58,143 bases of DNA from the IMG/VR virus record IMGVR_UViG_3300014656_000033, positions 1 through 58,143 of that record; one strand, 5' to 3'. This document shows positions 1 through 58,143 of the stretch, one piece after another. Source of the stretch: a virus (lineage: Duplodnaviria; Caudoviricetes). Numbering within the stretch: the first letter of the stretch is position 1; the number at the start of each line of letters is the position of its first letter. The translations under genes and the position numbers were made by a program. The notes under the pieces are model-generated. The model saw nothing but the letters and a program-made list of their open reading frames with translations, was not told where the DNA came from and ran no database searches.

Positions 1-1
1 C

Positions 2-163
2 GCCGCATGGGCCGCAGGGGACGCAAGGGCCGCCGCATGGGCCGCCGCATGGGCCGCATGGGCCGCAGGGGACGCAAGGGCCGCCGCATGGGCCGCAGGG
101 GACGCAGAAAAAGAAAATCAAGTTGTAATGATTTTAAATTATTATTTTGTGGAGGTTGAATAA
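2..163 (+). CDS. C-terminal part of an Ala/Trp-rich repeat protein (Imm5-like phage family), probably continuous with 57778..58143
   Basis: Frame 2 reads [15 protein letters not shown]...[18 protein letters not shown], stop TAA 161-163; same repeat units as the window end. Confidence 0.75.
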
Positions 164-381
164 TGTCCGTAATGCGCTGCGAACAGTGTGAACGAACGAT
201 AGATACCGATTACGACCTCGGCATCTGGATCAACGCGCCCGCGCTGCGGGGCTATGATTTCTTCGTCTGCGGGCCGGAATGCGCCGATGAATGGTTAGCA
301 GAACACGGATTCGAGTCCATGCCAGAGGACTACGACGGCGCGGACGTGCTGGAAGCGAAAACGAAGGAGGCAAACCAATGA
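163..381 (+). CDS. small Cys-rich hypothetical protein
   Basis: CEQC and CGPEC motifs; GGAGG RBS; TAATG stop/start overlap. Confidence 0.7.
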
Positions 382-869
382 AGATCACAGCAAAAATGGT
401 GAGAGAACACGGGGCCTGTTACGATCCGGTAATTCCTAACGGCCAGCCGGAGGGGTTCGAGCTTTTCGAAGAAACAGACGAAATCGAGTTGGTTGATTTG
501 ATGGATGTTTATACGATTCCACGCATTGATCGGATATGGCTGTTCACGACTTTTGCAGACACAGACGATGTTGTTTTGTTTGCTGAAATGTGCGCCGAAT
601 CCGCCGCCTGTTACGCCGCATGGGCCGCAGGGGTTGCAGGGGACGCAGTGAACGCAAGGAACGCCGCAAGGGCCGCAAGGGACGCACGGGCAGCCGCATG
701 GTACGCAGGGGACGCCGCATGGGCCGCAGGGGACGCACGGGCAGCCGCAAGGGACGCCGCATGGGCCGCAGGGGTTGCAGGGGACGCAGTGAACGCAAGG
801 AACGCCGAACTCGAATTCCAGCTATGGCTAATCGCTATTATTTTGAGAAAAACAGGAGCTAACCAATGA
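378..869 (+). CDS. Ala-rich repeat protein (AAWAAGDA repeats), paralogue of the junction gene
   Basis: Likely start ATG 378 after AAGGAGG; [14 protein letters not shown]...RIWLF...FAEMCAE followed by repeats. Confidence 0.75.
613..807 (+). repeat. Ala-codon repeat tract with an exact 54-bp duplication (613-666 and 754-807)
   Basis: acgccgcatgggccgcaggggttgcaggggacgcagtgaacgcaaggaacgccg occurs twice, 141 bp apart. Confidence 0.9.
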
Positions 870-1717
870 CAACCACAACAACAGAAACGTCTGAAAAGAT
901 TGACACCGCAGTCCTGACAATCACCGAAACGGACTTAATTCCCATCTTTACCGCCGACGGCATCCTGCCGTTAATCGACAGCATCGAGGAACGCGCCCGG
1001 TCATTCGCGTTCGATGTGAGCGAAGAAGAAGGCCGAGACGGTATACGCTCGCTTGCATACAACGTCGCCCGCGCTAAAACCACGATTGACGGGGCTGGAA
1101 AGAACATCGTGGCCGAATGGAAGGAAAAATCCAAGCGCGTCGATGAAGCCCGGCGCATTATGCGGGACAAGCTCGGTGCGCTGAAAGAGGAAATCCGCGC
1201 ACCGCTGACGGCGTGGGAAGAAGCGGAAAAGGCCGAGGTCGCCCGCATACAGGCCGAAACGGACATCATCGAAGTCTGGGACGACGCGCACCGCGAGAAC
1301 GCCGACAGGGACGAACTGGCGCGGCGACGAGCCACCGATGATCTTGCCGAAAAACTCCGGCTGGAAGCCGAAGAACGTGACCGACAAGCCGCCCGTGAGG
1401 AACAAATCCGCAAGGAAGTTCTCCAGGAAGCCGAACGCGAGAAGCAGGAAGCCATCGAGGCTGAACACAAGCGGCTTGAAGATGAATTTTATGAAAGACT
1501 GAATGCAAGGCACGAGCGCATCGAGCGCGAACGGAAAACCGAAGAGGCCGAACGCATCAAAGCCAAACGGCTGGCGAACCACAAGGCTCACCGCGAGAAG
1601 ATTCACCGCGAGGCCAGGGCGTCGCTGTTAGAGAACGGCATTCCGGCTGAAATCGCGGACGGCTTGATTCTGATGATAAGCGAGGGTAAGATTAAGCATG
1701 TGGAAATTAAATACTGA
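866..1717 (+). CDS. conserved phage coiled-coil protein (SLAYNVARAKT...RAPLTAWE family, often near recombination genes)
   Basis: 283 aa, E/R/K-rich helical C-terminal half, recognisable N-terminal motif. Confidence 0.7.
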   Translation: MTTTTTETSEKIDTAVLTITETDLIPIFTADGILPLIDSIEERARSFAFDVSEEEGRDGIRSLAYNVARAKTTIDGAGKNIVAEWKEKSKRVDEARRIMRDKLGALKEEIRAPLTAWEEAEKAEVARIQAETDIIEVWDDAHRENADRDELARRRATDDLAEKLRLEAEERDRQAAREEQIRKEVLQEAEREKQEAIEAEHKRLEDEFYERLNARHERIERERKTEEAERIKAKRLANHKAHREKIHREARASLLENGIPAEIADGLILMISEGKIKHVEIKY

Positions 1718-1729
1718 GGGGGCAATTTA

Positions 1730-1921
1730 GTGAAACTCAAAGATAATCCAAAACCAGCAACTCAAGGTCAAATATATTCATTAAGCCAAATGATTTACGA
1801 ACTCCAATCACGTGTAACGGCTTTAGAAAAACATACCGGAACATACAAATGTCCTTGCTGCAATGGAGATGGCAAGCCAAGACGCGCAATTCCACCATCA
1901 GAAGGGCGTTCGTATCGATGA
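1730..1921 (+). CDS. hypothetical protein with CPCCNG Zn-finger-like motif
   Basis: GAGGGG RBS, GTG start, in operon order. Confidence 0.5.
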   Translation: MKLKDNPKPATQGQIYSLSQMIYELQSRVTALEKHTGTYKCPCCNGDGKPRRAIPPSEGRSYR

Positions 1922-2031
1922 GCTCTGCCCGCCTCTACCGCCTAATACTGCTCGGCATCGCGCTGATAGCGTTCAGCGTGGCCGGAATCCTGGCGGCATA
2001 CTGGCATTTCTGGGCGGCGTGGGCGAGATAG
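1918..2031 (+). CDS. small single-pass membrane protein
   Basis: ATGA overlap; MSSARLYRLILLGIALIAFSVAGILAAYWHFWAAWAR hydrophobic stretch. Confidence 0.5.
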   Translation: MSSARLYRLILLGIALIAFSVAGILAAYWHFWAAWAR

Positions 2032-2040
2032 GAGAAAACG

Positions 2041-2886
2041 ATGTTTGACTGGCAAACCGCAATCGGAGAAAAACGAATCGCGCAAAATCTCTACTGGACG
2101 CGGCAATTAAGTCTCTGGGTGGGTTGCAATAAATGCTCACCGGGCTGTGCGAATTGCTGGGCACCGCGAGAAGTCCCGCGATTTCATGCCGACATGCAGG
2201 ATGTTATCGAGCGTGGTTCCGACAATCTTTTAACATGGACAGGCAATATACAATTTAATGGTCAAGCATGGGATATTCTATCCGAACGCGCAAGGCGTTG
2301 GCAATCAAAGCGAAAATTAAAGCCGATTGTTTGGTTTGTGTGTGTGCGGTCTGACTTTTTTCACGATACCATAAGCCCCGGAGATGTTGACTGGGCGCTT
2401 GACCTGATGGGCGCGTGCACGGGTGATGTGTTTTTGATACTTACGAAACGCCCACAAAATATCGCTAACAAGATGTTTGAAGCTACAACAAGCAATCCCT
2501 GCCGCGAACTTGTCGGCGGCGATTATCTTCCAAACGTGCTGCTCGGCGTCACAATCGAGAACCAAGAAAAAGCCGATGAGCGCGTTATGGCTTTGCGTAC
2601 TTCGGGTTGGATGGGACGTATATGGCTTTCAACAGAACCGATGCTTGAAGAAATCCAGTTGCGACAATGCAACCCCGCATTAAAGGACATTCACAACAGG
2701 CGCCCGTTTTCTTTCGTTGTAGTTGGCGGCGAGTCTGGTTCTAACGCCCGCCCGATGAATCCCGATTGGGCGCGGCGAATACGGGATGATTGTAAGGCCG
2801 CTGGCGTCCCGTTTTTTATGAAGCAGATGAGCGGCAAACAGCCCATCCCTGATGACTTGAATATCAGAGAATGGCCGGAGATATAG
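2041..2886 (+). CDS. Gp37/Gp68 (DUF5131) radical-SAM-like phage protein
   Basis: GCNKCSPGCANCWA, SDFFH, LTKRP, GVTIENQ, GGESG..ARPM, FFMKQ motifs. Confidence 0.9.
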   Translation: MFDWQTAIGEKRIAQNLYWTRQLSLWVGCNKCSPGCANCWAPREVPRFHADMQDVIERGSDNLLTWTGNIQFNGQAWDILSERARRWQSKRKLKPIVWFVCVRSDFFHDTISPGDVDWALDLMGACTGDVFLILTKRPQNIANKMFEATTSNPCRELVGGDYLPNVLLGVTIENQEKADERVMALRTSGWMGRIWLSTEPMLEEIQLRQCNPALKDIHNRRPFSFVVVGGESGSNARPMNPDWARRIRDDCKAAGVPFFMKQMSGKQPIPDDLNIREWPEI

Positions 2887-3216
2887 ATGAAAAAACAATT
2901 GCCCGGTTACAAAAAAGGAGGTTGGGGCGGCATAGAAAAAGATTGGATTGCCGTTTTTGTAGAAGATATTGAGGGCTTTTCGGTTGCCGGAATAGTATCA
3001 GACAAACCACGCATAGAAATAAAAGAATGTATTACTTATTGGCGTAAGCCATTTAAAACACAACCGATAGAAATCAAAGAGGAAATCAAGGACAAGGCTG
3101 TTATTTATTTAAAACCAATAACACCACACATTTTTTTTGATATGGCAAAACCATTTCTAATAATGCTTAATCAGTATATACAAGGAGAAATCAATGGTCG
3201 TTATAATGTCAAATAA
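2887..3216 (+). CDS. hypothetical protein (AT-rich)
   Basis: Directly abuts the preceding gene; last gene of the plus arm. Confidence 0.6.
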   Translation: MKKQLPGYKKGGWGGIEKDWIAVFVEDIEGFSVAGIVSDKPRIEIKECITYWRKPFKTQPIEIKEEIKDKAVIYLKPITPHIFFDMAKPFLIMLNQYIQGEINGRYNVK

Positions 3217-3240
3217 AACAGCCCCCGCGTCCGGAGGCTG
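3211..3240 (-). terminator. intrinsic terminator ending the minus-strand late operon
   Basis: Minus strand cagcctccg-gacg-cgggggctg then ttttattt; two more hairpins at 3245-3261 and 3266-3280, the last with a plus-strand T-tract. Confidence 0.75.
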
Positions 3241-3288
3241 AGTCGATGGCCCAAGGCCATCCAATGCGGGTAATCACCGCTATGTTTT

Positions 3289-3666
3289 TTATATCCCCAA
3301 AATCCCCTTCCGTAATTTCCTGAATACCCGACACGCTTGTTTGCGCGGGTTGTTATCGGGATGAGTTGTTAAGAGTTCCTTGACCACTGCCGGAGCCGTG
3401 GCGATATCCAGCCTCGTGCCGTCCGTAATTGCAGATATAATCGGGGCTGCTTCCGCCCGGACTTCGCCCAATTCGTCGAATATATCTTCCATCCCGACTT
3501 TAGCTTTCCGCACAGTTTCGAGCGCGAAGTCAATGTCTTTTTGTGACAGCACGTCGAATTTCCGCAGTAACGCAACCACAATCACCAGCACGCCCGACGC
3601 AAAGCCGAGCAGCGCCGTCAGGACTTGCGGCTCAAGCAAAAGACTACCCAGTTTTTCCATGTTCAA
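3289..3666 (-). CDS. membrane protein (N-terminal TM), possible holin/lysis accessory
   Basis: VLTALLGFASGVLVIVVALLRK hydrophobic helix, basic C-terminus. Confidence 0.55.
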   Translation of the reverse strand: MNMEKLGSLLLEPQVLTALLGFASGVLVIVVALLRKFDVLSQKDIDFALETVRKAKVGMEDIFDELGEVRAEAAPIISAITDGTRLDIATAPAVVKELLTTHPDNNPRKQACRVFRKLRKGILGI

Positions 3667-4943
3667 TCCCCCCTATATACTATTGGTTTTGGTCTTTTCC
3701 ACGGCGGCTGTAATTGAATCGGGTTCCGCCACGTTATACCGAATTTTTCATGTACTGAAAATAGTTGCTGCATTGGGAAGCTCGCGCTCTGACATTTTAT
3801 CAGCGCGTGTTCATCCGGCCCATCCCACGAGCCATTAGCGAAAATCTCCCCCCGAATATCGGCTATCTGGTGAAAGTGCCCGACACAGTAATAATTGACG
3901 GGCAATCCGTATTCCGCAAGCGTCTGGATATAACGTCCACGCGCCCGCTCCAGGCCATAAAAAGGCACCCCCATCCACGACACAGTATTGTCGCCGTGGC
4001 CCAACTGAAAAACCTTGTTATACATCCCAACAAAACAAAACAGAGATTCGGGAATATAAAAATGTACATTTTTAAAATCCCTTAACCGCTCTTTGAGGAA
4101 ATGATAAAAAATATAACTCCATGAATCCGCTGGTCGCCGAGCGCCCTTTTTGCCTACCCGGTCATGGTTGCCGGGGACACCGAATATATTGATTTTCCAC
4201 GGTAGCGATACTGCGAGGTCGCCGATTATTTTACCAAAAGCATCGACGCCCTCAATCATTTGCCGCCCAGCTTCAAGGTCGCGCCTGAGTATCACGCCTT
4301 CCGGCAGTGTGGGGTCGCCGCCCTGCATTAAGTCGCCAAGCATAAACATATTGAGGATTTTATATGGCGTGGTCGGATAGTGTTTCGCAAGTATTTTTTT
4401 AAATGATTCAAGATAAAATTCTGACCGTTGTTTAAATACATCGATATTGTAAAGCCCAATTCCAGTTGTTTCGTCGGCGCGGGTGTCTTTGCCGATGTGC
4501 ATATCTGACAGGAGCGCCGTTAGGATTTCGTCACCCTGTTCTTCGTTGAACTTTATCGGCACCGGTTTGATTTCCGGCACCGGCATCGGGGTCACGATGT
4601 CGCGCAATCCTTCAATCAGCAATTCCGCAAGTGCGCGTTTGCGGATGGCTTCGTTTTCGTGTTTCTGCAATACTGATTTTTTTATGCGGAGTATTTCCTC
4701 GGCAAGCGGCTCGGCTTCGTCTGGTTCTATGCCATCTGGTTTGAGTATGAATTTTTTATTGCGGCCCTCGCCGGGTAACGGCTTGCCGGTTTTAATACAA
4801 GACAGTATTGATTGAACACGCCACACTTCTGAATCTGGTAGCTTTAATGTTGCGGTCAATTTGCGATAGCCGTATGATGGGTGTTTTTCGTGGCCAGCAA
4901 CGATTATTCTTTCAAGTTCTTTTTGTTCTATTCTTTTTGGCAC
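3663..4943 (-). CDS. calcineurin-like metallophosphoesterase with N-terminal HTH-like region
   Basis: SDMHIG, GDLMQG, PGNHDR, GHGD, GHFH metal-binding motifs. Confidence 0.9.
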   Translation of the reverse strand: MPKRIEQKELERIIVAGHEKHPSYGYRKLTATLKLPDSEVWRVQSILSCIKTGKPLPGEGRNKKFILKPDGIEPDEAEPLAEEILRIKKSVLQKHENEAIRKRALAELLIEGLRDIVTPMPVPEIKPVPIKFNEEQGDEILTALLSDMHIGKDTRADETTGIGLYNIDVFKQRSEFYLESFKKILAKHYPTTPYKILNMFMLGDLMQGGDPTLPEGVILRRDLEAGRQMIEGVDAFGKIIGDLAVSLPWKINIFGVPGNHDRVGKKGARRPADSWSYIFYHFLKERLRDFKNVHFYIPESLFCFVGMYNKVFQLGHGDNTVSWMGVPFYGLERARGRYIQTLAEYGLPVNYYCVGHFHQIADIRGEIFANGSWDGPDEHALIKCQSASFPMQQLFSVHEKFGITWRNPIQLQPPWKRPKPIVYRGD

Positions 4944-4946
4944 TAC

Positions 4947-5228
4947 TCACCGCCTTTTAAGATAGTTTATTTTTTGGATACAGCCTCGCGGAATAATCGT
5001 TATGCTTGATGCGTTTTCCAGAATGGAACTAATGCTGCCGATAATAACAGCATATTTTTTATCGAGGATTAAGAGATAGCCGGTTGTTTTGTGTAGAAGT
5101 TCATCGGGTTTAACTATGATGGATTCGATGTCAACCCAGCCCGATTCAGAGGAAAGTATGTCTTCCCATTCAACCTCTACCAGTTTAAGTTTGTTTATTT
5201 TAATCGGTTTCGGTTCTGGCTTGTTCAT
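4947..5228 (-). CDS. conserved small phage protein (VEVEWED...GW...TTGYL family)
   Basis: Motif pattern common in phage proteins; in operon order. Confidence 0.65.
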   Translation of the reverse strand: MNKPEPKPIKINKLKLVEVEWEDILSSESGWVDIESIIVKPDELLHKTTGYLLILDKKYAVIIGSISSILENASSITIIPRGCIQKINYLKRR

Positions 5229-5499
5229 CCTTCACCGCCTTTAATAACAGAAAAATACCTGCCAAATCGTCAACAGTATCCTCGATATCGCCGTCAAAAT
5301 TATTCGCCAGCCGCGCCAGCTTATCTAATCCGCGCATCAAAAACGGCAGAAAATCATAAGCCTCAACCGGAATCCCATCGGGAAACAACACTAACAGTAA
5401 AGCCGGTATTTTTTTCGGCGTGTTTTCACCGTAATATTTGGCTTTTTCATTCAGGAGTGCCGCCACGTCTGCGGCGGCTTGATTGAAATCTAACGGCAT
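5200..5499 (-). CDS. nucleotide modification associated domain 1 (DUF1599-like, MazG-fold) protein
   Basis: K..YYG, MRGLDKLARL, EDTVDDLAG pattern. Confidence 0.7.
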   Translation of the reverse strand: MPLDFNQAAADVAALLNEKAKYYGENTPKKIPALLLVLFPDGIPVEAYDFLPFLMRGLDKLARLANNFDGDIEDTVDDLAGIFLLLKAVKDEQARTETD

Positions 5500-5545
5500 A
5501 ATCGCCTCAATTACCTACAACTATAACCAAAATCACCCGCGTTTG

Positions 5546-6781
5546 TCAATATCGCCCCAGTTCCGCCAGCACTTTCGCGCTGAGTTTCATTCCTGAAACC
5601 ATAGCGTGAACCATCACGCCGGGTTTGCCGCCCTGATAAATACCCTTGTGCAACGTCGCATCCGGGGCCAGTTCGCATAAATTCGAGTATCCAGCATCGA
5701 AAGCCTCGTCCGATCCGGGCGTGTCCAGCGCCTCGGCCCCCGCTACAATCACCATACAGCCCGCTTGGGCGGTTTTTAGATCAAACCCGCCGCACAGCAC
5801 TGTTCTGGGAAGATCATCGCGTACAGCGCGTCTGACGGCCTCTGACGTGGCTTCTGTGGCTGCGGCTCGCCCCATGATGGCGAAGCCATGCACTCGGCAT
5901 ACATTGGCCCAGTTCGCGGCATCGAGGGCGGCGATTGGGGAGGATTGGGTAGAAACACGGTTAAAGAAGTGCCATTCTTCGGCAATGCGGTCATTTATGA
6001 ACGCCCATTTATTCGAGGCTGTGATATATCGGCGGTAACGGGCTTCCATGAATTCGTTATCGGCGACGATGATGTTGGCCACTTGCTTGGATTCTGCGAA
6101 GTTTTGCAGCCCTTGCAGCACTTCCCTTGCATTATTGGCTATACCCGTCACTTTTCTTTCAACCTTGCCGGGCAGCGCCACGACAACGGAAATCCGCTCG
6201 CCAGCCGGAACTTTGTCGCCCTTATAGTCCCGGATATGTTCATTGACGTAACGGGCTGCCAACGCAACGGCCCCGGCCAGCGCCCCGCCTCCGGTGCCGC
6301 CGCCAGCGCCGAGCGTAATTACTATCTGATCGATGTCGCCCCATGTCCGTTCGGCCATCTCGTAAACCTCGTCGCGGTGGGCGTCGAACGCCGCCGCCCC
6401 TGCCGCCATATCCTTACCAGCGCCACCGCCTTCGGCTGATCGCAACAATAGTTTCTGGCTGTTCGGAAGGTTGACGTCCTTCAGGTCTTGGTCGGCGGTA
6501 TTTACAGCCACGCCCCGGCTGTATTTGAGCCGCGCCATTGCTTCCCACACGCGCCCGCCCGCGCCGCCGAGGGCAAGTCCGCCTACCTTAATCGAGCCAC
6601 TGGATTCATCTATGGGCGCAATCGGGGCCGCATCGGGCAGGTCATACGTGCCGAGGTCAAGGCCGTCGTCGGGCAGTTGTTCGGTATTTCCGAACTGTTC
6701 AGATTCCAACCGCAAAGGATTACTCAGTAGTTCGTTTTCCTGAATTGCGGGTATTTCCTGATTGAGATTTTCTTCTGCCAT
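5546..6781 (-). CDS. tubulin/FtsZ-superfamily GTPase with acidic N-terminal extension
   Basis: T1 LGGAGG, T2 AVNT, T3 GGGAGKD, T4 signature GAGGGTGGG, T5 ALP..VE, T6 ADNE; GGAGG RBS. Confidence 0.92.
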   Translation of the reverse strand: MAEENLNQEIPAIQENELLSNPLRLESEQFGNTEQLPDDGLDLGTYDLPDAAPIAPIDESSGSIKVGGLALGGAGGRVWEAMARLKYSRGVAVNTADQDLKDVNLPNSQKLLLRSAEGGGAGKDMAAGAAAFDAHRDEVYEMAERTWGDIDQIVITLGAGGGTGGGALAGAVALAARYVNEHIRDYKGDKVPAGERISVVVALPGKVERKVTGIANNAREVLQGLQNFAESKQVANIIVADNEFMEARYRRYITASNKWAFINDRIAEEWHFFNRVSTQSSPIAALDAANWANVCRVHGFAIMGRAAATEATSEAVRRAVRDDLPRTVLCGGFDLKTAQAGCMVIVAGAEALDTPGSDEAFDAGYSNLCELAPDATLHKGIYQGGKPGVMVHAMVSGMKLSAKVLAELGRY

Positions 6782-6811
6782 GATTTATCCCTCCAATTTT
6801 GTTTTTTATAT

Positions 6812-6840
6812 TTGACTTATTGCAAGCATATGCTTATAAT
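6812..6840 (+). promoter_or_regulatory. sigma70-type promoter antisense to the endolysin gene
   Basis: TTGACT-17bp-TATAAT containing the palindrome AAGCATATGCTT. Confidence 0.65.
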
Positions 6841-6919
6841 GAAATAAAGGCGGGTGATAAAAATGACGTTTCAAAGAGGGCATATATTGCTCTCGAAAAT
6901 GTTGGAAAGAATCTCATCA

Positions 6920-7324
6920 TTAGCCCCGCCATCGTGCTTTTTCACCCCTTACGTCAACGTGGGTCCAGACACCATAACGCCCCACGCCGCCACGGTCGCC
7001 CACGAGTGCCTCGCAATAATCTGCGACAACGCCCGGTATTATATCTTTTACTTTTATGTCGGCGGCGTTAGCGACTTTCCTTTTAGTTCCGGGTAACTCG
7101 CGGGGAAGATGCTGCGAGTATTGACTGCCCTTTTGTAGTCGGTTCCAATGTTCACATCGACACCCCGACGTTATGGTTACTGGCTTGCCAAAGTGTTCCC
7201 GGACAGCCTCTAATACATATAGCAATGCGGGGTTTATATCATCGAACCCGCACCCCCCACAGCGGCAAGCAATCTCATGTTTTGAAAAGTGTGGACTTAA
7301 ATCTCCCATTATAATTACCGCCAT
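6920..7324 (-). CDS. endolysin, peptidase M15A family
   Basis: HFSKHEIACRC, ITSGCRC, SQH, AADI, GVGRY, WTHVDVRG motifs. Confidence 0.9.
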   Translation of the reverse strand: MAVIIMGDLSPHFSKHEIACRCGGCGFDDINPALLYVLEAVREHFGKPVTITSGCRCEHWNRLQKGSQYSQHLPRELPGTKRKVANAADIKVKDIIPGVVADYCEALVGDRGGVGRYGVWTHVDVRGEKARWRG

Positions 7325-7530
7325 TTCTCCGTTTCGACACGGTGTCCCTTAAATGTCCCGTTCGGCCTTTTCTTTTCCCGCACTTTAAATATACGGGGTT
7401 TTGAACTAAAGCGCAAACAGTACGGACATTTATCAACATACGGGTCTATCAATTCGGCCCCGCAATCGCAGTATTCAGGCCGTACTATCAACGATTCAAA
7501 ATCAAGTTCTGGCTTCATTGATACGCTCAT
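7315..7530 (-). CDS. small zinc-ribbon protein
   Basis: CDCG...CPYC; coupled to neighbours. Confidence 0.55.
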   Translation of the reverse strand: MSVSMKPELDFESLIVRPEYCDCGAELIDPYVDKCPYCLRFSSKPRIFKVREKKRPNGTFKGHRVETEKWR

Positions 7531-7814
7531 TTAATGTATGCTATTATTGCGTCTTTCAGAAATGTAATTAGCGCAAAAACAAAAGTTAGAGCGCCGGTTA
7601 CTTTCAGCGTCCACGCCTTGAGGTTGTCAACGTCGCTATCTATCTTTTTTAAATCGACGCCGTTGTGCCGGTTGCGACAATCGCCGAGATGCTTATTGAT
7701 GCGCTCGTGGACGTTGCCTATCTTTTCGTCAATATTGGTGCCGAGCCTATCAATCTTGTCGATGATCGCCATCGTGTCTTTGTTGTCGCTCTGGTAGTTG
7801 TCTGGCAGCGTCAT
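7527..7814 (-). CDS. putative holin (coiled coil plus C-terminal TM)
   Basis: C-terminal hydrophobic helix; between tail fibre and endolysin. Confidence 0.6.
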   Translation of the reverse strand: MTLPDNYQSDNKDTMAIIDKIDRLGTNIDEKIGNVHERINKHLGDCRNRHNGVDLKKIDSDVDNLKAWTLKVTGALTFVFALITFLKDAIIAYIK

Positions 7815-7825
7815 GTTGGCCTCCC

Positions 7826-9988
7826 TTACAACAGCGCCGGTATCAGCCCGGCGTTGATTCTGGTTTTTATGATGTCGTCTTCCGTACCGCCGAAATATAT
7901 ATCTCTATAAACCTTGTTGTTGTTCTGGTCTTTGAACTGTATGCGGTAATGCGTCAGCGTCGTCGGCTGCGTGGTGATGTTCGTGGTTGACCAGTACCAC
8001 TGCGCGGTTCCGGCCTTCTGTGTTGCTGTCGCGCTGGTAAGCGTTTCGGTACTGCCGTCGTCTTTATAAAGCGTCGCTGTCACGCTGGTCGCGTCGTCCG
8101 GCATGGTGCCCCAGACGGTGAAGTAACACGCGCATTTCGCATACGTCGGGAAGAACATCGGGCCTTCTGCTTCCTCGCTGTAGTCGGGACTGGTCTCGCG
8201 GGCATAGGCGAACGAGATTGACAGATTAACAATGCCCAGCGCCACCGCGCCGGCGGGATTCGTTATTTTGACCTGTATGATGTCGTTTCCATTCAAGCCG
8301 CACGAAATACCGCTGATGTCCTCCGGGGTGGTCATTACAGTCCACGCCGACCACGAACTGCCGTTGTCTGTGCTGTAGCGATACTCAAATACGGGCGTGT
8401 TCCCGGCAGCACCGAGGTTCCACGAAACGGTATCCCACGCCGCCACATCCCACGGCTGGACTTCGGGGAAGGTCACTGTCCCGCCCGCTGCTGCTATGGT
8501 AATCGATCCGGCTGTGGTGTCTCCAAAATCTACAGTTCCGGTTGTGGTGAAGTCGGAATCGTTCCACGGCGAGCAGGGAAAATATATGTTACAGGTCTTA
8601 TTCGATGCGTGGTTCTTGTAAATCAGCGGTTCGTTGCCGCGCCATAAGGTTTCAAAAGAAAACTCCGCCCCATTATCTCTGATGGATATACTTTTTGTTC
8701 CGGTCTTTTGATACGTTACATCCTGACTGTATGTCATTCTAAATCCCGTTGTGCCGTCCCTGATAATCAGACTGCCGCCGAAATGCTTGAACCCAAAGAA
8801 CGCAGAGTAAAATCCGTAAGCTGACGAATAAGCGTCCCACTTTCCGCCGTGAAGTTCACAGCTATTCAAACACCCTATCCCGATATAGGTTGTCGAAACG
8901 CCGTTCAGCGTTCCCCCGGAATGCGACCAGAAAACAAGCCGCGAACCAATATTGCTACCGGAAGTCCCAGTTGCGGTCCCGCCGTTCATCGTGACGTTAT
9001 TTCCATATATCCCAAAATTGGTAGAGCTTGTTCCACTGATGGTGCCTGCATTCATAATCATGGCGAATGTTACAAGGCCATAGCTGCTTGTCGAAGTCCC
9101 GGTTGCGGTTCCGTTATTGAATAGAACTTGCTGAAAATATATCCCGGCACCCGACGTGGATGTGCCGACGAATGTGCCGCCATCGATATATCCATCAAGC
9201 AAATAAATAGCATAAGAATTTGATGCCGTAGCGGTTATTGTTCCTGTGGTCGATGGGAAGTTGACGCTCTGGCCATACAAGCCCCAATTTCCGCTCGGCA
9301 CGTTTGTGATGTCAATATTGCCGATAGTAAATTGAGCCTTGCGCATTACGTTGACAATGGACATGTTTAACGAACCTTTGAATGTCGCGCTATACTGTCC
9401 ACAAAAATCAAATGTGCAGTTATTCAAACCTCCTATGTCGGAAAATGTGCTGTTGCCACTAATATAGACGTAACATTCCTTGCCGGATGCACCCTGTATC
9501 ATGCAGTCTTTGCTTGCCGAACTTGTGCCCGTCATGCTGAACTTACCATCGCTATTGACGTATATGCCGCCCGCGAATTGAGTGAGTAGACCATAATAAA
9601 TCTTTGTGCTTTTTTGCAGATTGATTTCCGCCGTGTTCGCATTAGAAACAGTGATAACCGGATTGGTCGTCCCGTCCCCCATCCAGAGGACTTTCGCGTT
9701 CGCGTTCGCGTCTGACGGGCTGGACAACAGGCCGGTGACGGTAATGTTGCCGATGGAGAACGCGCTGGTGAATCCCGCCGCCCATGCAAGCTCGCCGCCG
9801 AGGTTGATCACGCCTGCGCCGACGATAGCGGGCAAACTGGTCACGCCCCACGGCATCGTGACGACGTGGGTATTGGCGATAGTCCATGTGTCATTGACAC
9901 CCGATACCCCGTCGCCGGGATAACCGCCGCCGCCCCACGTTGCCGCGTTGTTCCAATTGCCGCTACCTGTTGACGTGAACGCCGCCAT
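7826..9988 (-). CDS. tail fibre/spike with beta-helix repeats
   Basis: GNWNNAATW N-terminal motif, repeated GTSTSxxGI units, position after tail genes. Confidence 0.75.
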   Translation of the reverse strand: MAAFTSTGSGNWNNAATWGGGGYPGDGVSGVNDTWTIANTHVVTMPWGVTSLPAIVGAGVINLGGELAWAAGFTSAFSIGNITVTGLLSSPSDANANAKVLWMGDGTTNPVITVSNANTAEINLQKSTKIYYGLLTQFAGGIYVNSDGKFSMTGTSSASKDCMIQGASGKECYVYISGNSTFSDIGGLNNCTFDFCGQYSATFKGSLNMSIVNVMRKAQFTIGNIDITNVPSGNWGLYGQSVNFPSTTGTITATASNSYAIYLLDGYIDGGTFVGTSTSGAGIYFQQVLFNNGTATGTSTSSYGLVTFAMIMNAGTISGTSSTNFGIYGNNVTMNGGTATGTSGSNIGSRLVFWSHSGGTLNGVSTTYIGIGCLNSCELHGGKWDAYSSAYGFYSAFFGFKHFGGSLIIRDGTTGFRMTYSQDVTYQKTGTKSISIRDNGAEFSFETLWRGNEPLIYKNHASNKTCNIYFPCSPWNDSDFTTTGTVDFGDTTAGSITIAAAGGTVTFPEVQPWDVAAWDTVSWNLGAAGNTPVFEYRYSTDNGSSWSAWTVMTTPEDISGISCGLNGNDIIQVKITNPAGAVALGIVNLSISFAYARETSPDYSEEAEGPMFFPTYAKCACYFTVWGTMPDDATSVTATLYKDDGSTETLTSATATQKAGTAQWYWSTTNITTQPTTLTHYRIQFKDQNNNKVYRDIYFGGTEDDIIKTRINAGLIPALL

Positions 9989-9998
9989 TCAATCCCCC

Positions 9999-10589
9999 TT
10001 ATATCTCTGTGAATACATCCAGCAGGTCGTTGTATGCCGTCGCGCTTGCGTCTGCCGAAACCATTTTGATCTTGACGACATGCTTGCCGTTCGACAGATC
10101 GGAAATAACCGCGCTGCCGGATTGAATCTCATACGTCGCGCTCGTGCTGTTCAGGGTAATGCGCGGGCTGGCTTCGGCATCGACATAGACCTTCATTATG
10201 GCCGCATGGCTTACGTCGCTGGTTTTCATCTCTGCCTGAACGTGCATTTTTAACCACGGCAAAATGGCGGGAGCCTTAACGATACCGAAAGTCTTTATCT
10301 CCGTTTCGGTTATGCCGGTTACGGAGACTTCTGTTTCGTCGCCGACATAGACGTGCTGTTTCAGGGCGTTTATCGCCTTCGCAGTAGTAACAGCCTCGTC
10401 TTTCAGTTTGCCTGTAGATACAGACAGATTCGCCAACTTGCTTTCGATGACTGCACCATCTTCGATGGCGGTACTTGGAAGCTGCCCGGTAACTTTCGAT
10501 CCGCCGAGATTCACTGCCGCGACCGCCAGCTTCTCATCCGTTATGCTGCCGTCCGCCACCTCTCCCACTTTCCTGATGTAAATAGTCAT
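9999..10589 (-). CDS. minor tail/fibre protein
   Basis: DGSITDEKLA / DGAVIESKLA / DEAVTTAKA repeats typical of phage fibres. Confidence 0.65.
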   Translation of the reverse strand: MTIYIRKVGEVADGSITDEKLAVAAVNLGGSKVTGQLPSTAIEDGAVIESKLANLSVSTGKLKDEAVTTAKAINALKQHVYVGDETEVSVTGITETEIKTFGIVKAPAILPWLKMHVQAEMKTSDVSHAAIMKVYVDAEASPRITLNSTSATYEIQSGSAVISDLSNGKHVVKIKMVSADASATAYNDLLDVFTEI

Positions 10590-10605
10590 TTTGCATCACG
10601 CTCCT

Positions 10606-11022
10606 TTACCTTGTCGCCACATACCGAAGGGTGGAAGTCCCGCCTGCGGTCTTGTGGTATATTTTTGTCACCTCAAAATCCATGCTCATGCTGCTGTCCG
10701 CTGTCCCTGTTGGCGTTAGTTCTATCTGGTCGTTTGTGTCTGCATTCAGGCGGATCAACACGGATACCGCCCCACTGTTCAGTATGGTTATTTCATTATA
10801 CGTTCCTCCGAGGTCTATCTCCGCTTCGATATCAGTGACCTCTACATTCTGCGCCGCCTTGTATTCTGCGCGGTTCTTTATTGGCTCTGTCGGTAATGGA
10901 TTGCTTAATGTTATTGATCCCACGCCCTCCTCCTTTACTATCTTTTCAAGATACACTTTCAGCGTCCGCATAAATTCCTGATTCGCCATAACCCCCCTGT
11001 AAATATCTGCGCTCGTCGCCAT
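10606..11022 (-). CDS. virion-associated beta-rich protein
   Basis: Position in tail module; coupled starts and stops. Confidence 0.5.
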   Translation of the reverse strand: MATSADIYRGVMANQEFMRTLKVYLEKIVKEEGVGSITLSNPLPTEPIKNRAEYKAAQNVEVTDIEAEIDLGGTYNEITILNSGAVSVLIRLNADTNDQIELTPTGTADSSMSMDFEVTKIYHKTAGGTSTLRYVATR

Positions 11023-11285
11023 TACACATCCTCCCCGAAGTTGTTTGCTTCGCCCGTAATGTCTTCTTCCGTTACCCCGGTCGCCCCGGTGAAGTTGCAG
11101 CCGTTGAATGTGCCGCCGCTGAAATCACAATCAACAAACGCGGCATCCGTAAAATTACAACTGGCTATTCCGGTAAATGCACACGTCATAAACTTCGTCC
11201 CCTCGAAATTGCACAACTCAAGGTCGCCAAAGGTTTCGTTACTGTATTCCAGATATGAAAGATTTTCATTCGCTGCCTCTATCAC
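11022..11285 (-). CDS. pentapeptide-repeat protein
   Basis: CNFEG, CAFTG, CNFTD, CDFSG, CNFTG 5-residue periodicity. Confidence 0.8.
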   Translation of the reverse strand: MIEAANENLSYLEYSNETFGDLELCNFEGTKFMTCAFTGIASCNFTDAAFVDCDFSGGTFNGCNFTGATGVTEEDITGEANNFGEDV

Positions 11286-12535
11286 TACGCCACCTCCGCG
11301 ATTAGTTTGTCCAGCAAATCCCCGGCATATTCGAGCGCCTTTGTGGCGGTGTATTTATATGTGGCGTCCGTGCTTAACTGCGAATACGCGAATGACACAA
11401 GATAGTCCCCGGAATAATTAAAAACGTAGTGCCGCGCCGTTATTATCGAGCTTGCCGACCAGTACCAGTGCGCCGAGCAGAGTATATCGTTCGCGTCGAA
11501 ATGCAGTTCCTTCCGCATCCGAACACCGACATCGACGGCAAGCTCTGTGATCGCATCAAGCAATGATTGCTCTACGGTTTTCAGGGCTGTGAATTTAACA
11601 TCGAAGTATCCCGTTTCGGCCAACGACAGCATGAATATTTCTGATTTTAAGAATGCCGCGAATGTCGTTCCATTGCCTATCGTGTAACAGTCGGCTCGTA
11701 AATAATATGCGTAAAGTTGATTCGCTCCAGTGTCGAAATCCGACAGGGAATTAGTGACGACCGCGCCAGCAGCCGATAGGCAAGCCCGGTCGGGAGAAGT
11801 GTTTCCCCATTGCCCGGTCGCCCATTCTGCGGCAAACGATATTTTGTAATTCGCAAGGTCGTAGATAATTACATGCGGCCCGTCCGAATCCGAATACGGC
11901 TCGTGGGTAAGCGTCACCTGCCCGGCGTTGTCGGCAGTGAGCAGTTCAAGCACAAACCCTTCACGCTTGAACGACGGCATCATGAATACCAGTATCCGAT
12001 CCTGCCCAGCGGCAAGGGCTTCAGTGGCTATTCCGACAATATTTCCACACTGCGAGTCAGCTTTCTGTAAATGTTTCGTAGTCGTGGAGGTCGTCAGCGC
12101 GTCGCCTTTTGCTACCGCCGCTATATCAGCATCTACGTTCGCGTCTGATATTCCGAGGAACCTAATCTCCACGTCGGTACTCGCGGCGATTGGCCCGGTC
12201 GAAACCACTGCCGCCGCAGGACGCGGGTCGTTCGCCGTCGTCGTGGTGGTAACAGAGCGCTCTGTTACCTGATCCACGACCACCACGTCGCCCGCGCTGA
12301 GGGTGCCGCCGCTGCCGTTGTTCATCCAGTGTGTCGGCGAGGCTGGGCCTGTATTCGTTGCGATGTTTGACAGGATATCATTCAGACGGGTGTTGAGCGC
12401 GGTTATCTGCGCCCGTATCATCTGGAGGCGCGGGTCGATGTCGGCTTTCTGCAACCGCTTGTCCTGAACGCGGGCTTCCTGCCGCATCCGGCGATCAAGG
12501 CGTCCGGGTCTTTTTATGCTGGGCGTGTCTGTCAT
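11285..12535 (-). CDS. minor tail protein with capsid-cement-like (DUF2190-like) domain
   Basis: GDVVVV...VAKGDALTTS...IVGIATE pattern; tail module. Confidence 0.6.
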   Translation of the reverse strand: MTDTPSIKRPGRLDRRMRQEARVQDKRLQKADIDPRLQMIRAQITALNTRLNDILSNIATNTGPASPTHWMNNGSGGTLSAGDVVVVDQVTERSVTTTTTANDPRPAAAVVSTGPIAASTDVEIRFLGISDANVDADIAAVAKGDALTTSTTTKHLQKADSQCGNIVGIATEALAAGQDRILVFMMPSFKREGFVLELLTADNAGQVTLTHEPYSDSDGPHVIIYDLANYKISFAAEWATGQWGNTSPDRACLSAAGAVVTNSLSDFDTGANQLYAYYLRADCYTIGNGTTFAAFLKSEIFMLSLAETGYFDVKFTALKTVEQSLLDAITELAVDVGVRMRKELHFDANDILCSAHWYWSASSIITARHYVFNYSGDYLVSFAYSQLSTDATYKYTATKALEYAGDLLDKLIAEVA

Positions 12536-15500
12536 GGCACATAAACCCCGTTCCCGCTATCGCGGTCTGAATACTGCCCGAAGTTTCTATTTTCTATAAA
12601 GAAATTCAGTGATGTGTTTAGAATCGCATTCGTGATATTCAAAGTACATAAAACATCTATGCCGGGAAGCGGCGCAGATGTATAATCATGGGTCACCACA
12701 TAGCGGGAAACTTCCTCAAGGATGGCTTTCGCATCGGCGTCGGCGAGTTCCTGCGTGACGAGTGTTTCGTCCGGCTGGCCGTCGCGGGCTGTCAATGTCA
12801 AGACACCGAATTTTTCAATAAGGCCGTTGTAATCCCAGAGGTCGGCATCGGGATTGACATCCTGCAACTGCGCATAACCCCGGATGAACTCGGATTCGTA
12901 CACCTGAAATTCAGCGAACGACATCTGAGAATCGACATTTTCCCATGTGTAAAGCCCAATGCTATGGACATTCACGCAGAGATAACGCCACTTTCTCCCT
13001 TTCGGCCAGTCCTGTTCCGCATGAAAATTCATCGTCATTGCGGGCGCTGTTTCAAATGGCGGTACTATCTGCTCCCATGTAGCGGGCATGGGATTCGCGG
13101 GTGTCGGGTTGGTCTGCGATCCCCAGATTGATTGCGTCTGGATATTGCTTTCGTTGGCGCGGCCCTCGCCACGAACGAAAACTATCTGGTCAACTTCGAT
13201 ATTATCGCCGAGGTCTATCGTGAAAGCTGGCGCTCCGTCTTCCAAGAATGTTGTTTGAAGCGCAACGATAATCGGCCCCCATCCATCGTTCCCGCCCCAA
13301 CCGCCTGATTGCTGCGTGAATACGTCGTTGTCGGTAATGGCTTCGAGCATCAGTGTATGCCCCCATGAAAATCCGCTGATATCGACCCAATCGTTACTTG
13401 GCACAATACCAAGACACAAGTTCGGCAATTCGCCCTCCGGGTACTTGCCGTAACTGATAACCGCGTTATAGCAATCCTCGTCGGCGGGGTCGCGTATGAG
13501 CTTTTCAAGCATGATATGATCGTCGGTTATGGTAATATCGGCGGTTGTTTTCTGCGTGTAATAATCGCTTTCAAATTTCCCGTCGCGCCGCGCCTTGAAG
13601 ATGTAATTGAAGCTGAACGTCGCACGACAAGCCCGCTCGATGCAGTCAAGAGCCGTCCCGTCGTCGCGGTCTGTAAACTGCATGGGTGGCGCGGTGATGC
13701 CGCTGGCCTGTAGCGTCCAGTGTTTATAGGTGGATGTGAACACGTGGCCGGTCTGGTCGGCCCCGAACACGGCGATGCCCGTCCTCAGCGTCAAGGTGTA
13801 GTTTGCCGGGTCGTACAACACGCCGTCGCGGTAGATAGTAACGTCAGCAGCGTCGTATAGATTATCGCGCGGGAAAGTCACGCTCAGGCCATCGTCGGCG
13901 AGTGTGAGCGATTCTGTGGTTCTGGTGTCGGTTATGTAGTTTTCGTTCAGCCCTGCCCCGCCCTTCTCGGCGGAAACGTCGTTCGGGTGGGTGCAAATAC
14001 ACCATATAATATCTTCAATCTCGTTCGTGCCGGGAACATAGCGCCAGAAGTTTGCATCAATGGTGGTAGGAATCTGAAAATACGGCGGTTCTGTATCGCA
14101 TTGGTTTATTGCAAACCGCACAAGTCCGCGCCGGTAATCTATCTGATAGGCCAGCGTTGACTCGCCGTCTATTTCGACTTCCGGAGGCGGGAAGGAAATC
14201 CAATCGGTCACCCGAAGGCCGGGGTCTTCGTCGCCGGCGTAATCGGGATAGAAGCCGAAGTCCTGCCCTAAATGTAAATCGGCTGGCGCATCCGGGAAGG
14301 TCGATAAGATTCTTGTGAGCAAAACCCAATTCATGTTTTCCCGCGTCGGCTCGTGGAAGTACTCATAAATCGCTTTTGTAAACAGGTGCGCCACCAGCCC
14401 CTCGCATTGCACTGGAATATTTACTATTCCGCGCTCAAGGTTCTCCGGCAATTCGGTAACTACGACTTGAGCCTCGTCGTACCAGTTCCATGTCCCGTCA
14501 GCCTGCCGGATACCGCGCTGTATCTGTATTCGCGTTCCGTATTGCAGGAGCGCCGAATATGCGCCGGGGTTGTTGTAATCCTCGTTCTCGGTTGACTTCT
14601 TCCACGGCAGAAAACCGTCGCCGTGAGCAGTGAAAGAACACGACGACGACGCCAAGCCCCTGTCGTCTGAAAACTGGAAATCCTTTATTGCTTCCGAGTC
14701 ACCCAGCACATAAACATCTTTATCCGGCTGTGCGCCGTTCCAATGCACCCGCACGTCACGCGACCAGTTTTCCCCGGTATTCGGGCTGAATATCCATGCC
14801 TCGTTTTGGGTCAGGAGCGTGATGCTCGAACGGACAGACGAATACCCGACGCTGACCGCCGCAGTAGTAACCCCCGCCTGATATGTCATTGTGTAGCTGT
14901 CGGCCACCGCCGTCAGCGTGTTCAGGTCGGCGTTAAACACCTGCACGACGTTGTTCCAGTTCGGATTTACATAACCAGACACTATTAGAAACGTATCGCT
15001 TCCGATAAGTTTTATCTCGCGGATAAAATCATCGTACAGCCCATCGGCTTCCATGAAGTGCGTGAAGTTCGTCCCCCCGGCGCGTATCTGCATCAAGCCC
15101 TGATGGACGCCGGCGGCATCGTCGACACTGAACGCATAAACACCACTCTTGTCGCTGTAAAAACAATTCGTCGGGACTGTGGTTGTGCCAGCGACATCTA
15201 CAACGATAGCGCGATCCGGGCCTCCCGCATATTCGGGGTCGCCGACATCCGGTAACGTGGTGTCTGCTGTAGCTTTTATGGGTGTTTCGGAATGTACGCT
15301 GACACAATCCATGAGGCTGTTCGGGAACTTACGGATTTTGAAATTGCCGCTGATGGTTTTGGAGCCGCCGGAAACGGAGAATGTATCATAGGCCAACACG
15401 CCGATTTCAATTACGCCGTCAGTAGAAAAAACGAAATATCGTTCGTCCGATTCGCGCCACGAGACAGTTCCGACATCCGTTTTAACATATCCACGTGCGT

Positions 15501-16635
15501 AGAAGCCGGGATTATAAACCGGGCTTCCGGCAACGCCGCCAGTATAGCTACAGATTATTTCGTAAATACAGCATTGATCTATCCGGTCAACCCCGGCCTC
15601 TTCGGCGGTTATTGTTACAGTCTGCGAGTCTTTTATTCCCGGCGTATACGGGCCGCCGTTGAACGCGGCTCCTACTGATGCCGTCGCGAGTATCCCGGCT
15701 GTCGTGTTGTCCATATTTTGAAGGCTGTCGAGGTCGATACGAATGATGGTCGTCTCGTTGCCGTATTTTTCTGTGCTGTACGCTGGCATTGTTCCAAGGA
15801 TAAGTTCTCCATCATCTGTAATCTCCATCGTTCGCGGAGCCGCCAAAGAACACATGGGGTCGCCATACGCCCCAACGCCGAGGGCACCTACCGGCGTCGG
15901 GTTCTTGAAAAATGGGGCCGGGTCAGACCACGCCCGATGCTGCGTCCACATCGATGTCCATGTTCCCGAAGATGTAAAATATCCAAAATCCGCCCGCCCT
16001 ATCGTCCCGCTGTAAGTATCGCCAATCCAGCAATACCAGCTATTCTTGTAATGACGCACAAAGCGCATCGCATATCCAGCGAGATCGCCGGTGTGTTCCA
16101 TGATGGTACAGTTCAGATATTCTGGATTCTCAGCAAGTTGGTTGCACGCCGTGAGTTCGCCGATATATTTTTGAAGGTTTATCACGAACAGCGTGGCGAG
16201 ATGATCATTTCTATAAACCATTATGGCGAGTTCATTCGTGTTCGAGTTGAAATCAATGTCACGGGATGGGCCGAAAATATACGACGCACTCCAGCCGGAA
16301 GATGTGGCGCTGTTTATTTCGTCAACAGTTCCCTCGTCGTGGTTGATAACTGAAACAACGGAATCTGCATCGTCGAGGTCAACGCTATGCAAAATGATTG
16401 TGCGGTTATGCCCGGCGTGGTCGTCGACGATTACTTTTTCATAGGCGAGGTTCGCCGTGTTCGGCGGGTCGTGATATGTGCCGTCGTCGATTTTAGTGAT
16501 ATTCGTTGTGTCACTATCCGGCAAAGAGAACGCTGCGGGCTTGAGGAACTTCAACCGCAGGGGCGCTTCCTGAACGCTCCCGGCAATGCGGGCGAAATCC
16601 GCCGCTGAAAGGCCGCTCATTTCGTAATTAGGCAT
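12532..16635 (-). CDS. large tail tip/baseplate hub protein
   Basis: 1367 aa, downstream of tape measure and Dit-like genes. Confidence 0.7.
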   Translation of the reverse strand: MPNYEMSGLSAADFARIAGSVQEAPLRLKFLKPAAFSLPDSDTTNITKIDDGTYHDPPNTANLAYEKVIVDDHAGHNRTIILHSVDLDDADSVVSVINHDEGTVDEINSATSSGWSASYIFGPSRDIDFNSNTNELAIMVYRNDHLATLFVINLQKYIGELTACNQLAENPEYLNCTIMEHTGDLAGYAMRFVRHYKNSWYCWIGDTYSGTIGRADFGYFTSSGTWTSMWTQHRAWSDPAPFFKNPTPVGALGVGAYGDPMCSLAAPRTMEITDDGELILGTMPAYSTEKYGNETTIIRIDLDSLQNMDNTTAGILATASVGAAFNGGPYTPGIKDSQTVTITAEEAGVDRIDQCCIYEIICSYTGGVAGSPVYNPGFYARGYVKTDVGTVSWRESDERYFVFSTDGVIEIGVLAYDTFSVSGGSKTISGNFKIRKFPNSLMDCVSVHSETPIKATADTTLPDVGDPEYAGGPDRAIVVDVAGTTTVPTNCFYSDKSGVYAFSVDDAAGVHQGLMQIRAGGTNFTHFMEADGLYDDFIREIKLIGSDTFLIVSGYVNPNWNNVVQVFNADLNTLTAVADSYTMTYQAGVTTAAVSVGYSSVRSSITLLTQNEAWIFSPNTGENWSRDVRVHWNGAQPDKDVYVLGDSEAIKDFQFSDDRGLASSSCSFTAHGDGFLPWKKSTENEDYNNPGAYSALLQYGTRIQIQRGIRQADGTWNWYDEAQVVVTELPENLERGIVNIPVQCEGLVAHLFTKAIYEYFHEPTRENMNWVLLTRILSTFPDAPADLHLGQDFGFYPDYAGDEDPGLRVTDWISFPPPEVEIDGESTLAYQIDYRRGLVRFAINQCDTEPPYFQIPTTIDANFWRYVPGTNEIEDIIWCICTHPNDVSAEKGGAGLNENYITDTRTTESLTLADDGLSVTFPRDNLYDAADVTIYRDGVLYDPANYTLTLRTGIAVFGADQTGHVFTSTYKHWTLQASGITAPPMQFTDRDDGTALDCIERACRATFSFNYIFKARRDGKFESDYYTQKTTADITITDDHIMLEKLIRDPADEDCYNAVISYGKYPEGELPNLCLGIVPSNDWVDISGFSWGHTLMLEAITDNDVFTQQSGGWGGNDGWGPIIVALQTTFLEDGAPAFTIDLGDNIEVDQIVFVRGEGRANESNIQTQSIWGSQTNPTPANPMPATWEQIVPPFETAPAMTMNFHAEQDWPKGRKWRYLCVNVHSIGLYTWENVDSQMSFAEFQVYESEFIRGYAQLQDVNPDADLWDYNGLIEKFGVLTLTARDGQPDETLVTQELADADAKAILEEVSRYVVTHDYTSAPLPGIDVLCTLNITNAILNTSLNFFIENRNFGQYSDRDSGNGVYVP

Positions 16636-16834
16636 TGGGCTCTCGCTTGAAGAATTTTTTCAACACAAACCATATCCCAATATTTACAAGGCAACAAAAA
16701 ACCGCATAAACAAAAGAATATACAAGTGCTTTTAGTACGCTGTGTGTGTAAACCCATGTCCAATAAGCACCTCCAAGAAAAACACCGAAAGAACAAGTGT
16801 AAAAAAAATCAAAATCAATTTTACCGTTTTTCAT
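16628..16834 (-). CDS. AT-rich two-TM membrane protein (moron-like)
   Basis: Likely start ATG 16834 overlapping the upstream stop; MKNGKIDFDFF...; two hydrophobic helices. Confidence 0.55.
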   Translation of the reverse strand: MKNGKIDFDFFYTCSFGVFLGGAYWTWVYTHSVLKALVYSFVYAVFCCLVNIGIWFVLKKFFKREPNA

Positions 16835-17046
16835 CTTTCTACCACCACTCCGGTTTTCAACATTGTTCCGCTTGATAAAATTATTGAACCCCTTACCTTG
16901 CAATGCCCACAACAACAAGCTCGCGTTGAATATCCCATAGCGTGTAAAAACCAAAGATAGGGAACCATGCAAGCATCAATAAAATAATTAGACACCCTTG
17001 CTTGATTTCCACACCCGTGTGTTTTGTATGTAATTTCCGTTATCAT
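16831..17046 (-). CDS. small protein with IDxC...T..CCCGH motif
   Basis: ATGA overlaps on both sides; motif family common in phages. Confidence 0.55.
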   Translation of the reverse strand: MITEITYKTHGCGNQARVSNYFIDACMVPYLWFLHAMGYSTRACCCGHCKVRGSIILSSGTMLKTGVVVER

Positions 17047-18122
17047 CTCTCCACCACCATTCCTGTTATTGCGAAATCCACCATCTGCGGCGTCGTCTGC
17101 GGGACGTGCTTTTTATCCGGGTATTCCGTCGGGAACATATTCGTTATCAATCTGTCCGGGTATTGGTTGCCCGCATAAAACACGTCGAAATGCCATTGGT
17201 TGTCGGCAATCTCGCGCCAGAAATCCCAGAAGTCCTGCAACTGATATCGCCAACCAAGAATTACCCCCTGCGGCCCCTGCTTGTTGCCCCCGGATGTTAC
17301 GACTTTCGATTTCCCTCCGATGTCAAGAAAATTCACGGCAAGCTGCTCGCGGGGCAGCGTGTCAAACTGATATGGTTCTTCGTTGTAAGCAAGTATCCGC
17401 TTAGAGCGATAAGTGCATTTCACGAGCTTGCCCGTCTTGTCGGCGTCAAAAGTAACCGACGCCGCCGTGTAGCGGTCGCCGTAATTGAATGTGTAGCCGC
17501 TGGATTGCAGCACCAGCGAATCGGCATCATCGCCAACCCAGACTTCCGGCGCTGGCAACGGCTCCGCATCATAGCCTTCAAGGTTGAACGTCAACCCGTC
17601 GCCGCTGTCTGTGGCGGCTTCGAGGACGCGCCTGACATAAATCACCCAGTTGATAGTCCCTGTGAGGTTGAAAATGTAGTTACATTGCTCAACATCTGAA
17701 TCATCGTCATCGCTGTTCGGCATGAGGTATATATCGTCCGCCCTCAAGTCGATAGTAATCCCGAATCCGACAGCTTGAGCGATAACAATATCAGCCCTTG
17801 AGTATGGAATTAGAATGCAGTCCTTTGTGCCGGAATTTGCCAGCACCGCAGTAATGTTTTCGGAGCCGTCAATCCCAATGTCCGGTGGCGTTTGCAGCGC
17901 GTCATATATGACCGTGTTGTTGGCAACTACCTGCTTTTGAACCGTACCGGCAGAATAAACGACCGTATGCCCCAATACCGGACCCGGATTTTGATAGGTG
18001 TTTCCGCCGTAGTCCAGCGACACCATATCGGCATAGAAATGTTCATCCGACACGTTGTACTTCAATTTCGGGTCGGTATTGCACCCGGCGTTGAGCGTTA
18101 CTGTTGACCGTTCGTATCCCAT
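17043..18122 (-). CDS. distal tail (Dit-like) protein
   Basis: Immediately after tape measure gene; beta-rich 359 aa. Confidence 0.55.
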   Translation of the reverse strand: MGYERSTVTLNAGCNTDPKLKYNVSDEHFYADMVSLDYGGNTYQNPGPVLGHTVVYSAGTVQKQVVANNTVIYDALQTPPDIGIDGSENITAVLANSGTKDCILIPYSRADIVIAQAVGFGITIDLRADDIYLMPNSDDDDSDVEQCNYIFNLTGTINWVIYVRRVLEAATDSGDGLTFNLEGYDAEPLPAPEVWVGDDADSLVLQSSGYTFNYGDRYTAASVTFDADKTGKLVKCTYRSKRILAYNEEPYQFDTLPREQLAVNFLDIGGKSKVVTSGGNKQGPQGVILGWRYQLQDFWDFWREIADNQWHFDVFYAGNQYPDRLITNMFPTEYPDKKHVPQTTPQMVDFAITGMVVER

Positions 18123-21100
18123 CAGTATTCATGCCTCCTCGGCCCGCGTCGCCGTTCGCGGCCTGCTTGTTTTACGGTAGCCGTGACTACTTCTTTCTGG
18201 AAATTACCCTTGTCGTTTATCGTCACATCGACGGACAGCCCCGGCCCTTCCGCCGCCATGCGGTGTAAGGCCCCGCCGATGTTGCGGCTACTGAATTGAG
18301 CTAACTGCATCCTCTGAGAGCCGTACAGCGGACGCTCCCCGCCGAATGAGCTTCCATCATATTTCGGGCCTGTCGGTTCTGGCCGGGCTATTCCGGGCTT
18401 CTGGCCTTTGTCGCCGAATAACGACGATAACCCGAATATCAGAGCGCCAGTACCGAGGATACCGCCGAGCCCACCCCCCAGCAGCCCGCCGAAGCCGCCT
18501 CCCTTGCCTCCAGCGCCACCGCTACCCCCGAATATGCCTCCACCCATACCCCCCATCAATCCATCTGCAATCGAATCAGCAATCTTTCGGGTAAATGCCT
18601 GCTTAACCGCATCGGCCAACGCCTTGAACGCGTTTTTCACACTACCACTTTCAATCCCGGCAACGATTGCATCGCTTATAGCATTACGAAAATTGAGATA
18701 TACCTTTTTGGGATAAAGCTCTTTTCTTGTTTGCTCTATGTCGAATATTTCTTCTGGCCTAAGCCCCTTTAGCAGCTGCTGTTTTGTGTATATCTCGTCG
18801 AGTCGCACTTTTATTGCATCAGCTTCATCCTGAGACAACAATGGATCGTTGAGTTGGGCCATTAACTTCCGAATTTCAAACCTATCAATTTCTAACTGCT
18901 TGAGAGAAAGCGTTCTGTCTGTTTCTTCATCGAGATTTTTAAGTTGCGCATCAACCCTTACAAGTTCAGCCTGAGCGATAGCGTTAATTGTATCAATTTC
19001 TGTTTGGTTTTTATCTACTGCATCGGCAGCAGCCTTCTTTAAAATTTCCGACCGCTCTAACTCCAACGCTTTTCTTTTTTGCTCGATATTGTAGGCGGTA
19101 TCCGCAACGGTTAATTCTTCGCGCCGCACACCAGCTTCTATTGAAGCGGCGGAAATACCAGCTTGAGCCCGTCGTAGGGCCTCTGCTTCATCACGCCTGA
19201 GATTAGTTAATTCACGTTGCTTATCAATTAGGTCTGATTTTAATTGCGCTTCCTCAAGTTCTGTTTGTCTAAGTGTTTTTGATTCATCAATCTGTGAATG
19301 TATGGCTTTTATTTCAGCCTGTATTATCTTTTCGCGGTCAACACCAGCGTTGATTAAATCGTTTGCGAGTTGAAGTTGTATTTCTTCTTCCTTGTTGACC
19401 TCGGCGAGATCGCGCTGTTTTTTGCCGAGCTGTGTTTGTAATTTTATTCTTTCTAATATACTGCGATTGAATAAGTCATTGTTTGTTATTTCTCTTTCAA
19501 TTGATTTAATTTCGGCTTCCGCTTTTTTTATTCTGTTGTCACCAGCCGCCGCGAGGTCTTGGGCAAGTGCAATATCAAGTTCGCGCCTCTTTGAAACTTC
19601 TTCCAACTTATCTTTTAGCGTTATAAGCGCAGTGCTTTCAGCCACAATTGATGTTGTGGCTGCTTTTACCGCGTTGGTATAACTTTCTTCTATCCCCTCA
19701 AGCGTTTTTAATTCTGATTCAACCTCGGAGATTTTCTTTTTTAAATCTGTATAACGCTTTTTTTCTTTCTTTTCCGGCTCGGCCTTACCAACGTATTTTG
19801 AATATTCAGCAGACAAATCTGAATATGCCTGCTTGAGCTTATCGATTTCCGGTTTTAATTCACTTTGTTTTTGTGTGTAGATTGATATGTCTTGTTGCGC
19901 TGCGCCCATTAAATCATTATGATTCTGTATTTCCGCATTGAGATTAGCCACTTCGTCTTTTTGGTCGGCGAGCGTGGCGGTTGTTTCACTATATGCTGCT
20001 TGTAAATTATTAAGTATGTCGGCTCGCTGCTTAAATAAATCGTTACTTTCTTTTACGAGCGGGTTTTCTACTTTCAGGGGTTCGACTATGGTTTTGTGTT
20101 CTGTTTCCGTTGTGACATCGGTAGGCGACGGTTCCTTTTTGGCCATCTCGCCGGCGAGTTGAGCTTGAAGGCCCAATAACCGTCTTTCTTTTTCTTTTAT
20201 CAGTTTAGCGGCTTCATTATATTGGCCTTCTAATTCTTGTTTTGATGCACCAACATAACTGGGTATTTCACCGGGCTTGGGGGCTTTGGTTGCGGCTGTG
20301 CGCGGGCCTTTTCCCGGCTCGTATTTTGATACCGACGGCCCTGGTCTTGTAGTCGGCTTTGTTATTTCTTCACGAATGGCCTTCTTTGCGTCTTCTAATT
20401 TGTTGAGCTCATCTTGTATCGTTTCGATTTCAGCACGAACGCCTAACTCTTTTACACTATCAATAAGTTCTTTCTTTCGCGCCTTTAATCCCCGCTGTAG
20501 CTCCTTAAAAGATTTTGCGGCTTCACCACCGATGCCCTCCGCAACAACCCTGTCTATTTCACGTAATTCTTTATTTACTTTTTGGAGTTCTTCTTTTTCT
20601 TTTTCTAATGTGCCTACTGCGGTTTTGGTTGCATTCCACGCATCGAGCGCAGTTCTCGCCTCGTTCTGCATTCCCTCCTTGAATTTTTTGTATCCAGATT
20701 CCCTACCTTTATTCGCTCGCTGCACTTCTTTCATTCCGACATATAAGCCACCCGCTCCACCTATAATAGCACCGGGAACCGCGCCAACCCCAGCTATTCC
20801 AGCGCCAGCCAAAGCGCCTCCAGCAACACCCGCGACCGTATCCCTAAGTATTCTTTGAAAATCACCTTTGCCAAAGTCTGATATTCTTTTTGCAAGCGTG
20901 GCGATTTCTGGGATTAGCGTAACGGAAATATATTCCGCCATCTTTCCAAACGGTGTATTAGACGGCTCGAAGTCTGCGCCCTCTATCGTCTTTAACCATG
21001 CCTCTATCCCTATTCCTATAGACGCGCCAACCTCTGTTAAAAATTCATCCCACCGCGCTTTCATTTTATCAAGATGAAATGACGTTGTGTTTTTCATCTT

Positions 21101-22240
21101 GTCAAAAGCACCATCCCACGCGCCCGCGAAGTCTTTACTAACAGCTATGTTGTCCTCAATAGTCATGCCCCAGTTTTTAAACAGGGAAATAACGGCCATC
21201 ATAGCTTCGCGCTCTGGAAATACCTCAAAGAACTTTGCCGCTGCGGTGGGGCCGGACATTGCCTCTACTTGTACTTTCATTTCCTTAAATACTTCTATGA
21301 TATCTCTATATTCTTTCGTGACTGGATCAACCCAATCAACGCCAAAAGCCTTTTTTAATTTATCCGCCGTTTCCGGCTTAATAAGAGTCGCAAAAACACC
21401 GTTTAAATATGTTGCCGCTCTTTCGGTACTGCCTATTGTTTTTGTAAGTGTTGCAAACAAACCCATCGCCGTTCCATAGGTTTGATTTACACTCGCGGCG
21501 GTTGCTAAAAACATACCGCTGCTTTTAGCAAGTTCTGCATAAGTAATTTTTCCGCGCTCAATGGTTTTGAACTGAATATCAAGAACCTCTGCCGATTTCG
21601 AGGCGGCGATATTCATCGAAGTAAAAACGCCCGTCAATGCTGCGCCCGTAACTTCCATGTCAACAAAACCAGCAACGCTCGCTTTGGCAGCGGTACGAAG
21701 TAAATCCATGTTGCGGCCCGTTTCGCCGAGGTTGGAATAAATATCGTAAAGGGATTTGGATAATTTGACTGCAGACTTCCCAAATTCCTTCGACATTTCA
21801 CGCACTTGATTAGTCATATAGCCAAGCTGCATCTGGCTCTTGCGGGCAATGGTATTTACAAACGCCATCGCCTTTTCAAGTTCGGCAAACTTGCCCACAG
21901 TCTTGGTGATGATATAAATCATCCCGGCCAACGCCGCCGCCGCCGCCATAAAGTGCACCCGCAGATTTTTTACTGCTGTTCCGGCAGCGGCTATTCCGCT
22001 AACCATCTTCGCCTTCGCATCCCGCATCCGGTTCATCCCTGCGACATATGCCCGCTGTGTTGCGGTTGTCTTTGCGAGCGCTGCGCCAAGAGCCTGAACG
22101 GGATTGACAAGTCCTTTAGTCTGAACCCCAGCTTTCTGAGCTGACTTACCCATCAATCCCATTTCTTTACCGATTGCTTTAACGGCCTTAGACGCCATGT
22201 CCTTGGCCTTAATGATGATTCCTAATTCCCTATCAGCCAT
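18122..22240 (-). CDS. tail tape measure protein (TP901-like)
   Basis: 1372 aa helical; IIIKAKDMAS start, TP901-type core, Gly-rich hydrophobic C-terminus. Confidence 0.93.
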   Translation of the reverse strand: MADRELGIIIKAKDMASKAVKAIGKEMGLMGKSAQKAGVQTKGLVNPVQALGAALAKTTATQRAYVAGMNRMRDAKAKMVSGIAAAGTAVKNLRVHFMAAAAALAGMIYIITKTVGKFAELEKAMAFVNTIARKSQMQLGYMTNQVREMSKEFGKSAVKLSKSLYDIYSNLGETGRNMDLLRTAAKASVAGFVDMEVTGAALTGVFTSMNIAASKSAEVLDIQFKTIERGKITYAELAKSSGMFLATAASVNQTYGTAMGLFATLTKTIGSTERAATYLNGVFATLIKPETADKLKKAFGVDWVDPVTKEYRDIIEVFKEMKVQVEAMSGPTAAAKFFEVFPEREAMMAVISLFKNWGMTIEDNIAVSKDFAGAWDGAFDKMKNTTSFHLDKMKARWDEFLTEVGASIGIGIEAWLKTIEGADFEPSNTPFGKMAEYISVTLIPEIATLAKRISDFGKGDFQRILRDTVAGVAGGALAGAGIAGVGAVPGAIIGGAGGLYVGMKEVQRANKGRESGYKKFKEGMQNEARTALDAWNATKTAVGTLEKEKEELQKVNKELREIDRVVAEGIGGEAAKSFKELQRGLKARKKELIDSVKELGVRAEIETIQDELNKLEDAKKAIREEITKPTTRPGPSVSKYEPGKGPRTAATKAPKPGEIPSYVGASKQELEGQYNEAAKLIKEKERRLLGLQAQLAGEMAKKEPSPTDVTTETEHKTIVEPLKVENPLVKESNDLFKQRADILNNLQAAYSETTATLADQKDEVANLNAEIQNHNDLMGAAQQDISIYTQKQSELKPEIDKLKQAYSDLSAEYSKYVGKAEPEKKEKKRYTDLKKKISEVESELKTLEGIEESYTNAVKAATTSIVAESTALITLKDKLEEVSKRRELDIALAQDLAAAGDNRIKKAEAEIKSIEREITNNDLFNRSILERIKLQTQLGKKQRDLAEVNKEEEIQLQLANDLINAGVDREKIIQAEIKAIHSQIDESKTLRQTELEEAQLKSDLIDKQRELTNLRRDEAEALRRAQAGISAASIEAGVRREELTVADTAYNIEQKRKALELERSEILKKAAADAVDKNQTEIDTINAIAQAELVRVDAQLKNLDEETDRTLSLKQLEIDRFEIRKLMAQLNDPLLSQDEADAIKVRLDEIYTKQQLLKGLRPEEIFDIEQTRKELYPKKVYLNFRNAISDAIVAGIESGSVKNAFKALADAVKQAFTRKIADSIADGLMGGMGGGIFGGSGGAGGKGGGFGGLLGGGLGGILGTGALIFGLSSLFGDKGQKPGIARPEPTGPKYDGSSFGGERPLYGSQRMQLAQFSSRNIGGALHRMAAEGPGLSVDVTINDKGNFQKEVVTATVKQAGRERRRGPRRHEY

Positions 22241-22328
22241 ACCAAATCACCCCCTCCCACGTAAAGGTCACAACACCCCGATATACTATCTGTGTAGTTG
22301 TACTTACAGCATTGTACATTCTGCGCCC

Positions 22329-22628
22329 CTAATGTACTTGGTCGCCGCCGCGCTTCGCGCCGCGATCTTTCGATTCCCGCGATAACCTATCAATCTCTAC
22401 ATCATCCATAAATATGTTTGTTTGTTCCATAATGTTGTTAAACTGCTTCCATGTCAGCCGCCCAAATTCCTCTGGCGTGAGGCCATAGCTTTGGCCTCCG
22501 AATCCTCCGAGGCTTCCCGTAAGAAGAAAGAACGAAGTCTGTCCAAAATCTCCGCCGACAGAATGTTCTCCGCTTCCCTCCTGATCCGTGCCAGCTCGTC
22601 CGCAAACCCAAACAGCAAGTTTTTTTTT
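22329..22628 (-). CDS. C-terminal extension of tail assembly chaperone via -1 frameshift (gpGT-like)
   Basis: Open -1 frame after an A9 run; YGLTPEEFGRLTWKQF typical of GT tails. Confidence 0.7.
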   Translation of the reverse strand, partial: KKKLAVWVCGRAGTDQEGSGEHSVGGDFGQTSFFLLTGSLGGFGGQSYGLTPEEFGRLTWKQFNNIMEQTNIFMDDVEIDRLSRESKDRGAKRGGDQVH

Positions 22629-23029
22629 ACCTCGTTTAACTTGCCTTCCTGATATTCCTTGATGTCGATGTCCCTGTTTTCTTCTATCAGCCATTTCTCG
22701 AACGCCCGCCTGTCGGCCATCGGGATGATGCGCCGCGCTAAAGTCCTCGCGGAAAAATCGCTCATCCCGAATAGCCGCCGCAGACGTATATATAAAGATG
22801 GCATGGGAGCGTAACAGAACATCTTCGCAAGTTCCACCAGCCCGTCAATCTGTTTCGGGTCGCCAGCGTCGTCGATAGCCCGTTCAAGAGCCGAATAAAC
22901 AGCGTGAGCAGAATCAACGTGCATCCGCCGCAGAGCGATAGTGCGCCCACCGTAAAGCTGGAATACGCTTTCCGACAATACCAATTCGTCGAACGTCCGT
23001 TTCTTTGCCTTCGGCCCCCAGAATGACAT
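22454..23029 (-). CDS. tail assembly chaperone (gpG-like)
   Basis: Between tail tube and tape measure genes; contains slippery GTA AAA AAA AAC. Confidence 0.75.
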   Translation of the reverse strand: MSFWGPKAKKRTFDELVLSESVFQLYGGRTIALRRMHVDSAHAVYSALERAIDDAGDPKQIDGLVELAKMFCYAPMPSLYIRLRRLFGMSDFSARTLARRIIPMADRRAFEKWLIEENRDIDIKEYQEGKLNEVKKNLLFGFADELARIRREAENILSAEILDRLRSFFLREASEDSEAKAMASRQRNLGG

Positions 23030-23040
23030 TGCGTCCCCCT

Positions 23041-24054
23041 TCAGATGCTGGTCATGGTGTTGTAAATAGAACCCGTCATAAAATACGCCGCAAGTGGATC
23101 GTAGTAGGCGTTGAATGTGATGGTTTCAATCAGGCTCTCGCCGCTTGACTTCTGGTCAGTGATATGGATGAGCGGGAAAAGTAACTGGGTCGTGTAGTAG
23201 AACCCCGTCGCCGCGATCTGGTCGCCAACGAAACGCAGGTCAAGGCTCTTGTATTCCGCGCCGCTGTCCGGCTGGGTCGAATTAGACCAGAACAAATCCC
23301 GCATCGTGGCGTCTTGATACCGCTGTACGAAGGTATTACCCTCGGAACTGCGCCCGTTCTCGCAAGCGAATTGTGTGGTGTAGGCTTGCTGGTTGAGCGT
23401 GGTTATCCCAATAACGCTACGGTCGAGGTTCAAGTCCATCGTTTCGATGCGGTTGTAGAGCACCTGATTTGCGAAGGTCTGCCGGTCGCCGATATAAATG
23501 GCTATATCGTCGAACTTGTAGAGCCGGATCGTGCTGTAAGACGGCGCGGTGGCGTCGCCGGAATCGATCTTGCGGATGATGCGGCCCGTCCATGTCGTGC
23601 TGACCATAACGTGCCCGTCAGAAGTCATTGAAAGCGACAGTGTTTTCAGCCGCATTTCTGACAGCCTGTAATAGTCTACCGTGTCATAGACCTCCCACGT
23701 AAACGAATCCGGCAAGGCATCCTGTGCCGACGTGGTGAACGTGTGTTTGTAGGCCACGCTTGAGCCTTGCTGCGCCGATGAAACCTGCCCTATGATGGCG
23801 AGCAGCGGATACATCCCAACTTCCGGGTTTAGCTTGAAGTTGAGCGGGATGTCGTCAATCGTAATGCGGCCACCGTCTGGCGGATATGCATCCACTATGC
23901 CAAACGCCTCGTCATTCCGCGTAAGCCATGCTTTGGCACATTGTGCGCCGAGGTCACCAGTGAACGGAAAGAATATATCCGGGTCAACCTCTGTTCCGGG
24001 CGTTGCTTCCAGCCCGATTCCGATGTACTGATTTTTTCTAATGTGTTCTGCCAT
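23041..24054 (-). CDS. major tail tube protein
   Basis: GLEATPGT, YKHTFT, SFTWE pattern; synteny. Confidence 0.85.
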   Translation of the reverse strand: MAEHIRKNQYIGIGLEATPGTEVDPDIFFPFTGDLGAQCAKAWLTRNDEAFGIVDAYPPDGGRITIDDIPLNFKLNPEVGMYPLLAIIGQVSSAQQGSSVAYKHTFTTSAQDALPDSFTWEVYDTVDYYRLSEMRLKTLSLSMTSDGHVMVSTTWTGRIIRKIDSGDATAPSYSTIRLYKFDDIAIYIGDRQTFANQVLYNRIETMDLNLDRSVIGITTLNQQAYTTQFACENGRSSEGNTFVQRYQDATMRDLFWSNSTQPDSGAEYKSLDLRFVGDQIAATGFYYTTQLLFPLIHITDQKSSGESLIETITFNAYYDPLAAYFMTGSIYNTMTSI

Positions 24055-24068
24055 GTTCTGTCACCCCC

Positions 24069-24938
24069 TTAATAAACTCGATCAACTGCTTTATCTGAAA
24101 TCCGGTCACGCTGGCTGACCGTGATTATCATTGTTCGGAAAACTTCCTGCCTGTCAGTGACGCCCACGCCCTTGTCGATGGATTCCGGGAACGGGTTTTG
24201 AACCGGCTCCTCGGACAGGTAGCCGCCGAAGCGCGGGTTTTCTATCAACACAATATCGTTTATCCGCTCACGAACGCGCTGCTCTAATATCGCCATCTCC
24301 GCCTGATTGCCTTTTGTTCTCTGAATCATGTTGATAGCAATCTGAAAATCAATAGCGTGGTGGCCCACATCGCTAATATCTTCACCCCAATGCTCCCAGT
24401 CCTTCTGTGATAAAAACACCAGCAACGGCACGTCAGTTGCCGGTACGCGGATATTGGGATATTCCTCGAACCGGAACATATTTATAATCCCGGCAATCGT
24501 GGCATCATCCTCCAGAATCGCCCGCACCTGCCATGCGAATCGCTCGGAACACGGACGCCCCAGCACGTTATACCAACCTTCATCCTGATAAATGTAGGCG
24601 TATGCCCATTTAACTACCGTGACGTTGGATGCGGCTGTCATTTCCGCATAGGTTTTTTGTGAGTACCACGTTTCGAGTTCGCCGCCGGGTGCAACCTCCA
24701 CCAAATAGCAACAAACTTTTACAGAGGCGTCGAGGGTTTTGTTTGTCATATCAGACTCGGCGTCAGTAGCCGTTGTGCCTGACAGCGGGAACCATTTCGC
24801 GGCATCATCGTATTGGGTTTTGTCAGTTACGAAGTCCAGACACCGCGCTGCCGCTACATCCCAATTGGTCGACGTAATGGCGTTCGGCGTGATTCCGTAT
24901 TCTGGTTCTGTTGAGGCTATCCTTCTGATTTCAGGCAT
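24069..24938 (-). CDS. tail terminator/neck protein with extra N-terminal domain
   Basis: Synteny just upstream of tail tube. Confidence 0.5.
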   Translation of the reverse strand: MPEIRRIASTEPEYGITPNAITSTNWDVAAARCLDFVTDKTQYDDAAKWFPLSGTTATDAESDMTNKTLDASVKVCCYLVEVAPGGELETWYSQKTYAEMTAASNVTVVKWAYAYIYQDEGWYNVLGRPCSERFAWQVRAILEDDATIAGIINMFRFEEYPNIRVPATDVPLLVFLSQKDWEHWGEDISDVGHHAIDFQIAINMIQRTKGNQAEMAILEQRVRERINDIVLIENPRFGGYLSEEPVQNPFPESIDKGVGVTDRQEVFRTMIITVSQRDRISDKAVDRVY

Positions 24939-25420
24939 TAGTTACGCTCCCCGTGTATGTATGTGACAAGATTGAGAGTAATTCTTTCCCATTCCTGTTG
25001 AATCAATTTATATTCAACGCGGGCTGACATTTTGTTTGTTCCTTTTTGATGCAGTTCGGCAAGGTAGTATTTTCCCACCTTGAGATTTGAATACATCTGC
25101 ATTTCGAGTCGCCCGATTTTCAGGACGTTATTTGGGTCTCCGCGTTTAATAACACTGCTCCTGAGCGTCCCGGTTCTTACCAAAATGGGATGTAGTGCCG
25201 GAAATCCCATGTTGGCCCGCTGTATTACGGTAGCTGGCTTTAAGGCTTCCCATTTCGGGCGACCCTCGGCTGCAAACGTCAGCTTTGTGGCGTTGTAAAT
25301 GTCCGGCGCTGCCTGCTTATCGAAGTACGGCGCTAAATTAGCGGTGCGTTCAGATACGCCTTTAATTGCCTTCGCCAGAAGTTCTTCGCCGTAAATTTCA
25401 ACCCCAAACTGTAGTAACAT
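24938..25420 (-). CDS. virion morphogenesis protein (Mu gpG-like)
   Basis: FAAEGRPKWEALKPAT, ILVRTGTLRSS, HQKGT..MSAR motifs. Confidence 0.85.
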   Translation of the reverse strand: MLLQFGVEIYGEELLAKAIKGVSERTANLAPYFDKQAAPDIYNATKLTFAAEGRPKWEALKPATVIQRANMGFPALHPILVRTGTLRSSVIKRGDPNNVLKIGRLEMQMYSNLKVGKYYLAELHQKGTNKMSARVEYKLIQQEWERITLNLVTYIHGERN

Positions 25421-25428
25421 CGCTCCCC

Positions 25429-25920
25429 CTATTTACCGCCCTTTTCGTATTCTGTTAAGCCTTTAGCAATCGCGTCGGCCTCGTCTTTACCTATTACCAT
25501 GTCCCGCGTTGCGCGTGGGAACAACGGCTCGACGCCCGACGTGGAGCAGCGCGGCATCCCGGACGCCGTTTTGAGCGTCAGCGGCAACGCTGTTCCGGCA
25601 TCATCCTTGATGGCGTCGTTATCATTGACGCCGCCCAGCCAATCATCCACGAGCTTGCGGAGCCTGTTGGATTCGTCTTTATCGGTTGAGGCCGGGTATG
25701 TGCCGTCAAGGGCCAGCGATGCCGCCATAGCCGCCCACATGCGTTTGAACGCCGCCCACGCTGTCAGTATAGGCACATCGTACTTAGTCATTTTGGCGTA
25801 AAGATAATCGCCTGCCAGCCCGATGCAGTTAGCCATAGCGTCGGCGCTGAGGCTCGCAATATCAGATTCATCGCTGGCTTTTATTACGTCGGCTGCTACT
25901 GGTGTGTTTACCTCTGGCAT
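25429..25920 (-). CDS. head-tail adaptor (Mu gp36-like)
   Basis: DYLYAKMTKYDVP; helical 163 aa; synteny. Confidence 0.6.
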   Translation of the reverse strand: MPEVNTPVAADVIKASDESDIASLSADAMANCIGLAGDYLYAKMTKYDVPILTAWAAFKRMWAAMAASLALDGTYPASTDKDESNRLRKLVDDWLGGVNDNDAIKDDAGTALPLTLKTASGMPRCSTSGVEPLFPRATRDMVIGKDEADAIAKGLTEYEKGGK

Positions 25921-25923
25921 GGT

Positions 25924-27207
25924 TCACCCCACTGTATTTCGAGATTCCATCAACAATGTATAGTGCGGATGGCACGCTATTTTATCGCAATTTGTTTTCG
26001 TTATAAACAAATCCTTTTCAATATTTTCGGGAATTGGTTCTACTGGTTTGAAATACTGTAGTAATATTGGATAGATAGCAACCCCGCCTTCTCCATCCAT
26101 ATAACTCCTCGTGCCAATCAAAAGATATTGGGTAATCTCCGAGAAATCCTTAAGGAAGTCGTGTATGGTGGCTATCGGGATGTGTTGTAAAACCAGAATG
26201 GCAACCACAACATCATATTTGTTACGCTTTATCAATTCCCAATCCGACGTTATTAGTCGAGGCTTTATGCTTGCGTGTTGTTGCGCCATATTTGTCATAT
26301 TGGGCAAATCGTATGCGTCGAATGTTGAAAAGTGTTTTTGCATAAATGGGAAATTCCTACCTATTCCGCAACCAAAATCGAGAGCCGTTTTGCAATCCTT
26401 AATTACATCGAATCTGCTGTCGCCGGAAAGGTCTATCGATTCAAAGCTATCGCCGTTCTTGTAGCTACTTATAATTGCCTTCTTTGCATTTTCAATATCA
26501 TTGAAGCTTGCCCATCTTAAATAACGGCGTTTTTCTTCAGCTTGTATTCTTGTTACGACATCAATTATATTTTTCTTTTCAAATATACTGCTGAGTTGTC
26601 GTTGAGAGCATTGTGTTACAACCGGAAGCCTACCGCTTACGCTCCACGCCTTTGATATTCCTTCCCACGGAGCAATATAATTTATCATGTCTGTTATACA
26701 GGGGCTTTCGTCTTTTCTATTGTGCCAATACCTGTTTTCGCCAACAAGTCCACCATCAAACCCAATAAGAACAATACTATTAAAATTCATTCTGGCGCAC
26801 AAATCAAACACAGCAAGACCAGAGTTTCCGTAAACGAGCGCGTTGGGTTCTGGATGATCGAAGCTTTTCTTTTGACCGTCAAACCACACGTTTATCTTTT
26901 CGAAGGCATCAACGACGTTTTTCTCGATGTGTTCGCGCATACCTTCAGATTGAGCTTGCAACACATATTCCGCATTAACATGCTTGTAAAGGTTGGTTGT
27001 GACATCGATGTTTCCAGATATATCAGCGGATAGCCACATATCTGTTTTTCCAATATATTCAGCAGCGGTATTGATAGATATTGTGACATCAAATAATGAT
27101 TTCCATTCTGGTTTGAAATCCAACAGGGACGGCCCTGACGCAAAAACAACGCACGACCTGTTGTTATATTTCGCTGCATGATCATTTATGAATTCTGATA
27201 GTTGCAT
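25924..27207 (-). CDS. Maf/MptE-like (sialyltransferase-like fold) domain fused to class I SAM methyltransferase
   Basis: ASGPSL, SINTA, GNSG, IVLIGFDG; then ALDFGCGIGRN and VLQHI. Confidence 0.75.
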   Translation of the reverse strand: MQLSEFINDHAAKYNNRSCVVFASGPSLLDFKPEWKSLFDVTISINTAAEYIGKTDMWLSADISGNIDVTTNLYKHVNAEYVLQAQSEGMREHIEKNVVDAFEKINVWFDGQKKSFDHPEPNALVYGNSGLAVFDLCARMNFNSIVLIGFDGGLVGENRYWHNRKDESPCITDMINYIAPWEGISKAWSVSGRLPVVTQCSQRQLSSIFEKKNIIDVVTRIQAEEKRRYLRWASFNDIENAKKAIISSYKNGDSFESIDLSGDSRFDVIKDCKTALDFGCGIGRNFPFMQKHFSTFDAYDLPNMTNMAQQHASIKPRLITSDWELIKRNKYDVVVAILVLQHIPIATIHDFLKDFSEITQYLLIGTRSYMDGEGGVAIYPILLQYFKPVEPIPENIEKDLFITKTNCDKIACHPHYTLLMESRNTVG

Positions 27208-29780
27208 TATATAGCCATCTCCAATCTGTAATTTTTCATTACTGCGTCCCGCAAAACAGCATCAAATAGTTTTCCAACAGCCCCTATGGAATACTGGGCC
27301 TGTATTGTTTTCCTTGCTTCTTTTCCCATTTTGTGTAGTGCTTTTCTGTTTTCATAAGCGTGCCTCATGCTTTTTTTTGCTTGCATTATGTCGGGAACCG
27401 CCCAGCATTGTTCTCCATCATAACACGACCACATCATGCTATGAACTGGTTCTAAAATATAACCTATCGGATAAGAGTTTTTTTCAGTAAGATAATCCTC
27501 GCAGGCATAAAAGTTTGTGGCTATTACTGGCTTCTCGCAAGCCATAGCCTCAGCGATAGGCAGCCCAAAGCCTTCGCCGCGATGCAATAAAACAAAACAA
27601 TCGCCGGAATTATGTAGATCGAGCATTTCGCTTCCATCAAGTAATGTTGTTACTAATTCAACCTCAGGATATTCATGCGGGGATGATTTTGCCGATAGCG
27701 GAAAGGCCAGCCTTAGTTTGTAAAATTCATCCATCAGTTTTTTCGTCTCAGCTTCCGACGTATTCCCCCTGTATGTCTTAATCACCAACTTTACATCATT
27801 GTTGTTTTTGAACTCACTCCAATAAGCTCGCAATAAACCCTGCGGGTTTTTTCTTTCAAGCCACTGGAATATAGAATAAAATACAAACTTACCGCTTGTG
27901 TCTTTTTGTTGTGTTGCCTTGAAATAATCCGTATCTATTGCGTGCCCTATAACGACAACGGGTGTTTTTATTCCGGCTTCTTTGATAATCTTTTTTTGAA
28001 AGTTGCTTGGAACAAGCAATATATCTACTGAAGTCAACGCATCAACCCAGTCGTTGGGTATCATGGTTGTTTCCCATGCAAAATACAGTAGGTTTGGTAT
28101 GCTTTCGGAAAGTTCTTTTTTGTATATTTCGCCCACTACACTGGGTATCATTTGAAAGATTCTTACATCCGGCTTTATTTTTTTGTCTAAACACCGATAT
28201 ATTATTTCTTCCTCTTTCCCTAAATCAGGCCTCTGCTGTCCATCGAAATTATGGTGTTTACATGAAACATTATGCCCGACCAAGTCAAGAGCAATTATAT
28301 TTTTTCTTGTCGCCGAAGCATATCCTGACGGATCAAGGATGGGGCCAATGTATTCAATGTTCAAAGCGTCGGGCGCATATGTTCTGATTATTGGTTCTGA
28401 CTTTTTGATTTCAACTATTGACTTTACAGTGGTCGGAACAAACTTGATCTTCCTCTTCCCGCCGCGCATTTCAACCACCTTTTCCGCCACCATCTCAGCC
28501 GTAATCGACGCCATGCAAGGAGCCGGAAGGTGTTTCGGCCCGATAACGTCGATGCAATTCCCGCGCTCCCAATCAAAACACGGGTATTTCAAGCACGTCC
28601 CCACTGGCGGCACCATCGCATCAACGGTCGGGTAATACGCGATCCGGTATTCTGGCGGCATGTTCCCGAATATCGCTACCGTCGGGACGTACTGAGAGGC
28701 CGCAATATGTAGCAATCCGGTATCCGGGGTCACCACAACAGCGCATTCACGGATTAGAGTTGCCGCTTCCCGGATAGTTAGGGTGCCGGTAGTGTTTATT
28801 ACGCGCCCGCCCAGAGCCTCCCAGTCGCGCCGTGTTGCGTCAAACAGCACAGGGACGTATCCACGCACCGTTAAGTCATAAACTAACGCCTCGTAATGAA
28901 CCTCCGGCCAGCACCGGGTATCAGATACGGCGCTTAGAACCACGCCGATATAACCTTTTTTAGCAGGACAGGCCGCAAGGTATTGTTTAGCCCATTGTAT
29001 TTCGTCGTCGGCCAGCGGCATATCCGGCGCGAAATCTTCCGTTCCTTCTGGAATTACTACGCCGCAAGCCTCGGACAATATGTCTTGGCGGTTTTTATCG
29101 AAGCGTTCACCGGAGCGCTCTGGTACTGAGTTGAGTTCATACACAGCGTCGAAAACTTCCTCAATGCCCGGATAAACTATGCCCCACGGCCATTTGACGG
29201 GTTTGCCGAGGTTATTGATGTCAATCACGCCGTCGATGTAGTTGTGCGTTATTTCTTCCTCGAATTTATTGGCTGCGCTGACTGGCTCGAAGTCGCGCCG
29301 CTTGATTAGTTGTTTAAATAGATTAAGATTCAGCCGCGTCGTTGGCTTGTCTTTGTATATTCGTCCTATTCCCAACGTCGGCATATCAAGGGATGGCGAA
29401 TCGCCCCTATAGACTACCCGCGTGTCCGCGATACTCCTAAACAACCCCGCGTGCGTGACGGTTGTTGCGAACCAAACAACTGTCCCGGCTCCGTACTTGG
29501 CTTTTATCAATTCCGGTATTCTCGAACACATCAGCACGTCGCCGAGCCCACCGCTCCTAATTATCAGGAAGGCTTTCGGATACGATAACAGCGCCTTCAT
29601 TACGGCTGGGCGGTTCTGTTTGCCTTTTTCTCTGTTGGATAGATTAAAACAGTGTGTTTTAAATTCATGCGGCGGCAAACATGCCCGAATATCATCAATG
29701 CGGGCATTTACTTCCTGTTCCGCCCCCTCAACTATGCTGTAGTCGATTTCCATTGTAGTGAAAGATGGGCGGGGGGCCAA
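27207..29780 (-). CDS. bifunctional glycosyltransferase: GT9 (heptosyltransferase-like) fused to GT4
   Basis: GLGDVL, RCWP, PDTGLLHIAA, VPTVAIFG (GT9); SGYA, AWET, RKN, EGFGLPIAEAMAC (GT4). Confidence 0.9.
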   Translation of the reverse strand: MAPRPSFTTMEIDYSIVEGAEQEVNARIDDIRACLPPHEFKTHCFNLSNREKGKQNRPAVMKALLSYPKAFLIIRSGGLGDVLMCSRIPELIKAKYGAGTVVWFATTVTHAGLFRSIADTRVVYRGDSPSLDMPTLGIGRIYKDKPTTRLNLNLFKQLIKRRDFEPVSAANKFEEEITHNYIDGVIDINNLGKPVKWPWGIVYPGIEEVFDAVYELNSVPERSGERFDKNRQDILSEACGVVIPEGTEDFAPDMPLADDEIQWAKQYLAACPAKKGYIGVVLSAVSDTRCWPEVHYEALVYDLTVRGYVPVLFDATRRDWEALGGRVINTTGTLTIREAATLIRECAVVVTPDTGLLHIAASQYVPTVAIFGNMPPEYRIAYYPTVDAMVPPVGTCLKYPCFDWERGNCIDVIGPKHLPAPCMASITAEMVAEKVVEMRGGKRKIKFVPTTVKSIVEIKKSEPIIRTYAPDALNIEYIGPILDPSGYASATRKNIIALDLVGHNVSCKHHNFDGQQRPDLGKEEEIIYRCLDKKIKPDVRIFQMIPSVVGEIYKKELSESIPNLLYFAWETTMIPNDWVDALTSVDILLVPSNFQKKIIKEAGIKTPVVVIGHAIDTDYFKATQQKDTSGKFVFYSIFQWLERKNPQGLLRAYWSEFKNNNDVKLVIKTYRGNTSEAETKKLMDEFYKLRLAFPLSAKSSPHEYPEVELVTTLLDGSEMLDLHNSGDCFVLLHRGEGFGLPIAEAMACEKPVIATNFYACEDYLTEKNSYPIGYILEPVHSMMWSCYDGEQCWAVPDIMQAKKSMRHAYENRKALHKMGKEARKTIQAQYSIGAVGKLFDAVLRDAVMKNYRLEMAI

Positions 29781-29792
29781 TGCCCCCCACCC
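29767..29792 (-). terminator. GC-rich hairpin after the capsid gene enclosing the RBS/TTG start of the GT gene
   Basis: gggtggggggc-attg-gccccccgccc on the minus strand. Confidence 0.6.
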
Positions 29793-29805
29793 TGAAATGA
29801 ACTTG

Positions 29806-30795
29806 TTACGTTGTCACATCCGCGTAAATAACAGCGTTGGGCTGTTTCAGTACGGGAAGGAACTTCTGGCCAACCACTACTGACTGGCCCGCCGGATTCT
29901 TCGACGTGTAGCTGTATGCGTACTTTCCGATAATTTTGGAAAGCGCATCGCCGCTCGGCACCATCGAGTGTCCGCCGATTACCTCCGCGACTTCGGTGGT
30001 GATTGCGGGCAGCATAATCAGCGTATCGTCGGGAACAAACGCGGTCGTAGTTCCTGCGGGATTCGTATAGAAATCATCATAGACTTTCCACGTAATCCCC
30101 ATGAACTCATTGATCGCGCCGGTCTTGCCGACCTGCTCACGGAACGCCGCCTGTCCAAGAAGGTTCTGAACCGAGGTGTTGATGAGCATGTAACCCATCG
30201 TTACTGAATTCACGATGGCCTGAGTTATCGGCAACCCGCCATCCTTCTGTGCAAGCAGCTTCCATGCCTTGATGTCGCCAACGATGTTGGTCGTGCTTGT
30301 CGCCCACGACACAGCCGCTGTCGGCTTGTGGGTGCCATCGATGCCGTAATCGACTGAAAAGATCACGCCCTCCGCTGCGGCCTGAATGTCGGTGCTGGCG
30401 AAAGTTCCGCTGAACATTTTCCAGATGGAAAGTTCTTTGGTCTTTTCCAGAATGGTATTCAGGTTCGAGGACTCGCGCAACACATGGGCGTTCGGGTCAA
30501 CCTGATTGACGGTGCCCGGAACGCGGGCGAGCAGGTCGCCGCTGTTGAGGGTGTTGCTGAGTTTACAATGGCCGAACGCGGCGGTCTTGAGGGTTCTGCC
30601 GACCTTCGGCTTGGTCGTGGCGGGCGCATCGTCAGAAGTAAACGGCGCAACGCCTCGGCTGAAAGTAATCTGATCCCATCTTGCCGAATCCGCATCGTAT
30701 GCGTTTTCCGGCACAAGGGAAAGGCCCATCAAGCCCATCGGGGGCTTGTAAAGCTGGACGGTCTGGGAAAATGCATGTGTGTCGTTGATGTCCAT
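29806..30795 (-). CDS. major capsid protein (lambda gpE-like family)
   Basis: APFTS, VDYGI..HK, W...NIVGDI, FVPDD, LPV motifs; synteny. Confidence 0.9.
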   Translation of the reverse strand: MDINDTHAFSQTVQLYKPPMGLMGLSLVPENAYDADSARWDQITFSRGVAPFTSDDAPATTKPKVGRTLKTAAFGHCKLSNTLNSGDLLARVPGTVNQVDPNAHVLRESSNLNTILEKTKELSIWKMFSGTFASTDIQAAAEGVIFSVDYGIDGTHKPTAAVSWATSTTNIVGDIKAWKLLAQKDGGLPITQAIVNSVTMGYMLINTSVQNLLGQAAFREQVGKTGAINEFMGITWKVYDDFYTNPAGTTTAFVPDDTLIMLPAITTEVAEVIGGHSMVPSGDALSKIIGKYAYSYTSKNPAGQSVVVGQKFLPVLKQPNAVIYADVTT

Positions 30796-30805
30796 GTTGT
30801 CCCCC

Positions 30806-31381
30806 TTATACGAAGTTGACGAGCGGCAGATCGGCTTTCACCTGCGCGTCGACCAGAGTCAATGCTGACTCATCCGCGCTGACGGCGTGAATAACTGCCG
30901 CCACTGCCTTATCGGTGTAGTCCTCGTCGTCGTCGGACGTTCCGGTTTCGGTCTGGCCGATCAGAATGCCGACGGCCGTTTCCGAACCATTGACCACGCG
31001 CACGAGGTCGCCAGCGGCATAAGCCGATGTAATGGCATAGGCCAGCGTAATCGTGTTGTTCACGAGGTCGGTGTCCGTGACCGCGAAAGAATCCGTGGCG
31101 GCAGCGTTAGCCGCCTGCATGAGTTTCACGGTGACACCGACAGTAATTTTGCTCGCGTCGGTAACAGATATGACGGTCTGTCCGATTGCCTCGGTTGCGC
31201 TGACGGTCGTGTATCCGACAGGAACGCACTTGCCGGACGCGGTTATGCGCCCGATGGGTGTCCCGTCTGCCACTGAACCACAGCCCGCCTGAAGCGTGAA
31301 AGAATCGCTCATCCAATGCCCGGACATAAGCCATCCGGCATCGGCAACGGTTGCGAGTGTTTGCAAATTCGGAGTATCCAT
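30806..31381 (-). CDS. head decoration protein
   Basis: GTPIGRITASGK...GSETAVGIL pattern with inserted domain. Confidence 0.8.
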   Translation of the reverse strand: MDTPNLQTLATVADAGWLMSGHWMSDSFTLQAGCGSVADGTPIGRITASGKCVPVGYTTVSATEAIGQTVISVTDASKITVGVTVKLMQAANAAATDSFAVTDTDLVNNTITLAYAITSAYAAGDLVRVVNGSETAVGILIGQTETGTSDDDEDYTDKAVAAVIHAVSADESALTLVDAQVKADLPLVNFV

Positions 31382-31410
31382 AAATCACCTCCCTTTATAT
31401 TGATCGATGG

Positions 31411-33189
31411 TTAACCGGTTACGGTTTCCACCATCGGTATTCCCTGCGCCTTCGCCGACGCCAGCATCGCGTCTGCGTTGGATTTCGTTTCAGGTTTCTC
31501 GCCGCTGGTCAGCTTGGTTAAATTCACAAGCCCGGCGTCCCTGAGCTCGATCAGGAGTCCCTGTAGTGCGTCGACCATGCTGAATTCCTCGTCCTTGTCA
31601 CCGGCACGAAGCATTACTTTCCCCTCGTTCTCATACAGAGAGGTCAGCAACACTTTTGCTTTGTCGATAACGGGTTGCGGCAGGGCGTTGCCCTTTGCGG
31701 ATTTCTCGGCCAACACACCGGCCATCTTGTCAAGTTCCATCTTCTTGACCTTCCCGTGTTCCACGGCGAGCTTCGCGGTATAGTCCGCTTCGAGTTCCTG
31801 CCGCATTTTCACAAGCGGGTCGTCCTCTTTCTTCGGCGGGTTAATCTGCTTCCGCAACTTCTCGATCTCCGCATCCTTCTCTGCAACAGCCGCCTTCACC
31901 TTGTCATCCACGCCCGCCGCCAACTTCTCGGCGTCCCCTGCTTTCTTCTCCATCTCTTTAATCACGCCCTCCATCTTCAACCGAAGTTCTTTGTCTTCGA
32001 TTTTCTCCAGCGCTTTCTTCAGTTCCTCTTTGGTCATATTGTCACCTCCTTCTTTCTTGTTTATTTCATCCCATGCCGCACTTAATGCAACGACCGCATC
32101 CTCGAAATTCTCAGCGGCGGCGGCGATGGGTAATTTTGCTGGCATTATCGATGTAAGCTGCGGAACATCAACGTAAGCCGACCCCAACAGCACATAACCG
32201 TAATCTTTCTTCGCAACTGAATCTTTGTACTGCCCCGGTTTCAAGAATTCTGCGCTCCGGCGCGTCCATGTCCCACGCTGTATCTTGCCGAGGGCTTCGG
32301 GTTCTGTAATTACTTCATCGCCCACGAGGGCGCGAACCGCAACGGACTTGCCTCCGGGCATTGGGATATTGACGTTTTCAACCCGGACGTTTTCCCAATA
32401 CCCGATTATGTCCTTTACGCTTTCGGTGTGGTCGGCTTTGACATAGGGCCGAAGATAAGCGGACTGCGATCCCATGAGTTCCGCGAAGTTCGCGGCCATT
32501 TCATCAAGAACGGTGCCAGTTATTTTTAACTTGCCATCCCGCCATTCCCCTTCGTGAAGAATGATTTGATTGGGAATCTTATTACCCTCAGATTCCTTCG
32601 ATGCTACCGCCACGGATAATGCTATGAAATCGGGCTTGTATGATTGCGTTGTTTTGTTTTCCACTTTAGCCACCCCCTCTGATTTCAACTTGCACACGAA
32701 TAGGTCAATGCCGTCGCCAGCGTTCTGCTTCTTAGAGGACGCCGAACATAACGACTTTTCAAATTGATTGAACGTCATTGTTTTGTTGTCGGAGTTGCCG
32801 TCAATAACGATTCTATAGCCGCGCTTATTCAGCCAGTCAAGCGCATCCTGTAGTTGGTATTTCTGCGAATCAAACGTCACGCTCTGAACCCGCCAGTCAG
32901 AAGCATACGCCAGCGATTCAGGTTCAAGCCCAGCTTCAAAAGCAATGGCGTCCAGAATCGCGCTCATGTTGCCTTTCTTCTTAACCACCCATTCACCGTC
33001 TTTGATTTCATAGGCGTCCCTGAACCGCGCAATAGCTAACGCCATTGGCTTGTCCACGGGCGGGTCTGCTTTCATTAGCGCGTCGTGTATCTGGGCTATG
33101 TAGTTGATTTGCAGAAGCGTCAATTCAACGTCGTCCAATATGGTTATGAACTTCCCGGCCTTGGCGTCTTCGATTGATATGTAGGGCAT
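31411..33189 (-). CDS. prohead protease/scaffold (Mu gpI-like) with N-terminal ChaB-like domain
   Basis: ADH...IIGYW, RRSAEF, GSAYVDVP; C-terminal coiled coil; N-terminal MPY...AIARFRDAYEIKDGEW. Confidence 0.8.
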   Translation of the reverse strand: MPYISIEDAKAGKFITILDDVELTLLQINYIAQIHDALMKADPPVDKPMALAIARFRDAYEIKDGEWVVKKKGNMSAILDAIAFEAGLEPESLAYASDWRVQSVTFDSQKYQLQDALDWLNKRGYRIVIDGNSDNKTMTFNQFEKSLCSASSKKQNAGDGIDLFVCKLKSEGVAKVENKTTQSYKPDFIALSVAVASKESEGNKIPNQIILHEGEWRDGKLKITGTVLDEMAANFAELMGSQSAYLRPYVKADHTESVKDIIGYWENVRVENVNIPMPGGKSVAVRALVGDEVITEPEALGKIQRGTWTRRSAEFLKPGQYKDSVAKKDYGYVLLGSAYVDVPQLTSIMPAKLPIAAAAENFEDAVVALSAAWDEINKKEGGDNMTKEELKKALEKIEDKELRLKMEGVIKEMEKKAGDAEKLAAGVDDKVKAAVAEKDAEIEKLRKQINPPKKEDDPLVKMRQELEADYTAKLAVEHGKVKKMELDKMAGVLAEKSAKGNALPQPVIDKAKVLLTSLYENEGKVMLRAGDKDEEFSMVDALQGLLIELRDAGLVNLTKLTSGEKPETKSNADAMLASAKAQGIPMVETVTG

Positions 33190-33192
33190 AAA

Positions 33193-35571
33193 TCATTCCC
33201 CCTTTGTCAGACCGAGCCTATCGGTAAAGGCAGGGGCGTCCTTTAGTGTTTTTTCATCCGGCCTCTTGTAATCGAAAGTTCTTGTTTCGATATCTTTTTC
33301 TGTGCTTAGTGTGTAGACAAACATGCAGCCACAATTCGGATGAAAATTACAGGATTGTAACGCCTCATAATCAGGGTCTTTGGCCGATATGAATTGCGGG
33401 ACGGCTTCTTCGGCATCGCCGCCCATCGCTAAACAGAAATCGCAGACCTTAGAATCCATACGGTTAGTCACTACCCCGCCGACAATATCGACATCATCGG
33501 GCAGATCGAAATCTTCATCAGCAAACACGTTGCGGCCTGAGTTATACGCGCCCATCGTGTTATAAGCCGCATCAGCATAAAGCGTCCGGCCCGCCTTTGC
33601 GCCTTCCGTGGTTCCAACAACGAAGGTGTCGACGGCCGTATTGATTCCGGCCACGGCGTCGGCAACTGGCAGCCCTCCGTAAACGGCGTTGAGCGTGTTG
33701 TTTGTAATTGCTTCCTCGATGAGCGCGACGTGCTTAGAGGCTATCTTTTCGGCCTTGAGCGCAAGTTCATCCGTGACGGCGGGTGTCAGCTTCCCTACTT
33801 TCTTGATGCCGTACTCGTCAAGGATTTCGCCAAGTCCTCTATTGGCAGTATCAATAAGGGATGATTTGATTTGGTCTGTGTATTTCCCGAAGTTCAGCCT
33901 GAGTTTTTTTATCTGCGCTATCTTTCCGGCTTTCGTTGGGTTGTCCTTCCAGATTTGCTTAACAACGGCATTGAGCTTTTTCTTTTCGGCATCGGTCAGT
34001 TTCTTTACACCGCCGATGAACTCCTGCTCGATTCCCTTCTGGATGTCGCGCTGTATTTGTAAGTAGTTAATTTTCTTTTCCCATTCATAAGGCTCGCGCC
34101 ACGCCTTGAATGATTCTGATGGGTCGAACTCGGCGGCAAGATGCTCGTGATCGCAACGGGCGCGTGTCTGCGTCGGCGGCTGTTCTTCGGATTTCTGTTC
34201 TGGCGCTGGCGTTTCGGCTTCCGGTTCCGGTTTGACATCTACAGCCGGGTTTTCCTCGTCGGCAGGCGCCTGTTCTTCTTCGCCGTCTGGTTTTACCGGA
34301 ACATTCAATGCTTCGAACATTGCTTTTCCATCGAGGTCGCGAACAAATTCGGGATTCTGTAAAAGCCCCTTGACTATCTCGGTATATATTTCTTTCGTGT
34401 TGTCACTGAATCCCGCCGTGGTCAAATATGCGCGTGGCGCATCCATACCGAAGTTGTAATTCACAAGGTCGGGCAGGATGTAATCGTTGACGTTCTGTAT
34501 GTACCAGTTCAGTAAATCTTCCTGAATGTCAATCATTGTGGTGCGGGATGTTTTGCTCTGCGCGTATGTTCCGGTAGATGAGCCGCTCCTGATAGCTACC
34601 ATTTCGGGAATGAAGATAGCCCGGAACTTCGCCGGTGTATAGATGTTGTTATAGACAGACCATATTTGTGCGGCCTTATCGTCGTCTTTCATGTATTCAG
34701 CATCCCAAAGATACAGTTTGGATTCGCGATCCTGTGTCGATGGCAATGCAATAACGGAATTAGTCATTATTGATGTACCCATATTGATTGCTGTATCTGC
34801 GTTATCGTATTCAGTGCCGCCATCATCTACCGACCTACCGAGGGGATAGCGCATTTTTAGTGCTGGCGAGCCACGGCGCTCCAAGTACATGGCGAGGTCG
34901 AGTAAACATTTGCGGCCCTGATACCAGGGATCGTAAGCATTCACCAGAATCGAGCGCCCGTATTTGTTGCCATACTGTTCATCCCATGTTGCGATAAATG
35001 CTTTTTCAACATCCACCTTAATATCGCCAGTGTTGGTTTTCTGAATATAACCGGCAAATATATCGTCCTTTTTGATTATGCTTACCGAATCCGGATAGTT
35101 GTCTTTGAGCTTTTCATAAACATAGGCGTTATCGTATCGCTTGGATTCCATCTGCTTGGTGTCGGGGTTCTCGCGCTGGAGTTCTAATCCCTTCACCTGC
35201 ATCCATACTTTTTCGTGCGGGATAAACCCACGCGCCAGCGCCCTTAGTGACGATCGCGCAAGCTCGCGGTGAATCTTTTCATAAGCGTTTTCCACGAACC
35301 GCTGAATATCGGGATCTTCACACTCGACATCCCACTGTATACCGTAAATGGGAGCCTTGCGGATAGACAAGGCCAGCGCAATGTCGGGGTCAGCTTCCAT
35401 TTTCTCGAACGTCGATTGCGTTATTTGCGATGGGTTGTACTGGCCCAGCGAGCCTTCTACCGCCGTATAATACCGGCTGCGAGTCTGTGAACCCAATTGG
35501 GGTTTGCCGCCTTTTGCTGGTTTCGTTTCGGTTTTAGCCATTATCTCAACATCACCCCCGTTGGGCGGCAA
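33193..35571 (-). CDS. portal protein (Mu gp29/DUF935-like) fused to MuF-like minor head domain
   Basis: YGRSILVNAY, ERRGSP, GTYAQSKT; C-terminal VCDFC...FHPNCGC. Confidence 0.85.
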   Translation of the reverse strand: MPPNGGDVEIMAKTETKPAKGGKPQLGSQTRSRYYTAVEGSLGQYNPSQITQSTFEKMEADPDIALALSIRKAPIYGIQWDVECEDPDIQRFVENAYEKIHRELARSSLRALARGFIPHEKVWMQVKGLELQRENPDTKQMESKRYDNAYVYEKLKDNYPDSVSIIKKDDIFAGYIQKTNTGDIKVDVEKAFIATWDEQYGNKYGRSILVNAYDPWYQGRKCLLDLAMYLERRGSPALKMRYPLGRSVDDGGTEYDNADTAINMGTSIMTNSVIALPSTQDRESKLYLWDAEYMKDDDKAAQIWSVYNNIYTPAKFRAIFIPEMVAIRSGSSTGTYAQSKTSRTTMIDIQEDLLNWYIQNVNDYILPDLVNYNFGMDAPRAYLTTAGFSDNTKEIYTEIVKGLLQNPEFVRDLDGKAMFEALNVPVKPDGEEEQAPADEENPAVDVKPEPEAETPAPEQKSEEQPPTQTRARCDHEHLAAEFDPSESFKAWREPYEWEKKINYLQIQRDIQKGIEQEFIGGVKKLTDAEKKKLNAVVKQIWKDNPTKAGKIAQIKKLRLNFGKYTDQIKSSLIDTANRGLGEILDEYGIKKVGKLTPAVTDELALKAEKIASKHVALIEEAITNNTLNAVYGGLPVADAVAGINTAVDTFVVGTTEGAKAGRTLYADAAYNTMGAYNSGRNVFADEDFDLPDDVDIVGGVVTNRMDSKVCDFCLAMGGDAEEAVPQFISAKDPDYEALQSCNFHPNCGCMFVYTLSTEKDIETRTFDYKRPDEKTLKDAPAFTDRLGLTKGE

Positions 35572-35750
35572 CGTCCGGGTGCTCGCCTGTCATCGTGTTT
35601 TGAAACATCAAGGGGCTTTATGCCATAGCTGACGGCCTCGTGTGCCGCCATCGCATCGAGGCTATGCTGAATCGCCGTGTCTTCATAAAGCGAAGCGTCT
35701 TCTATCGAAATACTTTTGATCGCTGAGGGATGTATTCTGATTGTCGGCAT
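35541..35750 (-). CDS. small hypothetical protein upstream of portal
   Basis: AAGGGG RBS before ATG 35750 (MPTIRIHP...). Confidence 0.45.
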   Translation of the reverse strand: MPTIRIHPSAIKSISIEDASLYEDTAIQHSLDAMAAHEAVSYGIKPLDVSKHDDRRAPGRCRPTGVMLR

Positions 35751-35766
35751 TGTACCCCTTAAACGC

Positions 35767-35923
35767 AAAAAGCCCGAACCGGGAAACCCGGTCGGGCAGG
35801 AAACTTATCTGGCCTTGCCCTTATGCTATTTTATGCAAAAAATCAAGACGGCTTACCTGCCGACTCGATTAAACTTTGCGCACCAACATGAATAACCATA
35901 GCATACTTTTAGCGATTTGTCAA
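35767..35923 (-). promoter_or_regulatory. promoter plus leader with terminator/antiterminator before head genes
   Basis: TTGACA(35923-35918)-17-TATGGT; terminator gcccgaccggg-ttt-cccggttcgggc-ttttt; alternative pairing 35856-35864 with 35791-35800. Confidence 0.7.
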
Positions 35924-35952
35924 ATCATTTAGCAATTCTCTGTATTCCCCCC

Positions 35953-36141
35953 TTAAAGTCTATCAAGTAATTTCGCGCAAAGCGATACACTGAATAGCGC
36001 CTCCGCTTCCCGTATATCAACAAACTTGAATTCCGCAATCTCTACAAAGCGGCCTTTGTCGTCCTTGATGGTCGTCAACTTTGCGCGGGGGGCGCGGTCA
36101 ATCAAGAAGCGGTGCAGGATGTCGGCTTCTGATTTTGTCAA
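35953..36141 (-). CDS. hypothetical protein
   Basis: GGAG RBS, overlapping TTG start. Confidence 0.45.
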   Translation of the reverse strand: MTKSEADILHRFLIDRAPRAKLTTIKDDKGRFVEIAEFKFVDIREAEALFSVSLCAKLLDRL

Positions 36142-36848
36142 TTCTCCAACACCACCTCGGCAAGCTCATATCTCAGGATGTGCGGGGCGCTACACCCCAA
36201 ACAAGTAGCGGCCCATATTAGGTCGCCGCTATGGTCAACGCCTCGGTCGCCAGTAACATAAAGCGTTGGGTGTCCACATATACGACATTTCGCATCTTTT
36301 ACGGTGCTGGTTTCCGTCGGGTCTGGCGGCAGCGCAAACACAAAGTCGTCGCGGCCCTCATGTTCCGACATCTGTAGTTCGTCCAGTTCTGCCATTGCTC
36401 GGCGGCGGCGAATTTCGTTAAGCATGATTTCTGAAAATTCCAGCGCAAAATCCAAGTGGCTCAGAGCGCGTACTTCCTCGAATCCGTTGGTGTCCAACGC
36501 GGGGCCGCCGTTCGTTGATTCTGTGGCGTCCTCGATGCCTATGGATGGGCCGGGGGCTGGTTCCGGGGCTGGCGGCTCGGCAATGATAGGGCCGGGCTCA
36601 TTGTCGCTTTTGGATACCGTGGTTATGCCGGGAGCGCCGTCACTTGTTGGGTGTTCAATTATCATTATGGGGCTGGCGGCTTGCCGTCGCGTCCAGCCTT
36701 CCCGCTTGGCTTTGTTCCTGATGGTAGATTCAGCTGTCCCGAATTCACGGGCTATCGTGCGGTAAGAAGGCGGCGGCTGGGTGGTTTCCCACGTCAAGCG
36801 GGCACCGGCCCAGTCGATTGCTTTGTTGTATTTACGCTTGTCGGTCAT
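36138..36848 (-). CDS. TerS-like HTH protein with Pro-rich linker and C-terminal zinc ribbon
   Basis: IDW...PSYRTIAREFG...IRNKAKREGW; CRICGH...CLGC. Confidence 0.65.
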   Translation of the reverse strand: MTDKRKYNKAIDWAGARLTWETTQPPPSYRTIAREFGTAESTIRNKAKREGWTRRQAASPIMIIEHPTSDGAPGITTVSKSDNEPGPIIAEPPAPEPAPGPSIGIEDATESTNGGPALDTNGFEEVRALSHLDFALEFSEIMLNEIRRRRAMAELDELQMSEHEGRDDFVFALPPDPTETSTVKDAKCRICGHPTLYVTGDRGVDHSGDLIWAATCLGCSAPHILRYELAEVVLEN

Positions 36849-37219
36849 TGGTCACACTCCTTTGTTTCTTCTGCTTTTTTTCTAAACCACGCACCGCAAT
36901 TTGATAGTTGCATCCTCGCCGAGCCGAACAGCGGCGACGTGGCAATCCTATTTCCATCGCGCTCATTTCCAAACATCTTAAATAGTTCTCGTATATGCTT
37001 TCTCCTGCGCCATTGCCGTATCTTCATCTTTAATCTTAAATAAAGTTTCGCAATTCCGGCAGGTTTCTTATAAAAGCTCATCGTAATTACTGGAAACGCG
37101 ATCGCTGTCTGCCTTATCGAAAATGCCGTTAGCCGCATCTCTTCGACACCATTAATCTTGACTGCTGTGGCGCGTGGGTCTTCTGTATTAACTATTACCT
37201 CAAATATCATCGGTTTCAT
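36845..37219 (-). CDS. hypothetical protein
   Basis: Coupled overlaps, RBS. Confidence 0.5.
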   Translation of the reverse strand: MKPMIFEVIVNTEDPRATAVKINGVEEMRLTAFSIRQTAIAFPVITMSFYKKPAGIAKLYLRLKMKIRQWRRRKHIRELFKMFGNERDGNRIATSPLFGSARMQLSNCGAWFRKKAEETKECDQ

Positions 37220-37535
37220 CCCCCTTTAATTTTAAATCTGCAACATAGTTTGACACATCCATCAACTGTGTGTCTGTCAGTTTGTTCAAATCCGCAACTG
37301 GCATTTTAAGTGCCACCATTAAATTCAACACCATTGCTTGTCTTGTGCTTTCGGCCAGTATCCCCGGCTTGAAATCATCCGGAACGGGATAGGGGCAGTT
37401 TTCCCTCGAACATATCTTATCCGTATCAATACAACGGTATTGAGATTCAATAACGCTATCGATTTCTATTGATTCACCCATATTAACCTTCTCCGGGCAA
37501 AAATCACTTCTAACGCATACCTTCCAAGTTTTCAT
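37200..37535 (-). CDS. Cys-containing hypothetical protein
   Basis: Coupled to terminase stop. Confidence 0.55.
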   Translation of the reverse strand: MKTWKVCVRSDFCPEKVNMGESIEIDSVIESQYRCIDTDKICSRENCPYPVPDDFKPGILAESTRQAMVLNLMVALKMPVADLNKLTDTQLMDVSNYVADLKLKGDETDDI

Positions 37536-37536
37536 C

Positions 37537-39084
37537 CTACATCCTCCATTGCTCTCGCGGCCTGCCGCCCGCCGCCCAGAGCTTCCCGCGCTGCGGGTTG
37601 ACGATATCGACGCCGAATATTCCCGTCACCATGTAGCGCCATGCGTCCATCGGGTGACTCGACCAATCGTGTTCCGGCTCCGCATCGTCCTTGACGTTGC
37701 CTTGAGAATCGTTTTTGCGGCGATATGATTCTATCGCCTCGACAAAACATGCGGCCTGTTCGCTAACATACACGCGCCCCGCCTTCAAGCGGCGTCGGCA
37801 TGTCCTTATGCCGTCTTCCGTGCCGTAACGCGGCAACGAAAATTGAACTGTTCGGCCCGCTGCCAACGCACAGAACAATGCCTCGTATTCTCGCACCACG
37901 CTATTGCCCTGTGCTATCGGCCTATTTATCCCAGACGGATCAGCGTAATGCTGAATGTCGGCATAGTCGCCACGATAGCCGATTTCGCTTAATAGCCTTT
38001 TCACAACTTCCATATGCTGAAATGGAAGCATTTCGTTGTCGGCATAAGCCCGCAATATATGCTCTTCGTCGCGATTGAACTGACTGATTATGATTGCCGT
38101 GTTGTCCGCCTTGCCAAAATCCCATCCGAAACATAGCGGCAAGTTAGACTCGTAAGGGATGTCCGGCGACACAACAAAATCACCCCGCCATTCCCGATAG
38201 ATTATCCCGGCTATGCTGCCCTCGTAACTTATATCCAGCTCTGAGGCTATTTCGTCGTCGGTCATCGAGGCGGTTTCGCGGTCATACCACGGAGAACGCC
38301 AGCGGCCGTTGTCGTCCTGATAGGCTCCGGCCCCGTAGACGGGATGTTTTCGCCAGTGAATAGACACATGATCCAGCTTTTCGGCTTGTAGGCGTTTGAG
38401 TCGGGCAAACTCATTGTGCTTTCCGTGTGGCGTCGATAGATAGACACCGCCCCGAACAGAACGACTCCATCCAGCCCGTATTGTGCGGGCAAATGGCGTG
38501 AAAGCCATTTCGTCCCAATCTCCAAACAAATAAGCCCCCGAACGTGCCGCGTCACTACTCGCCGCTTCTCCAGAAATAAACGCACCGGGGTTTATTGGTT
38601 CAGCCGTAATCCTTGCATGAGTAAATAATACTCCAGCCTTTTTTTGCATCCATTCCGGCAGTCGTTCTTTCATAAACTTAATGCGCCCAAAAAGGCTTTT
38701 AATAGTTGAGTTTTCACCACCATCGTCAACCTGTTTTAATTTGTGAGATAAGGTCAACGACGAAAACCCCGGCACGAACAACAAACAGTACAGCTTGAAC
38801 GCCTGAGATACCCACGATAGCCCCATCTGTCGGGACTTGTCGACATGTACCATCTTGCGGCCCAGTGCGTCGAATAGAACCTTGATAAAATCCTGTTGAT
38901 AGTCGTACAGCGTAAACGGCACTTCCGGCGGATCGAGATCGGGGTTGAGCGTCTTACAATAAGTGTTGATAAACTCAATACAGGCTTCCGGCGTCCCGGC
39001 GGCGAGGCGGAGCCAAGCGTCGGTGTTGTCTTCGGTTGACATTTCTTGAACCATCGAGCCGAGTTCTTTTGTTAATAACTTCAT
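37537..39084 (-). CDS. terL: terminase large subunit
   Basis: LYDYQ, KSRQMG variant Walker A, DWDE Walker B, STPHG, GWDFG, ADPSG, SHPMDAWRY. Confidence 0.95.
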   Translation of the reverse strand: MKLLTKELGSMVQEMSTEDNTDAWLRLAAGTPEACIEFINTYCKTLNPDLDPPEVPFTLYDYQQDFIKVLFDALGRKMVHVDKSRQMGLSWVSQAFKLYCLLFVPGFSSLTLSHKLKQVDDGGENSTIKSLFGRIKFMKERLPEWMQKKAGVLFTHARITAEPINPGAFISGEAASSDAARSGAYLFGDWDEMAFTPFARTIRAGWSRSVRGGVYLSTPHGKHNEFARLKRLQAEKLDHVSIHWRKHPVYGAGAYQDDNGRWRSPWYDRETASMTDDEIASELDISYEGSIAGIIYREWRGDFVVSPDIPYESNLPLCFGWDFGKADNTAIIISQFNRDEEHILRAYADNEMLPFQHMEVVKRLLSEIGYRGDYADIQHYADPSGINRPIAQGNSVVREYEALFCALAAGRTVQFSLPRYGTEDGIRTCRRRLKAGRVYVSEQAACFVEAIESYRRKNDSQGNVKDDAEPEHDWSSHPMDAWRYMVTGIFGVDIVNPQRGKLWAAGGRPREQWRM

Positions 39085-39683
39085 GTTTCGTTATCTTCGA
39101 GTTGGGCCAGCCGCGCGAATTCGGTAAATAGCTCGGTGTCCTTTTCCCTTAACCTTGCCATCCACGCTTTCCACGCGGCGCGTTCTTCGACCGTGTATGC
39201 CATCTGGCCCACATTGCCGCCGAGATACTTTTCAAGCTGCTTGGTTATCTCGCGGAGTTCCTTGCTAATTCCCTCAAGACTGTTCGGCGGAATGACGGCA
39301 GCCCATTTATCAAGACGCTCGGCCATGCGCTTAAGGGACTCAACATATTTGACAATATCGTCGGTTTGCCCGTCTTCTATTATTTGTTTTGATTTTGTTA
39401 GGACATTGTTATGATGCTGTTCGCGCAGCTCCTTCCACCCCTCTTTTTTTGCTTTTATACAAATATCGGGATAGGCACAGTGAAATTCCTTGCCCAATAT
39501 TCGATAGCTTGGCTTATCATCGCCAGTTATATATCTTAATTTTATATGTTCCCACGGAATACGCTGTTCGGTTTTCTTCTTCTTGGCCCGTTCTTTCTTC
39601 TTCGCGGGGCGTCCACGCTTCTTCTCCGGCGCTTCCGCCTTGTTCGCGGCTTTCTTTCTCGTTTTGGCTTTTTTCGGCGGCAT
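39081..39683 (-). CDS. terS: terminase small subunit
   Basis: Basic N-terminus, HTH (IPWEHIK...AKKEGW), overlaps terL start. Confidence 0.8.
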   Translation of the reverse strand: MPPKKAKTRKKAANKAEAPEKKRGRPAKKKERAKKKKTEQRIPWEHIKLRYITGDDKPSYRILGKEFHCAYPDICIKAKKEGWKELREQHHNNVLTKSKQIIEDGQTDDIVKYVESLKRMAERLDKWAAVIPPNSLEGISKELREITKQLEKYLGGNVGQMAYTVEERAAWKAWMARLREKDTELFTEFARLAQLEDNET

Positions 39684-39895
39684 TATCTTTTCGTATCATC
39701 GAGAGCTTGGTTGATTCGACGCGCTAAAAGTCGGGCAGCCTTTCTACTAAGAGGCTGCGGCTCCGAACCAAGCCACAATACTATTTCTCCGTAATCGTCA
39801 ACGGAAACATAGTAATTAGATTTGATATATTTCGTCGGTCTATATAGCGGCCAAATAGATGAGCGGTATTTTTTATATCGTCCAGTGTTGTCCAT
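39683..39895 (-). CDS. hypothetical protein, paralogue of 40114..40323
   Basis: Shared YKK..WP.YR and ARLLARRINQAL. Confidence 0.75.
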   Translation of the reverse strand: MDNTGRYKKYRSSIWPLYRPTKYIKSNYYVSVDDYGEIVLWLGSEPQPLSRKAARLLARRINQALDDTKR

Positions 39896-40117
39896 TTACA
39901 GCCCCTTCCTTTTCCAATTATACCATCCTGCCGCCGAAATGCAAACCAATACCGCCTCCAGCGTCAGAAGTCCATAGAGTTCTTTCGTGTGCGCTATGTA
40001 GCCCCATAAGATATTTGATATTATAAGCACGATAAAGCCCGTCCGCAATAGCTTCGCGCACATTGCGCCGCCGATAACGACGAGGGCGGCGGCTGTCCAT
40101 TCGATTGCGGCGTTCAT
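39896..40117 (-). CDS. small 3-TM membrane protein (half-size PnuC/semiSWEET-like)
   Basis: IEW, GF..., SNILW, GWYNW pattern. Confidence 0.65.
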   Translation of the reverse strand: MNAAIEWTAAALVVIGGAMCAKLLRTGFIVLIISNILWGYIAHTKELYGLLTLEAVLVCISAAGWYNWKRKGL

Positions 40118-40323
40118 TGCTTGCTTTCCTCCAGAGCCTGATTTATTCTGCGGGCAAGTAGGCGGGCAGTTCCACGTTCTAAGACAATACCGTATCCCGG
40201 CAATAGTTGTTCAATACGGATTTTGCCCGTTTCGTCTATCCCTATATAAATGTTTTGACGCTTATCGCCAAACCTGTAAAACGGCCATGACGTACACGCA
40301 AACTTTTTATACTTGGCGTTCAT
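40114..40323 (-). CDS. hypothetical protein, paralogue of 39683..39895
   Basis: Shared motifs as above. Confidence 0.75.
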   Translation of the reverse strand: MNAKYKKFACTSWPFYRFGDKRQNIYIGIDETGKIRIEQLLPGYGIVLERGTARLLARRINQALEESKQ

Positions 40324-40565
40324 TTCCGCTCCAGCCTGTTCCCCCGGCTTTTCCGCACGGCTTCATAATCGGTAAATCGGAACGGAATTATGCACAAAGC
40401 AAAGCATAAAACCTCACTTTTCACGCGCCTTTTTCTTTGATTTTTTCTTCGCAACCTTTTTGGCGGGCGTTCGCATGAACGCCGATAATGCCTGTTCGGG
40501 TGATAACGGATGTAGGGATATAGGCCCGTCACGGCGAAGTGTGGTTTTCTTTATTGGTTTTTCTT

Positions 40566-41828
40566 TCATTTTAACACCACCTTTTTAAACAACAAATCCT
40601 CCACTTTCACCAGTTCAATATCTATATCCTCGGCGTTTTTGAGCCGCGCCGCTTCCTCAACCGCGCCTTTGCCGAAACTTAACGCCACTATGTAGCCCTT
40701 TTTGTATTTCGCCCGCGTTAAAGCGGCCTTGAAGTTATCAACTACGTTTCGCCCGATGCTTTCGGATTGTTTTACCTGAATCCCCGCCGCTTCACGGAAC
40801 AAATCCTTGTCCATGTAACCATCTATCCCCATGTCCCCGACTTTTCTTTTGCTATGTTTGGCGCTCATTTCTTCGACAACCCAATTCTGAAATTCAAAGG
40901 GCTTCAATGATTTCAGTTCGGTTATTGTTGTCGGAGAACCGATAGATATGTAATCAATGTCTTTTTCTATCCCAGCGGCCTTTAAACGGCGCTCTATGAG
41001 CTTTATGGCGGTAGGCGATATGTCTATGCCGATCCATTCCCGCTTGAGCTTGGCAGCTACTACGCAAGCTGTACCGCATCCGCAAAAGGCGTCGAGAACT
41101 ACATCTTTTTCGCTGCTGCTGGTATTTATAATCCGTATCAAAAGGGTTTCGGGCTTTTGAGTTGGGTATCCCAGTTTTTCTCTTGCCATGGGATTTACAG
41201 GATTTATATCATCCCAAACATTATCAATCAAATCACCCTTTACCTCATCAAGATATATTGTTCGTGTTCCGCCTCTGGTTGGATTCACATCGTCTCTATA
41301 TAATCTTCCGTTTGCATCTTGTTTAAACCGCGCTATATATTTAGCTTTGTGAGGTTTGTATTGAGGTTCAAAAAAACAATCTTTTGTTTTTGTATAAAAA
41401 AAGATCACATCGTTTTTCGTGGGGAATTTTTTAGCGCTTGATCGTTTGAAACCAGATCCGCGACACCATATTATTTCATTCCTGAAATTCTTTGCCCCAA
41501 AAATATCATCCAGCATAATCCTGATATGCGCGTTAGCGTGCCAATCGCAATGCAGATAAAAAGAGCCTGTCGGTTTCAGGGTGTCATACATTGCTTCCAC
41601 TCGTGGCCGTAACCATCCGATATAATGCTCTACCCCACCTTCCCATCTATCCTCAAAACTTCTGACTTCCGCTTCATCGCCCCACACCACTTCATATTGT
41701 TTGTTGGAGAAAAACGGCGGATCGATGTAGATTAAATCCACGCTTTCGGGCGGAATCTTTTTCAGTTCCTCAAGGTTGTCTCCGCATATCAGTTTGTTTG
41801 GGATTCCGTTTTTCATTAGTTCACCCAC
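40566..41828 (-). CDS. beta-class amino-DNA methyltransferase fused to Mrr-like PD-(D/E)xK domain
   Basis: IDPPF, YPTQKP, DAFCGCGT; C-terminal PFEFQ, GDMGIDG, IQVKQ. Confidence 0.9.
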   Translation of the reverse strand: MGELMKNGIPNKLICGDNLEELKKIPPESVDLIYIDPPFFSNKQYEVVWGDEAEVRSFEDRWEGGVEHYIGWLRPRVEAMYDTLKPTGSFYLHCDWHANAHIRIMLDDIFGAKNFRNEIIWCRGSGFKRSSAKKFPTKNDVIFFYTKTKDCFFEPQYKPHKAKYIARFKQDANGRLYRDDVNPTRGGTRTIYLDEVKGDLIDNVWDDINPVNPMAREKLGYPTQKPETLLIRIINTSSSEKDVVLDAFCGCGTACVVAAKLKREWIGIDISPTAIKLIERRLKAAGIEKDIDYISIGSPTTITELKSLKPFEFQNWVVEEMSAKHSKRKVGDMGIDGYMDKDLFREAAGIQVKQSESIGRNVVDNFKAALTRAKYKKGYIVALSFGKGAVEEAARLKNAEDIDIELVKVEDLLFKKVVLK

Positions 41829-41867
41829 CCCATGAGGCTTTTCAACTTCAACTCAAAGGGGGGTAAT

Positions 41868-42089
41868 ATGCCACAAGATGAACGGGTTGAACACATTGCT
41901 TTTGAAATTTCAAAGGTAATACTTGGGAATCCGAACTGTTTCATGTCTGGCGAAACCGCCGAAACTTTGTCGGCAAAAATAAAAGCTGTCATAAATACCA
42001 CGCGCGAAGTAATTAATGGCATTGTTCCAGAAACAATAGCGGGCACATCAACACCTAAGGTTGCTCAAAGGCCAAGACCACCAATTTAG
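41868..42089 (+). CDS. small counter-oriented hypothetical protein
   Basis: AAAGGGGGG RBS before ATG 41868; fills a gap in the minus arm. Confidence 0.45.
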   Translation: MPQDERVEHIAFEISKVILGNPNCFMSGETAETLSAKIKAVINTTREVINGIVPETIAGTSTPKVAQRPRPPI

Positions 42090-42298
42090 TCTTTTTGGGC
42101 CTTGAAATATTTTCGATATATTGTTTCCGCATATTCCCAAAGCTCCTTTGCGTCCGTCGCGCTTTTCATGTACACTGGCATCAAATTCAGGTAGACCGCT
42201 ACAACGCCTTGATATTCAGTGTTTTCTTCCATTCCATCACATCCTTTCCGCCCGCCTCTTTGACGGGCTGCTTTGCTTTGTGCATAATTCCGTTTCAT
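42086..42298 (-). CDS. hypothetical protein
   Basis: GGAGG RBS. Confidence 0.45.
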   Translation of the reverse strand: MKRNYAQSKAARQRGGRKGCDGMEENTEYQGVVAVYLNLMPVYMKSATDAKELWEYAETIYRKYFKAQKD

Positions 42299-42320
42299 TT
42301 AGTTTCCTCCGGCATGTCGG

Positions 42321-42953
42321 TCATTCGGGTTGCTCCTTGAAATCTTTATGCTTTATCTTTGTCATTACGCGCTCACCGTTACGGCATAGAAGTATTGGCG
42401 TGGTTCTCAATACCAATCCCTCTGCTTTGAAGTCTCCCCACTCCGAGTCGAAACCACTTTTAACCATTTCGATAGCCTCGTGAAGCGTGCCAGTTCCAAC
42501 GATGGGAACTCTTTCGAGCTGGAGCTTATCCGCTATCTGGTCAACGCCCTTTCTCTCAAGCCACCATTCATCTATGCGAATATCGAACAGTACGAAATCA
42601 ACGCCATCTGATCTGTAGTTGCCGCCGCCCTTTTGAATCTTCGCACCGTAGCCCTCACCGTATAAAACCATGGGGGTTTCGGGATAATGCTCTACGAATT
42701 TAGAGGGAGGCAGAATCAACTGAAGCCTGTCGTATAAAAAAGCAGGTATCTGTGCGTTGTCGGTTCTGCCAGCAACCCGAACGGTTTCACAATCCCAATA
42801 GATACGAATGTTCGTGCCGTCTACTTTCTCTGTCCATACCCATTGGTTATTTTGAAGATACTCAAACTCTGGCAACGCGAATTTTCCCTCGATAATCCTA
42901 AATGGTTTTTCGCTTTCTCGCTTAAAAACAGTTTGTAATTTTGGATATTTCAT
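42321..42953 (-). CDS. ATP-dependent RNA ligase (Rnl2-like adenylyltransferase domain)
   Basis: EKVDGTN (motif I), YGEGYG, FVLFDI, EGLV, KIK. Confidence 0.88.
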   Translation of the reverse strand: MKYPKLQTVFKRESEKPFRIIEGKFALPEFEYLQNNQWVWTEKVDGTNIRIYWDCETVRVAGRTDNAQIPAFLYDRLQLILPPSKFVEHYPETPMVLYGEGYGAKIQKGGGNYRSDGVDFVLFDIRIDEWWLERKGVDQIADKLQLERVPIVGTGTLHEAIEMVKSGFDSEWGDFKAEGLVLRTTPILLCRNGERVMTKIKHKDFKEQPE

Positions 42954-43150
42954 CCCTCACCATCCTTTCTCGTTTTCAATCTCCGCCAGCCTGTCGAGGA
43001 AGCGCAGGCAGTGGACGATTTTGTAGTCGTTAGATGTAATCAAGCTGTGATGAACAGCCTTGAGTGCAGATGCCTTGTTTTTGTGATCGTGATTGCTAAA
43101 ACACTCTACGCAATGTGGGTGCAATACACATATAGTACAGCTATCCTGGT

Positions 43151-44182
43151 TCATCGTTGTGAGGCAGTGTCGTGCATACAAACAGTATGTACCGCGGAGG
43201 TAAAGATTATCTCACCTTGCATCTTTTCATCCTTGTCGGGCTCTCCTCGCAACTCCGTAACCTTTCCTATGAAGTAGTCATGTTTGGGTTCTTTCTTTGG
43301 TCGTAGATGTTGTCCAATCGCGTCGATAGTAGGAAAGTATTCTTTGGGTACTTTTACACGAGAAGGAACATCTGTAGGAGGTTGTGTTGTTCTTGACCAT
43401 GTGCATGATATATGCAAGCTCGACCTTTCATCTTGAGGTTGCAACTGCTGGAGTGCTTCGCAAAGATTCGAACTTATAACGATTTGATCACCAACCGGTT
43501 TAATCAGTTGGTCTGTCAACTCCGACTTTATTGACTCCACTATATGCCCAACCGACTTCATGAATGTTTTTGTTACATTTCGAGCAAAGGGATCCGGCAT
43601 GTCTTTGTAGAACTCATCGATCTGAGTTTGACCGTTTGTCATCTCCGATATCTTAATGTTCATAGGACAAATGAGAGTCACAGTGTAACTTCCGTACTCG
43701 GTTTGCCCCATTTTACACTGGTTTATAAACTCTTCGGCCTCTGTACGGCTGAGTCTGGGGTGAAACGACTGTGGTTGTATTGCACTGCATGCAGCGGCCA
43801 TTAAACCTTTTCTTCCACCATTAATCAGACCCAAACCAACATCGAGCGGAATGATACCGGTTTCTGTTTCTCTCGTTTCAAGCCGAAATCGTAGCACGTC
43901 ACTTTCCGGAAGCAATAGATCATTAAGGATTTCTTGGCTTGATCGTTCTTCAATCTCAGAAAGCAATGTGATTAACTCTGCCATTCGCAAACTATAATCG
44001 GAGAACTCGGTATCCATTGGAACTATGATTTCACACTTTGTTTTTTCAGGCCTTCGATAGACTGCAATATCTCCCTTAATGTTAGGGACTCTTTCCCATC
44101 CTGTTGAACGTGCATATTTCTGAACATCCATGTACATGAGATGTTGGAGTAGTTCCAGATGTAAACCTTTATATAGCTTCAT
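43151..44182 (-). CDS. bacterial-type hypothetical protein, apparently captured and C-terminally truncated
   Basis: YARSTGW, DYSLRM, GQTEYGSY, SSNLCEAL; lower GC and different codon usage. Confidence 0.7.
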   Translation of the reverse strand: MKLYKGLHLELLQHLMYMDVQKYARSTGWERVPNIKGDIAVYRRPEKTKCEIIVPMDTEFSDYSLRMAELITLLSEIEERSSQEILNDLLLPESDVLRFRLETRETETGIIPLDVGLGLINGGRKGLMAAACSAIQPQSFHPRLSRTEAEEFINQCKMGQTEYGSYTVTLICPMNIKISEMTNGQTQIDEFYKDMPDPFARNVTKTFMKSVGHIVESIKSELTDQLIKPVGDQIVISSNLCEALQQLQPQDERSSLHISCTWSRTTQPPTDVPSRVKVPKEYFPTIDAIGQHLRPKKEPKHDYFIGKVTELRGEPDKDEKMQGEIIFTSAVHTVCMHDTASQR

Positions 44183-44492
44183 AACTGATCTCCTCTTGGT
44201 GGGAAGCCCTAATCATAAGAACCCTTAAGGTATCTGGGGTAAACACATTACAACGATGCACATGAACTGTGTGGGTTGTTTTATTTGTGCTTTCGGGAGC
44301 TCCTCTAAGGCTACACCAATATGCGCAACGTCGGGCTACCAATGCTTCTTCATCCAGTATCGCAAACCATTTTAGATCGTTGTGATTTTGTTCGCCCCAT
44401 TTTACATCTTGTTTAATTCTTTCAATTTCAACACACCTTAGTGGTGAGTGCATCCTTATTGTGGGATCGCCTATCAAGATTTTATCGGTCAT
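44169..44492 (-). pseudogene. MazG-like pyrophosphohydrolase N-terminus, interrupted
   Basis: ERIKQDVKWGEQNH...WFAILDEE then abrupt loss of the motif (no second ExxD helix). Confidence 0.55.
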
Positions 44493-44514
44493 CCCTCACC
44501 ATCCTTTCTCGTTT

Positions 44515-44865
44515 TCAATCTCCACGTTTAAAATACGATTCACACAACCATGTCCAATCCTGATCGTATTTTTCGTCCGTGGTTTCCAATATATATTCTT
44601 GCATAGCGCTCCATAGTTCTTCATAAACAAACCCACTACAGAACATATTATTTCTAACGCTCACACACGAAAGACATGTTTTGAAAACACCTATCTCGCC
44701 ATCCCATTTGCCGAATACATATTCGTATTTCTCGCCCACGTTTATTGTGTCTCGACACTCACAGCACTTGTGTATTTTGCGAGCTTTTACAATCCTAACA
44801 TCGTGAACGCTTGCAGGGCTTTCATCGTAATCTAAATCAATTATACACGCGCATGGATCACTCAT
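44515..44865 (-). CDS. conserved phage Zn-binding protein
   Basis: KARKIHKCCEC..I..GEKY...DG...TCLSC. Confidence 0.75.
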   Translation of the reverse strand: MSDPCACIIDLDYDESPASVHDVRIVKARKIHKCCECRDTINVGEKYEYVFGKWDGEIGVFKTCLSCVSVRNNMFCSGFVYEELWSAMQEYILETTDEKYDQDWTWLCESYFKRGD

Positions 44866-44991
44866 CTTTGCCCCACCCCCCCTTCAGCAAATCCACCAGC
44901 ACGTTCTCGTACTTGCGAACTATCTCGTAGAAGTTACGCTTAGCGATGTCGGGCTTCATTGAGAATCCCCCTTTTCTCTCAATTCAATAAA

Positions 44992-45303
44992 TTAATCCGC
45001 AACCCGTCGCGCTTCTTCGGCAAAATGGTCATACTCCTGAACGCCTCGAAACACATAGTCGCCCGGCGGAAGCGTAATCGGCAGATGTTCCTCGTGTGTA
45101 ATGGTCGCACCGAGAGGGGCTTTTAAGTATCGCGTCCCATCCTCGGTTTGGATTAAAGTCGCATCTTGCCCCTTTACCCTGTGGGCGTGTCCGGTAGCCT
45201 CGCCCTCTGCCACAATTCCATCTGGCTTGACCTCTCCCTGCGGGACACTTTTGCCAAAAGAAAAAACCAGAACGTCCCCCTGCTGGTACCACGAGCTGTC
45301 CAT
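44992..45303 (-). CDS. His-rich partner of DUF6745-type proteins
   Basis: QQGDV, AEGEATGHAH, HEEH, LPPGDY, QEYD. Confidence 0.85.
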   Translation of the reverse strand: MDSSWYQQGDVLVFSFGKSVPQGEVKPDGIVAEGEATGHAHRVKGQDATLIQTEDGTRYLKAPLGATITHEEHLPITLPPGDYVFRGVQEYDHFAEEARRVAD

Positions 45304-45316
45304 TTTTACACACTCC

Positions 45317-46747
45317 TTATGTTAAAATTTTAGGGCTCCCTTTCGTTCCGTTACGAAATATTAACGCTTGTTCTACCGTTGTGCAATCGGGGTGCACACC
45401 TTCAATATGCCACAAATTTACAGACGGGTTTCGCATTTTTAAGTACGGGCGTTTTTGATTATCGCCTGTGTCTAACAACAACAAATCGTAGTGTTCCCGC
45501 GAATCAAGCACTTTCGCGTCAAGTTCGAGACATATCCTTTCAATGCCGACTTTTCTAACAAACTCGCGCCGCGCTTCAGCATTTTTTATCTCGTGTATTT
45601 TTGCTGCCGAGATGTTTTTGTGTGGCGTTTCGGCCAACCACTGTGGAACGACCACGTTATTTAGTTTCCATATAGCAAAACCATCTTTAAAAAGGATGGC
45701 TGGGGCACCTTCGCAATGAACCTGTCCAGTAGTGTTCCGGTGTATGTTAATGGGATTACGACAAACAATGCACAAGCCATTATATTGCAAAGATTCCGAA
45801 ACGCCGGAACGTAGAATTTTTAGCCACATATTAAAATTATCATGCTTTAAAATCCCTATGCGTGAAAAACAATCATAAAATGCCGTCCAGCTATAATCTG
45901 ATAAATTAAAATAAGCCCCCACGGAAGCCTCCACGGAATCCCACACGGAAGCCTCCGCGGAATCCCTCACGGAATCCCTCACGGAAGCCCTCACGGAATC
46001 CCTCACGGAAGCCTCCACGGAATCCCACACGGAAGCCTCCACGGAATCCCACACGGAATCCCTCACGGAAGCCTCCACGGAATCCCTCACGGAATCCCAC
46101 ACGGAAGCCCTCACGGAAGCCCTCACGGAATCCCTCACGGAATCCCTCGCGGAAGCCATCACGGAATCCCACACGGAATCCCTCACGGAAGCCTCCACGG
46201 AATCCCTCACGGAATCCCTCACGGAAGCCTCCACGGAATCCCTCACGGAATCCCTCACGGAAGCCATCACGGAATCCCACACGGAAGCCTCCGCGGAATC
46301 CCCCACGGAAGCCCTCACGGAAGCCATCACGGAATCCCCCACGGAATCCCACACGGAAGCCCTCACGGAATCCCTCACGGAAGCCATCACGGAAGCCTCC
46401 ACTGAAGCCATCACGGAATCCCACACGGAAGCCCTCACGGAATCCCACACGGAATCCCTCACGGAAGCCTCCACTGAAGCCATCACGGAATCCCACACGG
46501 AAGCCCTCACGGAATCCCTCACGGAAGCATTAAGCATTATCTTTGAAATTAAAAATCCAGACAATAGACTATCGGCAACAACTACTTTTGGCTCGGATAA
46601 TCCGCACATACCATATAATTTACAAGCCGCAGTTATCATGCAGTTGTCGCTATGTTTTTCATCGTCCCATACGGCAGCGTTAATCCATTCGTCCCTAACG
46701 ACGGCCATGAGTTTTATTTCTGATTCAGATAGATGTCTCTTTTTCAT
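45317..46747 (-). CDS. DUF6745-like protein with internal SVxD/SVxA tetrapeptide repeats
   Basis: [33 protein letters not shown] motifs. Confidence 0.85.
45915..46526. repeat. 12-bp tandem array, about 51 units
   Basis: Units such as cacggaatccct / cacggaagcctc / cacggaatccca encoding S-V-[RWMEG]-[DA]. Confidence 0.95.
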
Positions 46748-46751
46748 TCAT

Positions 46752-47195
46752 TCACCCTCCCTCCTTCGCGCCCACGTCCGAGAGGGCGGCTTTGATGACC
46801 AACTCAATGCGTTCTTGTATAATATTACCCTTGCCGTCTTTAACCGGGCCACCTGAAAATTCGAGCTTGTCCATCCAGTAATTAAGGCTGCTGTATTTTT
46901 CGCCAGCGAGCGCGTCTGTATTATTGCTAAGTTCAGCCCATTCCCGAATGGCGTTGATGCCGTTTGTTATTACTGGCATTACGGCATCCAACGCCTCCCG
47001 CGCGGAGGCGTGGATTGAAACAAGGCTGAGATAGCATGGGCCACAACATGTACTTTTCAACTCTTTAATTTCTTTCTCCGCAGCTTCCAGCTTACCCTCA
47101 AGCTCTCGGCACTTGTCGGTAAGTTCGGCGGTTAGGCGGTTGCCCGTCTTGAGTTCGTCCTCCAGTTCCTCGACCGTCCAGTTGTCATTCTTCAT
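46752..47195 (-). CDS. coiled-coil hypothetical protein
   Basis: GGAGGGG RBS before MKNDNW. Confidence 0.6.
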   Translation of the reverse strand: MKNDNWTVEELEDELKTGNRLTAELTDKCRELEGKLEAAEKEIKELKSTCCGPCYLSLVSIHASAREALDAVMPVITNGINAIREWAELSNNTDALAGEKYSSLNYWMDKLEFSGGPVKDGKGNIIQERIELVIKAALSDVGAKEGG

Positions 47196-47754
47196 ATCGC
47201 GCCCCCTCCGCTTCAACAAACCAGCATCCTATCAAAAACGCGCATTCTTCATCGCGTCCATTTAGCGTAATTTTTCCATCGGTATATGCCGCAAGCCTGT
47301 CTGAAAGAACGGCATTCCAAATTATAGCATCTATCACCCGTTTCTTGTCAAGTGTAGTCTGTCTGATGTAGCCCTTAAAGCAGTGCCGCTGCCAGTCTTT
47401 GCCTTCAACCATAATTACCGGCACATTCAAGAACCGCCACGCCATCGCAGATTCTTTTAGCGTCAGGATGTTACGCCCCGGCACGCGGTTATCATCAAAC
47501 TGATCTTCGAGTACCAACACATCGGGCCTAAATGCCTGGATGATTTCCGACGCGGAGCGGTTCAGGGCTTCCGGGCGCTTGGCTTTCGGGGTTTTGATAG
47601 GCACCGATAGCCGCCCAACATCCGTTAAGCGCCACTGATAGCCGCGCCTGAATCTCGCCCACGCTGATTTGCGGGCCTCGATTGACGGGTCTACGGCCAC
47701 AAAGCTGTTGGCCTGTAGGCCGGTGACGGTATGGTCAAGTAGGCCGGGTTTCAT
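47185..47754 (-). CDS. RuvC-like Holliday junction resolvase
   Basis: VAVDP, VLVLEDQ, W.., DEECA catalytic pattern. Confidence 0.75.
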   Translation of the reverse strand: MKPGLLDHTVTGLQANSFVAVDPSIEARKSAWARFRRGYQWRLTDVGRLSVPIKTPKAKRPEALNRSASEIIQAFRPDVLVLEDQFDDNRVPGRNILTLKESAMAWRFLNVPVIMVEGKDWQRHCFKGYIRQTTLDKKRVIDAIIWNAVLSDRLAAYTDGKITLNGRDEECAFLIGCWFVEAEGARYEE

Positions 47755-47966
47755 AGCTGGTATTTTTCCATCCTTTCCGTGTGGTGTGAGTGGAAATCAA
47801 ACAAAGAACAGATCACGTCTGTCGGCAACGCGAACGGCCTTATTGAATGTTCTTGATTGCACGTTGGCGAGTGTGATACTGTTGGGGGCAACCCAAAACA
47901 CCTGCCGTACATATGGCCCGTTCCCGGTTCTTCAAAATATTTACATCCAGCGCATATATACATCAT
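47751..47966 (-). CDS. small Cys4 protein
   Basis: CAGCKYF...GRC...PP...C. Confidence 0.6.
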   Translation of the reverse strand: MMYICAGCKYFEEPGTGHMYGRCFGLPPTVSHSPTCNQEHSIRPFALPTDVICSLFDFHSHHTERMEKYQL

Positions 47967-47973
47967 AGTTTCC

Positions 47974-49002
47974 TCACATCGGTAAGTTTGCGGTTTCAGA
48001 CATGATGCGGCGACGAGCTATCTCCACATATTCAGGATTAAGCTCTATCGAAATACAGCGGCGATTCAACCGCAGGGCGACCATATTGACAGTTCCCGCG
48101 CCACCGAATGGATCAAAGACAATATCGCGTTCTCGACTACCTGCCAGCACGCACGGCTCGACCAGCTTCGGGGGGAAGGTTGCGAAGTGTGCTTCGGGGA
48201 AGGGCGCGGTTGCGATTTTCCAAACGTCTTTATGACTTAAAATTGGTTCAAAATTTTGTTCGTTCCCAGTCCATACGTCGCGGAGATTAGCACCGCGTAT
48301 TTCATCGTATACCCTTTCTACTCGTTTTGTTTCGTGTGGAATTCCCCAATGATTTTTATCTCTTGTTTTTGAATCTCCAGACGGACGCACCGAACATTTG
48401 CCGGTAGTGGTTGGTTTTATCGGTTCCCTCACCGCATCCGCATCATAAAAATACCGCGCCGCTTTCGCCAGTAGAAACACATACTCATGGCTTTTCGTCG
48501 GCCTGTCGGTAACTGATTCCGGCATGGGGTTCGGCTTAGCCCATATTATATCCGAGCGTAGCCACCAGCCGTCGGCCCGTAGTGCGAACGCCAGCCGCCA
48601 CGGGATGCCGCAGAGGTCTTTGGGCTTGAGAAAACCATAATTCACAACAGGTTTGTTTTCCCGATAATCTCCACCATTACCGGGTCGAGTACCCGAACCA
48701 AAAGAACCACTTGGCTTAGAAACATACGAATCCCCCATATTCACCCACGCCGTCCCATCATCCCGCAGCACCCGCTTAACCTCCCGGAACACGGTGACCA
48801 TCTTCTCAATATATTCCTCCGGCGTTTTCTCAAGGCCGAGTTGACCGTCAACACCGTAATCCCTCAAGCCCCAGTAGGGCGGGCTCGTTACAACAGCCTG
48901 GACACACCCGTCCGGCATCTCCCGCATAATCTCCAGACAGTCCCCTTCCGCTATCGCCCAATCCCTCTCGCCATCAAGCACGGCCTGAATATCAGAATTC
49001 AT
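47974..49002 (-). CDS. N4-cytosine DNA methyltransferase (beta class, SPPY)
   Basis: TSPPYWGLRDY, IIWAKPNPMPES, HFATFP, DPFGGAGT. Confidence 0.92.
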   Translation of the reverse strand: MNSDIQAVLDGERDWAIAEGDCLEIMREMPDGCVQAVVTSPPYWGLRDYGVDGQLGLEKTPEEYIEKMVTVFREVKRVLRDDGTAWVNMGDSYVSKPSGSFGSGTRPGNGGDYRENKPVVNYGFLKPKDLCGIPWRLAFALRADGWWLRSDIIWAKPNPMPESVTDRPTKSHEYVFLLAKAARYFYDADAVREPIKPTTTGKCSVRPSGDSKTRDKNHWGIPHETKRVERVYDEIRGANLRDVWTGNEQNFEPILSHKDVWKIATAPFPEAHFATFPPKLVEPCVLAGSRERDIVFDPFGGAGTVNMVALRLNRRCISIELNPEYVEIARRRIMSETANLPM

Positions 49003-49586
49003 AACCCCTTCACCCTTAATTCGATATACCGCTCGTGGAATCGCCGCTCCGCATATTCGGCATCCCAGAAATCAATCGTCACGGATGCCGCAGCGACGGG
49101 CAAATACCAGCCTGACCGCTTCTGCATCCCCAACTGAATAGATTCCGCCGCCAGCAACGCGGAATCCGCCGTCTTTACGACAGCCGGAATCGGGAACGAA
49201 ACCCCGAATACTTCCGCAATCAAAACCTCAAGCCGCCGTTCCGCTTCCTGAAATTTCGGCAGTTCTTTTTTTATCGGGGGCGGGATGTCGCCGATGTAGG
49301 CTTCTGCGGCATCATGGAGCAGCCCGTCAAGCGCGTATTGTTTCGGCACTAATTCTGATACCAGAACAGAATGCTGGGCCACGCTGTAAAAATGATCGCA
49401 ATGCCCGTTATATCTGCATATCAGCGATAGCGCGTGGGTGATATCCTGTATGTCTATATCGGCAGGGTTGGGCTCGAATGGATAAAACCGTTTACCCGTG
49501 AAAGTTTCTATCCAGTCGGTTTCGTGGGGGGCGGTATTTCGTGGTTGTTGGCAACCCAACATATAGACGGGTGTTTTATTTTCCAT
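48999..49586 (-). CDS. HD-domain phosphohydrolase (5'-deoxynucleotidase/YfdR-like)
   Basis: CRYNGH, YSVAQH, LLHDAAEAYIGD; start ATG 49586 after AAAGGAG. Confidence 0.88.
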   Translation of the reverse strand: MENKTPVYMLGCQQPRNTAPHETDWIETFTGKRFYPFEPNPADIDIQDITHALSLICRYNGHCDHFYSVAQHSVLVSELVPKQYALDGLLHDAAEAYIGDIPPPIKKELPKFQEAERRLEVLIAEVFGVSFPIPAVVKTADSALLAAESIQLGMQKRSGWYLPVAAASVTIDFWDAEYAERRFHERYIELRVKGL

Positions 49587-49618
49587 AATCACTCCTTTCC
49601 TCAATGCCCCCTCTTTAT

Positions 49619-49759
49619 AAAAAAAAGCCGGGAAGGGCGGCTTGGGGTACACGAGGAGGCGCGAACCTTGCGCCCGATTCCCGGCTGGTTTTTATGGTTT
49701 GCACTGTCCGCGCCTCCATGTTCGTGTCAATTATATTCAGATTCACCGCCGCATGTCAA
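49619..49759 (-). promoter_or_regulatory. promoter plus A-B-A'-B' attenuator leader
   Basis: TTGACA-18-TATAAT (49759-49730); A/A' ggaggcgcg/cgcgcctcc; B/B' agccgggaa/ttcccggct plus T-tract. Confidence 0.7.
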
Positions 49760-50217
49760 GAGTCGAAAGAAAAAGCCTCCTGTTTCGGCGCTTCCTCCCG
49801 CTGCCGCCGTTCTTCTTCTCGCCAAAGTTCTTCACGCGCCGGGTAAAGCGAATTGAGCCGTTCTTTGCCGCTGGCTATTCGACTTTTTATCTGCTCAATA
49901 TAGCTATCCATTTCAGCTATAGTTTGCGGGAAAAAATATCCGTGCGGCGGAGCACACGATGAACATATCCCGCGATCCTGTTCTTTGCTTAGCCACTCAA
50001 TAACCTTTTCCACTTCGCGGCCAGAAATACGGGTGTCAATTTCGATGCGTTTTTTCGTGCGGGCGTTGGCGGCTCCTTTGCAATTCCGCTGCAAATACGC
50101 AAGGATAATTTCGCATTGAGTCTTAAATGCTTCGGATATATCTTTGGCTTTAATGTCGGCATAGGATTTTTTCATTGCGCTAATCCTTTCGTTTTCGCGT
50201 GGCTCGCGCCGACGCAA
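49756..50217 (-). CDS. winged-HTH phage DNA-binding protein
   Basis: ILAYL..GAANART...ISGREV...GICS...GYF pattern. Confidence 0.65.
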   Translation of the reverse strand: MRRREPRENERISAMKKSYADIKAKDISEAFKTQCEIILAYLQRNCKGAANARTKKRIEIDTRISGREVEKVIEWLSKEQDRGICSSCAPPHGYFFPQTIAEMDSYIEQIKSRIASGKERLNSLYPAREELWREEERRQREEAPKQEAFSFDS

Positions 50218-50254
50218 TGGGCGGCGAGAAATTCTAATACGGGGGCGGTGTTGG

Positions 50255-50617
50255 TCATGTTGGATGCCTCGGCAATGTCTTTGAATAGTATGTTTTTTCT
50301 TGGCTTGTCAAATACCTAATGCCATGACTGTCTTGTATTTCGACATTGTATTTTTCACCAAATTCAAGCACTTCGTTTTTCTGTTCATCATATTCTTCGG
50401 CGGTGGCTTCCGTACAGTATGTTCCTTCTTCGATGGTGTATGAGGTTTGCCACGGATACTCTTTGTCGGGTAACCAGACTACAACTTCCGGCTTAGTGCA
50501 ATCACACTCGTAATCACCACACCACCAAATCTGAACACAAATACAGCCAAAATTCCATCTTGTTTTTCTATCTTGCGTCATAGGCCACGGGCCTTTTTCA
50601 TTAAACAGGAATTTCAC
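50255..50617 (-). CDS. hypothetical protein
   Basis: GGAGAGG RBS; CGDYECDC. Confidence 0.55.
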   Translation of the reverse strand: MKFLFNEKGPWPMTQDRKTRWNFGCICVQIWWCGDYECDCTKPEVVVWLPDKEYPWQTSYTIEEGTYCTEATAEEYDEQKNEVLEFGEKYNVEIQDSHGIRYLTSQEKTYYSKTLPRHPT

Positions 50618-50871
50618 ACCATCCTCTCCCTTCTATGTCCGTTATCCTCGACGGCCACTTTCGGTATCCTGTAAGATTTATCCACGTTGTCATCCAGCCA
50701 TGCCGGGCAGGTTGTTTCGTGCCCGCAAACCTTACATGCCCATATCTGCTCGACACGCTCGATATTCTGCCCGGCTTTTGTATGGCCGAACCGCCCGGCT
50801 TTCAGGCGGCGTTTAATGAGGCGGGTGTTGCCGGTGTTCAGGTAATGGTGGGCGTGTAGTTTAGTCATCAT
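50614..50871 (-). CDS. zinc-ribbon hypothetical protein
   Basis: CKVCGH; coupled overlaps. Confidence 0.55.
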   Translation of the reverse strand: MMTKLHAHHYLNTGNTRLIKRRLKAGRFGHTKAGQNIERVEQIWACKVCGHETTCPAWLDDNVDKSYRIPKVAVEDNGHRRERMV

Positions 50872-51140
50872 GCCTCCAGCATAACAGCCGATTTCGCCAG
50901 CGTCCGCAACATCGTTTTGGGCTCACCGTACAATTCTTGCGGATGCCGAAGGCTCTCCATCTGGTCTTCATCGAGATAGTCCGGCGCATAAGCGCAAGCG
51001 CACAACTCGCCGAGATGGTTTTTCACAATCGCCGCCCTGACTTTCTTTCTAACCATGTGGCGCGCCCATGATGCCGCAATCCGCTCTGTCGTCCAATCCG
51101 TAAATCTTAGCCAGTTGTTTTCCATTCTGATGTTTTTCAT
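50868..51140 (-). CDS. hypothetical protein
   Basis: AAAGGAG RBS before MKNIRMEN. Confidence 0.55.
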   Translation of the reverse strand: MKNIRMENNWLRFTDWTTERIAASWARHMVRKKVRAAIVKNHLGELCACAYAPDYLDEDQMESLRHPQELYGEPKTMLRTLAKSAVMLEA

Positions 51141-51159
51141 TTGTTGCTCCTTTCGATTT

Positions 51160-51375
51160 TCAATCATTGTCAAAATCACCCGCCGCCCGGCTCTTGGGGT
51201 CGTCGTGCTTTCTGGCGCGGGCGTTCATAACGCGATGCTTTCTCTGTTCTTTCCGCAATTCAACAAGCCTCATGGCGCGTTCACGATCTTCAAAAAACAT
51301 CTTGCCGATGTATTCCCGCTGGTCGCGGTCGGTCATTTCCAAAAATAATGCTTCTTCGCGTTCGTCGGCTGTCAT
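51160..51375 (-). CDS. hypothetical protein downstream of initiator
   Basis: ATGA coupling. Confidence 0.5.
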   Translation of the reverse strand: MTADEREEALFLEMTDRDQREYIGKMFFEDRERAMRLVELRKEQRKHRVMNARARKHDDPKSRAAGDFDND

Positions 51376-52337
51376 GCTTGTTCATCACCGCCGTTGTCGG
51401 TTAGTTTCTGGGTTAGTTCCCGCAATCGGGCCATCTTCGCCGCCGCTACTTCGGGCGGCGCTGCCGCCTCGCGTTCGCGTTTGTCGCGTTCAAGTACGGC
51501 TTTATGGGCGCGGTTTGTGCTGGCGGCGTCGCGCTGGTGGATATGAGTTACGCTGTGGTAATTAGCGGATTCAAGAAAATCCATGAATCGAGCAGCTTTA
51601 CCGAAAAAGTTGTTTGCCTGAATCCTGAATTGCGGATCGTCTTTGAATTCTTCGGAATAAATATAGTTTTTGATTGCCCTTTTGAGTTGCTTCGGGGTAT
51701 AGGTTTCCTGCCCCTTGTGTTTCGACAAAAGTTTTTTAATGCTTTTAGCGGCGTCCATTTTGGCCCCGGCCCGAACGTGTTTGGCATATACGCCATAAAC
51801 GTTGAAAGCATATCCCCATATCAAATCACACGCGCGCGCACGCGCGAGGGGGTATGTGGTTTTATTAACTTCTACTTGATCTTGATCTTGATCTTGATCT
51901 TCTACCGGACTTTTGCCGGATTCATTCCGGCCACTTTCCGGCGGCTCGCCGGATTTATTCCGGCCTGTAGTATTATCGGCTTTGTATTCGGGATATTCTG
52001 GATTCTCGCGGTCTTGTCTTAAATGCGGTTGGTTTTTTAGGAAGTTCGGAAAGTGCATGTATTCGCCCTTGCCGTCAGGGTCGGAATATTTTATAGCGTC
52101 GATGTGTTCCGGCAGCTTTCCGGCGAACTTCAGGCAATCGGCGGCAGATACCTTTTTATCATAAACAAAAAGGCGGCCCTTGAGCCACTCACCATTGATA
52201 TTGACATTACCATTTTTGTCAATCCACGATAAAAGCCGGTGGTGAAAAACCAATCCCCACGGGCCTACATCTTCGCCATATTCAGATAGGTCTATATCTT
52301 CGCCCGTTGTTCTGTTAATCATCCGTCCTCGCGCCAT
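51372..52337 (-). CDS. phage replication initiator (replisome organiser-like)
   Basis: MARGRMI start, D..G, FPNF.KNQ, central low-complexity linker, C-terminal QANNFFG. Confidence 0.8.
   Translation of the reverse strand: MARGRMINRTTGEDIDLSEYGEDVGPWGLVFHHRLLSWIDKNGNVNINGEWLKGRLFVYDKKVSAADCLKFAGKLPEHIDAIKYSDPDGKGEYMHFPNFLKNQPHLRQDRENPEYPEYKADNTTGRNKSGEPPESGRNESGKSPVEDQDQDQDQVEVNKTTYPLARARACDLIWGYAFNVYGVYAKHVRAGAKMDAAKSIKKLLSKHKGQETYTPKQLKRAIKNYIYSEEFKDDPQFRIQANNFFGKAARFMDFLESANYHSVTHIHQRDAASTNRAHKAVLERDKREREAAAPPEVAAAKMARLRELTQKLTDNGGDEQA
51875..51965. repeat. putative origin: six CCGG at exact 11-bp spacing plus (CTTGAT)4
   Basis: CCGG at 51905, 51916, 51927, 51938, 51949, 51960; GATC at 51878, 51884, 51890, 51896. 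Confidence 0.7.
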
Positions 52338-52352
52338 AGAATCACCTCCATG

Positions 52353-52477
52353 AAAAAAGCCCCCGCTGGCGACGGAAGCATAAGGCTTTTCTTCCGAAAC
52401 GAGGGCTTATAAACAAATTAACCTTACACAATTCCGTCGCTACCTTTAACCATATCAGAGTTTCTTTAATTTGTCAA
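52353..52477 (-). promoter_or_regulatory. promoter plus A-B-A'-B' attenuator leader before the initiator
   Basis: TTGACA(52477-52472)-17-TATGGT; gcgacggaa/ttccgtcgc; aagccctcg/cgggggctt plus T-tract; GGAGGTGA RBS. Confidence 0.7.
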
Positions 52478-52499
52478 TAGCCTTTCAAAAAACCCTTTC

Positions 52500-52920
52500 A
52501 TCCTATCTTCACCATCGTATTGCGTAGCACCAGCCGCTTATCTTCCGGGCATTCCCGATCCAGCTCACGCGGCGGCAACGGTGAGCAGAATCCTCGCGGG
52601 AACTTGCATAGCTGGCCCGCCGTGATTGCCGCCATTTCCTGCCGGTGAATTAAAGCCCACTGACAGCGGCCCGCGCCCGTCGCCGGGGCCGGTGACAGGA
52701 AGTTCCCGCAATCGACGTGGCAGATTGGGTTGGCGGGCTGTTCTGTCAATTCAGAATCACTTCCTTGCCCACCCACACCGCCCACGTTGCACGAATCGCT
52801 CGCGCCGTGGCTACCCGCACAACAACAGCCGTCAATGGCGGTACACGTTCATCGCGGGCGACGTATTGAGGCTCCAGCGGGAGTTCGCAGTAGCGCGGGA
52901 ATGGGCGTGATGTGCGTTTC
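52500..52920 (-). ncRNA. putative large structured non-coding RNA
   Basis: Nested stems 52715-52787, 52596-52709, 52563-52586, 52789-52805, 52814-52858; G-U pairs favour the minus strand. Confidence 0.6.
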
Positions 52921-52924
52921 ATAA

Positions 52925-53025
52925 TGCGAGGGCTGGGATTCGAACCCAGCTCGCCCCGGAAGCGTCCCACCGGGGTTAGCCTATCCGGCTCGTCGTCGGG
53001 CCTCTCGCCCTCTAAGCCGCCTCGC
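52925..53025 (-). ncRNA. tRNA-like element (non-canonical anticodon arm, long variable arm)
   Basis: Acceptor gcgagg/cctcgc, T-arm gctggg-TTCGAAT-cccagc, D-like arm with GG, extra arm ccccgg/ccgggg; no CCA. Confidence 0.65.
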
Positions 53026-53035
53026 GTATTCATCT

Positions 53036-53251
53036 TTATACTTCCGGCATCCCGTCCAGCTCGCCGAATTTCAGAATGACATGCTTTTCGTTATCATACA
53101 TGCAAAGAACACAGGACGTAACGGACAATACGACTTGCGTTTTCTCCGTTGTTTCCGTTGTTTTTGTTCCGAATACGATTTCTTTTGTCTCACGCCCGGT
53201 GATTGTAAGAACATTGCCGCACTTACTGCATGTTGCTGTAATTGGTTGCAT
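53036..53251 (-). CDS. small Zn-binding protein
   Basis: AAAGGAGG RBS; CSKCG...CVLC. Confidence 0.55.
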   Translation of the reverse strand: MQPITATCSKCGNVLTITGRETKEIVFGTKTTETTEKTQVVLSVTSCVLCMYDNEKHVILKFGELDGMPEV

Positions 53252-53447
53252 CAAGAGCCTCCTTTCGTTTGTTTTTTGCTGCAAGTTGCCTTGCATAAAT
53301 GAGCTTCCCGATTTCATTGAATCTTTTCATCCCCTCGATAAATACTTTGTCGTATTCAGAAGGAATATATTCTCCGGGCGTTCTTGGAAGCATTGCCTCC
53401 AACTTTTTATATTTCGCAATGTCTTCTTTACTTCTGTTCTTTTGCAT
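53223..53447 (-). CDS. hypothetical protein
   Basis: Operon overlap. Confidence 0.5.
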   Translation of the reverse strand: MQKNRSKEDIAKYKKLEAMLPRTPGEYIPSEYDKVFIEGMKRFNEIGKLIYARQLAAKNKRKEALDATNYSNMQ

Positions 53448-53652
53448 TTAATTCTATCCCCGCAATGGTAGATTCGAGTCCCGATACAAAAGCCCAGCAA
53501 ATATAATCAGGGCAATCGGCGCAAGCTCGCTCCCGCTCGCTCATATTCAATCCACCGGGACATTTCCGTAAGGCAATTTTCAATGTGCCTTTTAATAGTT
53601 TTATGGCGTCGCGTTTATACATGATTTTTCTTTTATGTGTACCTTTTTCCAA
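53428..53652 (-). CDS. Cys-containing hypothetical protein
   Basis: CP...CADC...C. Confidence 0.5.
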   Translation of the reverse strand: MEKGTHKRKIMYKRDAIKLLKGTLKIALRKCPGGLNMSERERACADCPDYICWAFVSGLESTIAGIELNAKEQK

Positions 53653-53875
53653 CTTCCCATTCGTTTATGACTTCCTCAAGTTCAGCAATGCGTTTCTTTG
53701 CCGCTCTTAATTTTTCCAACGCTTCATCCTTCCATGTTGCTTCCTGCGAGACTAACACATACGGAACCAAATAACAATCTTTTCTCTTCGCCGCTTTCAG
53801 TTGATGTTTCAGGTCGTCTATCGTGGTTTTTTGTTCTCCAATTACTATTAACGCATCAGCCAAATTTGCTATCAT
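53633..53875 (-). CDS. coiled-coil hypothetical protein
   Basis: AGGAGG RBS before MIANL. Confidence 0.55.
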   Translation of the reverse strand: MIANLADALIVIGEQKTTIDDLKHQLKAAKRKDCYLVPYVLVSQEATWKDEALEKLRAAKKRIAELEEVINEWEVGKRYT

Positions 53876-54195
53876 TGATTCCTCCTGCAATTCGCAACCG
53901 GGCATGACTTGCCGCAATCATTAAAACCCTTCGCGCAATATTCTCGCGCAAAAGAATCCCGCAGTTTCTTCGGCAACATTTTTAGCGTTTCTTTGTCAAG
54001 CATCTTTTCTACCCGCCAGTAATTTTCTATCTTTTGTTTTTCCGGCTCGAACAGAACGGGCGCCGCGTGTATCAATAGCCCTTCGGTTTCCGTTAGGGTG
54101 TCGTGGCGCGACAAGGAGGCGTCAGAGATAATGTCGCCGTCGAGGTTTTCGAGGGCGTGGGTTGCCTGATATTTTTTATGCCGTGACGGTAACAT
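53872..54195 (-). CDS. first gene of leftward arm, near-leaderless, C-terminal Cys cluster
   Basis: ATG 54195 lies 6 nt downstream of a TATAAT box. Confidence 0.55.
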   Translation of the reverse strand: MLPSRHKKYQATHALENLDGDIISDASLSRHDTLTETEGLLIHAAPVLFEPEKQKIENYWRVEKMLDKETLKMLPKKLRDSFAREYCAKGFNDCGKSCPVANCRRNQ

Positions 54196-54201
54196 GCCCC
54201 A

Positions 54202-54231
54202 ATTATAGCCACCGATGGCGTTTCGTGTCAA
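54202..54231 (-). promoter_or_regulatory. leftward early promoter
   Basis: TTGACA-18-TATAAT. Confidence 0.8.
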
Positions 54232-54285
54232 GGGTGCTGGAAAACAGTAGCTTTAATGCGAAATATATTTATTTTGAGAATTGTA

Positions 54286-54314
54286 TTGACAAGCGGTGGC
54301 GGGGTGATTAGAAT
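54286..54314 (+). promoter_or_regulatory. rightward early promoter
   Basis: TTGACA-17-TAGAAT with AT-rich upstream region. Confidence 0.8.
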
Positions 54315-54349
54315 GATTACAGAATGAAAGATACGAGGAGGCAAACAAA

Positions 54350-54502
54350 ATGAAGCTCACAAACTACAACACGGTAAATCGCGCATCAAAAACCGCAACG
54401 GATACTGCGGCGTGTCGGTCGCGGGCTATGCGGAGTAGGCTTGCGCGGGCGGCCCGGAAGGTGCGGCGAGCGCGGCAAAAAGAAAATCACCCGAAAGCAT
54501 AG
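54350..54502 (+). CDS. 50-aa Arg-rich peptide
   Basis: GAGGAGG RBS; ...RSRAMRSRLARAARKVRRARQK. Confidence 0.55.
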   Translation: MKLTNYNTVNRASKTATDTAACRSRAMRSRLARAARKVRRARQKENHPKA

Positions 54503-54558
54503 CCGAAACCCGCTAAGGCGGGTCTGTCGGGCGTCACCCGGCACTGAGGAGGCAGACG
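54502..54558 (+). ncRNA. type II hammerhead ribozyme
   Basis: GCC GAAA CCCGC-UAAG-GCGGG UC^ UGUCGGG-CGUCA-CCCGGCA CUGAGGA GGC; loop I CGUC can pair with downstream GACG. Confidence 0.9.
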
Positions 54559-54560
54559 AA

Positions 54561-54746
54561 ATGAAAAAGAAAATCAAGGCGGCAATAGAAAAGCTGCAAT
54601 CTCGAAAAGATGAATTAGCCAATAGCGACAATCCACAAGTTAAAGAAATATGTGCATATCTGCGCGGCAAAATTGACGGATTAGAAGCTGTTCTGGATGC
54701 CCTGTACGGCAATAACGTGTTGCTAAATATCATGGCCGAAAAATAA
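54561..54746 (+). CDS. small helical protein downstream of the ribozyme
   Basis: SD GAGGAGG lies within the hammerhead core; MKKKIKAAIEKL. Confidence 0.75.
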   Translation: MKKKIKAAIEKLQSRKDELANSDNPQVKEICAYLRGKIDGLEAVLDALYGNNVLLNIMAEK

Positions 54747-54758
54747 CAGGAGGCAGAC

Positions 54759-54935
54759 ATGGAAACAGAATACACATGGAAAATGAATACCTATGAAGAA
54801 CATGATGAGGCTTACATCTTCAAGAGCAACGCCGTCGGCGTCCTTGAATATTCAACGACGGTTCCTTACGGCGACGAAATTTCCCGCAAGGCCGCTGCCG
54901 TGATGTTTGAGGCGCTGAAAGCGGCGGGAGTATAA
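54759..54935 (+). CDS. 58-aa hypothetical protein
   Basis: AGGAGG RBS; METEYTW... Confidence 0.6.
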   Translation: METEYTWKMNTYEEHDEAYIFKSNAVGVLEYSTTVPYGDEISRKAAAVMFEALKAAGV

Positions 54936-54936
54936 C

Positions 54937-55137
54937 ATGAACCTTTTGAAAAAGATAGAACATCTATATAAAAATGGCACCGTTCAGCATGCCGGTTACG
55001 TCGGCGTAAATTCAGACATTATGCTGTTATCGGCAAAAGGCAAGGGCGGCGGTTTTCTGGTGATTTTCATTCACCCAAATGACGTTGTGGAAGTTCGGCG
55101 CTCGCGCTTTAATGGCAAGCTGATATTTCAAGGATAA
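54937..55137 (+). CDS. hypothetical protein
   Basis: Directly follows the preceding stop. Confidence 0.55.
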   Translation: MNLLKKIEHLYKNGTVQHAGYVGVNSDIMLLSAKGKGGGFLVIFIHPNDVVEVRRSRFNGKLIFQG

Positions 55138-55177
55138 CGTCGCGGACGCGGCAAGGCGTCGGGCGAGGAGGCGGAAA

Positions 55178-55345
55178 ATGGTAAAATTTTCAACCCGTGA
55201 AAACTGTAAAAATTCGGCCCATACAGAATTCAAAAGCACTCACGTTGGAAACGACGACAGAAATGGACGTCATGGGAAGTTAGTACGGTTTTGCCCCGAA
55301 TGCGGCTCTATAGAAGTTCCGCAAAAGGACACGGTGCAAAAATGA
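55178..55345 (+). CDS. small zinc-ribbon protein
   Basis: GAGGAGG RBS; FCPECGS. Confidence 0.55.
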   Translation: MVKFSTRENCKNSAHTEFKSTHVGNDDRNGRHGKLVRFCPECGSIEVPQKDTVQK

Positions 55346-55539
55346 ATAAAAATAACAAAGAACTCATCGACGCTTTAGGAAAATACATCGCCGATTTCAC
55401 TGGCTCATGCCCACTCGATATGCACGACTGGAAAAGCTGCCCGGCGGTAATCTACGACGAACCCGACGAATGCGAAAAGAAATACCCCATTTATAAATGC
55501 TGGATAGATTACATAAAAGAAGGAGAAACCGCCCAATGA
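55342..55539 (+). CDS. Cys-rich hypothetical protein
   Basis: ATGA coupling; CP...C...C...CW. Confidence 0.6.
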   Translation: MNKNNKELIDALGKYIADFTGSCPLDMHDWKSCPAVIYDEPDECEKKYPIYKCWIDYIKEGETAQ

Positions 55540-55694
55540 AAACCCAGAACAACAACCTCAACATCCGCATGTCCGATGAGCTTATGAATCAGCTTTACGC
55601 CGCCGCCGAACACGCCGACATTCCGTATTCCCGTTTCGTGCGGGACGCCATCGAGGAAAAAATTCAACGCGAAGGTATTGACAAACCACGGTAA
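55536..55694 (+). CDS. ribbon-helix-helix (Arc/CopG-like) regulator
   Basis: LNIRMSDEL...L...A....SRFVRDAIEEKI. Confidence 0.8.
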   Translation: MKTQNNNLNIRMSDELMNQLYAAAEHADIPYSRFVRDAIEEKIQREGIDKPR

Positions 55695-55707
55695 TTGTAA
55701 TTAAAAT
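55678..55707 (+). promoter_or_regulatory. sigma70-type promoter
   Basis: TTGACA-18-TAAAAT. Confidence 0.65.
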
Positions 55708-55726
55708 CATGTCTGAGGAGGCAAAC

Positions 55727-56032
55727 ATGACAGCAAGGATTTCACACCTACAGAATTTTGAACCGCTCGCGGTAGAACCGCCCCACAATATCGGCGGTTA
55801 TGCCCGATGTCCGCGCTGCCGACACACCCTACACGCCGAGCCGGACGAGCCGAATGTCGCGGTTTGTATCTGCGGCTACCGATTTGCGCGGGATGCGGCT
55901 CCGCTGAACTGGCAGACCTTCCATCCCCGCTATAATATCGACTGGGCCGAGGTCAAGGGGGCGACAGGTATTTTTACACGCCGCCGCCCAGCGTGCACAA
56001 ACCAACATCGAGGCGGCGATTGCGGAATTTGA
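55727..56032 (+). CDS. zinc-finger protein
   Basis: CPRC...CICG; GAGGAGG RBS. Confidence 0.65.
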   Translation: MTARISHLQNFEPLAVEPPHNIGGYARCPRCRHTLHAEPDEPNVAVCICGYRFARDAAPLNWQTFHPRYNIDWAEVKGATGIFTRRRPACTNQHRGGDCGI

Positions 56033-56065
56033 AGCTATCGCCGGGAATAGGAAGGGGACAACGGA

Positions 56066-56368
56066 ATGATGCGGCTATCGGGAATGCCATCGCCGTCAAA
56101 CTATTTTAGCGGAAGTTGCGTTTGCGGCAATGAACCATGTTCGTGCAACGAAACAATCACTACGCCCGCGCCGAATCTGTCACTCGACGAAGATAATAGA
56201 TTGGGCTCTGCCAGCGATGGCGCGTTCATAGCTTTCGGGCGGCAACTTCGCCGGGAAATTGAGGCGGACAGGCGGCGTGAACGAAAAGCCGCTGACGGCA
56301 TCAAATTAAAACCGTGGTGTTTTAAATGCTGTTCGCGTGACTGCGGATGCAACGGAGGCTCGAAATGA
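56066..56368 (+). CDS. Cys-rich hypothetical protein
   Basis: CVCGNEPCSC, CFKCCSRDCGC. Confidence 0.55.
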   Translation: MMRLSGMPSPSNYFSGSCVCGNEPCSCNETITTPAPNLSLDEDNRLGSASDGAFIAFGRQLRREIEADRRRERKAADGIKLKPWCFKCCSRDCGCNGGSK

Positions 56369-56525
56369 CAACGTGGAATCTGCTTTTGGTGTTGTTCGCC
56401 GCCGTCGGATTCTGGCGGTTGGGGATATATTTAGTGTTCGATGAATAAAAACGAAGGAGGTATCAACTGCTAACGAATCTCCGACAAAATCAGTTAAAAA
56501 CGATTAAAAACAATGGATATTAAGG

Positions 56526-57104
56526 ATGGATTTTGGCATGAAAAAACATATTGTTTATGCAAGAACCGTATTTAGGCACAAGTGGTTCGTAATGATAGAA
56601 TGTTTCAAAGAGGGGTTATATTGGCAGGGTATAATTCACGATTGGAGTAAATTTATTCCTTGGGTTTGGGTTGCATACGCCAACGTGTTCGGGGTTAAGG
56701 GAAAGTCGCCCCGCGATAAAACAGGAGCATATAACCCCACAAAAGTATCAGATGAATTTGACAAAGCGTGGTGTGTCCACCAGAAGGAAAAACACCACTG
56801 GCAATCATGGATTTTGCTTGGAGACGTTGGCTCGGTAAAAGTTCTTCGTATGCCGCGCAAGTATGCGATTGAAATGATTTGCGATTGGCGTGGGGCAGGA
56901 CGTGCATATTCTGGTGAATCTAATCCTCTTAAATGGTATCAGGCCAACAGAGACAAAATGAATTTGCATCCAGATACGGCTCGTTTCGTGGATGTCACTA
57001 TATATGGAGAGAAATATTTTGAATTAGATTGTATTTGCGGGGCGGGCAATGATGCGTCTTTTCATCCAATGGAGTGCAGGAGTTACAAAGAATATAGATA
57101 TTGA
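56526..57104 (+). CDS. DUF5662-like HD-type protein
   Basis: HKW.V, HDWSK, HHWQ, MP..Y..EMICDW. Confidence 0.85.
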   Translation: MDFGMKKHIVYARTVFRHKWFVMIECFKEGLYWQGIIHDWSKFIPWVWVAYANVFGVKGKSPRDKTGAYNPTKVSDEFDKAWCVHQKEKHHWQSWILLGDVGSVKVLRMPRKYAIEMICDWRGAGRAYSGESNPLKWYQANRDKMNLHPDTARFVDVTIYGEKYFELDCICGAGNDASFHPMECRSYKEYRY

Positions 57105-57136
57105 TTTTGGTGGAATTTAATAAGGAGGCAAACAGA

Positions 57137-57781
57137 ATGAAAATTACAGTCACAGCACGAGAGTTGCGGCCTACCGTTCAATACGGCAACCGCGAGGTGT
57201 TTATGGAAATGGAGCACGAATTTAACGGCGCTGACCCCAAGAGGCGCAAAGCCGTAGAGGATGTTATGCACCTGACATGCCGCGAGGCCGTTCAGAAATC
57301 GCTGGATGAATGGTTCGCAAAACACCCGCACGAAGACAAGCCGACGGCGGAACAGAAGTCAACACCACAATCCCGGCCTCCAGCACAAGCGCCACGCGCC
57401 GCCGCGCCCGCGCAGGAACGCGAACCGGGCGACGTGCTGATGTGTCCTGATTGCGGGATGGAAAAAGAAGATTGTCTGTGCGGTGAAGACCCGTTTGCTG
57501 GCGAAGGCGCGTCGGGTCAGGATGTCGAAGCCCCCGCCTTGCCGGAAGGCGTAGAGCGCGAGGTCGTAAAATGCGTCAATGCCAAGAGAAAAGATCGCAC
57601 CCCGTACATGACAAACCCAAGGGATGATAGCGACCCGAAACCGTATCATTATTGTAAAACGGAAAGCGGTAAGGGGTTTTGTGATTTTACAACATACATC
57701 CAAGAGGGCGACACGGTGCTGTTGCAAAAGCGCGGGAAATTCTGGAACGTCTACGACCCCAACAAGGGGGCGTTGAAATGA
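57137..57781 (+). CDS. hypothetical protein with Pro-rich linker and Cys cluster
   Basis: AAGGAGG RBS before ATG 57137; CPDC..CLC. Confidence 0.65.
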   Translation: MKITVTARELRPTVQYGNREVFMEMEHEFNGADPKRRKAVEDVMHLTCREAVQKSLDEWFAKHPHEDKPTAEQKSTPQSRPPAQAPRAAAPAQEREPGDVLMCPDCGMEKEDCLCGEDPFAGEGASGQDVEAPALPEGVEREVVKCVNAKRKDRTPYMTNPRDDSDPKPYHYCKTESGKGFCDFTTYIQEGDTVLLQKRGKFWNVYDPNKGALK

Positions 57782-58143
57782 AAAAACAATTCACAATCGA
57801 CAACATCGCCGCGCTTGCACCATGCAGCAACTACACAGACAATGACAACGCACTGCTCAAGGAGCTATTTGCGGGGCGCGATGCGGTTACAGCTCTCGGC
57901 ATAGCGGAAGCTCCGATCCCGCCAGAGGATATTATCTGGTTGTTATTGCGTCCTGACTTTATGGGGTTATGGCAATTTCGGTGCTGTGTCGCGGATATAG
58001 CCGCCAGCGTGGAACTCATCTATCGCGAATGCCACCCAAGGGATAATCGCGTTGCCGATAGTATTCAGGCAATATACGATTTTGCCGATGGAAAAATAAC
58101 GATAGAAGCACTCGACGCCGCAGGGGACGCACGGGCAGCCGCA
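57778..58143 (+). CDS. N-terminal part of Imm5-like Ala-repeat protein (runs off the window end)
   Basis: MKKQFT...IIWLL...ADIAASV..IY...HPRDNRV..SIQA..DFADGKI...AAGDARAAA. Confidence 0.75.
   Translation, partial: MKKQFTIDNIAALAPCSNYTDNDNALLKELFAGRDAVTALGIAEAPIPPEDIIWLLLRPDFMGLWQFRCCVADIAASVELIYRECHPRDNRVADSIQAIYDFADGKITIEALDAAGDARAAA

What the first reader, a model, noticed from the sequence alone, without database searches (positions are those of the whole stretch)
5546..6781. FtsZ/tubulin homologue in the lysis operon of a small siphophage, with an apparently inactivated T7 loop
Seen: all GTP-binding loops (LGGAGG, AVNT, GAGKD, GAGGGTGGG, DN) are present. The segment I align by eye to the T7 synergy loop reads ALDAAN, against NVDFAD in E. 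coli FtsZ, so the D209 equivalent is kept and the D212 equivalent is Asn. The protein has a ~60-aa acidic N-terminal extension and no FtsZ-like C-terminal linker/peptide. The gene follows the endolysin in the late operon. Known: phage tubulins are described mainly from jumbo phages (PhuZ) and TubZRC partition systems (c-st, plasmids), and D212 substitutions impair FtsZ GTP hydrolysis. Inference: a late-expressed, hydrolysis-poor filament or capping subunit that co-polymerises with and blocks host FtsZ, or positions virions/lysis. No adjacent TubR or centromere repeat is visible. This is my best candidate for an undescribed system.
Basis: partly seen in the sequence, partly recalled or inferred. 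Interest (0 to 1): 0.88.

Follow-up and report, generated by a model that had tools for sequence, protein, structure and literature searches.

The report
Phage tubulin lacking its catalytic aspartate
A groundwater phage carries a well-folded relative of tubulin/FtsZ in which the residue that normally triggers GTP breakdown is an asparagine, so it probably builds unusually long-lived filaments; it belongs to a large, unstudied group of phage tubulins.

Summary
Window 5546-6781 (minus strand) encodes a 411-aa tubulin/FtsZ-superfamily GTPase (Pfam Tubulin above cut-off; AF2 pLDDT 91). All nucleotide-binding loops are present.

Its T7 loop reads D287-x-x-N290. N290 aligns with FtsZ D212. Among 151 relatives covering that column, 145 have Asp or Glu there. 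Only this protein, its 64%-identical sister P0002 and four scattered others do not. The change is derived (sister P0007 has Asp) and retained.

It is not an FtsZ. The nearest solved folds are plasmid TubZ (Z 37.5), then CetZ, with FtsZ at about 30. It lacks TubR, tubC iterons and a C-terminal tail.

It belongs to a mostly viral, unnamed clade (492 representative clusters). Members share an acidic N-terminal extension.

The gene does follow the endolysin, but after a 138-bp AT-rich gap. Lysis synteny is not family-wide.

Best reading: an assembly-competent, hydrolysis-poor filament former, by analogy with FtsZ D212N. Its cellular job is inferred. Co-polymerisation with host FtsZ is unsupported.

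The parts
5546..6781 (-). Gene for a 411-aa TubZ/CetZ-like tubulin-superfamily GTPase (P0001)
   Evidence: ORF and translation. Pfam Tubulin above cut-off. AF2 pLDDT 91.1. Nearest solved folds TubZ-Bc Z 37.5 and TubZ-Bt Z 36.1.
6596..6781 (-). Codons 1-62: acidic, mostly disordered N-terminal extension carrying the family motif hydrophobic-Pro ... Asp/Glu-hydrophobic (res 36-41) and conserved D58
   Evidence: 15 D+E against 1 K+R. pLDDT 43-60 over residues 1-50. At the motif columns, L/I/V/M/F in 123 and Pro in 93 of about 135 sequences; extension median 58 aa; net negative in 100 of 131.
6284..6310 (-). Codons 158-166, GAGGGTGGG: tubulin signature (T4) loop
   Evidence: Read. G161, G162, G164 and G166 are invariant in the 46-sequence alignment A2.
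5912..5923 (-). Codons 287-290 (D-A-A-N): T7 loop / start of helix H8. Asn290 replaces the catalytic acid.
   Evidence: HMMER alignments to RepX and FtsZ. Column tally: D 124, E 21, N 3, K 1, A 1, S 1, gap 4 of 155. Model helix 288-295. Covered unchanged by contigs of runs X1-X3.
6782..6919 (.). 138-bp AT-rich (31.9% GC) spacer between endolysin and tubulin gene. Holds an imperfect palindrome at 6819-6840 and a GGAGGG ribosome-binding site. No iterons.
   Evidence: Sequence, GC, repeats. No minus-strand promoter-like or terminator-like site reached the scan's threshold here.
6920..7324 (-). Endolysin (Peptidase_M15_3), the gene upstream on the same strand
   Evidence: Pfam E 1.5e-20. phrog_894 endolysin E 6.4e-30.
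7527..7814 (-). 95-aa ORF with one C-terminal hydrophobic segment (res about 68-95): holin candidate (inference)
   Evidence: Hydropathy windows above 1.6. No Pfam or PHROG hit.
5200..5499 (-). 99-aa acidic protein downstream. Resembles nucleotide-modification-associated (DUF1599/DUF6378-like) helical proteins. Not TubR-like.
   Evidence: phrog_1485. Atlas neighbours by features and structure. Net charge -8.
4947..5228 (-). 93-aa protein of unknown function (phrog_25889), second gene downstream
   Evidence: Single-sequence AF2 model unusable, pLDDT 44.
3663..4943 (-). Metallophosphoesterase-type exonuclease (SbcD/Mre11-like), third gene downstream
   Evidence: Pfam Metallophos E 9e-6. phrog_284 exonuclease E 1.6e-31.
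5520..5549 (-). Promoter-like site (TTGACA, 18 nt, TATAGT; 11 of 12) overlapping the tubulin stop codon
   Evidence: This is a consensus match only: 9 sites found in the region against 7.1 expected.
3219..3240 (-). Terminator-like hairpin (9 pairs, 7 GC, T-run) that would end the long minus-strand gene array
   Evidence: Consensus match only.

Best explanation
The gene encodes a GTP-binding, head-to-tail polymerising tubulin-superfamily protein. It belongs to an unnamed clade, mostly phage-borne, whose fold is closest to plasmid TubZ and archaeal CetZ.

In this phage lineage the acid at the start of helix H8 has become Asn290. In a filament, that acid reaches into the GTP pocket of the next subunit and activates the hydrolytic water (FtsZ D212; alpha-tubulin E254, recalled). 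The GTP pocket and 54 of 60 family-conserved positions are kept.

The expected result is a protein that still assembles but hydrolyses GTP slowly or not at all. It would give long-lived, poorly dynamic filaments rather than treadmilling ones.

I infer that these serve as a static scaffold or track that organises phage DNA or particles in the infected cell. The conserved acidic N-terminal peptide would take the adaptor or inter-subunit role that C-terminal tails have in FtsZ, TubZ and PhuZ.

Shown: fold, family, motif state, rarity and derived nature of Asn290, and gene neighbourhood. Inferred: polymerisation, reduced GTPase, timing of expression and cellular role.
For: Fold and family:
- Pfam Tubulin; AF2 pLDDT 91.1.
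- VIA Z 37.5 (rmsd 2.2, 327 aligned) to TubZ-Bc 4ei7, 36.1 to TubZ-Bt 2xka, 34.7 to CetZ2, 31.7 to c-st TubZ, about 30 to FtsZ.
- Profile of 46 relatives against PDB: RepX 6.2e-41, M. jannaschii FtsZ 4.2e-28, CetZ 5.6e-26.

Rarity of Asn290:
- 145 of 151 aligned relatives have D or E at this column.
- 52 of 53 copies read from fetched loci have D or E; the other is ambiguous. These loci may overlap the representatives.

Derived and retained:
- P0001+P0002 form a clade (support 1.0) whose sister P0007 has Asp (0.991).
- The two Asn proteins are only 64% identical.
- P0001 keeps 54 of 60 columns that are at least 90% conserved in the family.

Not a sequencing error: identical contigs in four runs of three studies.

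Published analogues (passages read):
- E. coli FtsZ D212N is GTPase-defective and forms stable filaments (PMC3573117; PMC12754632).
- The catalytic-loop mutant E200A of phage c-st TubZ still assembles and keeps 80% GTP-bound subunits (PMC5322520).

N-terminal extension is family-wide and acidic, with a conserved motif.
Against: No biochemical data exist for any member of this clade.

Asn can still hydrogen-bond a water molecule, and D287 is kept, so some hydrolysis may remain.

The lineage also changed the T1-loop Gln (Q73 to G) and five other conserved positions. The active site may therefore be re-tuned rather than crippled.

The record is only about 69% complete, so a second tubulin or an adaptor could lie in the missing part.

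No RNA data are available and no clear promoter was found, so expression timing is unknown.

Gene neighbourhoods of relatives differ (packaging, replication, tail ends), so they give no consistent hint to the cellular role.
Confidence: 0.45

Rival explanations
1. Asn290 is tolerated or compensated. The protein is an ordinary dynamic cytomotive filament like other members of its clade, and the substitution only tunes the rate.
For: D287 and all nucleotide loops are kept. The lineage carries co-occurring changes near the site: Q73G in T1 and L295C in H8, both shared with P0002. These could be compensatory. P0002 has Asp three residues further along H8 (ANWADV).
Against: P0001 itself has no acidic residue between 288 and 296. 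The same D-to-N change in E. coli FtsZ is described as GTPase-defective. The column is 96% acidic across the family.
Confidence: 0.2
2. It is the non-catalytic member of a two-tubulin polymer, like beta-tubulin, whose Lys sits at this position (recalled). The catalytic partner would be encoded in the missing third of the genome.
For: The record is 69% complete. Relatives in two of three Planctomycetota MAG loci occur as tandem pairs. Another relative (P0019) has Lys at this column.
Against: Only one tubulin gene is present in 58 kb, by protein search and by Pfam six-frame search. Both copies of the Planctomycetota pairs keep D-x-x-D. None of the 44 viral loci with a called tubulin ORF showed a second tubulin match within about 8 kb, apart from one split or insert-bearing gene in L047.
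Confidence: 0.12
3. One reading: a late-made, hydrolysis-dead subunit that co-assembles with host FtsZ and poisons or caps it, blocking division before lysis.
For: The gene sits directly after the lysis genes. T7-face mutants of FtsZ are dominant-negative in E. coli (recalled, not checked here).
Against: It scores 37.6 bits against the 295.2-bit cut-off of the FtsZ equivalog model. Identity to FtsZ chains in structural alignments is 19-24%, and it is nearer to TubZ and CetZ. It has no FtsZ C-terminal peptide. Almost all relatives keep the catalytic acid and sit in unrelated modules, so the family's function is not FtsZ capping. The host is unknown.
Confidence: 0.07
4. A type III (TubZRC) partition motor that segregates a plasmid-like prophage, as in Clostridium phage c-st.
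For: The nearest solved structures and the best PDB sequence hit are TubZ/RepX.
Against: No iterons lie in the upstream gap or within 5100-7400. Upstream is an endolysin. The downstream 99-aa protein is acidic and Nmad-like, not a DNA binder. There is no C-terminal tail. No match to Pfam TubZ_C was found (the TubZ-like_C test had no valid control). No integrase, resolvase or ParB was found in the 58 kb. A hydrolysis-poor TubZ would be a poor partition motor (TubZ D269A phenotype, recalled).
Confidence: 0.05

Closest known systems
TubZ / RepX of Bacillus plasmids (pBtoxis TubZ-Bt, PDB 2xka; B. cereus TubZ/RepX, PDB 4ei7)
   Same: Best sequence hit in the PDB (E 3e-11 single sequence, 6.2e-41 with the family profile). 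Best structural match over both domains: Z 37.5, rmsd 2.2 A, 327 residues. Same two-acid spacing in T7 for the family consensus.
   Different: About 20-23% identity. No tubR, no tubC iterons, no long C-terminal helix or tail. No hit to the Pfam TubZ_C model. It has an acidic N-terminal extension instead. It sits in a phage late region rather than a plasmid replication/partition locus. The catalytic acid is replaced by Asn.
CetZ (archaeal tubulin-like cell-shape proteins; PDB 4b45, 4b46, 3zid)
   Same: Second-best fold match: Z 34.7, 33.3 and 31.1. Profile E 5.6e-26. One Atlas neighbour cluster carries CetZ_C.
   Different: Viral rather than archaeal. No Pfam CetZ_C hit for this protein.
PhuZ and phage c-st TubZ (the two studied phage tubulins)
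   Same: Phage-encoded tubulin-superfamily GTPases thought to form filaments that move or position phage DNA or capsids. c-st TubZ matches at Z 31.7.
   Different: PhuZ-type models match poorly: TM 0.46-0.50, 10-14% identity. PhuZ with chimallin occurs in 200-324 kb phages (passages of PMC12625630), whereas this record is 58 kb at an estimated 69%. c-st TubZ works with TubR and TubY; none is seen here. Both known types keep the catalytic acid, as shown by their engineered mutants E200A and D190A (recalled).
E. coli FtsZ D212N (engineered mutant)
   Same: The same Asp-to-Asn change at the aligned T7/H8 position. It is described as GTPase-defective and as forming stable filaments.
   Different: That is a laboratory mutation in a division protein. 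Here the change is natural, conserved between two 64%-identical proteins, and sits in a distant family.
Unnamed phage/Planctomycetota tubulin clade
   Same: This protein is a member. 51 representative clusters match at E <= 1e-30 and 492 at E <= 1e-3. The best BFVD match has TM 0.77 and 28% identity. It shares the N-terminal extension and the GAGK T3 loop.
   Different: It is one of only 6 of 151 members without an acid at the catalytic T7 position. It comes from a smaller genome than three relatives whose records are 39-78 kb at 22-39% estimated completeness.

Membership tests
Tubulin/FtsZ superfamily (Pfam PF00091) | GTPase domain with G-box GGGTG(S/T)G and T1-T6 loops, scoring above the Pfam cut-off | tested here: met
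   39.3 bits against cut-off 33. GAGGGTGGG at residues 158-166. Six-frame search gives 39.6 bits.
Tubulin/FtsZ superfamily (Pfam PF00091) | Two-domain fold: Rossmann-like GTPase domain, helix H7, C-terminal activation domain | tested here: met
   AF2 pLDDT 91.1. All 708 aligned PDB chains, which were pre-selected by Foldseek, score Z >= 8; every listed row is a TubZ, CetZ or FtsZ chain, aligned over residues 61-411.
Tubulin/FtsZ superfamily (Pfam PF00091) | Catalytic acidic residue at the T7/H8 position (FtsZ D212, alpha-tubulin E254; numbering recalled) | tested here: not met
   Asn290 sits at the aligned position. The first T7 Asp (D287) is kept.
TubZ of type III partition systems (TubZRC) | TubZ-type fold and sequence nearer to TubZ than to other branches | tested here: met
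   Top structural (Z 37.5 and 36.1) and sequence hits. But CetZ is within about 3 Z units, and TubZ-Bt (2e-21) scores below archaeal FtsZ (4.2e-28) with the profile.
TubZ of type III partition systems (TubZRC) | Adjacent tubR (small DNA-binding protein) and tubC centromere repeats | tested here: not met
   Upstream is an endolysin. The gap holds no direct repeats. No arrays lie in 5100-7400. The downstream 99-aa protein is acidic and Nmad-like. The fold of the 93-aa protein is unresolved. 31% of the genome is unseen.
TubZ of type III partition systems (TubZRC) | Extended C-terminal helix and flexible tail that binds TubR | tested here: not met
   The protein ends at residue 411, two residues after a short last helix. 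It aligns to TubZ-Bt only up to chain residue 391.
TubZ of type III partition systems (TubZRC) | Match to Pfam TubZ_C (PF21493) or TubZ-like_C (PF22453) | tested here: inconclusive
   No hit at E <= 1 or in six-frame search at E <= 10. The PF22453 control rang in no genome, so that test is weak.
FtsZ | Score above the cut-off of the FtsZ equivalog model TIGR00065 | tested here: not met
   37.6 bits against cut-off 295.2.
FtsZ | Disordered C-terminal linker plus conserved C-terminal peptide | tested here: not met
   No residues follow the globular domain.
PhuZ (nucleus-forming jumbo phages) | Close structural or sequence similarity to PhuZ | tested here: inconclusive
   PhuZ-labelled BFVD models match at TM 0.46-0.50 and 10-14% identity. 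PhuZ chains are not among the 60 listed profile hits.
PhuZ (nucleus-forming jumbo phages) | Jumbo genome with chimallin | not tested
   Chimallin was not searched. The record is 58 kb at an estimated 69%, well below the 200-324 kb reported for such phages (PMC12625630 passages).
Unnamed phage/Planctomycetota tubulin clade | Full-length similarity to many clade members | tested here: met
   51 representatives at E <= 1e-30, aligned over about residues 40-410. 49 viral loci. 3 Planctomycetota loci.
Unnamed phage/Planctomycetota tubulin clade | Acidic N-terminal extension with a conserved hydrophobic-Pro ... acid-hydrophobic motif; Lys in the T3 loop (GAGK) | tested here: met
   Extension and motif present. 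K123 is matched by K in 132 of 149 sequences.
Unnamed phage/Planctomycetota tubulin clade | T7 motif D-x-x-D/E | tested here: not met
   D-A-A-N here, against 145 of 151 relatives with an acid.

The most novel reading that the evidence does not exclude
A natural 'GTPase-dead' cytoskeletal polymer in a mid-sized, non-jumbo tailed phage. A third, unstudied clade of phage tubulins has here given up dynamic instability altogether and builds a static scaffold that only needs to last until lysis. The scaffold would be addressed through a conserved acidic N-terminal peptide instead of the C-terminal tails used by FtsZ, TubZ and PhuZ. The recurrence of non-acidic T7 variants (N, K, S, A) in scattered branches of the clade would then mark repeated switches between dynamic and static filaments.
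Probability: 0.3. Interest if true: 0.7.

Novelty: new variant of a known kind. Interest (0 to 1): 0.55.

Why it matters
Phage tubulins have been studied in only two settings: PhuZ spindles of nucleus-forming jumbo phages, and the TubZRC partition system of phage c-st.

This gene shows that a separate, very large clade of tubulin-like proteins circulates in uncultured phages, including one well below jumbo size. It also provides a natural experiment on the catalytic T7 residue. The mutation that laboratories use to freeze FtsZ filaments has been fixed and kept by selection in a phage lineage.

Comparing this protein, its N290D variant and an Asp-bearing relative would test directly whether filament turnover is needed for the function of this clade. 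The same comparison would help show what that function is.

Tried and rejected
Searches for close relatives or their context:
- Close relatives in INPHARED phages by DNA and by tblastn: none.
- Plasmids: only a 24.6%-identical Planococcus 'plasmid replication protein' over half the query.
- Single-protein scans of viral contigs and genome contigs with P0002: no confirmed relative.
- The context of the only close relative, P0002 (12-kb contig), and of P0007 could not be fetched.
- Metagenome scan with the P0001+P0002 alignment: 7 loci, all distant (24-30%), none with Asn.
- Degenerate DNA pattern for the motif around Asn290 in viral contigs: 27 stretches matched, and none of the 27 encodes a tubulin relative.
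- The alignment of 46 sequences was too diverse for a locus scan, so the 6-sequence alignment was used instead.

Structure and binding:
- Complex prediction, two copies plus GTP: no verdict, score 0.00. This is not evidence either way.
- Single-sequence AF2 of the 93-aa downstream protein: pLDDT 44, unusable, so no fold search was run.

Expression:
- No RNA holder was listed among the sequencing runs, so expression and co-transcription with the endolysin are untested.

Ideas rejected:
- Recent acquisition judged by composition. The gene's GC of 57.7% is 1.4 sd above the mean of 61 genes, and its GC3 is within 1 sd.
- Shared neighbours. No window protein other than the tubulin matches the flanks of the 49 viral loci, apart from one glycosyltransferase hit. 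phmmer of four small neighbours found nothing better than E 0.024.

Lysis synteny in relatives:
- Small membrane or lipoprotein genes follow the tubulin gene in 14 of 44 loci, almost all from one related group (TerL-portal-tubulin).
- 27 of 93 small ORFs within three genes have a hydrophobic segment, against 24 of 179 farther away. The loci are not independent, and the only lysis label is a weak Rz-like spanin hit at E 0.003.
- I treat this as a lead, not a finding.

Phylogeny:
- A named-reference phylogeny (FtsZ, CetZ, TubZ, PhuZ) was not built, because I held no reference sequences as session proteins. Profile-against-PDB scores and structural Z-scores stand in for it.

Literature:
- Seven searches found no description of this clade or of a natural T7 Asn variant in a phage tubulin.
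- The family survey PMC9871819 has no occurrence of 'phage' or 'viral' in its main text. Its supplements were not seen and might list viral sequences.
Full report
WHAT IS THERE

Window 5546..6781 is a single ATG-started ORF on the minus strand, encoding 411 aa (P0001).
- LALGGAGGR (T1, residues 69-77)
- AVNTA (92-96)
- GGGAGKD (T3, 118-124)
- GAGGGTGGG (T4, 158-166)
- ADNE (240-243)
- ALDAANW (T7/H8, 285-291)

Pfam Tubulin matches above its gathering score (39.3 against 33 bits). PHROGs has no family for the protein. An AlphaFold2 model built on 46 relatives is confident (mean pLDDT 91.1, pTM 0.86). Only residues 1-50 are poorly defined. The feature is real.

THE PHAGE

The window is an IMG/VR virus record: 58,143 bp, linear, estimated 69% complete by CheckV. 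'Small' is therefore not established; roughly 84 kb would be expected if the estimate holds.

PHROG and Pfam scans of 40 ORFs show a long minus-strand array. In order it holds:
- a replication-initiator-like gene, two DNA methyltransferases and an RNA ligase;
- large terminase, portal, protease and major head protein;
- two glycosyltransferase-like genes;
- tail genes with a 1372-aa tape measure, and tail-fibre-like genes;
- a 95-aa ORF with one C-terminal hydrophobic segment, a 71-aa Cys-rich ORF, and a Peptidase_M15_3 endolysin (6920..7324);
- a 138-bp spacer, then the tubulin gene;
- a 99-aa acidic Nmad/DUF1599-like protein, a 93-aa unknown, and a metallophosphoesterase exonuclease;
- a terminator-like hairpin at 3240..3219.

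No sheath protein was hit among the 40 ORFs, which fits a siphovirus but does not prove it. No integrase, resolvase or ParB was found in the 58 kb.

The same sequence occurs without differences in contigs of four groundwater-metagenome runs from three studies. Two of those runs may be the source of the record.

WHICH TUBULIN

The best PDB sequence hit is RepX, the B. cereus TubZ (4ei7): E 3e-11, residues 66-301. FtsZ chains match only the N-terminal domain, from E 5.5e-5.

With a profile of 46 relatives the E-values are:
- RepX 6.2e-41
- M. jannaschii FtsZ 4.2e-28
- CetZ 5.6e-26
- c-st TubZ 1.6e-22
- TubZ-Bt 2e-21

Foldseek ranks TubZ-Bt and TubZ-Bc first, at E about 4e-22 and TM 0.70-0.73.

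VIA-align gives:
- 4ei7_B: Z 37.5, rmsd 2.2 A, 327 residues
- TubZ-Bt: Z 36.1
- CetZ2: Z 34.7
- c-st TubZ: Z 31.7
- FtsZ chains: Z about 30

Against predicted viral structures the top hit is a protein of an uncultured Caudovirales phage labelled 'FtsZ' (TM 0.77, 28% identity). PhuZ-type models reach only TM 0.46-0.50.

The FtsZ equivalog model scores 37.6 bits against a 295.2-bit cut-off.

So the protein is TubZ/CetZ-like. It is not an FtsZ and not a PhuZ.

It also fails the defining accessories of TubZRC systems:
- No tubR or tubC at the canonical upstream place. An endolysin sits there instead, and the gap has no direct repeats.
- No C-terminal tail.
- No hit to the Pfam TubZ_C model. The TubZ-like_C test had no valid control.

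THE FAMILY

An exhaustive HMMER search of 1.84 billion cluster representatives found 492 relatives at E <= 1e-3, 261 at E <= 1e-10 and 51 at E <= 1e-30. Most are 25-35% identical. One, P0002, is 64-66% identical.

The nearest ESM-Atlas clusters are 87-100% viral (Uroviricota) by their few labelled members.

Scans retrieved:
- 49 viral-contig loci, on contigs from 4 to 241 kb;
- 7 metagenome loci;
- 3 loci in Planctomycetota MAGs, two of which carry tandem pairs.

That note described a 'third, uncharacterised kind of phage tubulin' found in uncultured phages and, as tandem pairs, in Planctomycetota. On that description it appears to be the same clade, found before on other DNA. I did not compare sequences with that note.

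Three relatives' records are 39-78 kb at 22-39% estimated completeness, which implies genomes near 175-200 kb. The present phage therefore looks like a comparatively small carrier.

Seven literature searches found no functional or comparative description of this clade. The passages I read were these:
- The 2023 family survey PMC9871819 never mentions 'phage' or 'viral' in its main text. Its supplements were not seen.
- PMC7824862 discusses tubulins of jumbo phages only.
- PMC12625630 finds chimallin-plus-PhuZ phages at 200-324 kb.

THE T7 LOOP

HMMER alignments place D287 at the first T7 acid and N290 at the second. Query LDAANW pairs with RepX FDASEF and with FtsZ LDFADL. The family consensus sfDaaDy pairs with RepX FDAsEF and M. 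jannaschii FtsZ vDfaDv. In the model, residue 290 lies in the first turn of helix 288-295, as expected for H8.

In a MAFFT alignment of all 155 sequences held (P0001-P0155), the column reads D 124, E 21, N 3, K 1, A 1, S 1, gap 4. That is 145 of 151 acidic. The six exceptions are:
- P0001 and P0002 (Asn)
- P0099 (Asn)
- P0019 (Lys)
- P0048 (Ser)
- P0044 (Ala, which also lacks the first Asp)

Of 53 copies read from the fetched loci, 52 have D or E and one (L047, with a large insert) is ambiguous. These loci may overlap the representatives.

A FastTree of the 145 sequences covering at least 75% of 368 trimmed columns (10 fragments dropped) joins P0001 and P0002 with support 1.0. It places the Asp-bearing P0007 as their sister with support 0.991. 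Asn is therefore derived, and it has been kept while the two proteins diverged to 64% identity.

P0001 keeps 54 of the 60 columns that are at least 90% conserved (by residue class) among the other 153 sequences. The six departures are G70A, G86K, D290N, L295C, V308A and P401S. Three of them are identical in P0002. At the 80% level the T1-loop Gln is also replaced (Q73G, shared with P0002).

The gene is thus under constraint and is not decaying. Its active-site neighbourhood has been remodelled.

WHAT THE SUBSTITUTION SHOULD DO

By established knowledge of the superfamily (recalled), the T7/H8 acid of one subunit completes the GTPase site of the next subunit in the filament. Alpha-tubulin E254 is catalytic, while beta-tubulin has Lys there.

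From passages I read:
- E. coli FtsZ D212N is 'defective for GTPase activity' yet forms protofilaments (PMC3573117).
- It is used as a mutant 'that forms stable filaments' (PMC12754632).
- The catalytic-loop mutant E200A of phage c-st TubZ still assembles, with 80% of subunits GTP-bound against 4% in wild type (PMC5322520).

By analogy, the phage protein should assemble but turn over slowly. This is inference; no member of the clade has been assayed. A structure-prediction test of self-association gave no verdict and counts neither way.

THE TERMINI

The acidic N-terminal extension (15 acidic and 1 basic residue in 62) is not special to this phage. Across the 155 sequences:
- the median length before strand S1 is 58 residues;
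- 100 of 155 have at least 40 residues there;
- 100 of 131 extensions of 30 residues or more are net negative;
- a short motif is conserved: a hydrophobic residue then Pro at P0001 36-37 (Pro in 93 of about 135), an acid then a hydrophobic residue at 40-41, and Asp at 58 in 93.

C-terminal tails are short in most members: median 9 residues after position 409, and 41 of 155 have 30 or more.

I therefore propose, as inference, that this clade carries its adaptor or inter-subunit peptide at the N-terminus.

NEIGHBOURHOOD AND EXPRESSION

The gene does follow the endolysin. But a 138-bp spacer of 31.9% GC separates them. It holds a 22-nt imperfect palindrome (6819-6840) and a strong GGAGGG ribosome-binding site.

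The consensus scan found neither a minus-strand promoter-like site nor a terminator-like site in the spacer. It found a promoter-like site (11 of 12) right at the tubulin stop codon, ahead of the next gene. Whether the tubulin is the last late gene or has its own control is therefore open. No RNA run was available.

In relatives the position varies:
- In 17 loci a portal-like protein lies within three genes upstream of the tubulin (directly upstream in 13), with a large terminase further upstream in 13 of these. The tubulin is often followed by small membrane or lipoprotein genes.
- In 14 loci a conserved 90-98-aa protein lies directly upstream. Most of these also show a recombinase and an HNH-like gene upstream and a DnaB-type helicase and primase downstream.
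- In the nearest fetched relative (L002, 36% identity) it follows baseplate and tail genes.

None of the window's neighbours is shared with any locus. Lysis adjacency is thus not a family rule, though a loose tendency to sit at the ends of late modules is possible.

VERDICT

- A hydrolysis-poor filament former is the best reading (confidence about 0.45).
- Co-assembly with host FtsZ is unsupported (about 0.07).
- Alternatives that remain open: the Asn is tolerated and dynamics are normal (0.2); it is a non-catalytic partner of a second tubulin in the unseen third of the genome (0.12); it is a TubZRC-like partition motor (0.05).

This is a new variant within a known kind, the phage and plasmid tubulins. 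It sits in a large clade that is unstudied but not unseen.

Noticed in passing
window 45916-46528 (within ORF 45317..46747, minus strand): A 613-bp tandem array (TRF period 24, 25.5 copies, 85% matches; underlying 12-nt unit). It encodes about 50 four-residue repeats of the type SVRD / SVWD / SVEA / SVMA in a 476-aa protein. The protein's C-terminal part matches phrog_31813.
   Followed up: partly
window 2-107 and 613-789 (ORF 291..869, plus strand): 9-nt tandem repeats (GCCGCAGGG type) encoding Ala-rich AAxDA-like repeats. The same repeat type occurs at the very start of the window, suggesting a paralogous, possibly cut, gene at the record's end.
   Followed up: no
window 25924-29780, minus strand: Two glycosyltransferase/methyltransferase-like ORFs (427 and 857 aa) sit between the head and tail genes. 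This is an unusual place for such enzymes and may point to virion glycosylation.
   Followed up: no
relatives P0011 (821 aa) and P0017 (601 aa); locus L047:7986-10112: One relative's tubulin domain is interrupted by an intein (intein N- and C-terminal models hit). Another is fused to a sigma-54-activator-type AAA+ region. The L047 copy is split by a large insert.
   Followed up: no
L085:8001-10150 and L087:7948-10580 (Planctomycetota MAG contigs): Chromosomal relatives occur as tandem pairs, and both copies keep the D-x-x-D T7 motif. A third MAG locus (L086) shows one copy.
   Followed up: partly
L008, L009, L014, L020-L022, L024, L030 and others, just downstream of the tubulin gene: In a group of loci with a portal-like gene upstream of the tubulin, the tubulin is followed by small proteins of 60-100 aa. 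They have hydrophobic segments, and one is a lipobox protein with a weak Rz-like spanin hit at E 0.003. This may be a lysis cassette next to the tubulin gene in a distant branch.
   Followed up: partly
window 6812-6840, plus strand: A near-consensus promoter-like site (TTGACT, 17 nt, TATAAT; 11 of 12) overlaps the palindrome in the endolysin-tubulin spacer. It points antisense into the endolysin gene.
   Followed up: no
window 4900-8000: Identical sequence is present at low depth in groundwater-metagenome runs of a study other than the likely source, so the phage recurs in that habitat.
   Followed up: partly

Follow-up and report, generated by a model that had tools for sequence, protein, structure and literature searches.

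Thousands of bacterial and phage hammerhead ribozymes are known. In the majority of those of type II, loop I and the 3′ tail form a pseudoknot of at least four base pairs, which usually confers speed at low Mg2+. Type II hammerheads were described by Perreault et al. (2011), together with the pseudoknot and the clustering of copies around individual prophage genes, and clustered phage hammerheads were reported to cut polycistronic RNAs in vitro (PMC3088659). In Desulfovibrio vulgaris, self-cleavage in vivo was shown for type II hammerheads that neighbour phage-like genes (PMC8782182). The role proposed for the clustered elements is the cutting of polycistronic phage RNA into messages that differ in stability or translation (PMC3088659; PMC6765202), and a 2019 review states that the purpose of bacterial hammerheads is still to be defined (PMC6765202, section 13). 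The element described here resembles the type II hammerheads of family RF02276 (PMC3088659) in its core, its topology, its short stem II, the register of its possible pseudoknot and its intergenic position in phage DNA. It differs from the usual type II hammerheads in two respects: position N7 of the core is G instead of U, and the start codon of the following gene lies 10 nt past G10.1 instead of approximately 16-34 nt. As the start is only 10 nt away, the core itself would supply the ribosome site.

The window, i.e. the whole stretch of DNA analysed, is an entire IMG/VR virus record of 58,143 nt. It is linear, has a CheckV completeness of 69% and comes from a tailed phage, with genes for a tape measure (18122-22240), a portal (33193-35571) and a large terminase (37537-39084), all on the minus strand. 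A close cultured relative was not found: megablast of positions 53600-57100 against cultured phages returned no match, and the large terminase shares no more than 24% identity with that of any cultured phage. Genes occupy the minus strand from about 3.3 to 54.2 kb, and a block of small plus-strand genes begins at 54350. Two divergent sigma-70-like promoters sit between the two blocks, one on the minus strand at 54231-54202 with 12 of 12 consensus matches and one on the plus strand at 54286-54314 (TTGACA, 17 nt, TAGAAT), the latter a consensus match only, at 11 of 12 positions. The plus-strand promoter would drive a transcript comprising ORF1, the ribozyme and ORF2. A search for RNA sequencing runs covering positions 53800-56200 listed none. 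The preliminary description called ORF2 an early gene. Since this timing is derived from gene blocks and promoter matches, with the 11/12 promoter at 54286-54314 as its sole support, "early" is a reading of the layout only.

The same description had recognized a type II hammerhead and proposed a search with the Rfam hammerhead models. In this search, Hammerhead_II (RF02276) matched positions 54501-54561 on the plus strand over model positions 1-66 of 66. The score of 49 bits lies 12 bits above the curated gathering score of 37, and the E-value is 4.5e-7 for the whole window against all 4227 Rfam families and 1.1e-10 for the single family. On account of this score and E-value the match exceeds chance, and membership in the type II family is confirmed. 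No other Rfam family matched anywhere in the 58-kb window at E<=1, and both Rfam and a structural descriptor (see below) found one hammerhead only. Minimum free energy and centroid structures of positions 54495-54570 are exactly the expected three-way junction with loop-capped stems I and III and an open stem II, which further bears out the original assignment.

All elements named in the preliminary description, i.e. the core, the GAAA, the GUC triplet, the stems and the ribosome-binding site, were recovered at their positions by inspection of the sequence. The 5′ strand of stem II (GCC, 54502-54504, C54504 being C11.1) is followed by the core nucleotides G12, A13 and A14 together with A15.1 (GAAA, 54505-54508), as placed by the sequence and the Rfam alignment. 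Stem III is a hairpin at 54508-54523 with the loop UAAG, supported by sequence and fold, in which 54508-54513 pairs with 54518-54523. The five pairs originally counted are all present as G-C or C-G pairs, and the closing pair A54508-U54523 (A15.1-U16.1) makes a sixth. The cleavage triplet is G54522-U54523-C54524; nucleotide 17 is C and thus not G. From its position in the Rfam alignment, the scissile bond is predicted to lie after C54524 (54524-54525), so that the 3′ product would begin with U54525. Stem I (54525-54543, loop CGUCA) consists of seven pairs between 54525-54531 and 54537-54543, one of them the G-U pair (U-G) noted before, and this hairpin was kept in every fold. It leads into the core strand C3 U4 G5 A6 G7 G8 A9 (CUGAGGA, 54544-54550), in which N7 is G, again according to sequence and Rfam alignment, and then into the 3′ strand of stem II (GGC, 54551-54553). 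Sequence and fold agree on three pairs in stem II, as described earlier: G54502-C54553, C54503-G54552 and C54504-G54551, the last being the G10.1-C11.1 pair. None of the invariant core positions is altered, and C17 and the G10.1-C11.1 pair are likewise preserved.

Because ORF1 ends at 54502 and ORF2 starts at 54561, the ribozyme fills the entire 58-nt spacer between the two genes. ORF1 (54350-54502, plus strand) encodes a very basic protein of 50 amino acids with no family match in PHROGs or Pfam, and its start is preceded by the ribosome-site context GAGGAGGC, 7 nt and then ATG. Its TAG at 54500-54502 touches the ribozyme as initially reported, the last base of the stop codon being the outermost base of stem II. 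ORF2 (54561-54746, plus strand; 61 amino acids) had no significant match in PHROGs or Pfam either, with one weak hit to phrog_7352 (E 0.0036). A collection of 5.8 billion proteins yielded a single homologue (P0002) with 57% identity, and none was confirmed in a search for relatives in viral and metagenome contigs. P0002 likewise has 61 residues, and residues 13-61 of ORF2 align to its residues 13-61 without a gap up to the last residue of both. Owing to this gap-free alignment between proteins of equal length, ATG 54561 is preferred as the start of ORF2, and the alternative in-frame TTG at 54441 is disfavoured.

The heptamer GAGGAGG (54546-54552, plus strand) consists of core nucleotides G5 to A9 and the stem II nucleotides G10.1 and G10.2. 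Its last G precedes ATG 54561 by 8 nt, and G54551 (G10.1) precedes it by 10 nt. GGAGGC-type contexts are also found ahead of ATG 54350, 54759 and 55178 in the same operon. Spacing, the sites of the neighbouring genes, the 61-residue homologue and the comparative data below all speak for the earlier assignment of GAGGAGG as the ribosome-binding site of ATG 54561. Thus, the ribozyme core very probably is the Shine-Dalgarno sequence of ORF2, since N7=G goes together with a start codon 4-13 nt downstream.

As ORF2 has no retrievable relatives, type II hammerheads were gathered by gapped motif scans and then filtered with the structural descriptor. Hits had to show CGAAA, four or more pairs in stem III with A-U as the closing pair, a nucleotide other than G, four or more pairs in stem I, and CUGANGAG. 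This yielded 262 distinct type II hammerheads from 164 records. The descriptor proved specific, with 201 hits in 1.245 Mb (128 of the 164 records) and none when the same sequences were reversed or complemented only. The scan patterns fixed the core letters of the relatives, and for this reason conservation of the core among them is not independent evidence; kinship was handled by protein clusters only, so that the survey counts are not fully independent phylogenetically. In the usual layout, a stop codon within 12 nt of C11.1 closes a frame of at least 40 codons (193 of 262 copies), a separate ribosome site lies 3′ of the pseudoknot tail and the start codon is mostly found 16-34 nt past G10.1.

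N7 is the only free position in the hammerhead core, and G occupies it in a minority of phage type II copies. The nucleotide is usually U: the first 199 copies comprised 148 with U, 32 with C, 10 with G and 9 with A, most of the G copies coming from a scan that required G. Overlap of the best ribosome site with the core was seen in 26 of 47 N7=G copies, compared with 4 of 215 that have another nucleotide there (Fisher 4.6e-19). The position of the start codon was compared with no ribosome-site criterion: among the N7=G copies, 28 of 47 had the first ORF of at least 40 codons starting no more than 13 nt past G10.1, compared with 22 of 215 others (p 2.5e-12). A nearby start was missing in the remaining 19 of the 47. 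The 28 copies with a near start precede 24 unrelated proteins, and their stem I and stem III hairpins come in 26 distinct versions each. Base pairs that were not forced by the search are canonical almost throughout these copies, at pair 5 of stem I in 28/28 and pair 6 in 27/28, and at pair 5 of stem III in 28/28 and pair 6 in 25/26.

The relationship was also seen in a matched control, in which the stem II of the window element (CC...GGC) and the closing pairs were kept, with both stems formed and 75 nt downstream. The N7=G pattern was found at 8 loci in viral contigs and the corresponding N7=A/C/U pattern gave at least 120 matches. A start codon lay within 13 nt in 8 of 8 N7=G copies and in 6 of 105 N7=A/C/U copies among the matches listed (p 5.9e-9). 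Several of these six near starts resemble spurious in-frame upstream codons. What is new here is that N7=G is associated with a start codon 4-13 nt past the core, an association that holds across dozens of unrelated genes. That N7=G tracks nearby starts points to selection on the sole free core position for a non-catalytic job. From these comparative data, the overlap of core and ribosome site is very probably under selection.

Similar arrangements occur outside the viral contigs. In metagenome contigs, a pattern modelled on the window element retrieved 73 stretches; 60 were distinct, and both stems were formed in 53. A start codon was found within 13 nt in 39 of the 53, ahead of 33 protein clusters, and a stop triplet lay within 12 nt upstream in 49 of them. 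The N7=G pattern also retrieved 29 stretches from bacterial genomes; 15 contained a hammerhead that passed the descriptor, and 10 of these 15 had a compact copy as defined below. The titles of the bacterial records name Terriglobales, Acidobacteriaceae, Acidobacteriota, three Deltaproteobacteria, a Syntrophobacterales MAG and Alphaproteobacteria, and one contig of Salinarimonas (Alphaproteobacteria) holds three copies.

We define the compact subclass by N7=G, a GAGGAG(G) that runs over the core and stem II, a start codon 4-13 nt past G10.1 and an upstream stop codon that lies in the 5′ strand of stem II or immediately ahead of it; typically stem II has four pairs and there is no pseudoknot. 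It is a small minority, as only 4 of 84 bystander hammerheads, i.e. those selected by no scan pattern, use the core as ribosome site. The window element has the compact arrangement with G54548 at N7, its ATG 10 nt past G54551 and the TAG at 54500-54502. It departs from the norm by a stem II of three pairs, where 26 of 28 relatives have four, and by a possible pseudoknot of four pairs. Since the compact layout is here combined with a tail of classic appearance and an Rfam score that is significant, the window element is an intermediate. At the gathering score, the compact relatives from 17 loci gave no hammerhead match in Rfam. When E<=10 was allowed for 9 loci, one compact copy (L004) appeared with 27.9 bits. 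Two classic hammerhead copies at another locus (L148) were matched at E<=10. Among the compact-layout copies examined, that of the window is the only one called by Rfam, and compact copies are under-detected by current family models. We propose from these sequence comparisons that the window element belongs to a recurrent compact cassette of uncultured phages that combines a ribozyme with a ribosome site.

The preliminary description further suggested that CGUC in loop I (54532-54535) pairs with GACG (54555-54558, plus strand), which is located between the ribosome site and the ATG. The complementarity exists, and GACG begins at the second tail base past stem II, in register with the RF02276 consensus pseudoknot. 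Statistical support for the pairing was not obtained, because helices of at least 4 Watson-Crick pairs between loop I and tail arise in approximately 11% of permuted pairs within the compact subclass. A four-pair pseudoknot in the window element is therefore plausible, and it could be due to chance. Enrichment of pseudoknots was not found in the compact class, where the mean best helix was 2.65 pairs versus 2.54 after permutation, 49 of 500 permutations reached the observed value and 14% versus 11% of helices had at least four pairs. The classic class showed a clear signal in the same analysis (mean 3.91 versus 3.00; 0 of 200 permutations; at least four pairs in 60% versus 26%). The pseudoknot was thus rejected as a feature of the compact class for lack of any excess over permutation.

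The reading that we favour, with a probability of roughly 60%, is that the hammerhead cuts itself, splits the ORF1 message from the ORF2 message and leaves GAGGAGG as Shine-Dalgarno sequence, with cleavage coming first and translation afterwards. The individual steps, from cleavage to the fates of the products and the use of the site by ribosomes, we infer. A transcript from the promoter at 54286-54314 would be predicted to self-cleave after C54524. The upstream fragment would carry ORF1 and have the stem III hairpin and a 2′,3′-cyclic phosphate at its 3′ end, whereas the downstream fragment would begin with a 5′-OH and the stem I hairpin, followed by ORF2 and later genes. As the two halves are joined by the three pairs of stem II alone, they should separate after cleavage. 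CUGAGGAGGC would then be single-stranded just ahead of ATG 54561, with GAGGAGG available as Shine-Dalgarno sequence. Under this proposal, N7 is G because G completes the ribosome site. Cleavage followed by translation would be the default order of events, with no obligatory regulatory gate. It follows from the type II anatomy that stem I goes with the downstream product as a 5′-terminal hairpin and that stem III caps the upstream product, and only the type II topology frees both the CUGANGA strand and the 3′ strand of stem II in the downstream product. 5′-terminal hairpins and 5′-OH ends alter the attack of some bacterial RNases on mRNA. The ribozyme is real by every test applied and belongs to a known family; a translational timer, a stabilised message and early timing, all put forward in the preliminary description, are hypotheses as to what it might do.

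The timer would require a stricter dependence, in which the folded ribozyme locks the ribosome site, cleavage and loss of the 5′ fragment free ORF2, and the rate of cleavage sets a delay or a dose. We consider such cleavage-gated translation rather unlikely, even if some properties of the locus suit it. In the active fold, three of the six bases of AGGAGG take part in pairs, namely G8, which pairs with C3 in the hammerhead core (PMC3088659), and two G residues in stem II; pairing is also possible between loop I and the spacer. In a synthetic type I hammerhead, a Shine-Dalgarno sequence placed in an extended stem I becomes accessible upon cleavage (PMC7445771), and some eukaryotic RNA viruses need ribozyme activity for translation initiation (bioRxiv 10.1101/2024.05.16.594327). 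Stem II, however, has only three pairs, and a ribosome terminating ORF1 at 54500-54502 would itself open it. Most compact relatives, moreover, have no pseudoknot potential. Modelling with RNAfold, which considers secondary structure and leaves tertiary structure outside, gave mean probabilities of being unpaired for positions 54547-54553 of 0.67-0.71 in precursors versus 0.37-0.62 in 3′ products. A rise in accessibility of the ribosome site after cleavage was thus not seen in this model, and the idea of a timer based on competition between folding and ribosome binding receives no support from it.

A wider proposal can be put forward only tentatively. According to it, the compact copies constitute a distinct phage type II subclass, mostly overlooked by present Rfam models, that has N7=G and seven pairs in stem I, while stem II is short and open and a pseudoknot is usually absent. 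The core of these copies would be the ribosome-binding site, folding and 30S binding would be mutually exclusive, and self-cleavage would license translation of the next gene. Both the stop codon of the upstream gene and the Shine-Dalgarno sequence of the downstream gene would lie across the short open stem II of this proposed subclass. If true, phages would possess a natural switch between cistrons that is gated by a ribozyme, and a defined function could be assigned to their hammerheads.

Translation of ORF1 might also license the ribozyme. In the minimum free energy structure of a longer context, stem II is absent and positions 54497-54504 pair instead with GGCUAUGC within ORF1 (54424-54431, plus strand), a perfect 8-nt complement. 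Ribosomes on ORF1 would melt this helix, which traps the 5′ strand of stem II, and cleavage and release of ORF2 would follow. The eight-pair helix is part of the minimum free energy structure of a 330-nt precursor, 0.64% of shuffled upstream regions contain a helix of at least 8 pairs, and among the 12 longest of these helices sampled, 6 come from N7=G copies. The family as a whole argues against the idea: the mean longest helix was 4.02 pairs compared with 3.95 in shuffles (4.03 or less), and 4 of 256 copies reached at least 8 pairs where approximately 1.6 were expected. As an exploratory observation at a single locus, this mechanism appears improbable to us. A ribozyme-trapping upstream helix was rejected as a family feature, there being no enrichment over shuffles.

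We would be similarly surprised if the element were an inactive or very slow relic, in which the junction persists and useful cleavage at cellular Mg2+ fails for want of a strong tertiary contact. Such decay would be in keeping with a short and statistically unsupported pseudoknot, with the alternative helix that competes with stem II and with the finding that some hammerhead-like candidates of Perreault et al. were inactive (PMC3088659). It is at odds with the intact invariant core, C17 and G10.1-C11.1 pair, with a score 12 bits above the curated cutoff and with a pseudoknot strand that lies in the tail register of the family consensus. Finally, chance resemblance, i.e. an ordinary ribosome site behind two unrelated hairpins, could draw on the unremarkable fold energy of 54495-54570 (z = -1.79; 10 of 200 shuffles as good) but is effectively refuted by the Rfam E-value of 4.5e-7 against all families and by the absence of descriptor hits in 1.245 Mb of reversed or complement-only sequence.

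With self-cleavage ahead of translation as the preferred reading, the locus can be set against the systems that it resembles. It shares the intercistronic position with the clustered hammerheads of prophages (PMC3088659; PMC6765202). It differs from them in being a single hammerhead in 58 kb, and the overlap with a ribosome site is a specific mechanistic link that those texts leave unstated. The terms "Shine-Dalgarno" and "ribosome binding" are absent from the main text of PMC3088659, the supplementary alignments of which may hold N7=G copies. In the papers searched, only engineered designs were found to place a Shine-Dalgarno sequence within a hammerhead, and a natural core with this role was not found. 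The synthetic switches described in PMC7445771 resemble the window element in that the ribozyme structure includes the ribosome site, which is expected to be accessible after cleavage. They are built on a type I hammerhead, use a long helix for masking and include an aptamer, whereas the window element is a natural type II hammerhead with the site in the core and a three-pair stem II and has no ligand domain.

A hammerhead that spans the short gap before an ORF and a connection of self-cleavage with translation are also known from eukaryotic RNA viruses (bioRxiv 10.1101/2024.05.16.594327). There, in contrast, the ribozymes are of type I, reside in RNA genomes and serve cap-independent initiation that involves no Shine-Dalgarno pairing. 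Another parallel is RiboJ, which combines the sTRSV hammerhead with a 23-nt hairpin (PMC6206723): cleavage strips the upstream RNA, and a 5′ end led by a hairpin precedes the ribosome site. RiboJ raised mRNA in E. coli approximately twofold and protein two- to tenfold (PMC6206723). It is derived from a type III hammerhead and has an added hairpin and a separate ribosome site, whereas in the window element stem I is the hairpin and the core would be the site.

A core that doubles as ribosome-binding site would couple RNA cleavage physically to translation initiation. The two functions should nevertheless be separable, as a change at N7 should affect the ribosome site and not catalysis, and a change at G12 or C17 should do the reverse. 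The window element may be regarded as a natural counterpart of the synthetic RiboJ and of aptazymes with masked ribosome sites, and its recurrent layout offers a concrete route to testing what phage hammerheads do.

[quoted passage not shown] Four plus-strand genes have near-identical ribosome-site contexts (54335-54352, 54546-54563, 54749-54761 and 55162-55180), in which GGAGGC is followed by A/G-rich bases. Approximately 1 kb downstream of the ribozyme, the same operon encodes a small ribbon-helix-helix protein (55497-55691, plus strand), which matched both Pfam CopG_antitoxin (32.9 bits, cutoff 28) and a PHROG Arc-like repressor family. The minus-strand stretch 54193-54231 contains a perfect consensus promoter, TTGACA-18-TATAAT, together with a start codon. 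Six nucleotides past its TATAAT lies an ATG (54195-54193), an in-frame start within the minus-strand ORF 53872-54231; read from this ATG, the product is 107 aa and without a family match. The arrangement makes this transcript, which would run divergently to the ribozyme operon, a candidate for a leaderless mRNA.

A perfect helix of eight pairs can form on the plus strand between 54424-54431, within the coding region of the preceding ORF1, and 54497-54504, comprising the ORF1 stop codon and the 5′ strand of stem II. In the predicted minimum free energy structure of a 330-nt precursor, this helix displaces stem II. Helices of at least eight pairs were reached in 0.64% of shuffles, and such upstream helices showed no enrichment over 256 hammerhead loci.

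Several loci from other records carry more than one ribozyme or pattern match. At least ten consecutive type II hammerheads occur on the minus strand of L096 (approx. 200-3000). Every one of them sits between small ORFs spaced about 250-390 nt from each other, and a separate GAGGTG-like ribosome site comes after each hammerhead. Four pattern matches apiece were obtained in L031, L054 and L083. In a Salinarimonas MAG contig (L193:877-3672), three compact hammerheads with G at the free core position N7 lie inside 3 kb, with start codons 7-9 nt after G10.1, the first 3′ stem II base after the core; the same stretch additionally holds one N7=U hammerhead. The viral contig L141 has, besides a compact hammerhead, a twister-sister match (2979-3046, plus strand) of 33.2 bits, slightly below the gathering score of 34.

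The compact N7=G subclass is under-detected by the current RF02276 model. At the gathering score, none of its members was called in 17 loci (L132, L135, L136, L138, L139, L141, L143, L144, L148, L149, L152, L158, L164, L003, L004, L007 and L009), and a search at E≤10 in nine of these matched the compact copy in L004 only (27.9 bits). Geometry was counted for compact copies in L130-L164 and L003-L009. Stem I consists of seven pairs in 24/28 copies, the seventh being U-G in 21/28, and stem II of four pairs in 26/28; loop I measures 5 nt in 49 of 69 copies when only Watson-Crick pairs are counted. Such constant geometry without a pseudoknot suggests that some other tertiary contact takes the place of the pseudoknot in compact hammerheads.
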